Positions 1 through 39,231 of a DNA stretch of 39,231 bases are shown piece by piece. Source of the stretch: a virus (lineage: Duplodnaviria; Caudoviricetes). A program made the translations under genes and the position numbers. Position 1 is the first letter of the stretch. Every line of letters begins with the position of its first letter. Where the stretch lies: IMG/VR virus record IMGVR_UViG_3300038379_000304, positions 1 to 39,231 of that record; one strand, written 5' to 3'. The notes under the pieces are model-generated. The model saw nothing but the letters and a program-made list of their open reading frames with translations. It was not told where the DNA came from and ran no database searches.

Positions 1-103
1 CGACCGAGCTGCAGGCCCAGGCGGTGGCGGCCGCGGAGGCCGCCGGCCTGGCGCCGGCCGAAGCCACCAAGGCCGGCTTCGGGGCGATCGCCCCGCTCCT
101 GCG
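1..103. repeat. 103-bp terminal overlap identical to 39129-39231 (circular assembly)
   Basis: Direct comparison of the two ends. The tape measure reading frame continues in phase across the join. Confidence 0.95.
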
Positions 104-776
104 CGAGCAGCTCAACGCCGCCCTCGCGTCCGGGCAGGAGCTCGACTCGAACACGAAGGCCCTCATCGAGGAGGCCCGCAAGAACGGGATCGAGATCATC
201 GCGGACCCGATGGTGGAGAGCGTGGCGGTCCAGAAGGACATGCTCGGCGAGCTGAAGCGGCTGGGCTCCGGCGGCTTCCGCCCGCCCGACGAGCAGTTCG
301 CCCGGGGCACGCGCGGGCTGCGGCGCCTGCGCTCGGACATGGTCGCGCGGGTCCACGCCGGCGAGGGGATGATGGTCATCCCCCGTGACGAGATGGCCCG
401 CATGGGCTTCGGCTCGTTCGCCAAGGGCTACTACGACGACATGTACGACACCCGGAGCGACCGGATCGGGACGCTCAACACCGGTGAGACGAGCACCACG
501 GGGGCCACCGGCACGGGCGACTCGTCCGGGTCGACGGCCTACGGCGGGGACTCTTCCTCCGGCACGTCCACGACGTCGTCGGCGCCGGCCGTGGCGGCCG
601 TGCGGGTCGAGCAGCCGGTGTCGATCCAGATCGTCGACAACAGCCCCGTGAAGACGGTGGAGGGGCAGCGGGCCTTTGGGCAGTACGTGGTCGCGGAGAT
701 CGAGCGGGCGCTCGACCAGAACGCCCGGGGCCTGGAGAGCCGGATCGAGCGGATCGCCCGGCGGGCGGTGGCGTAG
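1..776 (+). CDS. Tape measure protein, C-terminal part (continues from 37508 across the circular join)
   Basis: In frame with the ORF starting at 37508 once the 103-bp overlap is removed. It carries the FARGT...VHAGE motif typical of TMP C-termini. Confidence 0.85.
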   Translation, partial: TELQAQAVAAAEAAGLAPAEATKAGFGAIAPLLREQLNAALASGQELDSNTKALIEEARKNGIEIIADPMVESVAVQKDMLGELKRLGSGGFRPPDEQFARGTRGLRRLRSDMVARVHAGEGMMVIPRDEMARMGFGSFAKGYYDDMYDTRSDRIGTLNTGETSTTGATGTGDSSGSTAYGGDSSSGTSTTSSAPAVAAVRVEQPVSIQIVDNSPVKTVEGQRAFGQYVVAEIERALDQNARGLESRIERIARRAVA

Positions 777-2081
777 GTGGGCCGTCTCTCCTCCGCGCTG
801 CGCACGGAGCTCGAGCGATCGCCCGCGGCCGCCTACTTCCTGCTCTCGATCGTCGTCGGGGGCACGACGTACCGGTGGAGCGACGTCGGCCTGATCGACT
901 CGGCCGACGGACCGTACGAGGCCCGGGTCCTCTCGTGGGGCGGGTCGCTGCGCCGCGGGGTGCCCCAGGGTGACAACGGCCTCGACCTGTCGAACGACGT
1001 CGAGGTGACGCTCGACGATACCGACCAACTCCTCACGACCCTCCTCCAGGGCGCGACGCGCCATTCCGTCCGCGGCGCCTCCGTGACCATCAAGCTCGCC
1101 TCACCGAACGTCTCGGCGGGCTCGTGGTTCACCGTCTTCACGGGCCGCGTCGAGACCTACTCCCAGCCGGCGCCGCTCATGTGGACGCTGCGGTTCAGCC
1201 CCAACGACCTCCCGCTGCGCCGCGAGAGCATCCCGAAAGCCAGGATCTCGGCCTCGGACTGGCCCAGCTCGTCGGTCGACGCGCGCGAGCTCCCGGTGCC
1301 GATCCTCTACGGCCGCATCAGCTCGAGCAACGGCGCGAACAACGGGGCGATCTCCTGCCCCCTCGTCGACGCCGCGGGCTTCCGCTACCTGGTGTGCGGC
1401 GGCTGGGCGAAGTCGGTCGACGCCGTGTACAAGGACGGGGCCCCCGTCGCTGCCTCGGCCTACGCGATCACCCACCCGGTGGTGAACGGCCGGCAGTACA
1501 CCCTCATCGACTTCACGAGCACCCAGGGGAGCTCGTCGATCACGTGCGACGCCACCGGCTACGAGACCGTGGGCGACGGCACGGGGACGCTGATCGAGGA
1601 CCCGGCCGACATCATCGAGCACGCGCTCTCTAACTGGGTTTTCGGGGACTACCGCTCGGGCGCCTGGCTCTCGTCGGCCGCGATCCTCGACGCCGCAAGC
1701 TTCGCCACGACGTTCTTCTCCGACCGCGGATACAAGGGGTCGGTCTACCTCTCAACGAAACGGCGCGGCATCGACGTGCTCAACGACCTCCTGAAGAGCT
1801 TCGAGGCGAAGGCGTGCTGGACGCCCGAGGGCAAGATCGCCCTCAAGGTCGAGGACGTCACCTCCTGGAGCTACGTCACCGACCACGTGCTCCGTGAGGA
1901 CGAGCAGGCCTCGCCGTCGCTCACCCACCCGACCGCCCAGCTCGTCGACGAGGTCGAGGCCGAGTGGGCCGCCACCCCCACCGGCGGGTACACGCAGACG
2001 CTGAAGGTCAAGGACCTCGCGACGGGCGAGGAGGCGCCGGAGGAGATCCAGCTCCCCTTCAGCCCGGCGTTCTTCCTCTGA
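777..2081 (+). CDS. Tail tip/hub protein (434 aa)
   Basis: Directly follows the TMP. Beta-rich, with a VPILYG motif seen in tail hub proteins. Call is mainly positional. Confidence 0.6.
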   Translation: MGRLSSALRTELERSPAAAYFLLSIVVGGTTYRWSDVGLIDSADGPYEARVLSWGGSLRRGVPQGDNGLDLSNDVEVTLDDTDQLLTTLLQGATRHSVRGASVTIKLASPNVSAGSWFTVFTGRVETYSQPAPLMWTLRFSPNDLPLRRESIPKARISASDWPSSSVDARELPVPILYGRISSSNGANNGAISCPLVDAAGFRYLVCGGWAKSVDAVYKDGAPVAASAYAITHPVVNGRQYTLIDFTSTQGSSSITCDATGYETVGDGTGTLIEDPADIIEHALSNWVFGDYRSGAWLSSAAILDAASFATTFFSDRGYKGSVYLSTKRRGIDVLNDLLKSFEAKACWTPEGKIALKVEDVTSWSYVTDHVLREDEQASPSLTHPTAQLVDEVEAEWAATPTGGYTQTLKVKDLATGEEAPEEIQLPFSPAFFL

Positions 2082-4294
2082 TGGCGATCCCGACCGACGT
2101 CGCCGGCCTTTATGCATGGTACAAGGCCGGCAGTTTCTCGCTAGCGGACGGTGACACCTGTGGCAATTGGACGGACTCGAGCGGCAACGGCCGAACCGCC
2201 ACACCGCTAGGGACGCCGGTGTTCCGTGTGAGTCAGGTGGCCGGCTATCCGGCCGTCGACATGAGTGCTGGATACCTCTACTTCGCGGGCTGGACAGCCC
2301 TCGCAAACCACACGGTGTTCGTGGTCTTTCGCACCAAGACGGTCGGCGCCGGGGCCATGGTGGCCGGCGTAGGAAACGCTTTCTGGAACGCCGAGGCCCT
2401 CGCTCACGAGGCTGGAGGTCTCCGCAAGAGGTATTGGGACGGGGCGACCGGGAGCATCGGGGCGCAGGTGAGTTGCCCGGTGGGCGAGTGGCATTACTGC
2501 CACGCCGTGCAGGTCGCCGGCTCGACGGTAGCCGTTGCGCTGGATGGCTCATCCGAAACGTCTCAGGCCGTGGGCGCTCGGTACGGCAGCATGACCAACA
2601 CCGGAGACGTCGGCAGCGACGGCAACTCCGCGTATGCGGGCCTGGTGGCCGAGGCCGTCATCTACTCCGGAAACCTCTCGACCGGCGACAAGGCGCTGAT
2701 CAACGCCTACCTGCGCGACAAGTATTTCGGCGCGGCACCGGGCCAGAACGAGCAGATCCGCGATACCCTCTCGCGCCGGTTGTGGATGAGGCGCCGCCCC
2801 GGGGGGCTCCTCGAGGTGAGGGCGCCGCTGTGGGCGCTCGACGCCGACATCCTCGACCGCGTCGCCCTGGAGAGCCGCACGGGCCCAGCCCCGGCGGCGG
2901 CCGGCTGGCGGGCGAAGAAGTGGCAGCGGCGGGCCTTCACGAAGCAGCACGAGGAGGTGGACTTCGCGAGCCGCACGGTCAAGCTCCTCCTCCTCGATCG
3001 CCGGCCGCTCGACGTGCTCCTGTGGGACACCGCTCGCACCGACCTCGTGAACTCCTCCGCGCGCCAGGGCGGCGTCGCGCGGCTCACGAAAGGCGTGGGC
3101 TTCACCTTCTCGCGCCAGTCGCAGGCCTGGATTCCGAACCCGGCCGACCCGACGGCCTGCATCGCGTGCGCCCAGAACGAGCGCGCCATCAACCAGGACG
3201 GGGAGTTCCTCGAGGAGGCCCGGACGAACCAGCTCCTGCGCTCGGCCTTCGTGAGCGGCGTGACCGGCCTGACCCTCGCCGGGACCGGGACGAACGGGAG
3301 CGCGATCGCGGTCGACACCACCGACCTCTTCTTTGACCAGGCCACGAGCCCGAACAGCCTGAAGTTCACGGCCGGCAACCCCCACAGCGCCGAGCTGCGC
3401 GCCACTTTCCCGGCCACCGCCTCGTGGGCGAACACGGCGTGCCGCGTGACGATCGACCACAAGACCGACAGCGGCGAGCGCCTGTACTGGCGGCTCCAGC
3501 GCTCGGGCGACTCCAACTACTGGAACGACGGCACGGGCGCGTGGCAGGCGGGCAGCGTCGACAACGCGTGTGCCGTGTCGGCCGCCCGCAACCCGGCGAA
3601 CCGCACGATCAGCAAGGCCGTCACGATGGACGCCACGAGCCGCACGCTCACCCTCTCGGTCTTCCTCCAGTCCGGCGGCACGGCCTCGCGCGTGTCCCAC
3701 CTCTACCACGCGCAGATCGAGCAGGGCAGCTTCCCGACGAGCCGGATCGTCACCGACGGCGCCGCCGTGACCCGGGTGAAGACGCAGCTCTCGCACGAGG
3801 TCACGACGGCGCTCAAGCTCTACGATCCCGCCCTCGGGGCGTTCTGGTGCCAGTTCGTCCCGGACTGGTCGTCCTCCGAGCTCGGCTCGACGGAGGACCA
3901 GTACCTCTACTACATGGAGACGAACGGCGGGGCCGACCGCCAGGCCCTCTACTACGACGCCAGCGCCGGGGCCTGGGTCTTCGAGTCGAAGGTCGGCGGC
4001 TCGACGGTCACCGCCAGCAAGACGGCCACGGTCACCCGCGGCACGGTCTACGCGATCGGCTGCCGGTGGACCGGCGCCGAGGGCGAGCTCGACCTGACGC
4101 CCTACACCGTCTCCGTCTTCGTGGACGGGGTGAAGGGCACGGACGCGGTGAGCGCGGCGCCGACGTTCACCTCGCCGGAGACCCTCTACCGTGGCTCGGA
4201 CGCCTCCTTCGCGAAGCAGGCGAACGGGGCCGTCCGCGAGGTGCGGATCTTCCCCTACGCGCCCACCGACGAGGAAATGGGGGCGCTGCCGTGA
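2081..4294 (+). CDS. Tail protein / putative receptor-binding protein with LamG/ConA-like domains (737 aa)
   Basis: ATG overlaps the previous stop. N-terminus is LamG-like (WYKAG...WTDSSGNGR...GLVAEAVIYS...YLRDKY). C-terminal module has E-x-x-RTN...QIEQGSFPTS...VTR and ends NGAVREVRIF. Confidence 0.7.
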   Translation: MAIPTDVAGLYAWYKAGSFSLADGDTCGNWTDSSGNGRTATPLGTPVFRVSQVAGYPAVDMSAGYLYFAGWTALANHTVFVVFRTKTVGAGAMVAGVGNAFWNAEALAHEAGGLRKRYWDGATGSIGAQVSCPVGEWHYCHAVQVAGSTVAVALDGSSETSQAVGARYGSMTNTGDVGSDGNSAYAGLVAEAVIYSGNLSTGDKALINAYLRDKYFGAAPGQNEQIRDTLSRRLWMRRRPGGLLEVRAPLWALDADILDRVALESRTGPAPAAAGWRAKKWQRRAFTKQHEEVDFASRTVKLLLLDRRPLDVLLWDTARTDLVNSSARQGGVARLTKGVGFTFSRQSQAWIPNPADPTACIACAQNERAINQDGEFLEEARTNQLLRSAFVSGVTGLTLAGTGTNGSAIAVDTTDLFFDQATSPNSLKFTAGNPHSAELRATFPATASWANTACRVTIDHKTDSGERLYWRLQRSGDSNYWNDGTGAWQAGSVDNACAVSAARNPANRTISKAVTMDATSRTLTLSVFLQSGGTASRVSHLYHAQIEQGSFPTSRIVTDGAAVTRVKTQLSHEVTTALKLYDPALGAFWCQFVPDWSSSELGSTEDQYLYYMETNGGADRQALYYDASAGAWVFESKVGGSTVTASKTATVTRGTVYAIGCRWTGAEGELDLTPYTVSVFVDGVKGTDAVSAAPTFTSPETLYRGSDASFAKQANGAVREVRIFPYAPTDEEMGALP

Positions 4295-4512
4295 AGCCCC
4301 GCGAGCTCGTCGCCTGGCGCCGCGAGGCCGTCGGCCGGGACCGGGCCTTCGCCGAGGTGCTGCGGACGTTCGCCCGGCGCGACGCCTGGCTGCGGGCCCG
4401 CCTCGTCGAGCTGCACCTGCGCGTGAAGGCGCTCGACGGCCAGACGCCCGAGGTGCCCGAGTTCCCGCCGCTCGAGATCCCCCGCGAGCTCGCGGGGCTC
4501 CTGGAGGAGTGA
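4291..4512 (+). CDS. Hypothetical protein (73 aa)
   Basis: GTGA overlap with the upstream stop, typical codon usage, fills the gap in the operon. Confidence 0.6.
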   Translation: MKPRELVAWRREAVGRDRAFAEVLRTFARRDAWLRARLVELHLRVKALDGQTPEVPEFPPLEIPRELAGLLEE

Positions 4513-4516
4513 TCCC

Positions 4517-5566
4517 GTGTCCATGCTGTTCGCCGCCGGGCAGTACGCGAACCTCCTCGAGCGCGCCCGCGCCCTGACGATCTCCCCGGGCGCCGACTCC
4601 CTCTTCCCCGCGACGCAGCTCTACGACGGCCGCCTGTCGCGCCCCATGAAGTTCTCCTCGAACGCGGCGAACCCCGCGATCACGTTCGACCTGGCGCCCT
4701 TCACCCCGGCCGGCGCCGGCACCTACTACGTGGTCGCCCGCGCGGGCGAGCGGCGCCGGCTCAACAGCAGCGGCACGACCTCGATCACGCTGCAGAACCT
4801 GTCCACCGGGAAGTACCTCACGACCTCGTCGACCTGGCAGACGGCCTCGACCTCGTGCCTCACGGGGGCCGGGAGCCGGGACTACCAGGTCGAGGGCCTC
4901 AGCCTGTGCCACCAGCCCTACGTCACGCTCAAGATCGTCGTCACCAGTGGGACCACGGTCGGGGACTGGCCGCAGTGGAACGCCGTCGTGATCTTCGGGC
5001 ACAACCTCGACCCGGGCCTGACGGTCGAGCTGCGCTCGAGCACCGACAACTTCAGCGGGTCGAACGTGCTCGAGGTAACGGGTGCGATCGCGCAGCCGGG
5101 CTTCTTCATGCTCGACACCGGAGGCATCCTCAACCGCTACGGCCGCGTCCTCTTCACGGGGACGAACCAGGCCACCGGGTGGATCGCGGAGTGCCTCCCG
5201 TGCTGGCTGGAGACGGCGGTGAACGCCCCCGAGGTGGGGATGGAGATCCAGTACATCGAGGCCCAGGTGCGCAACACCGGCCCGTGGGGCGAGACCTACG
5301 TCTACCCCCTGGCCTCCCGCCCGCGCCGCATCGCGCAGATGACCTTCGACCAGCTCGCGACGACGGGGGCGCTCCAGACCCGGCAGGAGATGGTGCTGCG
5401 CGGCCGCGGCGGGGCCTACCCGATGGTGGTCGTGCCGGTCGACTCCGAGCCCGACGTGCTCTTCGGCCGCCTCTCCGACAAGTGGAGCGAGACGCGCTTC
5501 ATCTCGACCCGCTACCGCAACGACCTGGTGCTCGCCGAGGACCCGATCGCCGAGCCGCTCGCCTGA
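4517..5566 (+). CDS. Tail-associated structural protein (349 aa)
   Basis: Last gene of the tail operon; Thr/Ser-rich and beta-rich. Confidence 0.6.
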   Translation: MSMLFAAGQYANLLERARALTISPGADSLFPATQLYDGRLSRPMKFSSNAANPAITFDLAPFTPAGAGTYYVVARAGERRRLNSSGTTSITLQNLSTGKYLTTSSTWQTASTSCLTGAGSRDYQVEGLSLCHQPYVTLKIVVTSGTTVGDWPQWNAVVIFGHNLDPGLTVELRSSTDNFSGSNVLEVTGAIAQPGFFMLDTGGILNRYGRVLFTGTNQATGWIAECLPCWLETAVNAPEVGMEIQYIEAQVRNTGPWGETYVYPLASRPRRIAQMTFDQLATTGALQTRQEMVLRGRGGAYPMVVVPVDSEPDVLFGRLSDKWSETRFISTRYRNDLVLAEDPIAEPLA

Positions 5567-5567
5567 T

Positions 5568-6203
5568 CTACTCGCGGCTGATCGTGTCACCTCCGGGTGC
5601 GGAGTCTAGCTCGTCCGGGTGGGGCCGGTGGCCCCTCCCTTTCGAGGCAACGGCCTTGATCATCGGCGCCCAGATGAGTGGGTTGGGTACCGAGAGGAGC
5701 ATGCTCTTCCCGCGCTTCTGAGTGCTCACCTCGATCGCGTCGAGGAGAGGGTCGGCCGAGAGAATGTCCGCCAGCTTCACAGAACGGTTTTCGGTCGTTC
5801 CGTCGAACACCAGGCGCTTCGTGGTCAGGACGAGCGTCCCGGCGTCGATCCGCCGGAGTCTCGTGTGCTGCTCGGACGCGCCGGCTCCGAGATGCAGCCC
5901 CCGGACCCTCGTTCCAGCGCCGCCGTACAGCCGGTAGGTCTGCGTCTCGTACAGCGCGGCGGGGTCGGTGAGGACGGCGTGCTCGTCGGCTCCGAGGATC
6001 AGGTTCGTCTCGACCTCCTCGACGCCCTGCGCCGCCGCGGCGCGCTCGAAGTAGGCGGCGGCCTCTGCCTGGTTGGCCGCCGCTCTCTCGGCCTCCTCGC
6101 GGCGCCGCTTCCGCGCGCCGAACCAGCCGCGGACGAGGAGGTAGAGGACGAACGGCGACGCCAGGAGCGCCACCATGAGCGCGATGCCGAGGTTCCCGTC
6201 CAT
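5568..6203 (-). CDS. Membrane-anchored protein with PH-like domain (211 aa), lysogeny accessory candidate
   Basis: N-terminal TM (LGIALMVALLASPFVLYLLV) followed by a basic stretch. DAGTLVLTTKRLVFDG resembles bacterial PH-like domains. Starts 4 nt after the integrase stop. Confidence 0.65.
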   Translation of the reverse strand: MDGNLGIALMVALLASPFVLYLLVRGWFGARKRRREEAERAAANQAEAAAYFERAAAAQGVEEVETNLILGADEHAVLTDPAALYETQTYRLYGGAGTRVRGLHLGAGASEQHTRLRRIDAGTLVLTTKRLVFDGTTENRSVKLADILSADPLLDAIEVSTQKRGKSMLLSVPNPLIWAPMIKAVASKGRGHRPHPDELDSAPGGDTISRE

Positions 6204-6207
6204 GCCG

Positions 6208-7299
6208 CTACCTCCAGCCGAGCAATCGCTGTTGCACCGGCTCGCCCGCCCGGAGCTGCTCGAGCCGCGTGATCGCGTCGGCCTGGTCCTGCCTGAGGAC
6301 GACGCTGTAGGCCTGGTGGGTCCGGGTGTCACGGTGGCCGAGCTGGGCCATGGCCACGTAGGGGGCCACGCCCGCCCGCCGCAGGTCACGTGCCGCCGTG
6401 CGGCGCAGGTCGTGGATGAGGGCCGCCGGTACGCCCGCCTTGATGCTCGCCTCGCGCCAGCGCTTCTGCAGGCCCGTGCGGTCCAGGGGGCGCCCCGCGC
6501 GCCCCGGGAAGACGTAGGGGCTCAGGACGCGGCGGCTGGTGCGCTGGGTGTCGAGGAGGGTGACCAGGGCCGGCGAGCTCGCGAACGCGAAGGACCTCGG
6601 CTCGCCCGTCTTCGAGTTCTCGGCCGCCAGGTGGATCTCTCCGTCCGCGAAGTCGACGTGCTGCCAGGCGAGGCTGAGGGCCTCGCGCTCGCGCCAGCCG
6701 GTGAGGTAGAGGAAGCGCACCACCGGCACGTAGCGCGGGGGAAGGTTGGAGCAGATGGCCTCGAAGTCCCCGCGCTCGACGACGCCCGTCCGGTGCTGGA
6801 CGCCCTTGAGGCGGTCCATGATCGGGACATCCCGCACCCGGCCGGCCCGGCGCGCGAGAACGAAGGCGCGGTGCAGGATCGCGATCTCGAGGTTGATCGT
6901 CGCCGGCGCGGCGCCCTCCGCGCGGCGCCGGAGGGCGTGGGCGGTCACCCGGTCGGTCGTGATAGCGGCGGCGTTCCAGCCGGCGAAGGACTTCCGGAGG
7001 TGGCGCAGCCGGGCGGTCGCCTGGGTCACACCCTTCCGCCCCTTCGCCTGCCAGTCCTCGAGCAGGAGCCTCTCGAGGTCATCGTAGCGGGCCGCCGCGG
7101 CCACCCTCGCCGGCTCCCCACGGCGAGCCTCGCTCACCCGCTCGAGGGCCCACGCCTGGGCCGCGGCCTCGTCCCGCTCGCCGGTGCTGTAGCGCTGCCC
7201 ACCCGGGGCCTTCCACCAGAAGACCCCGGCCTGGCGCTTCTCGCCGGACTTGGTGCGATAGGTTGGCCTGTACAGGTGTCCCATCCCCCTGACCTGCAT
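6208..7299 (-). CDS. int: Tyrosine integrase (363 aa)
   Basis: Catalytic residues are present: LTGWR, SKTG, HDLRRT, LGH and a downstream Tyr. GGAGG lies upstream of the ATG at 7299. Confidence 0.93.
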   Translation of the reverse strand: MQVRGMGHLYRPTYRTKSGEKRQAGVFWWKAPGGQRYSTGERDEAAAQAWALERVSEARRGEPARVAAAARYDDLERLLLEDWQAKGRKGVTQATARLRHLRKSFAGWNAAAITTDRVTAHALRRRAEGAAPATINLEIAILHRAFVLARRAGRVRDVPIMDRLKGVQHRTGVVERGDFEAICSNLPPRYVPVVRFLYLTGWREREALSLAWQHVDFADGEIHLAAENSKTGEPRSFAFASSPALVTLLDTQRTSRRVLSPYVFPGRAGRPLDRTGLQKRWREASIKAGVPAALIHDLRRTAARDLRRAGVAPYVAMAQLGHRDTRTHQAYSVVLRQDQADAITRLEQLRAGEPVQQRLLGWR

Positions 7300-7438
7300 G
7301 CTGCCCCTCCAACCACCTCGACAGCCCAGGCTCCTCGAAGCGCAGCGCGCGCCCGATGCGCCGCGCGAAGGGGAGCTGCTTGGCGTGGTCGTAGACCCAC
7401 CGCGGCGACATCCCCAACCTCTGGGCCGTCTGGTGCAC
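7079..7438 (-). CDS. Excisionase/AlpA-like HTH protein (start uncertain; frame overlaps the int 5' end)
   Basis: (LLD)VHQTAQRLGMSPRWVYDHAKQLPFARRIGRALRFEEPGLSRWL matches the Xis/HTH_17 pattern, and the ORF lies directly upstream of int. Confidence 0.7.
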   Translation of the reverse strand: MHQTAQRLGMSPRWVYDHAKQLPFARRIGRALRFEEPGLSRWLEGQHAGQGDGTPVQANLSHQVRREAPGRGLLVEGPGWAALQHRRAGRGRGPGVGPRAGERGSPWGAGEGGRGGPLR

Positions 7439-7445
7439 GTCCAGC

Positions 7446-7473
7446 AATCTACGCTCTTCCGTACGTACGTCAA
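7446..7473 (-). promoter_or_regulatory. Leftward sigma70-like promoter TTGACG-N16-TAGATT (xis/int)
   Basis: Read on the minus strand. A GTG lies 7 nt after the -10 box. The spacer contains the 12-mer shared with the rightward promoter. Confidence 0.6.
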
Positions 7474-7671
7474 GCGCTTTTTGGTCACCCCCGCAGCGGT
7501 GGGTGCAGATCCAGTCGAGGAACGGGCACCGTGGCACGGCCAGGGATCTTGTTGTAGCCGCACTGTATGCGTCCATCGTGCAGGTGCTCCATGCGGCTGC
7601 TCTTATGCTTACCGTGACGGACACAGGAAACGGCTACGCCCCGAAAGGTTGTGCGGCGGCTCGGAAAGTCC

Positions 7672-7700
7672 TTGACTTCCGTACGTAGGACGCCTAGATT
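7672..7700 (+). promoter_or_regulatory. Rightward sigma70-like promoter TTGACT-N17-TAGATT (early genes)
   Basis: Near-consensus boxes with a 17-nt spacer. The ATG at 7710 is 9 nt downstream. Contains CTTCCGTACGTA (7676-7687), also present at 7456-7467. Confidence 0.7.
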
Positions 7701-7709
7701 CCGGTCTGC

Positions 7710-7907
7710 ATGGGCGACCAGGAGAAGACCGAGAGCCCCGGGGCGGCGCTGGTGGCGTTCCGTTGGAGGAAGGCCAGCAAAGCCGAGCGCCTGCGTGTCT
7801 CCCGGATGCTCAACGCGGCGAAGGCCGCGAAGAAGGCCGCGGAGCTCGCGGCTGAGGCCTCGGGCACGGTTCGGTCCAAGCGCAAGCCTGCCAGGGCTCG
7901 CAAGTAG
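7710..7907 (+). CDS. Small Lys/Arg/Ala-rich basic protein (65 aa), possible nucleic-acid-binding regulator
   Basis: First ORF after the rightward promoter; strongly basic and predicted helical. Confidence 0.55.
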   Translation: MGDQEKTESPGAALVAFRWRKASKAERLRVSRMLNAAKAAKKAAELAAEASGTVRSKRKPARARK

Positions 7908-8066
7908 CAGGAAAGACACGGGCGAGGGGATGGGATCGGCACAACACTGGGTTACGCGGACAAGGGGAGAGGGTAGCAGCCCCCGCGCCAACCCGCTGAT
8001 GTCGCGCAGGACCGCGAAAGAGCGGTCCCGACCCCTACCCCCCCGACCGGACACAAGGGGGGCAAA

Positions 8067-9017
8067 GTGGGGCGCAGGGGCAAGCAGCAGATCAGCCGTG
8101 TCGTCTGGTCGTGTGCTCTCGCACTCGGTCTGATCTTCATCCTCATCGCAACGCTCACCGGCTGCGGCCGCGGAGGCGACTCCGTCGCCGGCCCGAGCCC
8201 GGCCGAGCCCACGACCGCGGCGCCGGCCGCGCTCCCGCCGCCTCCGGCCCTGCCCGCCGGCATCTACGGAGCCTTCGCCTCCTCGGGTGACGTGCCGGAG
8301 ACAGCCGCGCACGCGGGGAACGTCCTCCTCGTGATCCCGAGCTACGCGGACGACCCCGAGCTCGTGGCGGCCGCCCTCGCCGCGAACCGCAAGCTCGCGA
8401 TCGTCTCCGCGCATCACGTCTTCGGAGGGCCGCGGTCCGGGTGGGGCGTCGAGGTCGGCTCCTCGGGCATGAGGCCTGGGACGGTCGTTCGCCAGCGTGG
8501 CGTCTCCTACGCCTCCGTCGGCGGCTGGCAGCGGACGCTCGCGTGGATGGAGCCTCTCCGGCGCCGCGGGCTCGTGGCCGCGGTGTACGTGGTCGACGAG
8601 CCGCTGCACAACGGCATCCCGGCCGCCACGCGCGACGATGCGGTGAGGATCGTGCGCGCTGCCGGCTTCCGCACCGTGGTCGGGGAGTGGGTCGACCAGG
8701 CGATCAAGGCCGGGCGCCCCCCGGGCCTCGACCTCTACGGCGTCACCTGCTACGACTGGCCCGGGCAGGGAGGGTGGAGGCAGGACCGCTGCCTGACCGC
8801 CTACGCCGACCGCCCCGAGTGGGACCTGGTCCTCGGGCAGGCGTTCGACCTGCACACGCGCAACGGCGCGGCCGCCACGCAGATCCGCGCGTGGGCCGAG
8901 CTCGCGCGCTCGAAGCAGAAGGCGGGCGTCCTGTACTGGGTGGCGCGCTGGCCCGGACAGACGGGGCTGCTCGACGACGGCGAGCTGCTGGCCGCGTACG
9001 ACCAGGGGGGGCGGTAG
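8067..9017 (+). CDS. Lipoprotein with putative TIM-barrel glycoside hydrolase-like domain (316 aa)
   Basis: Basic N-terminus, hydrophobic helix and lipobox LTGC, then a Pro-rich linker. AVYVVDEP and DLYGVTCY resemble clan GH-A motifs. Confidence 0.55.
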   Translation: MGRRGKQQISRVVWSCALALGLIFILIATLTGCGRGGDSVAGPSPAEPTTAAPAALPPPPALPAGIYGAFASSGDVPETAAHAGNVLLVIPSYADDPELVAAALAANRKLAIVSAHHVFGGPRSGWGVEVGSSGMRPGTVVRQRGVSYASVGGWQRTLAWMEPLRRRGLVAAVYVVDEPLHNGIPAATRDDAVRIVRAAGFRTVVGEWVDQAIKAGRPPGLDLYGVTCYDWPGQGGWRQDRCLTAYADRPEWDLVLGQAFDLHTRNGAAATQIRAWAELARSKQKAGVLYWVARWPGQTGLLDDGELLAAYDQGGR

Positions 9018-9018
9018 G

Positions 9019-9282
9019 GTGTACGTCTCCGCGGTCGAGCTCGAGCCCGGCACCGCCGTGTGGGTGCGCGCGAGGGCCTACTGGCGCCGGGCCCTGGTCG
9101 TCCGAGTTCTCAGGGGCCGCGTGGAGGTGGTCTTCCGGCTGTCCTCCACGCCGCGCCTCGTGCGTCAGCGGGTGCCGCTCGAGGCCGTGCGGCTGTCGAC
9201 GTGGGAGCCTCCTCTGCTCCTGCACTTGAACGTCGCGGCGCCGACGCTCGACGAAGCCCGCGCGGCGGACCTGCTGCCATGA
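9019..9282 (+). CDS. Hypothetical protein, SH3/KOW-like small beta domain (87 aa)
   Basis: LEPGTAVWVRARAYWRRALVVRV...VEVVF pattern; coupled to neighbouring genes. Confidence 0.5.
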   Translation: MYVSAVELEPGTAVWVRARAYWRRALVVRVLRGRVEVVFRLSSTPRLVRQRVPLEAVRLSTWEPPLLLHLNVAAPTLDEARAADLLP

Positions 9283-9683
9283 GCAACACGCAGCAGCGGA
9301 TCGACTGGAGCCCCCCGGCCCCGCCGCCCGTGCCGGCCGCGGCTGACCCGCACTGCCCGGCGCCGGCGCGACGCCGGGCCCACACGTTCAACCGCGCCCT
9401 GCTTTGCCGGCTGATGACCGGCGAGCCGCTCCGGACAGGGGAGCTCGAGGCGCGCGACGAGGCGGGACGGCTGCCGTACGGGAAGCGCTACTGCGCGCGC
9501 ATCCACGACGTGCGGGAGTGGCTGCGCGAGCTCGGCTACGACGGCGACCCGGTGCCGAGGCGGTGTCTCGACTCCGAGGCTTTGACGTGGGAATGGCGGA
9601 TGACGCCGGAGGCGGTCCGCCTGGCGGCCGAGGAGCTGCGCGGCGCGGCGCTCGCCGGGAAGGAGCATCCATGCACTCAGTGA
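9279..9683 (+). CDS. Winged-HTH-like protein (134 aa)
   Basis: ATGA overlap. RYCARIHDVREWLRELGY resembles the phage R-Y-x-ARI-x-D/E-LR HTH family. Confidence 0.55.
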   Translation: MSNTQQRIDWSPPAPPPVPAAADPHCPAPARRRAHTFNRALLCRLMTGEPLRTGELEARDEAGRLPYGKRYCARIHDVREWLRELGYDGDPVPRRCLDSEALTWEWRMTPEAVRLAAEELRGAALAGKEHPCTQ

Positions 9684-9943
9684 ACCTGGCCCCCCGGGGC
9701 CCGCGGTCTGGCCGCCAGCGGCTCACGCTGCTCGGCTGGGCCGTCGCGGCGCTCCTGAGCCTGATCGCGTGGGCCGGGATCGTCCTGGCGGTCCGGTGGC
9801 TGCTGCGCCTGTCGCCCGAGGTGCTGCTACAGGTCTCGGCCGGCGCGCTGCTCCTGGTCGCCGGGGCGATCCTTGGGCGGGCCCTCCTCGAGCTGGACTG
9901 GGCGCCGCCGGCACCCGACGACGTCGACGAGGCCGAGCGATGA
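9671..9943 (+). CDS. Small membrane protein, 2 TM (90 aa)
   Basis: AGGAG RBS and two hydrophobic segments. Confidence 0.6.
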   Translation: MHSVNLAPRGPRSGRQRLTLLGWAVAALLSLIAWAGIVLAVRWLLRLSPEVLLQVSAGALLLVAGAILGRALLELDWAPPAPDDVDEAER

Positions 9944-10161
9944 CGGCGCGGGTGGAGTGGGAGGCCGAGCTCGACCGCAGCCTCGCCGCGGCCCGGGTCG
10001 TGGCCGACATCCGCCGGGCCGTGGGCGCGCGCGTCGCCGCCAGGCAGGCCCGGGTGCGCCGGCGCCGCCGGTCCCGGGTGGTCCGGGGCCTCGGCGTGTG
10101 GGCCGCGGCCGCGCTCGCCTGGGTCCTGACCGGGATCGCCAGGCTGTGGGGGCGCCGGTGA
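9940..10161 (+). CDS. Hypothetical protein with C-terminal TM (73 aa)
   Basis: ATGA overlap; Arg-rich stretch followed by a hydrophobic helix. Confidence 0.55.
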   Translation: MTARVEWEAELDRSLAAARVVADIRRAVGARVAARQARVRRRRRSRVVRGLGVWAAAALAWVLTGIARLWGRR

Positions 10162-10412
10162 GCTTCCACGACGAGGAGTTCTCCAGGCTCGCTCAGGGGC
10201 TCTGCGGGCTGGGCGAGAACGTCCGGCGCCTCGCCGAGGAGGGGCGCCGGCCTGTCGGGTCGGGACTGCCGCGCTCCGGCCGGCCCACCGATCGCGCCTC
10301 GGTGCTCAGCGAGGTGGTGGGGACGATCGAGCAGCTCGAGCACGACCTCGGCAGCCTGGTCGATAAGCCGACGCTTCGGCTGCTCCGGCGCCGCGTCGAG
10401 GCCCTGCGTTGA
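10158..10412 (+). CDS. Hypothetical protein (84 aa)
   Basis: GTGA overlap; coupled in the operon. Confidence 0.5.
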   Translation: MSFHDEEFSRLAQGLCGLGENVRRLAEEGRRPVGSGLPRSGRPTDRASVLSEVVGTIEQLEHDLGSLVDKPTLRLLRRRVEALR

Positions 10413-10999
10413 GCACGCAGGCGGTGGGACAGGAGCGCCACGTGCGTGTCTGCCCGCAGCACGGGCGCGAGGTGGAGGAGCGCGGGACGGCGCTGGTGTG
10501 CCCGGTGGGCGGCCACGCCGTGTCGCACTTCAAGGTCCTCGACCGGCTGAAGCGGACCTTCATCGACGTGCCGGTCGACGGGGACGAGAGGAGGGGAGGG
10601 GTGATGGTGACGACGACGGGACCGATCTCGGTGGCGAAGGCGCCGCCCGCCACGCCGCCGGCCGCGAAGCCTCACTCCGGCGAGCTGGTCGTGCTCGAGC
10701 GCGTGAAGCTGACCGACGACGCCGACAACGTCCTGTGGGTGAGGCTCTCCCGCGTGGGGCTCCGGAGGCCCGTGGGCGGCGTGTACTTCGCCGTGAAGTG
10801 GCAGCTCCTCCCGGGAGGAAACAAGGCGAAGACCTCGAGCGGCACGGTCTCGGCCGAGCCCGCCGAGCCCGCCGCACGGGCGGCCTTCGCGGCCGAGGTG
10901 GCCCGGCTGAAGAAGGAAGGGTGGCAGGCCACCCCGCCGCGCCGCCAGCACGGATTCGCGGCGCCACCGAAGCCCGTGCTGAAGGGGAAGGGGAGGTAG
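10409..10999 (+). CDS. Hypothetical protein with N-terminal Cys/His cluster and WGR-like C-terminal domain
   Basis: CPQH...CPVGGH at the N-terminus. VKWQ...ARAAFAAEVARLKKEGW resembles the WGR domain end. A possible alternative start with its own RBS lies near 10601-10604. Confidence 0.45.
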   Translation: MSTQAVGQERHVRVCPQHGREVEERGTALVCPVGGHAVSHFKVLDRLKRTFIDVPVDGDERRGGVMVTTTGPISVAKAPPATPPAAKPHSGELVVLERVKLTDDADNVLWVRLSRVGLRRPVGGVYFAVKWQLLPGGNKAKTSSGTVSAEPAEPAARAAFAAEVARLKKEGWQATPPRRQHGFAAPPKPVLKGKGR

Positions 11000-11001
11000 A
11001 C

Positions 11002-11361
11002 GTGGCGGAACAGGTCGAGGTCGTCACGCTGGTCAGCCTGGCCGACGGTGCCGCGCTCGAGCTCTTCCAGAGCGAGCTCGACAAGGTCCTGCGCAACATC
11101 CAGGACCTGAACACCGACGCGTCGGCGATCCGGAAGGTGATGCTCGAGGTCTCGATCCAGCCGGACGAGGACCGCGAGCTCGGCGAGGTGAAGGTGAAGG
11201 CGACGTGCAAGCTGGCGGGTCTGAAGGGCGCGCACACGCGCGTCTACTTCGGCCGCCACCAGGGCCAGTTCGTGGCCACGGAGTTCAATCCGAAGCAACA
11301 GGGGCTCTTCGACGAGAAGCCCGTGCTGCGGGAGATCGCAGGGAAGAAGGGAGGGGCGTAG
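11002..11361 (+). CDS. Conserved phage protein (119 aa), family often labelled 'replication terminator protein'
   Basis: GGAGG RBS. LADGAALELF..EL.KVL.NI.D.NT....RKV is a recognisable family motif, and it pairs with the next gene. C-terminal QQGLF. Confidence 0.7.
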   Translation: MAEQVEVVTLVSLADGAALELFQSELDKVLRNIQDLNTDASAIRKVMLEVSIQPDEDRELGEVKVKATCKLAGLKGAHTRVYFGRHQGQFVATEFNPKQQGLFDEKPVLREIAGKKGGA

Positions 11362-11364
11362 CTC

Positions 11365-12135
11365 ATGCTCGATGGAGAGTTCGTCAACGTGCTGGCCAAG
11401 GAGTTCCGCGGCTACAAGGCCGAGACCGTCGTGATCGACGGCCTGACTTACCTGGTGTCGCCGGACGGCAACGGCGGCTTCAGGGTGATCGACCTGCCGC
11501 GGCCGAAGGCGATGCCGGCCCCGGTGGTGCTCGGCACGCTGGCCGGCTTCGCCGCGTACGTGAAGGAGAACCGGGACAAGCTCGACCTCGGCACGCTCGC
11601 CACGATCGTGCGCAGCCACTCCCGCGTGCAGCTCGTCGGCCCGCTGCAGGGCGAGTTCCAGCAGCGCCCCGTGTTCGCCGCGGCCGACCTCCACGAGCTC
11701 GCCGGTGACACGGGCTTCCGGTTCGGGACCTACCTCGACCCGGAGACGTTCGTGATCGACGTGCAGGCCCGATTCGTCCCCACCGACACGCGCGCCGCGG
11801 TGCTCGCGCTCGTCGGGAACCTCAAGGACGAGTCGGTCCGCCAGGCGAACGACGACGGTGTCACCCAAGTCGTCGCGGCCCGGGCCGGCGTCGTCATGGC
11901 GAGGGAGGTCGAGGTCCCGAACCCCGTGAAGCTGAAGCCGTTCCGGACGTTCCGGGAGGTGGAGCAGCCCGAGTCGCGCTTCGTCCTGCGGGTGAAGCGG
12001 GGGAGCGAGGGGCAGCTGCCCACGTGCGCGCTCTACGAGGCCGACGGCGCCGCGTGGAAGCTCGAGGCCGTCTCGTCGATCGCGACCTGGCTGCGCGAGA
12101 AGCTCGACAAGACCGGCGTGGTCGTCATCGCCTGA
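11365..12135 (+). CDS. Conserved phage protein (256 aa), DUF2303/YfdQ-like partner of the previous gene
   Basis: DDGVTQ...PNPVKLKPFRTFREVEQPESRFVLR...CALYEADGAAWK is a recognisable phage family motif. Confidence 0.7.
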   Translation: MLDGEFVNVLAKEFRGYKAETVVIDGLTYLVSPDGNGGFRVIDLPRPKAMPAPVVLGTLAGFAAYVKENRDKLDLGTLATIVRSHSRVQLVGPLQGEFQQRPVFAAADLHELAGDTGFRFGTYLDPETFVIDVQARFVPTDTRAAVLALVGNLKDESVRQANDDGVTQVVAARAGVVMAREVEVPNPVKLKPFRTFREVEQPESRFVLRVKRGSEGQLPTCALYEADGAAWKLEAVSSIATWLREKLDKTGVVVIA

Positions 12136-12167
12136 GCCGCGAGCTCGGAGAAGGGAAGCAGGACCCC

Positions 12168-13748
12168 ATGTCCACCCCGGCTCTCGCCGCCCCCCAGGGC
12201 GGCGCCGTGACGTCCCTCCCGGTGCGCGCGATCGCGCCGGGGGGGACCAACCCCCGCAAGCGGTTCGACCCCGACGCCATGCGCGAGCTCGTCGAGAGCG
12301 TGAAGGCGCACGGCGTGCTGCAGCCGGTGCTCGTGCGGCCCTGGAACTCGCCGCAGGTCCTCGATCGGGTCCGCCGCCTGCCCAAGGGCGCGCTCACCGC
12401 GGACGACGGCAGCTTCTACGAGCTGATCGCCGGCGAGCGGCGCTGGCGGGCGGCGCAGGATGCCGGCCTCGACGAGATCCCGGCGCTCGTCCGTGCGCTC
12501 GACGACGACCAGGTCCTCGAGATCCAGGTGGTCGAGAACCTCCAGCGCCAGGACCTGCACCCACTCGAGGAGTGCGAGGGCTACATGCGGCTGCGGCGGG
12601 CCGGGTACGACGTCGCCCGCATCGCCGAGCGCGTCGGTCGGTCCGTGGCGTACATCTACGACCGCCTGCGCCTGGCCAACCTCACCTCGCACGCTCGCCG
12701 TCTCTTCGAGGAGGGAAAGATCCAGGCCGGCCACGCCGTGCTGCTCGCGCGGCTCACGGCCGACCAGCAGACCCTGGCCATCGAGACGGAGTTCGCGCTC
12801 TTCAGCCCGGAGCGGACGTTGTTCGACCCGCGCGGGGCCGACGAGATCGAGGCCGCCGACAGGGCCGACCCCATGAGGGGCATGAAGGCCAGCACGGTGC
12901 GCGAGCTGCAGGCGTGGATCGACGAGCACTGCAAGCTCGACGTCGACAAGCAGGCCGACCTCGAGCAGCTCTTCCCGGAGGTGGCCGCGGCGGTCGACCA
13001 GGCCGCCGCCGCCGGCGCCGAGCACGACGAGCCGAGGAAGGTGGTGCAGGTCACCTACGAGAGCTACGTCCGGCCAACCGCCCGCGACGGCTCGAAGATC
13101 TACGGGCCCCGCAGCTGGAAGGAGGCAACGAAGCCCTGTCCGCACCTGGCCACGGGCGTGGTGGTGGTCGGGCCCGGCCGCGGCGCGGCGCTCACCGTCT
13201 GCCTCGAGAAGAAGAAGTGCCGGGTCCACTGGGGCGCGGAGATCCGGGCCCACGAGAAGGCCGTGAAGGCCGGCGAGGCCGCGGCCGCCGCCGGCGGGAA
13301 GACCGGCGCCGCCCGGATCGCCGACCGCGAGAAGGCCGCGCGGGAGCAGTACGAGCGGGAACGGCGCGAGCGCGACGAGAAGGACCGGCAGTGGAGGGCC
13401 GCCTCTGCTGACATCCTCGCGGCGCTCGCCGAGGGAGTGAAGAAGGCCGCGGTGAAGGAGCTCGGCGACATCGTCGTCGACGCCGTCTGCGCGAACGGTG
13501 GACTGAGCCGCAGCAAGGCGGCGGAGCGCCTGGGCGTACCCCGCGGCGAAGCGGTCGAGACGCTGCAGCACGCCGCGCTCATCGCGCTTGCCGAGGCCGC
13601 CGCGGAGTGGAACGCCTGGAAGACGTTCCCGCCGATCGCGCGGGCCCTCGGCGTGGACCTCAAGCCGGTCCTCGCGAAGCACGCGCCGAAGACGGAGCCC
13701 GAGGCGCCGCCGACGAAGCCAGCGAGGAAGGGGAAGGGCGGGCGCTGA
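12168..13748 (+). CDS. parB: ParB/RepB/Spo0J-family protein with long C-terminal extension (526 aa)
   Basis: NPRKRFD, GVLQPVLVRP, LIAGERRWRAA, ENLQRQDLHPLEE, followed by an HTH. Confidence 0.9.
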   Translation: MSTPALAAPQGGAVTSLPVRAIAPGGTNPRKRFDPDAMRELVESVKAHGVLQPVLVRPWNSPQVLDRVRRLPKGALTADDGSFYELIAGERRWRAAQDAGLDEIPALVRALDDDQVLEIQVVENLQRQDLHPLEECEGYMRLRRAGYDVARIAERVGRSVAYIYDRLRLANLTSHARRLFEEGKIQAGHAVLLARLTADQQTLAIETEFALFSPERTLFDPRGADEIEAADRADPMRGMKASTVRELQAWIDEHCKLDVDKQADLEQLFPEVAAAVDQAAAAGAEHDEPRKVVQVTYESYVRPTARDGSKIYGPRSWKEATKPCPHLATGVVVVGPGRGAALTVCLEKKKCRVHWGAEIRAHEKAVKAGEAAAAAGGKTGAARIADREKAAREQYERERRERDEKDRQWRAASADILAALAEGVKKAAVKELGDIVVDAVCANGGLSRSKAAERLGVPRGEAVETLQHAALIALAEAAAEWNAWKTFPPIARALGVDLKPVLAKHAPKTEPEAPPTKPARKGKGGR

Positions 13749-14767
13749 TGGCGAAGCGCGGCACCCTGACCCACCGGCGCACCCGTAGGCTCGCCGCGAT
13801 CCTGCGGGTGGCGCCGCCGTACGCCCTCGGCCTGATGGAGGCGCTCTGGCACGTGACCGCGGAGCACGCCCCGGCCGGGGACGTCGGCCGCATGTCGGAC
13901 CAGGACCTCGCCGACGAGCTGTACTGGGACGGCGACGCCGCGGAGCTCGTGGGGGCGTACGTCAAGGCCGGCGTCCTCGAGCGGCACCAGTCGCACCGCC
14001 TGGTCGTGCACGGGTGGTCGGAGCACGCCGACAACGCCGTCCGCCACAAGCTGAAGCGCGCCGGGAGGGTGTTCTGGGATGGCGAGCCGCCGTTTCGCCG
14101 TCGCCAGTCGGAGCCAGACGACGGCGACGCTCCGACCGAGCATGATCAGACGGCGACTGATCATGATAAGTCGCCGCCGGTCGCCGACACACCACGATCA
14201 GACGAAATCGAGCCTGCCAGTAACCAGCGACCAGCGACCAGTGCCAGCGACCAGTGCCAGCGACCAGCCACCAGCGACCAGCGACCACGGACCCCCCCTG
14301 GCCCCCCCGCTGTCGCGGGTGGGCGCGCCGGCGGCGGGCCGGCCAGGGTTGGCGACACGCTCCCGGGTGGGTCGGTCGTGCTCGAGCTCGACGAACGCGG
14401 GCCGGTGGTCGTCGCGAAACCGCCGCGATCGGCGCGCGCGGAGGCGACCGCGGCGGCCGAGCGCGTCGTGGTGTTCGCGACGCGGCGGCTCGGCTACCGG
14501 TTCGACCGGACCCAACGCCGGGCACTCGTCCAACGGCTCCTCTACGGCGAGACCGAGGCCCAGCTGCTGGCGCCGTACGAGCGGCAGCTCGCCGCGCTCG
14601 AGGCCGCTGACAGAGAACCCGAGGACGGCCCCCCGGACCCGGGAACCGTCGACGAGGAGGCCGAGGCCCTGCGGCTCTTGGCGCCGCCCGCCGCACCGCC
14701 GCCGGAGCCGCGGTTCATGCCGAGCTCCACGGTCGCGATCCACAACACCACCCGAGGTGCAGCGTGA
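13748..14767 (+). CDS. Phage replication initiator / replisome organiser-like protein (339 aa)
   Basis: N-terminal H..TRRLA..L......LGL..LW...G......DLA...W.GD...LV......G.L.......HGWSEH motif. Central low-complexity repeat region, as in lambda O-type genes. Confidence 0.7.
   Translation: MAKRGTLTHRRTRRLAAILRVAPPYALGLMEALWHVTAEHAPAGDVGRMSDQDLADELYWDGDAAELVGAYVKAGVLERHQSHRLVVHGWSEHADNAVRHKLKRAGRVFWDGEPPFRRRQSEPDDGDAPTEHDQTATDHDKSPPVADTPRSDEIEPASNQRPATSASDQCQRPATSDQRPRTPPGPPAVAGGRAGGGPARVGDTLPGGSVVLELDERGPVVVAKPPRSARAEATAAAERVVVFATRRLGYRFDRTQRRALVQRLLYGETEAQLLAPYERQLAALEAADREPEDGPPDPGTVDEEAEALRLLAPPAAPPPEPRFMPSSTVAIHNTTRGAA
14217..14291 (+). repeat. Tandem CCAGCGA/CCAGTG repeats (11 units) inside the replication gene; candidate origin region
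   Basis: Units read CCAGTAA, CCAGCGA x2, CCAGTG, CCAGCGA, CCAGTG, CCAGCGA, CCAGCCA, CCAGCGA x2, CCACGGA. Just upstream are two copies of GATCAGACG and a GGCGACT/AGTCGCC inverted repeat. Confidence 0.75.
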
Positions 14768-15093
14768 GGCTCTCCGACATTCGCGGCTGCGACGGCTGCC
14801 ACGGCCTGATCTTCCAGCCGACCGCCCGCTCGTTCTTCGTGATCCGGGTCTCCACGGCGATCGTCACGCCCGCCGGCCTCGAGGTGGCGGCCGCGGCCGC
14901 CCGCAACGGGGTGCCGCTGCAGCGGCTTCACGACACCCCGGCTTCGATCGCTGTCCTCGGCGACGAGCGGCCCGAGATGATGCACGAGATCCACCTCTGC
15001 CGGAGCTGCCTCGGCACGAAGCCCCTGGCCGGGATCGTGGCCGAGCGGATGGCCGCGCACGAGGCCCGGGTCGCGCGGGGAATGGCGTCGTGA
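14764..15093 (+). CDS. Zinc-binding hypothetical protein (109 aa)
   Basis: CDGC ... CRSC pairs; GTGA overlap. Confidence 0.65.
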   Translation: MRLSDIRGCDGCHGLIFQPTARSFFVIRVSTAIVTPAGLEVAAAAARNGVPLQRLHDTPASIAVLGDERPEMMHEIHLCRSCLGTKPLAGIVAERMAAHEARVARGMAS

Positions 15094-15425
15094 GCGCGCT
15101 CGAGGACCTGCTCGAGCACCAGATCCGCGCGCACGGGCTCCCAACCGCCGAGCGGGAGTACCGCTTCCACGACACCCGCCGGTGGCGGTTCGACTTCGCC
15201 TGGCCGGACATGCATGTCGCGGCCGAGGTCGACGGCGGCACGTGGGCGCGCGGCCGGCACGTCACCGGGCGCGGGTTCGAGAGCGACGCCGAGAAGACGA
15301 ACGCGGCCGTCGCCGCGGGCTGGCGCGTGTACCGCTTCACCTCGACCCACGTCCGGACCGGCTACGCCGTCGCGCAGCTCCGGACCGAGCTCGAGCGGGC
15401 CGCCTGGTCGAGAGTTGAGCCGTGA
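15090..15425 (+). CDS. DUF559/Vsr-like endonuclease (111 aa)
   Basis: EYRFH..RRWRFDFAWP...AAEVDGG.W..GRH......D.EK.N.A...GWRVYRFT. Confidence 0.85.
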   Translation: MSALEDLLEHQIRAHGLPTAEREYRFHDTRRWRFDFAWPDMHVAAEVDGGTWARGRHVTGRGFESDAEKTNAAVAAGWRVYRFTSTHVRTGYAVAQLRTELERAAWSRVEP

Positions 15426-15646
15426 GCGGGTGCGACGAGCCCGGGTGTCCGCTCGACGAGCGCCGGCTCTACGTCGTGGTGGACGGGCGGGGCTACTGCT
15501 CGACGCACTGGAAGGCGGCCGGGCGGCCGTGGCCGCGGGCGGTGGCCAGCATGGAGCGCGTGCACGAGGCCGAGCTGCAGACGCGCGCGCGCATGACGGC
15601 TCGGGGCGGGACCGACCGGCACATGGTGCGGAACGGGAGGACGTGA
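15422..15646 (+). CDS. Small zinc-finger-like protein (74 aa)
   Basis: CDEPGC ... YCSTH; GTGA overlap; stops 2 nt before array 1. Confidence 0.6.
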   Translation: MSGCDEPGCPLDERRLYVVVDGRGYCSTHWKAAGRPWPRAVASMERVHEAELQTRARMTARGGTDRHMVRNGRT

Positions 15647-15648
15647 CG

Positions 15649-15795
15649 GGCGAGGCAGGCAAGGCAAGGGCTGGCGAGGCCCGGCGTGGCCGCGCAAGGG
15701 TTGGCGAGGCAGGCGTGGGCTGGCTTGGCGTGGCCCGGCCTGGCGAGGCATGGCACGGCCCGGCGAGGCCGGGCTCGGCGAGGCAAGGCAGGCGA
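15649..15795 (+). repeat. GGC-NN pentamer array 1 (putative non-coding guide RNA array, 2 units)
   Basis: Parsed as GGCGA GGCA | 10 pentamers (15658-15707) | GGCA | 15 pentamers (15712-15786) | GGCA GGCGA. Intergenic and directly upstream of the RAMP gene. Confidence 0.9.
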
Positions 15796-15836
15796 GGACG
15801 TGACGGAGACGCGGAGAGGCTAAAAAAGGGGATCAC

Positions 15837-16514
15837 ATGGCATTCAAGAAGGCTGAAAAGATCGCAATCACGGCGCCCAAGATGCAGGAGGTGAAGTTCC
15901 GCATCATCGGGACGGCGCCGCTGGTGCAGAACAAGTTCTCACAGCGCACCCTGGAGGGCATGGCGGCCGACCAGGCGGCGGGGTCGGCCGCGAAGAAGAA
16001 GTCGAAGCGCGACGCGAAGGACTTCGACGCCTGCGTCCGCGAGGCGACCCACGTCTCGGAGAAGGGCTGGGCCGGAATCCCGGCCTCGGCGTTCCGGGCC
16101 GGGCTCATCTCGACGTGCCGGCTGCTCGGCTTCCCGATGACACTCGCGAAGCTCTCCGTGTTCGTCGTCGCCGACGGCTACGAGCGCGACCGCTTCGGCG
16201 TGCAGCCGCTCGTCAAGATCACGAAGGGCAAGCCCGAGCGGACGGACTTCGCCGTCCGCAACGCAACCGGCGTCGCCGACATCCGCCCGCGGCCAATGTG
16301 GGCCGAGGGCTGGGAGGCGATGGTGACGATCCGCTTCGACGCGGATCAGTTCACGATCGACGACGTCACGAACCTGCTCGCGCGGATGGGGATGCAGGTC
16401 GGCATCGGCGCCGGCCGCCCCGACTCGAAGGACAGCGCGGGGATGGGCTGGGGCACCTTCCGGATCGCGGGCCACGAGGACGCGAAGAAGTCCACCAAGA
16501 AGGGGGAGGAGTAG
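15837..16514 (+). CDS. Standalone Cas7/Csm3-like RAMP protein (225 aa), putative guide-RNA-binding filament subunit (Vipr-like)
   Basis: RAMP hallmarks in order: N-terminal strand KFRIIGTAPL, GIPASAFRAGL (cf. IPGSSLKG of Csm3/Cas7), an R-P-R-P element, and a C-terminal glycine-rich loop GIGAGRP..SAGMGWGTF. No other cas genes are present in the genome. Confidence 0.8.
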   Translation: MAFKKAEKIAITAPKMQEVKFRIIGTAPLVQNKFSQRTLEGMAADQAAGSAAKKKSKRDAKDFDACVREATHVSEKGWAGIPASAFRAGLISTCRLLGFPMTLAKLSVFVVADGYERDRFGVQPLVKITKGKPERTDFAVRNATGVADIRPRPMWAEGWEAMVTIRFDADQFTIDDVTNLLARMGMQVGIGAGRPDSKDSAGMGWGTFRIAGHEDAKKSTKKGEE

Positions 16515-16517
16515 ACA

Positions 16518-16961
16518 ATGGCGCACACCTCGAAGACGCAGCAGAAGATCGCGGAGCTGCAGGCGCTCATGGACAAGCGGGGCCACCTCGCCCCGAGGCG
16601 CGTCGTCATGTGGGCGCGCGCCCACAAGCGCAGCGCGCTGCACTCGCACTTCAACTGGGACGTGAAGAAAGCCGCGATGGAGCACTGGCTCTGGCAGGCG
16701 CGCGAGCTGATCGTCTCGGTGGAGGTGACCTACGAGGACGGCAAGCGCCGGCCGATCTACGTGTCCCCGATCGCGACGAGGACGCTCGGGTACCGCCGCC
16801 TCGTGGACGTGATGAGCGACGAGGACACGAAGGCGCAGTACCTCGCGCAGGCGCTCGAGGAGCTGCGGCGCGTCTGCGACAAGTACATCGACCTGACGGA
16901 GCTCGCGGGCGTGCGCGCCGAGGTGGCGCTCATCCGCGTCGGGAAGAAGGCGGCGGCGTAG
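16518..16961 (+). CDS. Conserved phage protein co-encoded with the RAMP gene (147 aa), putative accessory factor
   Basis: Starts 3 nt after the RAMP stop and has its own GGAGGAG RBS. Motif G.L.P..VV..AR....S.LH..F.WD...AA..H.L.QAR.LI. Its stop codon runs into array 2. Confidence 0.75.
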   Translation: MAHTSKTQQKIAELQALMDKRGHLAPRRVVMWARAHKRSALHSHFNWDVKKAAMEHWLWQARELIVSVEVTYEDGKRRPIYVSPIATRTLGYRRLVDVMSDEDTKAQYLAQALEELRRVCDKYIDLTELAGVRAEVALIRVGKKAAA

Positions 16962-17254
16962 GCGAGGCAGGCGAGGCGAGGCACGGCCGGGCGAGGCACG
17001 GCTTGGCTCGGCATGGCCGGGCGAGGCGAGGCAGGCGAGGCAGTGGATGGCGCGGCCGGGAAAGGCCAAGCAAGGCCTGGCGAGGCAGGCCGGGCGTGGC
17101 TCGGCATGGCCGGGCGGGGCTTGGCAGGGCCAGGCGAGGCAGGCGTGGCAAGGGCAGGCTCGGAACGGCCTGTTGAGGACGGGCGTGGCGAGGCAGGCCG
17201 TGCGCGGCGGGGCTTGGCCGGGCATGGCGGGGCGGTGCTTCGCGTGCCGCCATG
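16961..17254 (+). repeat. GGC-NN pentamer array 2 (putative guide RNA array: 4 complete units plus a terminal unit with hairpin)
   Basis: GGCGAGGCAGGC occurs at 16961, 17025, 17079, 17133 and 17187 (spacings 64, 54, 54, 54). Units contain 12, 10, 10 and 10 pentamers. The array ends in the inverted repeat CATGGCGG (17223-17230) / CCGCCATG (17247-17254). Confidence 0.92.
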
Positions 17255-17299
17255 ACGTTCCGGTGGGGATCAAGGTCGAACGTCAGGGGGAGGGGAAGC

Positions 17300-17530
17300 G
17301 TGGCTGAAGACGAGATCGTGTTCTGGACGTGCGACGACGCGCCGGAAGGATTGGGTTGCACCGAGGAGGACGAGGCGATAGAGGAGTGGCTCGACCGCTT
17401 CTGCGACCCACCGAAGTGGATCGACGGCAAGTGGAGCCCGACGGTGATGCTGCAGAAGCGCTCCAGCGGCCGCGGCGTGGCGCAGCTGCGCGTCGAGCTC
17501 GAGCGCGCGGCCTGGGGCAGGCTGCCGTGA
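17300..17530 (+). CDS. Hypothetical, possibly chimeric protein (76 aa)
   Basis: GGAGGGG RBS with GTG start. The C-terminal VAQLRVELERAAW nearly duplicates the end of the DUF559 gene. Confidence 0.5.
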   Translation: MAEDEIVFWTCDDAPEGLGCTEEDEAIEEWLDRFCDPPKWIDGKWSPTVMLQKRSSGRGVAQLRVELERAAWGRLP

Positions 17531-17724
17531 TGAACGCGCGGGACAGGGTCCGGCTGAAGGAAGCCATCCGCGAGCTCGAGGCCGACGCCGAGGCGGCCCG
17601 GCCGAACATGGAGCTCGTGCTGACGGTGCGGTTCGACCGCAACGGGCACATCTGCTCGCGACAGACGCACCTGACGGTCTCTCGCTTCCCGCTTGACGCC
17701 CGCGACACCGAGAGCGCACCATAG
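17530..17724 (+). CDS. Hypothetical protein (64 aa)
   Basis: TGATG coupling; last ORF before the lysis block. Confidence 0.55.
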   Translation: MNARDRVRLKEAIRELEADAEAARPNMELVLTVRFDRNGHICSRQTHLTVSRFPLDARDTESAP

Positions 17725-17784
17725 CCGCGGCCGTACCTCCTGCACTGGCTGGCGACTCACGGCCCAGCCTGGGAGGCGGGATCG

Positions 17785-17852
17785 CCGAGCAAAGGCCCCC
17801 GATCTTCACCGCCGGAAGTCCCGGCGGGTGGGTCGGAGGGCCTTTCGCTTGG
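17785..17852 (+). promoter_or_regulatory. Long RNA hairpin upstream of or overlapping the endolysin start
   Basis: CCGAGC-AAAGGCCC (17785-17798) pairs with GGGCCTTT-C-GCTTGG (17838-17852), with an inner GCCGG/CCGGC stem. Confidence 0.55.
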
Positions 17853-18448
17853 TAGACGGTGCAGCCGGAGCCGGACACACGACCGCCGCGAGCTGGCGAG
17901 AGCTCATCCGCCAGGCCGTAGACGTCCTCTGGCCGGGCCTCCCCGACGGCGCCGCGTGGATCGAGGCGCAGGTCCAGGCCGAGAGCGCGGGTGATCCGCG
18001 GGCGGTGAGCCCCGCCGGCGCGCAGGGCCTCCTGCAGCTGATGCCCGGCACCGCGGCCGAGGTCGGGGTGGCGAACCCCTTCGACCCAGCCGAGAACATC
18101 CGCGGCGGCGTGACGTACCTCCGCCGCCAGTACGACGCCCTTCGCCAGGTGCCCGAGCACGGCGACCGCCTCTGCTGGGCGTTCGCCTCGTACAACGCCG
18201 GACGTGCCTACTCGGCTCGCGCACTCGCCCTTGCGGAGATGGACAAGGCCCTCCCCGGGGCTGACCGCTGGTGGCGCTGGTCGCTCTCCTGGCGCTACCT
18301 GCTGCACCGCGACGCCGGCATCCCCGTGACGCCGGCGCCCGGGCAGCGCAGACGCTGGGCCGACCACCATCAGGTAGTCGCGTACGTGGCCCGCATCCAG
18401 CGGCGCGCGCGGACGCTCGGCGCCGTGGTCGAGACCTGGCCTCAATGA
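17849..18448 (+). CDS. Lytic transglycosylase (SLT-domain) endolysin; start uncertain
   Basis: QAESAGDPRAVSPAGAQGLLQLMPGTA, FDPAENIRGGVTYL and ASYNAG motifs. Confidence 0.9.
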   Translation: MVDGAAGAGHTTAASWRELIRQAVDVLWPGLPDGAAWIEAQVQAESAGDPRAVSPAGAQGLLQLMPGTAAEVGVANPFDPAENIRGGVTYLRRQYDALRQVPEHGDRLCWAFASYNAGRAYSARALALAEMDKALPGADRWWRWSLSWRYLLHRDAGIPVTPAPGQRRRWADHHQVVAYVARIQRRARTLGAVVETWPQ

Positions 18449-18723
18449 TGCCCGCCGAGGTCGTCTGGGTCGGCTGGCTCGTGCTGTTCCTCGTCTACGA
18501 GATCGTGGCGGCCGTGCGCGAACGTGGCACGCCCCAGCGCCTGACGCTGAGCCGCAACGTCTGGACCTGGTTCGACACGCGCCCACGGAAGGTCATCCTC
18601 GCCGTCTTCCTGCTCACCCTGACGGCCCACCTGACGCTCGGCACGCCGGGCGCGGCCGCCATCGTCCTCACGGCGATCCCTGTCGTCTCGGTGATCGCCC
18701 TGAAGATCGGAGGTCGTGCATGA
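18445..18723 (+). CDS. Holin-like membrane protein, 3 TM (92 aa)
   Basis: Overlaps the endolysin stop, starts ATG-ATG, and has three hydrophobic segments. Confidence 0.55.
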   Translation: MMPAEVVWVGWLVLFLVYEIVAAVRERGTPQRLTLSRNVWTWFDTRPRKVILAVFLLTLTAHLTLGTPGAAAIVLTAIPVVSVIALKIGGRA

Positions 18724-19988
18724 GTCCGGGTCTCGTGACCGCCCTCGTCTACGGAGTGAAGGCCGTCGTGAGTTCGAAGGCGGTGCGCCTGGCGCTCGCC
18801 CGGCAGATCATCGAGGCCGTCAAGCGCAACCAGGCGCAGGAGCGCCGCGACCCGCCGCCCGTCGCGAAGGCCGCGGTCCTCGTCGCGCTCGCGGCGTCGC
18901 TCACGGGCTGCGCGCTCGCGGCCCGCCTCGGGAAGGACGACTGCCTCAAGCTGCGCGCGGCCGAGGCGCTCGCGTGCCAGGCCGACCCGCGCAGCACGGA
19001 GTGCACGGAGGCCGGCGAGCTGCTCGACAAGCTGTGCAGGACCCCCTCGCCCCCCGGGCCGGTCGACCCACCGGCGCCGCCGACACCCGAGCCTCCCCTG
19101 GTCGACCCGCCGCCCGTGACGCCGCCGCCCCCCGTAGAGCCCCCGGCGCCGGCAGCGGGCTGCGTCCTAGCAGGCTCCCCGACCGACCCGATCCCCGGTC
19201 ACTCGATGACGCCCGCCCTCGGCAAGGCCCTCAACGCCGCGATCCACCGGCTGCGCCCCGACTGCGAGCCGGGTGGCCGCTGCGTCATCCCGGCGAGCGT
19301 GCGCCCGCAGGAGTGGCAGCGCCAGGTCGCGGCCGAGCTCCGGCGCGACGGGTGGTGCGCTGGGCAGCACGAGCCCGACACCGACGAGATCGCCGCCGCC
19401 GCGACCTCCGAGGCCCCGTGGGAGGGCTTCCACGTCTACGCCGGCGGGTGGGACGACCCGACGCAGGGCGGGACGGTGCTGTGGTCCCCGCAGGCGTACC
19501 GCGGCGCCTGGCGCCCCCCCGCGAGCTCGCCCGCGACTCCCGACCCCGGGCCCGCGCCCGCGCCCGCGCCCGTCGACCCACCCCCCGCGGGGGCCTGCCC
19601 GGCGCCGCTCCCGCCGAAGACGTTCGACGACGGAACGACGCCCCGCTACACGCTCAACGTCTCGTGCTGGCCGACCCCGGAGCGCTGCTCCTGGCTCGAC
19701 GGCACCCCAGTGATCCAGAAGGCCTGCGGCTACTGCGCCTCGATCGGCATAGGCGAGCACGGCGGCAAGATCCGCTGCACGTGCCCGGTGCGCCCCGACG
19801 GCCACCCCGACCGCGCTGCGTGCGAGCAGTACCTCACCGGCGGGGTGTGGTGGCAGACGGACCCGCCCGACGCGGCGGTCGTCCTGCGCGACGGCAACCC
19901 CTACAGCGCCTCGTGCGTCGGGTGCACGCGGATGCGCCTGTGCTCGGGTGTCGCCTGCGAGGTCTTCTCGGAGTGGAGGACGCGATGA
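18720..19988 (+). CDS. Cys-rich, Pro-linker putative lipoprotein (422 aa)
   Basis: AAVLVALAASLTGC is a lipobox-like signal at about residue 64. 21 Cys in total. Two Pro-rich linkers separate three domains. Confidence 0.65.
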   Translation: MSPGLVTALVYGVKAVVSSKAVRLALARQIIEAVKRNQAQERRDPPPVAKAAVLVALAASLTGCALAARLGKDDCLKLRAAEALACQADPRSTECTEAGELLDKLCRTPSPPGPVDPPAPPTPEPPLVDPPPVTPPPPVEPPAPAAGCVLAGSPTDPIPGHSMTPALGKALNAAIHRLRPDCEPGGRCVIPASVRPQEWQRQVAAELRRDGWCAGQHEPDTDEIAAAATSEAPWEGFHVYAGGWDDPTQGGTVLWSPQAYRGAWRPPASSPATPDPGPAPAPAPVDPPPAGACPAPLPPKTFDDGTTPRYTLNVSCWPTPERCSWLDGTPVIQKACGYCASIGIGEHGGKIRCTCPVRPDGHPDRAACEQYLTGGVWWQTDPPDAAVVLRDGNPYSASCVGCTRMRLCSGVACEVFSEWRTR

Positions 19989-20380
19989 AGGCGAAGATCC
20001 TCGAGCTGATCCTGAAGAAGCTCCCGATCAGCAAGCTCCTGCCGACGCTCTTCAGGCTGATCGCCGAGGGCCGCGTCGACGCGATCCTCGGGCTCACGGC
20101 CGAGAAGGGCCTGCGCTGCTACCCGCTGAAGCGGCTCTACTGGGCGACGTCGGGCATCAAGACCTACCTCGGCATGGCGCTCTACGGCGTCGGCGCCGGC
20201 CTGGAGACGATCGCGGGCATGTGGCCCGAGGCGGGGGCCTGGGCGGGCCCCGCGGCTCACTGGTGCTACGTGATCGCGACGTTCGGCGTGAGCGTCGGCC
20301 TGGTCGACGGCGCGACCCGCGCCCCCTACCCGGCGGGGACGAAGATCCCGGCCGAGGCGAAGACCCCGGCCGCCTGGTGA
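19985..20380 (+). CDS. Membrane protein, holin-like (131 aa)
   Basis: GGAGG RBS, ATGA overlap; SGIKTY followed by two hydrophobic segments. Confidence 0.55.
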   Translation: MKAKILELILKKLPISKLLPTLFRLIAEGRVDAILGLTAEKGLRCYPLKRLYWATSGIKTYLGMALYGVGAGLETIAGMWPEAGAWAGPAAHWCYVIATFGVSVGLVDGATRAPYPAGTKIPAEAKTPAAW

Positions 20381-20808
20381 GCGAACCGGCTCCGGGATGG
20401 GCGGCGCAGCTCTGGCACGACCTCGGTGTCCCGGCCACCCTCGGCGCCGCCGCCGCGGGCCTGGCCTGGCTCCGGGCCGTCCTGCGCCGCCGCCGGGCCC
20501 GCGGGCGCCAGTGGGACGCGCTCCTCGTGCTCGTGCAGGTGATCGCCGACAAGCAGCGCCGCGAGATGCACGCCTCGCTGCGGCAGGAGCCCATCCCCGA
20601 GGACGAGTACGACGGCATCAAGCACCGCCTGGACGACGCGCGCGAGGGCCTCTGGCTCGCGCTCGGGAACGAGTCGAGGCGTATCCGCGCGGACGCCCGC
20701 CGCGCCCGGACCACCCAGCGGCTCAAGCGCGAGACGGTCGACGCGATCGAACGCCAGGACACCGCAGCGGAGATGGACATCTTCCGCCCGGAGGACACCG
20801 ACCCATGA
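20377..20808 (+). CDS. Hypothetical protein with N-terminal TM (143 aa)
   Basis: GTGA overlap; hydrophobic segment followed by an RRRRAR stretch. Confidence 0.55.
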   Translation: MSEPAPGWAAQLWHDLGVPATLGAAAAGLAWLRAVLRRRRARGRQWDALLVLVQVIADKQRREMHASLRQEPIPEDEYDGIKHRLDDAREGLWLALGNESRRIRADARRARTTQRLKRETVDAIERQDTAAEMDIFRPEDTDP

Positions 20809-21104
20809 CGACTCGCGGCCAGGCCCCGCCGTCCCCGACGGCGCCGGACCACGACCACGAGCTTCCTTGCCAGGCGTGCGAGCTGGTGCGGCGGATTTCC
20901 GACGCGCAGGAGAGGCACGAGGCGATGATCCAGGCCCACGACAGACGCCTCTACGCGCACGGCCAGGAGATCGCCCTGCTCAAGCTGCGCGAGGACCACC
21001 TCTCCAAGGCCCTCGCCGAGAACACCCGCTTCCTGTCGCTCGCCGCGCAGGCGATGGCCGAGATGACTCAGGCCCTCCACCACCACCAGAAGGCGAGCGA
21101 GTAG
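20805..21104 (+). CDS. Coiled-coil hypothetical protein (99 aa)
   Basis: GGAGG RBS, ATGA overlap, heptad-like C-terminus. Confidence 0.55.
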   Translation: MTTRGQAPPSPTAPDHDHELPCQACELVRRISDAQERHEAMIQAHDRRLYAHGQEIALLKLREDHLSKALAENTRFLSLAAQAMAEMTQALHHHQKASE

Positions 21105-21111
21105 GAGCCCG

Positions 21112-21870
21112 ATGTCCGCGCCGCTCATCGAAGCCGCCGACTGCACCGAGAGCGGGAACAACACCGCCACGGGGTCGTGGGCTGTTGCCCGCCCCGCGCA
21201 GGCGGACGGCGATCTCCTCATCCTGATCCTCGCCTCGGACGCCGACGTCACCCACGGCACGATCCCCAGCGGGCCGAACGGCGAGACGCTCACGGCCATC
21301 GTCAACAGCTATGGCGGGTCCGCGCAGCGGCTGTCCGTCTGGTGGTGGAAGGCGAACGGCTCCGCGTCGTCCGGGTCGATCACCGTCACGCCGAGCGCAA
21401 GCGAGCAGTGGACCGCCATCGTCGTCAAGGTGCCGGCGGGGGAGTACGACGCGACGACGCCGATCGGCGCGTCGGCGCCGGCGAACGACACCGGTGCCGA
21501 CGCGAACGCGACGTCGGCGGCTTTCACCGCTGGCGCTGCGGACGGCGGTGGGCGCCTGTGCTTCGCGGTGGCGATGGACACCGTCACGCTCAGCACGACC
21601 GCCCCCACAGGCTGGACCCACCGCATCACGAGGGACCGGGGCGCGTGCGGTGTCGCGCTGTCCACGCGGGACGCGGAGACCACGAACAACGAATCGATCG
21701 GCGCGACCAACTTCGCTCTGGTGTCGAGCGAGACGGACAGCAACGTCTCATTCATCGTGCGCGGACCCGCCGCCCCCAGCTCCAACCCGCCGCCGTTTCT
21801 CACCCGCCCGTTCCTGACGATGCAGCCGCAGCGCCCGCGAGGGCTCGCGTCCGTCCCACGAAGGAGATAG
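21112..21870 (+). CDS. Ser/Thr/Ala-rich beta-domain virion or fibre-associated protein (252 aa)
   Basis: AGGAG RBS. The P....DGDLLILIL... beta-sandwich pattern is common in phage structural proteins. Confidence 0.55.
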   Translation: MSAPLIEAADCTESGNNTATGSWAVARPAQADGDLLILILASDADVTHGTIPSGPNGETLTAIVNSYGGSAQRLSVWWWKANGSASSGSITVTPSASEQWTAIVVKVPAGEYDATTPIGASAPANDTGADANATSAAFTAGAADGGGRLCFAVAMDTVTLSTTAPTGWTHRITRDRGACGVALSTRDAETTNNESIGATNFALVSSETDSNVSFIVRGPAAPSSNPPPFLTRPFLTMQPQRPRGLASVPRRR

Positions 21871-21874
21871 CCAC

Positions 21875-22321
21875 ATGGCGAGAGTGAGAGCCGTTGCGGA
21901 CGTCGGGGCGATCTCGATCGCGTCGTCCACCACGAAGACGCTCATCGGGCTGCAGGCCCCGACAAATCAGGCCCTCGCGCTGAAGCGGTTCATCCTGAGC
22001 TGTCAGGGTGTCGCGGCGGCAGATCCGCCGATCACCGTCGAGGTCGGCACCGTGACGGGCGGCACCTCGGCCGGGCTCACCGAGCGGCAGCTCGCGGGCC
22101 CGAGCGTCACCCTCCAGGGGGCCGCTCTCTCCTACTCGGCCGAGCCGACGTGGACCGTCTTCTACTCGTGGTACCTCCACCTCCAGAGCGGCTACGAGCG
22201 CGTCTTCCAGGCGGCCGAGGACGAGTGGATCTACGCGAACGGCATCTGGGCCATGCGCGTCACCTCGGGCACGCTGAGCGCCTCCACCAACGTCCGCGCC
22301 TCGGTCGAGTGGGAGGAGTGA
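21875..22321 (+). CDS. Putative structural beta-sandwich protein (148 aa)
   Basis: AAGGAG RBS; beta-rich; ends VEWEE. Confidence 0.55.
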   Translation: MARVRAVADVGAISIASSTTKTLIGLQAPTNQALALKRFILSCQGVAAADPPITVEVGTVTGGTSAGLTERQLAGPSVTLQGAALSYSAEPTWTVFYSWYLHLQSGYERVFQAAEDEWIYANGIWAMRVTSGTLSASTNVRASVEWEE

Positions 22322-22327
22322 GGCGGC

Positions 22328-22693
22328 GTGGCGATCCTGATCGACGCTCAGTCCGTCTCGATCAACCCCGGCACGCGCGAGTTCGAACACGCCATCGACG
22401 CGCCGGGCGTGCTGGAGGTGCGGCTCGCGCGCATGACGACCCTGACCCCGACGCTGTGGGCTGAGGGCGTGAGCCTTGCGGTGCGCCTCGACTACTCGCT
22501 CGACGCCGGTCAGACGTGGAGCAGCCTCGCGGCCTTCACCTCCGAGGGCGGCATCGCGCCGGGTCGCTTCGGTGGCGAAGCGGAGTACACGTTCCTGCGG
22601 TGCCTGCTCCCCGACGCGGCGAACCGCGCTCGCCTCAACGTGGCTGTGGCCGGCGGCCGGCTCGACACCCTGCTGACCGTGATCCGCGAGTAG
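22328..22693 (+). CDS. Putative structural protein (121 aa)
   Basis: Contains an Asp-box-like YSLDAGQTW; operon context. Confidence 0.55.
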   Translation: MAILIDAQSVSINPGTREFEHAIDAPGVLEVRLARMTTLTPTLWAEGVSLAVRLDYSLDAGQTWSSLAAFTSEGGIAPGRFGGEAEYTFLRCLLPDAANRARLNVAVAGGRLDTLLTVIRE

Positions 22694-22699
22694 CGAACC

Positions 22700-23413
22700 G
22701 TGGCGATCTCGATCGTCCAGAAGGACCCGAACAGCACGACGTGGGCGACGGCTGGCCCGGTGAGCAGTCTCACGTCGACCGGCACCGGGTCTGCGACGAC
22801 GACAGGGAACCGCCTCATCGCGCTGGCGACGCTGTGGAATTCGTCCGGGATCGGCACCGGCGCCTCGTTCTCCGACAACGGCACGCACGGATGGACGCAG
22901 GATGGCTACTCGGACGAAGACGATACGACCGTCCGCTTCCTCACGGCCATCGCCCGCACCACCACGATCACCGGACGCAGCGATCACGAGGTGACAGTCA
23001 GCGGGCCGGCGAGCAGTTACTTCGTGCTCGGCGTGCTGGAGGTCAGCGGGATCGACGGCACGACCCCGGTGCAGGACGCGGAGCTGGGCTACGGTGGCGG
23101 ATCGTCGTGCTCGACGGTGGAGCTGACTCTCAGCGGCGGCACCGATCTCGTCCTCGCCCTCTGCACGGATGACGCGGGCGGGACGTGGACGCGGACGTGG
23201 ACGGGCGCGACGTTGCAGTGGGAGGGGCCGGCCGACATCGGTGAGTCGCTCCTCTCCAGCGCAGCGACCGAGGACCCGACGTGGACGAAGAGCAGCACCG
23301 CCCACTGGTGCGCGTGCGCGGTGGCGTACAAGGCCGGCGCGGGCGGGCCCGCGATCCCGCCACACGACGGCGTGGCCCCGTGGTCCTCGATCTGGCGGAC
23401 GGGGAGGGTGTAG
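22700..23413 (+). CDS. Thr/Ser/Gly-rich virion or fibre-associated protein (237 aa)
   Basis: MAISIVQ...TTTGNRLI...LEVSGID pattern; composition similar to the 21112 protein. Confidence 0.55.
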   Translation: MAISIVQKDPNSTTWATAGPVSSLTSTGTGSATTTGNRLIALATLWNSSGIGTGASFSDNGTHGWTQDGYSDEDDTTVRFLTAIARTTTITGRSDHEVTVSGPASSYFVLGVLEVSGIDGTTPVQDAELGYGGGSSCSTVELTLSGGTDLVLALCTDDAGGTWTRTWTGATLQWEGPADIGESLLSSAATEDPTWTKSSTAHWCACAVAYKAGAGGPAIPPHDGVAPWSSIWRTGRV

Positions 23414-23416
23414 CGC

Positions 23417-24640
23417 ATGGCCTTCCTCAGGACGCGCACCCGCACGCCGACCGGCGGGCCGACGTATCAGCAGAGTGTCTCCGGCACCGTGACGTCGTCC
23501 GGGGCGCTCGTGCGCCAGGCGCGCCGGGTCCTGGCCGGCACGGCCTCGACGGCCGGCGCCCTGACGAAGCGGCTCGCCCGCGCCCTCACCGGCGCCGCGG
23601 CGAGCTCGGGGAGCCTCACCCGCCGCACGGCCCGGAGCCTGACGGCCGCCGTGGCCACGTCGGGAGCGCTCGTCAGCTCGAAGCTCGCCTTGCGGGCCCT
23701 CACGGGCGCGATGTCGTCGGCCGGGGCGCTCGTGAAGCAGCCCTCCCGGGCCCTGGCCGGCTCCATGGCGAGCTCCGGGGCCCTCGTGAAGAGCCTCTCC
23801 CGGGCCCTGGCCGGCGCCGTGTCGAGCTCGGGCACCCTGCTCGCGATCCGCACGGTCCTGAAGGACCTGACCGGTGCGCTCGCCACGGCCGGGAGCCTGA
23901 CGCGCCACACGGCCCGCACGCTCGCCGGCTCCGTGGCCCCCGCGGGCGCCCTCGTGAAGAGCCTCTCCCGGGCCCTGGCCGGCTCCATGGCCTCGGCCGG
24001 CGCCCTGCTCGCGGTGCGCGCCGTCCTGAAGGACCTGGGCACGGCCTCGGTCGCCCTGGCCGGCTCGCTCGTGCGCCAGGCCAGGAAGGTGCCCGGGGGC
24101 ACGGTCGCCGCCGCCGGGGCCCTCCTGCGGCAGACCCGCCGGGCCCTGGTGGGCTCCGTGGCGAGCTCGGGCTCCATCGCCGCGATCGAGGCCTACTTCC
24201 GCGCCCTCACGGGCTCGCTGGCCACCTCGGGCGCCCTGACGCGCCGGGCCGGGAAGGCGGCGATCGGCTCCCTCGCCACGGCCGGGAGCCTCACCCGCGC
24301 CACCTGGAAGGCCCTGGCCGGCACGCTCGCGGCGGCTGGCGCCCTCGTCACCGCCCGGCTCTTCCTGCGCGCCCTGGCGGGCTCGGTGGGCTTCGCCGGG
24401 TCGCTGGTGACGTCCCTGCTGCAGGACATCGCCCGGTGGGTGGGGCTCCTCGTCGACCGCGTGCGCCGGCCCTCGAGCTCGACCATCCGGTCGGTCGCTC
24501 TCTCGTCGTCCTCCCCGGGCTTCCCGGCTCTGTCTCGACCGCTCGCGTCCGTGGCGTCGGTGCGCTTCTCGGCGCCCGGCTCCGTGTCCCTGGCCTCTCC
24601 GCACGCTCAGGACGTGCGGTTCGTTCTCTACGGAGGGTAG
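23417..24640 (+). CDS. Repeat fibre-like protein (407 aa) with 17 repeats in an 18-18-20 rhythm
   Basis: Consensus R-A-L-[AT]-G-x-[VLM]-A-[ST]-[SA]-G-[AS]-L-[VT]-[RK]. CCCTCGTGAAGAGCCTCTCCCGGGCCCTGGCCGGC is duplicated at the DNA level. Confidence 0.8.
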   Translation: MAFLRTRTRTPTGGPTYQQSVSGTVTSSGALVRQARRVLAGTASTAGALTKRLARALTGAAASSGSLTRRTARSLTAAVATSGALVSSKLALRALTGAMSSAGALVKQPSRALAGSMASSGALVKSLSRALAGAVSSSGTLLAIRTVLKDLTGALATAGSLTRHTARTLAGSVAPAGALVKSLSRALAGSMASAGALLAVRAVLKDLGTASVALAGSLVRQARKVPGGTVAAAGALLRQTRRALVGSVASSGSIAAIEAYFRALTGSLATSGALTRRAGKAAIGSLATAGSLTRATWKALAGTLAAAGALVTARLFLRALAGSVGFAGSLVTSLLQDIARWVGLLVDRVRRPSSSTIRSVALSSSSPGFPALSRPLASVASVRFSAPGSVSLASPHAQDVRFVLYGG

Positions 24641-24645
24641 ACCCC

Positions 24646-25317
24646 ATGTCCTCGCTCGCCCGAGTCGTCTCGCCGCCGCACGGCGACCTCGTCGCCACGC
24701 TCATCCCCCGCCACGGCTTCTACGCCCACGGGCTCCCGGCCGGGCTGCCGCTGCGCTACCGCCTGCGCACCTGGTGGCTCGAGCTCATGCTGCGCCTCCG
24801 GATCGCCCTGGTCGGCCTGTGGCGCGGCCTCACCCAGGGCCTCGGCGTCCTCGGCGTGGGCCGGCTCTACGCCTCCGTGATCCGGCGGGACGGCACGATC
24901 GAGCACCTCGGCCTGCTCTCGACCCGCCTGGTCACCGACAACGGCGTCGCCTACATCGTCGACGACTGGGACACCGGTGCGACCGAGATCGCGAACCTCA
25001 ACTACCACGGGTGCGGGACCGGCACGAACGCCGAGGCCCAGGGCGACTCGGCTCTCCAAACCGAGAGCACGACCGTCCTCAACCCCGACTCGACCCGGGC
25101 CACCGGCACGAAGAGCCAGCCCGCGGCCAACCAGCTCCGCAGCGTCGGGACCGTCACGTTCGACGGCTCGGCGGCCATCACCGAGCACGGCATCCTGAGC
25201 CAGGCCGCGACGGGCGGCGGGGTGCTGTGGGACCGCTCGGTCTTCTCGGCCATCAACGTGGGCAACGGGGACAGCATCCAGTTCACCTACACGTGCACGC
25301 TGTCGGCTGGAGGCTAG
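24646..25317 (+). CDS. Tail-collar/fibre-attachment-like structural protein (223 aa)
   Basis: LVT..G...GTG...E...D.AL..E...ITE.G.....GG.L.DR.VF..INV..GDSIQFTY motif; GGAGG RBS. Confidence 0.65.
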   Translation: MSSLARVVSPPHGDLVATLIPRHGFYAHGLPAGLPLRYRLRTWWLELMLRLRIALVGLWRGLTQGLGVLGVGRLYASVIRRDGTIEHLGLLSTRLVTDNGVAYIVDDWDTGATEIANLNYHGCGTGTNAEAQGDSALQTESTTVLNPDSTRATGTKSQPAANQLRSVGTVTFDGSAAITEHGILSQAATGGGVLWDRSVFSAINVGNGDSIQFTYTCTLSAGG

Positions 25318-25323
25318 AGCCCC

Positions 25324-25716
25324 GTGGCCCAGCCTCAGCCCAGGACGATCCTCACCGACGTGGTGGCCGAGGGGACGACCTGCCTCATCACGGGCTCGCT
25401 CGTCGATGAGGCAGGCTCGCCGCTCGGATCGTCGCAGCTCCAGGCCTTCACGCTCACGCTCTACGCCGTGGTGTCCGGGCTGCCGATCATCAACAGCCGC
25501 AACGCGACGAACATCCTGAACGCCGGCCCCGGCACGATCGACGCGGGCGGGCTGTGGACGATCACCCTCACCCCTGCCGACAACGACATCGTCTCGGCTG
25601 CTGCGCCCGTCGACGAGACGCATCGCCTCCTGCTCGAGTGGACCTACGGCGCGGGCGCGAAGGCAGGCAAGCACGAGATCGAGATCCGCGTGCGCAACCT
25701 GGACAAGGTGGCCTGA
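25324..25716 (+). CDS. Ig-like/BppU-N-like structural protein (130 aa)
   Basis: EGTT......L.DE.G.P...G.W.ITLTPAD...H.L.LEW.Y pattern. Confidence 0.5.
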   Translation: MAQPQPRTILTDVVAEGTTCLITGSLVDEAGSPLGSSQLQAFTLTLYAVVSGLPIINSRNATNILNAGPGTIDAGGLWTITLTPADNDIVSAAAPVDETHRLLLEWTYGAGAKAGKHEIEIRVRNLDKVA

Positions 25717-26042
25717 TGGGCCGCCCCGCCCTCCTGCGCCCCTGCTGCGAGCCCGGCTGTCCCGCCCTCGTGCGGGCCGGCCGGTGCCCGCAGCACGCCC
25801 GCCCCACGCGCTGGGGCCAGGGCAACAGGGGCAACGAGCGCAGCTCGGCTATGCGCGCTCAGGTCCTGCGCGAGGAGCCGGTCTGTCACTACTGCAGGGC
25901 GGCGCCCTCGGTTCAGGTCGACCACATCATCCCGCTGGCCGAGGGCGGCAGCTCGGACCGGCCGAACCTCGCGGGCTCGTGCTTCGACTGCCACGAAGAG
26001 AAGACGCAGCGCGAGTCGATGCGCGCAAGGGCTGCACAGTGA
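25716..26042 (+). CDS. HNH endonuclease (HK97 gp74-like packaging cofactor, 108 aa)
   Basis: C..PGCP...RC..H, CHYC, VDHIIPLAEGG, NL...CFDCHEEKT; sits directly before the terminase genes. Confidence 0.9.
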   Translation: MGRPALLRPCCEPGCPALVRAGRCPQHARPTRWGQGNRGNERSSAMRAQVLREEPVCHYCRAAPSVQVDHIIPLAEGGSSDRPNLAGSCFDCHEEKTQRESMRARAAQ

Positions 26043-26175
26043 GCGCGGCGAGGACTGCGACGCGCGAGGGGTATTACCCCCTTCGCCTCCACACCGGTAC
26101 CGCTCAGGAGGTCGGCGTCGGGGTGTACGGGTTGCCCAGCGCCAGCCGCGCAGGAAAAGCGCCGGAAATTCCCTG

Positions 26176-26718
26176 ATGCCCGGCCCTCCCCCGAAAAACC
26201 CGCGCATGCGTCAGCGGCGGAACCGCGTGTCGACGCACGCGGTGCTCCGGGCCCGCGACGAGACGCCGAAGCGGAAGGTGCCGCCGCTTCCGGATCGGCT
26301 GTGCGGGTGTGGGGGGCCGCCGCGGCCGACGAAGAAGCCGAAGCGCGGGCGGCCGCGGAAGCCGTGCGACCACTGCATGGACTCCGGCATCCTGCCGTGG
26401 CACCCGATGACGCTCGCGTGGTGGCGGGACACGTGGCGCTCGCCGATGGCCGCGGAGTTCCTCGAGGCCGACAAGCACCGGCTCTTCGTCCTCGCGCGTC
26501 TCGTCGATCTCTACTGGTCGCTGCCCCTGCCGGACCCGAAGCTCGCGAGCGAGATCCGGCTCCAGGGCATGTGCTTCGGCCTGACGCCGATCGACCGGCG
26601 CCGCCTGCAGTGGGAGATGGGCGACGACGATCGCGAGGCCGCGAAGCCGGAGCAACTCGCCGACGTCGCCTACGACGACGGCCCCGATCCGCGCGGCCTG
26701 CTGAGGGCGGTCAAGTGA
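26176..26718 (+). CDS. terS: Terminase small subunit
   Basis: MPGPPPK start, WHPMTLAWW...W.SPMA and FGLTPIDRRRLQW motifs; directly upstream of TerL. Confidence 0.85.
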   Translation: MPGPPPKNPRMRQRRNRVSTHAVLRARDETPKRKVPPLPDRLCGCGGPPRPTKKPKRGRPRKPCDHCMDSGILPWHPMTLAWWRDTWRSPMAAEFLEADKHRLFVLARLVDLYWSLPLPDPKLASEIRLQGMCFGLTPIDRRRLQWEMGDDDREAAKPEQLADVAYDDGPDPRGLLRAVK

Positions 26719-28325
26719 TCCTCACGGTCCCGCATCCCGAGGAGGCGCCGTGGCCGACGCTCGGCCCCCTCGTGTGCGCGTGGATCAAGAAGTTCCTCGT
26801 CCACGGCCCGGGAGACCTGCGCGGTGAGGCCGCGCGCATCGACGACGAGAAGCGGGCCCTCATCTACCGCGCCTACGAGGTCTATCCCGAGGAGCACCCG
26901 AAGGCAGGGCGGCGGCGCTTCCGGCGGGTCGGCATCTCGCTGCGCAAGGGGTCGGCGAAGAGCGAGTTCGCCGCCTGGCTCGCCGCGGCCGAGCTCCACC
27001 CGCGTGCGCCGGTCCGCTGCGCGGGCTTCGACCGGAAGCACCGGCCGCTCGGCCGCGGCGTGAAGGACCCCTACATCCCGCTCGTGGCCTACACCGAGGA
27101 GCAGAGCGAGGACCTGGTCTACGGCGCGCTGAAGGTGATCCTCGAGCTCTCCCCGGTCGCGCACGACTTCGACATCGGCCTCGAGCGGATCATGCGCGTC
27201 GGCGGGGACGGGAAGGCCGTCGCGCTCGCCTCGGCGCCGGACGCGCGCGACGGGGCCCGCACGACGTTCTCCGTGATGGACGAGACGCACCGGTGGAACG
27301 TCCCGCGCCTGCGCAGCGCCCACCGGACCATGCTGGCGAACCTGCCGAAGCGCCGGGCCGGCGAGCCGTGGAACCTCGAGATCACGACGGCGCCGGCCCC
27401 CGGCGAGGACTCGATCGCCGAGCGGACCATGGAGTACGCGCGCGCCGTGGTGGACGGGCGGATCGCCGACTCCGAGCTGTTTTTCTTCCACCGCCAGGCC
27501 GGCGACGGCTACGACCTGGCCGACGTGGAGCAGGTGAGGGCCGCCGTGCTCGAGGCCTCCGGGCCGGTGGCCGAGTGGTCGGACATCGACGGCATCGTCG
27601 CGCAGTGGCAGGACCCGACGGCCGACCGCACCTACCTCGAGCGCGTCTGGCTGAACCGGCTCGTCCGCTCGGCCGACCGGGCCTTCGACTTCGCCGCCTT
27701 CCGCGAGCTCGCGGCGCCGAAGCTGGTCCCGGCGCGGGCCCTGATCACGCTCGGCTTCGACGGCTCCCGGTACAACGACGCCACGGCCCTGGTGGGCTGC
27801 GACATCGCGACCGGGTACGAGTGGGTCCTCGGCGTGTGGGAGAAGCCCTTCGGGTCCGGCGACGACTGGGAGGTCCCGCAGTCCGACGTCGAGGCCGTCA
27901 TGGCCGACGCCTTCAAGACCTACGACGTGTTCCGGCTCTACGCCGACCCGCCCTACTGGGACACCACGGTCGCGAAGTGGGCGGGCGAGTACGGCGAGGA
28001 GCGTGTCGTCGCCTGGCCGACCCTGCGCAGCCGGAAGATGGCGGACGCGATCCGCTCGTTCGACACCGCGATCCGCACGGCCGAGCTCACGCACGACGGG
28101 CACGACGCCTTCGTGCGGCACATCGGCAACTGCTACCGGCGTCAGCTCGCCGTGCGCGACGACCAGGGCACCTACATGTGGACGATCCAGAAGGAGCGCC
28201 ACGACTCGCCAAACAAGATCGACGTCGCGATGGCGGCCGTGCTCGCGTGGGAAGCACGTCGCGACGCGCTGACGCTGGGCGCGAAGCCGACCGGATCGGG
28301 TGCGGTGGAGGTCTGGGTTGCCTGA
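26715..28325 (+). CDS. terL: Terminase large subunit (536 aa)
   Basis: Walker A-like RKGSAKSE, Walker B VMDETH, ITTA coupling motif, nuclease motifs LGFDGS and KIDVAMA. Confidence 0.93.
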   Translation: MILTVPHPEEAPWPTLGPLVCAWIKKFLVHGPGDLRGEAARIDDEKRALIYRAYEVYPEEHPKAGRRRFRRVGISLRKGSAKSEFAAWLAAAELHPRAPVRCAGFDRKHRPLGRGVKDPYIPLVAYTEEQSEDLVYGALKVILELSPVAHDFDIGLERIMRVGGDGKAVALASAPDARDGARTTFSVMDETHRWNVPRLRSAHRTMLANLPKRRAGEPWNLEITTAPAPGEDSIAERTMEYARAVVDGRIADSELFFFHRQAGDGYDLADVEQVRAAVLEASGPVAEWSDIDGIVAQWQDPTADRTYLERVWLNRLVRSADRAFDFAAFRELAAPKLVPARALITLGFDGSRYNDATALVGCDIATGYEWVLGVWEKPFGSGDDWEVPQSDVEAVMADAFKTYDVFRLYADPPYWDTTVAKWAGEYGEERVVAWPTLRSRKMADAIRSFDTAIRTAELTHDGHDAFVRHIGNCYRRQLAVRDDQGTYMWTIQKERHDSPNKIDVAMAAVLAWEARRDALTLGAKPTGSGAVEVWVA

Positions 28326-28833
28326 GCTGTTGGTTGGATGCGGGTCGACGCGGGATAAGCGGCTGTTCCCGCCAGGTCGGCCGAGGTCGTGGACGGGTCT
28401 GGTGACGTGCGACATGGTCGACACGCACGCGCCGGACGTTGTGCACGACCTCGAGGTGACGCCGTGGCCGTGGCCGGACGACTCCTTCGACGAGGTCCAC
28501 GCCTACGAGGTCCTCGAGCACCTCGGTCGCCAGGGCGACTACAGGGCCTTCTTCGCGCAGTTCTTCGAGATCTGGCGCGTGCTGAAGCCCGGCGGTCACC
28601 TGTGCGGCACCTCCCCGGCCGTCAACAGCTCCTGGCTCTGGGGAGACCCGGGCCACACGCGGGCCATCCAGCCGGAGAGCTTCGTCTACTTGAGTCAGGA
28701 GGAGTACGAGAAGCAGGTCGGGCGGACGTCGATGACGGACTATCGATTCTGCTGGAAGGGCGACTTCCGCCCGGTGGTGATGCTCCCGGACTCGGAGGGG
28801 ACGTTCCTCTTCATTCTGAAGGCGGTGAAGTAG
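28318..28833 (+). CDS. Class I SAM-dependent methyltransferase-like protein
   Basis: LLVGCG, D.VHDL...PWPWPDDSFDEV.A..VLEHL and EIWRVLKPGG motifs. TTG start after GGAGG. Confidence 0.85.
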   Translation: MPELLVGCGSTRDKRLFPPGRPRSWTGLVTCDMVDTHAPDVVHDLEVTPWPWPDDSFDEVHAYEVLEHLGRQGDYRAFFAQFFEIWRVLKPGGHLCGTSPAVNSSWLWGDPGHTRAIQPESFVYLSQEEYEKQVGRTSMTDYRFCWKGDFRPVVMLPDSEGTFLFILKAVK

Positions 28834-29576
28834 TGGGCTGGGCCCAGAGGACACGCGACCGCGTCGTGATCGGGATGCCCCGTGGCAGCTCCGTTCACGG
28901 TCCGCACTTCGACTCGATGCTAGCCCTCCAGCGGGACCAGTACGGCCGCGAGCAGCGGCAGCTCGTCGGCGCGGTTGGGATCTCCGGCCTGTACGTCGAG
29001 GACAACCGCGACATGATCGTTCACCGCTTCCTCGAGGAGCACTCGGCGCCCTGGCTGCTGATGATCGACAGCGACATCCAGTTCGCGCCGGACCTGCTCG
29101 ACCAGATGCTCGAGGCGGCCCACTCACGAGAGAGCATCCGCATCCTGGCCGGCAACGTGCCCCTCGACGTCTATCCGACGGTGGCGTTCTTCAGCACGCC
29201 GCAGCCGGGCGTCTTCGCTCCGCTGAAGGAGCTCCCCGCCGAGAAGGTCTTCGAGGCGGACATGGCGGCGACCGCGATCATGCTCATCCATCGCGAGGTC
29301 CTTCAGGCCATTCGGGAGCGCGAGGGCGAGCGCTGGTTTCTCCGCCACGTCCTCGAGGTGGAGGAGCGCGGAGACTACCCCTACCGGCTCTTCATGAAGC
29401 TCGGGGAAGACACGTCTTTCTGCCTGCGTGCCCGAGACGCGGGATTCTCGACGTGGGTGGTCCAGGGACTCAAGGGCGTCGTCCATCACAACCTCGCGGC
29501 CACGATGCGCCGCCTCGCTGAAGCCGAGGCGGAGCTCGAGCACCTGCGACGTTTGGTGAAGAAGGGAGCGGCATGA
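28833..29576 (+). CDS. GT-A fold glycosyltransferase (GT2-like, 247 aa)
   Basis: VVIGMP, NR..IV..FL, WLLMIDSD (DxD motif), MLIHREVL and GEDTSFCLRARDAGF. Confidence 0.85.
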   Translation: MGWAQRTRDRVVIGMPRGSSVHGPHFDSMLALQRDQYGREQRQLVGAVGISGLYVEDNRDMIVHRFLEEHSAPWLLMIDSDIQFAPDLLDQMLEAAHSRESIRILAGNVPLDVYPTVAFFSTPQPGVFAPLKELPAEKVFEADMAATAIMLIHREVLQAIREREGERWFLRHVLEVEERGDYPYRLFMKLGEDTSFCLRARDAGFSTWVVQGLKGVVHHNLAATMRRLAEAEAELEHLRRLVKKGAA

Positions 29577-31144
29577 GCATCTTCGGCGCGGACTTCGAAG
29601 CGTACCTGCGGACGCCGGAGCGGCGAGGCCTGTCCGACTCCGCCCTGCAGCAGCACCTCGGCGACATCTGGGCGCCCTCGTCGGCCGGAATCCCCGTCAG
29701 CCAGACCACGGCGCTGGGACTCCCCACGTTCTGGCACGCCGTGTTCAACATCGCCACGAACGTGGCCCGCCCGCGGGTCCGCCCTTTCACGCTTTCGGCG
29801 AACGACACGAGGCGATACGAGGACGGCCACCCGGTTGGGCGGCTGCTCAACATGGTGCCGAACCCTCACATGACGTCCATCACTTTTCGCCAGGTGGTCA
29901 CCGCCCACGTCCTCATCTACGGAAACGGCTACGCGGAGATCGAGTGGGACAACGCCGGCCGGGCGCGGGCCCTGTGGCCCCTGATTCCGACCGAGGTCGA
30001 GCCCGTCATGCGCGGCGGCGAGCTCGTCTACCTGGTGCGAGGGCAGGACACCGGGCTTCGCGGCGCGGACGTCCTGCACATCAAGGGCCTTGGCTTCGAC
30101 GGGCTGCGGGGCTACAGCGTGCTCTCGATGGCGCGGCAGTCGATCGGCCTCGGCCTGGCCGCGCAGCAGTTCGGGGCGACGTTCTTCGGCAACGGTGCGT
30201 TCCCGGGGCTCGTGGCATCGACAGAGCAGTCCCTCAACCTGGAGGCGCGCGAGCGCATCCGCGACTCCTGGCAGGCTATGCACAAGGGCCCGGACAAGGC
30301 CCACCGAATGGCGATCCTCGAGGGGGGCCTCAAGGTCGAGAAGCTCACGATCCCGCCGGACGACGCGCAGTTCCTCGAGACGCGGCAGTTCCAGCGCGAG
30401 GAGATCTGCGCCTACTTCAACATCGCGCCCGCGATGCTGGGCTACGGCCTCGGCGCGGGCCCCGGCGGCTACTCCGAGATGCAGAAGGTGAGCTACGTGA
30501 GCGACACCATCGGCCCCTGGTGGCGCGCGTGGGAGCAGGAGGTCGAGAGGAAGCTCCTCAGCCCGGGGCCGCGCCAGGTGGAGCACGACGCCGAGGAGCT
30601 GCTGCAGTTCCTCTCGATGAACGAGACCCGGCTGATGAACAAGGCGACTGCCGCCAAGACGCTCATCGACGCCGGGGCGAACCCCGAGGACGTCATGGAC
30701 GTTTGCGGGCTCCCGCCGATCAGATTCGCGAAGCCGGAGCCAGCGCCCCCGCCGCCACCGCCTCCAGCCGATCCGGAAGATGATTCCGCGGCGGTGGAGG
30801 CGCAGCGCGCCCTGCTCGTCCACGCGGTGGGCCTGATGGTCCGGATCGAGGCGGGCGAGGCCCGCCGCGCCGCCGAGAAGGGGCGCCTGAAGGAGTGGGC
30901 CGAGGAGTTCTATCCCCGGCACCAGGTGCGTCTCATGCAGGCCCTGGAGCCGGTGATTCGAGCCGTGAGGCCCCGAGGCGACTGGAAGGCCGCCGCCGCA
31001 GCGGTGGCGGCCCGCATGGTGGAGTGCAGCCGCGGGGACCTACGTGGCGTGGTCGAGGCCGGCGCCGTCGACCTCGTGGCGAGTCGGTGGGAGCTCGAGA
31101 GGCCGTCCGAAGTGGCGGTCCGGGTCATGGAGGAAAAGGCATGA
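29573..31144 (+). CDS. HK97-family portal protein (523 aa)
   Basis: LLN..PNPHMTS, LIYGNGYAEI, VLHIKGLGFDGLRGYS, FFGNGA.P, ILEGG and DAQFLETR motifs. Confidence 0.95.
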   Translation: MSIFGADFEAYLRTPERRGLSDSALQQHLGDIWAPSSAGIPVSQTTALGLPTFWHAVFNIATNVARPRVRPFTLSANDTRRYEDGHPVGRLLNMVPNPHMTSITFRQVVTAHVLIYGNGYAEIEWDNAGRARALWPLIPTEVEPVMRGGELVYLVRGQDTGLRGADVLHIKGLGFDGLRGYSVLSMARQSIGLGLAAQQFGATFFGNGAFPGLVASTEQSLNLEARERIRDSWQAMHKGPDKAHRMAILEGGLKVEKLTIPPDDAQFLETRQFQREEICAYFNIAPAMLGYGLGAGPGGYSEMQKVSYVSDTIGPWWRAWEQEVERKLLSPGPRQVEHDAEELLQFLSMNETRLMNKATAAKTLIDAGANPEDVMDVCGLPPIRFAKPEPAPPPPPPPADPEDDSAAVEAQRALLVHAVGLMVRIEAGEARRAAEKGRLKEWAEEFYPRHQVRLMQALEPVIRAVRPRGDWKAAAAAVAARMVECSRGDLRGVVEAGAVDLVASRWELERPSEVAVRVMEEKA

Positions 31145-31743
31145 ATGACCGCGAACGCCGTTCGATGGGGCCGGTGGAGCTGCGCGCCGCCGCCGACGGG
31201 AAGCCGCCGCAGCTCGTCGGCTACGCCGCCGTCTTCAACAGCCGCTCGGAGGACCTGGGTGGGTTCCGGGAGATCATCCTGCCTGGCGCTTTCGACCGCG
31301 CCCTGCGCGAGGGGCACGACGTCTTCGCCCTGGTGAACCACGACCCGAACAAGGTGCTGAGCCGGACCACGGCGACGCCCCCGACCGTGCTTTCCGTGGA
31401 CGAACACGGGCTTCGCGTCGAGATCCCGATCGACCCGGACGACCCGGACGGCGGGACGACGCTCCGTCGGGTCGCGGCCGGGAAGCTCAACCGGATGAGC
31501 TTCGCCTTCCGCACGGTGGCCGACCAGTGGAGGACGGAGGAAGGCGAGCCGATCCGGGAGCTGACCGACCTCGAGCTCTTCGACGTCTCGGTCGTCACCT
31601 ATCCGGCGTACCCGGCCACGGAGGTCTCGACCAGGGCGCTCGAGAAGGCGCGAGAGGTCGCGCTGCCAGTGACCCCACCCCGTCCGGTGCCGCTGGAGCG
31701 GCTGACCCGGCTCGCCGGACTTCACGACCGCGAGGAGGATTGA
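31141..31743 (+). CDS. HK97-family prohead protease (200 aa)
   Basis: GYAAVFNSRSEDLGGFREII.PGAF, LVNHD, MSFAF and DVSVVTYPAYPAT motifs. Confidence 0.95.
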   Translation: MNDRERRSMGPVELRAAADGKPPQLVGYAAVFNSRSEDLGGFREIILPGAFDRALREGHDVFALVNHDPNKVLSRTTATPPTVLSVDEHGLRVEIPIDPDDPDGGTTLRRVAAGKLNRMSFAFRTVADQWRTEEGEPIRELTDLELFDVSVVTYPAYPATEVSTRALEKAREVALPVTPPRPVPLERLTRLAGLHDREED

Positions 31744-31945
31744 CACTTCTGGTAGGATAGTGACCCAGACGTAGAGCACCGGACGCCCGGCCCTTTTCAG
31801 GGCAATGGACGGCCGGGCAGAGTGACCGCAAGCTCCGTTTTCACGGGCGCGGATCACAGGCAGTCACCGAATGGTTTCTGCCAGTGGTCGCGCCCGTTCT
31901 CGTTTCTGGGCCGCCCCTGGCAAAGCGCCGAGGAGGGCGCCCCAG
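31744..31945 (+). promoter_or_regulatory. Structured ~200-nt leader before the major capsid gene
   Basis: Stems GCCCGGCC (31785-31792) / GGCCGGGC (31811-31818) and ACGGGCGCG (31843-31851) / CGCGCCCGT (31889-31897), the latter with an inner GGCAG/CTGCC stem. Confidence 0.55.
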
Positions 31946-33199
31946 ATGTACGAGATCAAGGCACTCAGGGAGAAGCGGGCGAAGCTTCACGAGGACGCGA
32001 AGGCGATCCTCAAGGCCGCCCAGGACGAGAAGCGCGAGCTGACGGCCGAGGAGGCGACGAAGGTCGACGCCATCTACGGGGACGTCGACAAGATCAAGGT
32101 CGACGTCGACCGCCTCGAGCGTTCGGCGGCCGAAGAGAAGGCGCTCGCCGAGTCGGCCGGCCGGAAGACCGAGTCGCGGATCGTCCCGCCCGACCAGCTC
32201 ACCCGCGCGGACTGGAACCGCATGTTCCGGGCGTGGGCCAGCTACGGGTCCCGCGCGGCGAACTCGGACGACATCGCGTTCGCGCGCAAGGTCGGCCTGA
32301 ACCCGGCCTCGCAGGAGCTCGACGTGCGCGCCCTGACCGTCACGACCGCCACGCAGGGCGGCAACACCGTCGCGGACGAGCCCATGCGCTCGTACTACGA
32401 GGTGCAGAAGTGGTACGGCGCCGTGCGCAACCTCGCCCAGGTCATCACGACCGAGACGGGCGGGGACCTGCCGGTGCCCACCATGAACGACACCTCGAAC
32501 ACGGGCGAGCTCGTGGCCGACTCCGGCGCCCACACCACGACCGCGGACCCGTCGATCGGCCAGGTCGTGATGAAGGCCTACAAGTACGGCTCGAAGGCCG
32601 TGCTGGTCAGCGTCGAGCTGCTGCAGGACGCCTCCTTCGACCTGGCGGCCTACCTCGGCAAGGCGCTCGGCACCCGCGTCGCCCGCATCAAGAACACGCA
32701 CTTCACGACCGGCGACAACTCCGGCAAGCCGCAGGGCTTCACCGTCGGGGGCAGCTCGGGCAAGACGGCCTCGGCCACGAACGCCTACACCTGGAGCGAG
32801 ATCAACGACCTGATGCACTCGGTCGACCCGGCCTACCGCCAGGCCCCCGGCATGGCCTTCATGTGCCACGACACGCAGATCGGGTACATCCGCAAGATGA
32901 ACTTCGGGTCGACGACCCTGCCGATCTGGGAGCCGTCGACGCAGCTCGGCGAGCCGGACCGGATCTTCAGCTACCCGGTGATCCCGAACAACGACATGTC
33001 GGCCGCGGTGACGACCGGCATCAAGGTCCTCGCCTTCGGCAACTTCCAGACCTACATGATCCGGGAGGTCGGAAGCCCCGTGTTCGTGCGGCTCAACGAG
33101 CTGTACGCGCTCAACGGGCAGGTCGCGTTCCTCGCGTTCGAGCGGGCGGACGGCCGCTGCCTCGACGCGACCGCGATCAAGTGGCTGAACCTGGCCTAG
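31946..33199 (+). CDS. HK97-fold major capsid protein with N-terminal delta (scaffold) domain (417 aa)
   Basis: Coiled-coil N-terminus, then QGGNTV, VSVELLQDA, TGD.SGKPQG, FGNF..Y.IR and R.DG motifs. GAGGAG RBS. Confidence 0.95.
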   Translation: MYEIKALREKRAKLHEDAKAILKAAQDEKRELTAEEATKVDAIYGDVDKIKVDVDRLERSAAEEKALAESAGRKTESRIVPPDQLTRADWNRMFRAWASYGSRAANSDDIAFARKVGLNPASQELDVRALTVTTATQGGNTVADEPMRSYYEVQKWYGAVRNLAQVITTETGGDLPVPTMNDTSNTGELVADSGAHTTTADPSIGQVVMKAYKYGSKAVLVSVELLQDASFDLAAYLGKALGTRVARIKNTHFTTGDNSGKPQGFTVGGSSGKTASATNAYTWSEINDLMHSVDPAYRQAPGMAFMCHDTQIGYIRKMNFGSTTLPIWEPSTQLGEPDRIFSYPVIPNNDMSAAVTTGIKVLAFGNFQTYMIREVGSPVFVRLNELYALNGQVAFLAFERADGRCLDATAIKWLNLA

Positions 33200-33206
33200 T
33201 AGCCAT

Positions 33207-33237
33207 CCGGGGGCGGCTCCACGTGGGCCGCCCCCGG
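33207..33237 (+). terminator. GC-rich hairpin after the capsid gene (attenuator or stability element; no U-tract)
   Basis: CCGGGGGCGGC / GCCGCCCCCGG form a perfect 11-bp stem. Confidence 0.55.
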
Positions 33238-33247
33238 GACCACTCCC

Positions 33248-33445
33248 ATGAAGGTCAGGGCACTCATCACGTTCGTGGACGGGCCCGCGTGCCAGGTCCG
33301 GCACGAGGGTGAGGTCTGGACGGTAGACCCAGCAGTCGGCTCGGGATGGCTCCGCGCCGGGTTCGTGGAGCGGATGGAGCCGGAGGTGCAGGCGGCGGTC
33401 CTCTCGGCTCCTGAGGCGGCCGTCACGAGGAAGGGGAAGCGGTGA
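33248..33445 (+). CDS. Small head-associated protein (65 aa)
   Basis: MKVRAL..F...GEV..V......W..AG.VE pattern, typical after a major capsid gene. Confidence 0.65.
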   Translation: MKVRALITFVDGPACQVRHEGEVWTVDPAVGSGWLRAGFVERMEPEVQAAVLSAPEAAVTRKGKR

Positions 33446-34098
33446 GCCTCTCCACCTATGCGCTGATCAGCCTGCAGGAGCTGAAGGACCACGTCGGCGC
33501 CGCCGGCACGGCGAAGGACGCGCAGCTCGAGGCGATCATCGAGCGCGTCACCGACGAGATCGAGGCCTTCATCGGCCGGCAGATCGTCACGCGCGGGACG
33601 CTAACCGAGTACCACACCATGCAGGCGCAGGGCTCGCCTGTGCAGACGCCGGACCTGCGCCCGCTGGAGTGGCCGATCATCTCGGTCACCTCGGTGCACG
33701 AGGACACGGCCACGCCGCGCACCTACGGCGCCTCGGCGCTCCTCGTGGCGGGGACCGGGTACGAGGTCGTGAAGCCCCGGGGCCTGATCCGCCGGCTCGA
33801 CGGCGGGGCCGGCATTCCTCGGGCCTGGTCCACCGGACACCGGGCCGTGAAGCTCGTCTACTCGGCCGGCTACGCCGACACGACGGCGGTGCCGCCGCGC
33901 ATCAAGAGCGTGGCGCTGCGCTACGCCGCTCTCGTGTGGGACGAGACGAAGCGCCAGGCGTTCGGCGTCTCCGGGGCCTCGGACGCCCTGGGGAACTACA
34001 CGCGCTTCGCCCCCGCGCAGCTCACCGACGACATGAAGGCGGCCCTCACGCCCGAGCGGCGCCTCACGGTCTGGGAGTCCGGGGAGCAGGACTCGTGA
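33442..34098 (+). CDS. Head-tail connector/adaptor (218 aa)
   Basis: LISLQELKDH.....D..L...I......IE.FIGR, WPIISVTSV and YSAGY....VP motifs. Confidence 0.85.
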   Translation: MSLSTYALISLQELKDHVGAAGTAKDAQLEAIIERVTDEIEAFIGRQIVTRGTLTEYHTMQAQGSPVQTPDLRPLEWPIISVTSVHEDTATPRTYGASALLVAGTGYEVVKPRGLIRRLDGGAGIPRAWSTGHRAVKLVYSAGYADTTAVPPRIKSVALRYAALVWDETKRQAFGVSGASDALGNYTRFAPAQLTDDMKAALTPERRLTVWESGEQDS

Positions 34099-34727
34099 GC
34101 GGGCCCGCGGTGACGATCGGCGAGGCGCTGAAGCGGTTCCAGACCTTCGAGCGGAAGGGGCTCCGCGAGGCCACGTCAACCGCGTTCTACCGCGCCCTCG
34201 ACGTCGGCCGCAAGCGCGCCCTCGCGGCCCTGCGCCGCACGCAGCTCGGCCAGATGGTCGAGCGCCGCGGCCAGGTGCAGCTCCAGCTCGGGCTCAAGAG
34301 CCGGTCGAAGCGGTGGCAGGGCGCCGGGGCCCTCGCGGGCCTCGCGGCGAGCACGATCCCGCTGATCGTCCGGCGGTCCGAGGTGACACCCGGGCACGCC
34401 GGCATCGGCCTGCGGGGCGGCCTCGAGACGATGGGCTTCGCCGCCCTCATCGAGACCGGCGGCCGGACGAAGAGCCACCAGATCAAGCGCATCCGGCTCG
34501 GCGGGTACTCCCGCAACCGCGGCGCCCGGGCGCGCCAGGTGCAGGGCCTGCCGCCCATGACGTTCCAGATCGGCGGGCGGTGGGTGTCGAAGCGGATCGT
34601 CACGCACCCGGGGTCCCGGGTGCCGCGGAACCCGTTCCTCTCCACCGGCGCCGCGGCGGCCGAGCAGGCGCTCCCGGCCGAGTTCGAGCGCGCGCTGCCG
34701 CGCGCCATCGAGAAGGCGGGGCTCTGA
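34095..34727 (+). CDS. HK97 gp10-like neck/tail completion protein (210 aa)
   Basis: Basic protein with A..IETG..T..H.I and V.HPG....NPFL motifs. Confidence 0.7.
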   Translation: MSGPAVTIGEALKRFQTFERKGLREATSTAFYRALDVGRKRALAALRRTQLGQMVERRGQVQLQLGLKSRSKRWQGAGALAGLAASTIPLIVRRSEVTPGHAGIGLRGGLETMGFAALIETGGRTKSHQIKRIRLGGYSRNRGARARQVQGLPPMTFQIGGRWVSKRIVTHPGSRVPRNPFLSTGAAAAEQALPAEFERALPRAIEKAGL

Positions 34728-34731
34728 GGCC

Positions 34732-35220
34732 ATGTCCGAATCCCTGCACTACCAGATCGCCGAGGCCCTCAAGGCCCGCCTCGCCTCCATCGTGGGCGAC
34801 AACGGCGCGACCTACTGGTACACGCCCGACCGCGTCGTCCGGGTGCAGTCGTACGACCGGGCCCTGGCGGACACGTCGCTCGGCATGATCTACGCGATCG
34901 TGGCCGGCGAGGAGCAGCACCGCGAGGAAGCCACCCAGGTGATCGCCGCCGAGGCCGAGTTCATCGTGCTGATGCTGCGGCCGACGCAGGCCGCGGACGA
35001 CGCTCCGTTCGGGGTCGACGAGAGCACGAAGGCCCGCGAGCAGGACCGCATGGTCCGGGACTTCCTGAAGGCGCTGTGGTCCGACGTGACCCTCGGGGGC
35101 CTGGCGAACAACGTCGTCGACGGCTCCCTGATCGTGGACCGCGCGGTCGACGTCGACGGCTGGGCCGTGGTCGAGGCCCGCTTCGCCGTCTCCTACAGCT
35201 ACCCGTCGGGGGCTCCGTGA
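34732..35220 (+). CDS. Tail terminator-like protein (162 aa)
   Basis: Position before the tail tube gene; I..AL.ARL..I and D.TLGGL motifs. Confidence 0.7.
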   Translation: MSESLHYQIAEALKARLASIVGDNGATYWYTPDRVVRVQSYDRALADTSLGMIYAIVAGEEQHREEATQVIAAEAEFIVLMLRPTQAADDAPFGVDESTKAREQDRMVRDFLKALWSDVTLGGLANNVVDGSLIVDRAVDVDGWAVVEARFAVSYSYPSGAP

Positions 35221-35239
35221 TGGCCCGCAGGAGGACGCG

Positions 35240-35407
35240 ATGAAGGTCGAGTGCAAGGTGAGCGGATACCACCCGGCGACGGGGCTCGACCTCGTCGAGG
35301 GCGAGATGGACGTCACGCCGGAGGCCGCCGCGCAGCTCGAGGCGAGCGGCTTCCTCGCGGCGCCGGTGAAGAAGACCCGGGCCACGAAGCCCGAGAAGGA
35401 GGAGTAG
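35240..35407 (+). CDS. Small hypothetical protein (55 aa; not in the supplied ORF track)
   Basis: AGGAGG RBS; translates as MKVECKVSGYHPATGLDLVEGEMDVTPEAAAQLEASGFLAAPVKKTRATKPEKEE. Confidence 0.65.
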   Translation: MKVECKVSGYHPATGLDLVEGEMDVTPEAAAQLEASGFLAAPVKKTRATKPEKEE

Positions 35408-35411
35408 CACT

Positions 35412-36482
35412 GTGGCCAGGGCCAAGGGCTTCCAGGGAATCGTCGGTCGGAAGAAGGGCGCGACGTGGAACACGGCCGTCGTGCCGGCGGCGGCGGACGG
35501 GATCGAGGTCATCTCCGTCGTCCCTTCCGGCGGGACCGACCTGATCGAGGACAACCAGATCACCGGGCGGGTCACGCAGCGCGAGGCGAGCGCCGGGCTC
35601 AAGAACCTCACCGTCGCGCTGCGCACCGGCCTGCGCTACGAGGGCAACGGCCTCGACATCGCGATGGTCCTGGGCACCGCCGGTGTCCCGACGACCGTCG
35701 ACACCACTGGCCGGAAGCACGTCTTCAAGATCAAGGACTTCCTCGACGGGCTCTTCACCACCCTCGCCTACGAGTCGATCAAGGACACGAAGGTCGAGGA
35801 GCTCACGTCGGTGAAGTGGAACAAGCTCACGCTCTCCGGCAAGGCCGGGGAGCGGGTCGAGATGGAGCTCTCGGGGATCGCCTCCAACTGGAAGGACGAC
35901 TCCGCGGCGAACACCACCACGACGATCGACTCGGTCACGATCACGGCCACGCGCGAGTACGCGCTCTTCCACCAGGCGCTCCTGTGGATCAACGCGCAGG
36001 GCGGCGCCGGCCTGGCCACCGGGGACCGGGTGAACCTCGCCGGCTTCGAGATCACCATCGAGCGCGGGATGGACGCCCGCTTCTCGACGGGCGGCGGGCA
36101 GGTCTGCGACGAGCCGATCGAGAACGGCTTCCTGAAGGTGAGCGGGAGCTTCGAGTTCCCCTTCCTCGACTCCGCGTCGCCCGAGGGCAACGCGCAGTTC
36201 CTCGCCGAGCAGATGGCCGCGACGGCGAAGAAGGCGCGCCTCGCCATCACCTCGCCCAACCTCGCGGGCTCCGCGACCGAGTACTACAGCCACGTTCTGT
36301 ACTTCCCCTCCCTGCAGTTCGGGCCGGCGAAGGTTGGCATCCCGGGGCCCGGTGGCCAGACGTGGAGCCTCCCCTTCGTGGCGTGGCACGTCACCGCGAT
36401 TCCGACGGGATTCCCGACGGGCTACGTCGACGCCGTCACCTGGGAGAACACGAACAAGATCGCGACCGACGTCCTGGCGTAG
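35412..36482 (+). CDS. Major tail tube protein (356 aa)
   Basis: Position, size and beta-rich pattern (HVF, L.VSGSFE); strong GGAGGAG RBS. Confidence 0.8.
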   Translation: MARAKGFQGIVGRKKGATWNTAVVPAAADGIEVISVVPSGGTDLIEDNQITGRVTQREASAGLKNLTVALRTGLRYEGNGLDIAMVLGTAGVPTTVDTTGRKHVFKIKDFLDGLFTTLAYESIKDTKVEELTSVKWNKLTLSGKAGERVEMELSGIASNWKDDSAANTTTTIDSVTITATREYALFHQALLWINAQGGAGLATGDRVNLAGFEITIERGMDARFSTGGGQVCDEPIENGFLKVSGSFEFPFLDSASPEGNAQFLAEQMAATAKKARLAITSPNLAGSATEYYSHVLYFPSLQFGPAKVGIPGPGGQTWSLPFVAWHVTAIPTGFPTGYVDAVTWENTNKIATDVLA

Positions 36483-36549
36483 ACGGAAACGCTCGGGGCG
36501 CGCGCGCCGGGAGGCAGCTCGGCAGCCCCATCTTGGAGGACGCAAGAGC

Positions 36550-37035
36550 ATGGGTCTGTTGAAGACGATCTACGGGGAGGCCGAGGCCGACCCCGGCACC
36601 TGGTTCGTGTGGCGGCAGGAGGGCGAGGAGAAGATCGAGTTCCTCGTCCGCCACATCCCGCCGGCCGAGCGGCGCCGCATCCAGACGAAGCACCTGGGGA
36701 AGAAGCGGAAGCTGCGGATCGGCGACCGCGGCGTCGAGCAGGACTACGAGCCCACCGCGCAGGAGGAGGCCACGCGCGAGATGGTCTCCTACTGCCTCCT
36801 CGACTCGCGCGGCTTCACGGCTCCGGTCGGCCCGCAGCTCGCCGCGAGCCTGTCGGAGGCCCTCGGCGAGAAGGTCGGCCAGGAGGTCACGCTCGACGGG
36901 CGCTGGTCGGCCGGCGTGAAGGACGCGATCCTGCGCTCCGGGATCGGCGCCGAGCTCATGGCGTGGGTCGACGAGAAGGCGACGGAACTCGTCGCGCAGG
37001 CGCGCGCGGAGGAGAAAGAGGCGTCGGGAAACTGA
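36550..37035 (+). CDS. Tail assembly chaperone (gpG analogue, 161 aa)
   Basis: Lies between the tail tube and TMP genes; ends TCG GGA AAC TGA. Confidence 0.8.
   Translation: MGLLKTIYGEAEADPGTWFVWRQEGEEKIEFLVRHIPPAERRRIQTKHLGKKRKLRIGDRGVEQDYEPTAQEEATREMVSYCLLDSRGFTAPVGPQLAASLSEALGEKVGQEVTLDGRWSAGVKDAILRSGIGAELMAWVDEKATELVAQARAEEKEASGN
37026..37032 (+). other. -1 programmed frameshift site G GGA AAC
   Basis: X XXY YYZ heptamer in the correct phase just before the stop. The -1 frame stays open to 37511. Confidence 0.85.
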
Positions 37036-37511
37036 CGGCCTGGGTGGCGTTCCGCCTGCGCTACCCAGGCATGAGCGAGGAGCGGTGCCGAGGCTGCAAG
37101 ATGCTTGGAGGCCACACGATCGAGACCGAGGTCGAGGCCCGCGCCTTCACGGCGGCGATGCGGGGCCACCCGGCCGTCTGGACCCCGCGCGACCTCGACC
37201 CGGCGCCGATCGCCGTTGGCGAGACGGTGGAGCTCGAGCCGTGCGTGGGGCCGTACTACCAGGCCGACTACGGGCGCCCGTGCCCGCGCGAGGAGCTCTG
37301 GCCCGAGAACGGCGGCGCGGCGGACATCATCTTCGCCGCCCTGCACGAGCACACCCGGGGGCTCCTGCCCGCCTACGTCGAGGCCCTCACGGCCGAGCTG
37401 CCGCCGGACGAGGCCCGCACGGTCGTGCTGCGGGCCTTCCGTGAGCTCCAGGGCCCGACCGTGACCGGCTGGCTCCGGGCCCAGCTCCAGCCGAAGGAGG
37501 CGAAGGCGTGA
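37032..37511 (+). CDS. gpT-analogue frameshift extension of the tail chaperone
   Basis: The -1 frame reads LTAWVAFRLRYPGMSEERCRGC...PCPREELWPEN... and its stop overlaps the TMP start. Confidence 0.75.
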   Translation: MTAWVAFRLRYPGMSEERCRGCKMLGGHTIETEVEARAFTAAMRGHPAVWTPRDLDPAPIAVGETVELEPCVGPYYQADYGRPCPREELWPENGGAADIIFAALHEHTRGLLPAYVEALTAELPPDEARTVVLRAFRELQGPTVTGWLRAQLQPKEAKA

Positions 37512-39231
37512 TCATCAAGATCCCGATCGAGGTGTCCTCGACAGGCTCCGGCTTGAAGTCGACGGTCTCCGGCCTCCAGGAAGTCGAGAAGGCGGCGAAG
37601 CGGGCCGAGGGCGCCGCGGCCGGGCTGGGCCGTGGAATCGAGGGCGGCACGAAGCGCATGGGCGCGTTCGCCGACTCGGTCGGCCGCACGTCGACGACGC
37701 TGGCCCGTTCGGCGGACGCCTTCGGGCTGCCGACCCAGGCGCTGCGGACGCTCGACGACGTGATGGACGTGGCCGAGCTCGGCCTCAACAACCTCTCGAA
37801 GGCGGGCGCCGGGTTCAACGCTGCAAGCATCGGCGTGGCCGGCGCTGGCTTGGCGATTGGGACGGCGATCGGGTCGTGGCTAAACACCTTTCCGGCCGTC
37901 CAAAAGGCGGCGGACAGCCTCTTCCACAGCATGTTCCGTTTCGTGGGGCTCGCGGGCCAGGTGGACAAGGCAGCGACGACGGGGCTGAAGGAGTTCTCCG
38001 CGTCGATGGGGGCGAAGCACGCCGAGGCCCTGCAGAAGCAGGTCGCGGCGATGCGCGAGCAGGGCAAGACCGGGAAGGACATCGCGAAGTTCTACGGGAG
38101 CAACCTCACCGAGGAGATGAAGACGCGGCTCGGCCTCACCGAGAAGGCCCTCAAGGCCGAGGAGGCGATCCTCAAGGCGAACCAGAAGCAGAAGGAAGAG
38201 CTCGCCGCAGTCAATGCGCTCTTCCGCAACGAGAAGAGCCTGACGGACCTCTACAAGGCGGGGACGTCCGTCTCGGCGAAGGACTTCAAGGCCATGCTGC
38301 CGGGGGTCGCGACGACCTTCACGCAGGGTACCCAGGTCGCGGCGCAGGGGCCGGACCTGTTCAAGTCGATCATGGGGGGCGGGATCGCGACGAGCCTGAA
38401 CCTCTCGTGGAGCAAGGAGCAGGAGCTCGGGAGGCAGGCGCGGGCCGCGGCCGACGAGGCGGCGGCGAAGAAGACGCAGGACCTCGTGAACATCTTCGGC
38501 ACGCTGTCCTCGCAGCTCACGAACCTCTCGCAGACGGTCGGGGGCTTCGCCGGGAAGCTGCTCAACGTGATGGCGTCGCTGTCCTCGGGCGCCGGCGGGA
38601 TCTTCTCGGGCGTCGAGGGCTGGAAGAAGTCCACCGGCGGCGGGGCGCTTGGCTTCCTCGGGAAGCTCTCGAGCGGGCTGGGGATCGTCGGCTCCGCGAT
38701 CGGCGCCGTCGGGGGCCTGGTCGGCGGGATCAAGAGCCTGTTCGGGGGCAAGTCGAAGGAGGAGAAGGCGGCCGAGGCGGCGGCGAAGCGCCAGGCCGAG
38801 GAGGACCGCAAGGCCGCGGCCGAGGCGGCGCGGCAGGCGAAGCTCGACGGCCTCAAGAGCGCCCAGGCGGCGGCCGAGAGCCTGATGGACCGGATGGGCA
38901 AGGGCGGGATGTCCGAGGGCCTCACGGCGGCGCTCGGGACCCTGGTCGGGAAGGTGCAGGAGGCGCTCCTCAAGAGCGGGCTCGGGTACATGGCGATGCC
39001 GGGCCTGCGCGACTCCCAGGCGTTCATGGGGGCGCAGGGGGCCGCGGGGGACGTCGCACAGCTCCTCGGAGGCATGCGGGCCGGGGGAGCCCTCGACTCG
39101 GGCCTCCTGGCGGCCGCAGGGGCCTCGGCGACCGAGCTGCAGGCCCAGGCGGTGGCGGCCGCGGAGGCCGCCGGCCTGGCGCCGGCCGAAGCCACCAAGG
39201 CCGGCTTCGGGGCGATCGCCCCGCTCCTGCG
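37508..39231 (+). CDS. Tape measure protein, N-terminal part (798 aa in total after joining to 1-776)
   Basis: GTG after AAGGAGG. Ala/Gly/Lys-rich helical frame, open to the window end. Missing from the ORF track because it has no stop inside the window. Confidence 0.88.
   Translation, partial: MIIKIPIEVSSTGSGLKSTVSGLQEVEKAAKRAEGAAAGLGRGIEGGTKRMGAFADSVGRTSTTLARSADAFGLPTQALRTLDDVMDVAELGLNNLSKAGAGFNAASIGVAGAGLAIGTAIGSWLNTFPAVQKAADSLFHSMFRFVGLAGQVDKAATTGLKEFSASMGAKHAEALQKQVAAMREQGKTGKDIAKFYGSNLTEEMKTRLGLTEKALKAEEAILKANQKQKEELAAVNALFRNEKSLTDLYKAGTSVSAKDFKAMLPGVATTFTQGTQVAAQGPDLFKSIMGGGIATSLNLSWSKEQELGRQARAAADEAAAKKTQDLVNIFGTLSSQLTNLSQTVGGFAGKLLNVMASLSSGAGGIFSGVEGWKKSTGGGALGFLGKLSSGLGIVGSAIGAVGGLVGGIKSLFGGKSKEEKAAEAAAKRQAEEDRKAAAEAARQAKLDGLKSAQAAAESLMDRMGKGGMSEGLTAALGTLVGKVQEALLKSGLGYMAMPGLRDSQAFMGAQGAAGDVAQLLGGMRAGGALDSGLLAAAGASATELQAQAVAAAEAAGLAPAEATKAGFGAIAPLL
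39129..39231. repeat. Terminal overlap, copy of 1-103
   Basis: Identical to the first 103 bases. Confidence 0.95.

Follow-up and report, generated by a model that had tools for sequence, protein, structure and literature searches.

VIPR was described in 2026 as a CRISPR-related gene silencer and consists, according to the available text of 10.64898/2026.04.26.720920, of a vipr gene and an accessory gene; its guide RNAs comprise 9-16 GGY/NN repeats and interrogate double-stranded DNA in steps of two bases with one base skipped, usually the wobble base. The same paper lists 'staggered arrays with overlapping vrRNAs', and the legend to its fig. S18 describes guides from positions that overlap by 1 nt, the end of one being the start of the next, and draws the units as individually processed vrRNAs; the sRNA-seq reported there confirmed the ribozyme-interspersed and single-guide layouts, not the staggered one. 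The junction sequence goes unnamed in the text and legends of that paper ('GGCA' does not occur in the supplement text), while its figures or data may show it. In the text available for each, 'GGCA' is also absent from 10.64898/2026.10.15.759431, and 'staggered' from 10.64898/2026.04.26.720927, 10.64898/2026.10.15.759431 and 10.64898/2026.10.21.760802. Among the papers listed from 2025 on, only 10.64898/2026.04.26.720920 deals with staggered VIPR.

The window, by which we mean the whole stretch of 39,231 nt analysed here, makes up the entire assembly and is a circular, probably complete phage genome of about 39.1 kb, because it carries an identical 103-bp terminal repeat (1-103 and 39129-39231) together with terminase, portal, ParB and transglycosylase (SLT) genes. 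The locus of interest holds, in this order, an upstream array, the genes for P0001 (225 aa) and P0002 (147 aa), and a downstream array (Table 1). No cas family was found among 36 ORFs searched in Pfam or among 12 searched in NCBIfam, the window has no CRISPR-type repeat family, and no nuclease was identified in the VIPR locus. Two further repeats were seen elsewhere in the genome. A 7-nt tandem repeat, ACCAGCG (14215-14287, 9.6 copies), lies within a replication-initiator-like ORF (13607-14767, phrog_9474) and possibly represents origin iterons or a linker, and a 54-nt tandem period at 23693-24006 is coding, giving an 18-residue repeat in the product of ORF 23417-24640, and has no relation to the guide arrays although the period is the same.

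P0001 belongs to phrog_4652 and has no family in Pfam or NCBIfam; a sequence search of the PDB gave no match, and 5407 of 5737 candidates were retained as homologues. Its structure model (pLDDT 86.8) resembles Csm3 (Foldseek E 4.4e-6) and Cmr4 (VIA-align Z 11.3, rmsd 3.6, 152 aligned) in fold libraries that end on 2026-04-08, that is, earlier than the VIPR structures, and its fold relatives among the RAMPs include the RNases Csm3, Cmr4 and Cas6. When the P0001 family profile was run against the SUSP1 genome, the single match was YP_009199429.1 (E 0.001 per genome), the protein named as the Vipr of SUSP1 in the text of 10.64898/2026.10.15.759431. An hhalign comparison of the P0001 family with SUSP1 Vipr gave an alignment that is confined to the C-terminal 52 columns (probability 78.5, E 1.7e-5). 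SUSP1 R138, a G2 contact according to the available part of 10.64898/2026.04.26.720927, aligns with P0001 R152, and SUSP1 R179 aligns with R194; both R152 and R194 are invariant in the family alignment. SUSP1 D177 and W178 align with A192 and G193, so that recognition of G1 and G2 would differ from that in SUSP1, and the G-loop of P0001 has an 8-residue insertion relative to SUSP1 Vipr. The first G has a lowered conservation in this clade (1.28 versus 1.50 bits), which a weaker recognition of the first G would fit. Overall, the model and the alignments indicate that P0001 is a Vipr homologue with the RAMP fold.

The downstream gene, P0002, is a putative vap by position. It corresponds to phrog_15946, and a homologue is present in 110 of 129 vipr loci (E<=0.01). 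No similarity to SUSP1 vap1 was detected, and neither Pfam nor NCBIfam has a family for it. Its model is of low confidence (pLDDT 67, pTM 0.38) and found no match in the PDB at E<=0.001, the best row having an E of 0.46; look-alikes in the Atlas are viral clusters without names. Many of the PDB rows are winged-helix proteins, and we set this reading aside as unusable, given the low-confidence model and the best E of 0.46.

Table 1. Features of the predicted VIPR locus in the window
Feature	Position	Strand	Remarks
Left copy, exact 13-bp direct repeat	15637..15649	+	holds stop codon of ORF 15422-15646
Upstream staggered vrRNA array	15649..15793	+	junctions (GGCA) at 15654, 15708, 15787
Unit U1	15658-15707	+	10 pentamers, upstream array
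Unit U2	15712-15786	+	15 pentamers, upstream array
Right copy, exact 13-bp direct repeat	15794..15806	+	brackets upstream array
vipr gene, P0001	15837..16514	+	225 aa; single-RRM RAMP with thumb and G-loop; predicted filament subunit
Accessory gene, P0002	16518..16961	+	147 aa; putative vap, by position
Downstream staggered vrRNA array	16961..17245	+	junctions at 16966, 17030, 17084, 17138, 17192
Unit D1	16970-17029	+	12 pentamers; low complexity
Unit D2	17034-17083	+	10 pentamers
Unit D3	17088-17137	+	10 pentamers
Unit D4	17142-17191	+	10 pentamers
Unit D5	17196-17245	+	10 pentamers, more degenerate, without closing GGCA

Scanning all 39,231 nt for the junction motif GGC[AG]AGGCAGGC gave eight copies on the + strand and none on the - strand, against 0.068 copies expected per strand under a 3rd-order Markov model of the rest of the window. 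The copies start at 15649, 15703, 15782 (a GGCAA variant), 16961, 17025, 17079, 17133 and 17187, and their spacings, 54 and 79 in the upstream array and 64, 54, 54 and 54 in the downstream one, all equal 5n+4 (n = 10, 15, 12, 10, 10, 10). These positions and spacings are as the first-pass annotation had claimed them. All eight junction steps are 4-mers, and the two arrays divide into seven units of 10, 15, 12, 10, 10, 10 and 10 pentamers; the annotation had ended the downstream array at 17200, which proved too early, as its last unit of 10 pentamers continues to 17245. Its observation of an indel-free register across degenerate triplets was borne out, with zero indels inside the seven units. 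The scaffold here is GGC, which starts 63 of the 77 pentamers; the other 14 start with GGG (4), GGA (3), CGC (2), TGC (2), TGG (1), AGC (1) or GTT (1), and GGT starts none of the 77. What marks a junction is the -1 slip, in which GG comes immediately after GGCA. Neither GGCA nor GGCGAGGCA alone marks a junction, because 13 of the 77 in-register pentamers begin with GGCA and of the 12 copies of GGCGAGGCA that the window contains, five lie away from junctions (15742, 15777, 16975, 16990 and 17034). Inside unit D4 an off-register GGCAGGC (17153-17159) occurs with no net shift, a natural control for sequence versus phase as the junction mark.

The first base of the downstream array is at the same time the final base of the vap stop codon. 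A Logan contig from one DNA run, labelled as a freshwater metagenome, covers 15696-17600 with 0 differing letters, an agreement that is not independent, as this run is possibly the source sample of the window; the runs listed as holding the window comprise this kind of material only, one DNA run and no RNA run. Rfam has no family match in the window, neither sequence inspection nor Rfam gave a tail, hairpin or ribozyme between the units of the window, and no sigma-70-like promoter was found in 15000-18000. Folding of the array RNA relative to shuffles was stronger in places (z -4.15, -3.28 and -2.32) and was +1.21 at the upstream end; we set RNA structure aside as a feature of the arrays, the values being a by-product of GGC/GCC content.

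To compare the window with its relatives, we collected homologous loci from viral, metagenome and genome collections and parsed their arrays by tiling, with equal penalties for 4- and 6-nt steps. Arrays lie beside the RAMP gene in 97 of 120 homologous loci. The pooled set of 123 distinct arrays counts identical arrays once and is separate from the two arrays of the window and the three of L107, which has a different scaffold. Of 699 register breaks in this set, 635 are 4-mers, in related loci whose counts are not independent events and with a parser that is blind to a +1 followed by a -1 shift. Among the 635 4-mers, 525 are NGCA and 406 GGCA, and the fourth base is A in 548, compared with 2146 of 6378 pentamers. 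Consistent with units bounded by the slip, 323 of 404 spacings from one NGCA to the next are 4 mod 5, and 59 of the 123 arrays end in NGCAG[GC]. Clean units (n=323) most often have 9 pentamers (63 units), followed by 10 (58), 8 (46), 11 (43) and 12 (23), so that 233 of the 323 fall between 8 and 12. The pentamer before the junction is more variable (n=519: GGCAA 77, GGCAT 44, GGCAC 43, GGCGA 34), and A is the first base of the last dinucleotide before the junction in 291 of the 519 cases. At the NN positions every one of the 16 dinucleotides occurs, while GG is fixed. Read across the clade, the conserved element is thus indicated to be NGCA-GG plus a softer, locus-specific preceding pentamer.

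These counts bear on several claims made from the window alone. The homologue survey had been set as a test of whether register shifts are random, and they are not, although in the 11 closest loci 6-mers account for 12 breaks out of 82. The estimate of about 10 subunits for the modal guide was a fair one, the mode being 9 with 10 close behind. The idea that the slip forms a second level of grammar bounding the units holds clade-wide, with 525 NGCA among the 699 breaks, but its 9-mer form does not generalise, and a reading of GGCGAGGCA as the equivalent of a CRISPR repeat is not supported, as GGCGA precedes 34 of 519 junctions and five of the 12 copies in the window are not at junctions. The argument that slippage would not maintain such a register is weak, since related arrays differ by single pentamers inside units and 12 of 82 breaks in the closest loci are 6-mers.

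Several loci in the survey have features of their own. In L092 (3170-4321), L047 and L102, recurrent 9-nt steps (for example GGCAATCAC) stand immediately before junctions; the pooled set holds 26 such steps, each with a register shift of -1, as with a 4-mer. L107 (3270-5077), from a Gemmatales MAG, has very long staggered arrays with a GTC core and CGTC 4-mers next to a 46%-identical Vipr; the slip is kept there despite the changed repeat. Seven close relatives (L001, L002, L020, L023, L024, L027 and L028) carry TTGAC and then the palindrome GACCA(T/A)TGGTC about 70 nt upstream of vipr, and the palindrome is followed in these seven loci by a conserved hairpin leader ending in GGCGAAA. The palindrome is a possible operator, perhaps for the accessory protein; this promoter-like leader is absent upstream of vipr in the window. 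A hammerhead was considered for the leader of the close relatives and was rejected, with no Rfam support.

Staggered GGCA arrays are also found in cultured actinophages, namely cluster F mycobacteriophages (L126-L128, L131, L132, L139, L143 and L144) and Gordonia phages (L129 and L130), where they adjoin a distant vipr (about 29% identity between its product and P0001) and a vap and have the same junction as the window. Parts of these arrays are annotated in GenBank as hypothetical CDS. The eight mycobacteriophage arrays have their last segment in common and differ by whole units at GGCA: the array of Donkeykong exceeds that of Pippy by two units, and those of James, DRBy19 and Saal exceed that of ByChance by one. 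Single pentamers have also been gained or lost inside units among these arrays, and therefore slippage acts on them, and keeps the register. In Pippy, Zizzle and Donkeykong, a two-pentamer stub repeats the end of the neighbouring unit. As for the window, its upstream array resembles a block of DNA that was inserted. It is bracketed by an exact 13-bp direct repeat, the longest flank repeat among 118 arrays and the only 13-bp flank among them (1/118), and in the 12 closest loci the region upstream of vipr is free of arrays. It is conceivable, if on the doubtful side, that the NGCA-GG slip is both a processing mark and the insertion site of new whole-unit guides; if so, the 13-bp repeat and the duplicated end-of-unit stubs would be footprints of guide acquisition. 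The available text of the VIPR papers (10.64898/2026.04.26.720920 and related) gives no mechanism of guide acquisition.

We compared 23 actinophage units with nine stretches from eight phage genomes (814 kb, both strands) under the VIPR code. One unit, in this related clade (Vipr about 29% identical to P0001), has a predicted natural DNA target: unit 2 of Quico agrees in 19 of 20 bases with the tape-measure gene that Squirty and Wachhund carry if one nucleotide is skipped, as opposed to 13, 17 and 15 of 20 with skips of 0, 2 and 3, and none of 1000 order-shuffles exceeded 17. The skips fall on the third positions of codons, and at two of these the Squirty and Wachhund targets differ from each other. 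Quico itself is absent from the 17 records that hold the target stretch. On the 3' side the unit ends in a mismatched base, and the match does not continue past the junction. The 5' edge is not clean, because the three dinucleotides before the 5' junction continue to match at five of six target bases when the 4-mer is ignored. The other 22 of the 23 units were at the level of shuffles or within one match of it.

For the guides of the window itself, exact gapped 18-base scans of viral_contigs with five of the seven units (U1, U2, D2, D3 and D4) gave no credible target. D4 had three matches, D2 one, and U1, D3 and U2 none; we attribute the D4 and D2 matches to chance, as they fall in contigs of 41-53% GC and none reaches the tenth dinucleotide, and at the three distinct sites that were read in frame (L072, L074 and L147) the skip is off the wobble base. 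Against the window's own genome, no unit matched above 80%. Across 257 units compared with the homologous loci there was no excess at skip 1 (35 versus 30-32 at >=80%), and the single skip-1 row at >=90% is circular, its locus having been retrieved with that guide. The actinophage guides gave 3 + 2 matches in viral_contigs. One of these, in L151, extends by one extra dinucleotide (20/22); with its skip out of wobble phase and a contig of 42% GC, it was rejected as chance.

The arrays are real, well beyond chance, and in all likelihood functional. We think it probable that they are VIPR guide cassettes in which each GGCA-bounded unit is one guide RNA, cut from a longer transcript at the slip or near it. 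If the window works like the SUSP1 and P. fulva systems that have been published, each pentamer would be covered by one Vipr protomer, with the GGY hidden in the protein, and the NN pairs would be read against double-stranded DNA with every third target base skipped, resulting in transcriptional silencing. Vipr may polymerise along the transcript in 5-nt steps until a 4-nt step breaks the phase, at which point a filament of about 10-11 protomers (about 30 bp read) would end and the next would start, leaving a bare or strained link that might be cleaved, either by a host RNase or by the RAMP. The pseudoknot tail of type II guides could then be replaced by the constrained 3' end, which consists of NGCA and the A-biased last dinucleotide, and the guides, seven in all, would act against rival phages or satellites that share the host, by silencing their genes. 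The array RNA of the same VIPR system may instead stay uncut, with the slip only separating filaments on a long multi-guide RNA. This would agree with the window having no tail, hairpin or ribozyme between units, no Rfam match and no nuclease identified in the locus, and with the Quico target, which matches 5/6 across the junction; in addition, the off-register junction sequence at 17153 argues against a cut site read purely from sequence. We nevertheless consider an uncut RNA rather unlikely, in that the legend in 10.64898/2026.04.26.720920 draws individually processed vrRNAs, the constraint on the junction (NGCA in 525/635, an A-start dinucleotide in 291/519) exceeds what a phase slip needs, and the fold relatives of P0001 include the RNases Csm3, Cmr4 and Cas6.

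Whole units gained and lost at GGCA, the stubs that repeat a neighbour's end in Pippy, Zizzle and Donkeykong, and an upstream array that is bracketed by an exact 13-bp repeat and has no counterpart in the 12 closest loci would also be expected if the slip were mainly a DNA-level scar or target of guide insertion or swap, without a role in RNA. Recombination between GGC repeats would, however, neither favour a -1 shift nor fix units at 8-12 pentamers, and a 13-bp flanking repeat occurs in only 1 of 118 arrays, which makes a purely DNA-level role improbable; a scar of this kind can be compatible with guide cassettes cut at the slip, both holding together. Neutral satellite DNA from replication slippage would account for the single-pentamer gains and losses inside units and for the low complexity of some units (D1). 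It would not account for the use of 16/16 dinucleotides at NN while GG is fixed, and it is contradicted by the linkage, in 97 of 120 loci, to the same RAMP gene and by the target match, in which one unit corresponds to a genuine gene of other phages and outscores 1000 of 1000 shuffles, so that we hold this origin to be very improbable. It is harder still to credit a miniature CRISPR array, with GGCGAGGCA as a 9-nt repeat and contiguous 45-nt spacers, to which the Cas7-like fold of the adjoining protein and the near-regular recurrence of GGCGAGGCA in the window might point: the supposed spacers are built of GGC/NN repeats, the 9-mer lacks conservation among relatives (34/519), and the window has no cas family (36 ORFs in Pfam, 12 in NCBIfam) and no CRISPR-type repeat.

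Both the system and the staggered layout have already been published, as the available text of 10.64898/2026.04.26.720920 attests, and the window is a further member. What is added here is the definition of the junction as NGCA-GG and not a 9-mer, a distribution of unit lengths over 323 units, the turnover of whole units at the junction and one natural guide-target pair in cultured phages (Quico versus Squirty and Wachhund). These results make the maturation and sizing of tail-less guides, and the gain of VIPR guides, testable in laboratory strains, and if the slip is an insertion site, the cultured cluster F mycobacteriophages are ready as a test system. Guides of 50 nt set apart by only 4 nt would also offer a very compact means of multiplexing programmable DNA silencing.

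Class 1 CRISPR effectors (Csm3, Cmr4 and Cas7) share with the window the RAMP fold and several guides per array. These effectors place one subunit per fixed-length RNA segment. Unlike class 1 CRISPR, the window has no detected repeat-spacer array of identical direct repeats and unique contiguous spacers and no other cas genes, and its guides would be read as dinucleotides with a skipped base instead of by contiguous pairing. With the type II VIPR systems (SUSP1 and the P. fulva prophage) it has in common a homologous RAMP, the vipr-vap order, guides both upstream and downstream, and the pentamer code. The conserved structured 3' tail of about 40 nt of type II guides is missing from the window, whose units abut without a tail, whereas SUSP1, run through the same parser as a control, has four separate guide runs, each with a non-repeat tail, and no 4-mer. 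The two also differ in the scaffold, which is GGC in the window and includes no GGT, in the 8-residue insertion in the G-loop, in A and G in place of D177 and W178, and in an accessory protein dissimilar to vap1. VIPR systems are mostly viral or proviral in location. With a stand-alone RAMP in a minimal, viral locus flanked by GGY/NN pentamers, the locus is, judging from its sequence and predicted structures, a VIPR system. Its unit lengths of 10-15 pentamers show no difference in kind from the 9-16 repeats given in the available text of 10.64898/2026.04.26.720920, which, unlike the present survey, has no account of unit lengths in its text or legends; its figures or data may include this clade. 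Like the staggered VIPR arrays of the legend to fig. S18 in that paper, the window has a phage-encoded vipr with one accessory gene, GGY/NN repeats and neighbouring guides that are shifted by one nucleotide and follow each other without an intervening tail or ribozyme. The 54-nt period equals 11 pentamers overlapped by one base, and the grammar of the window is therefore that of the published staggered layout.
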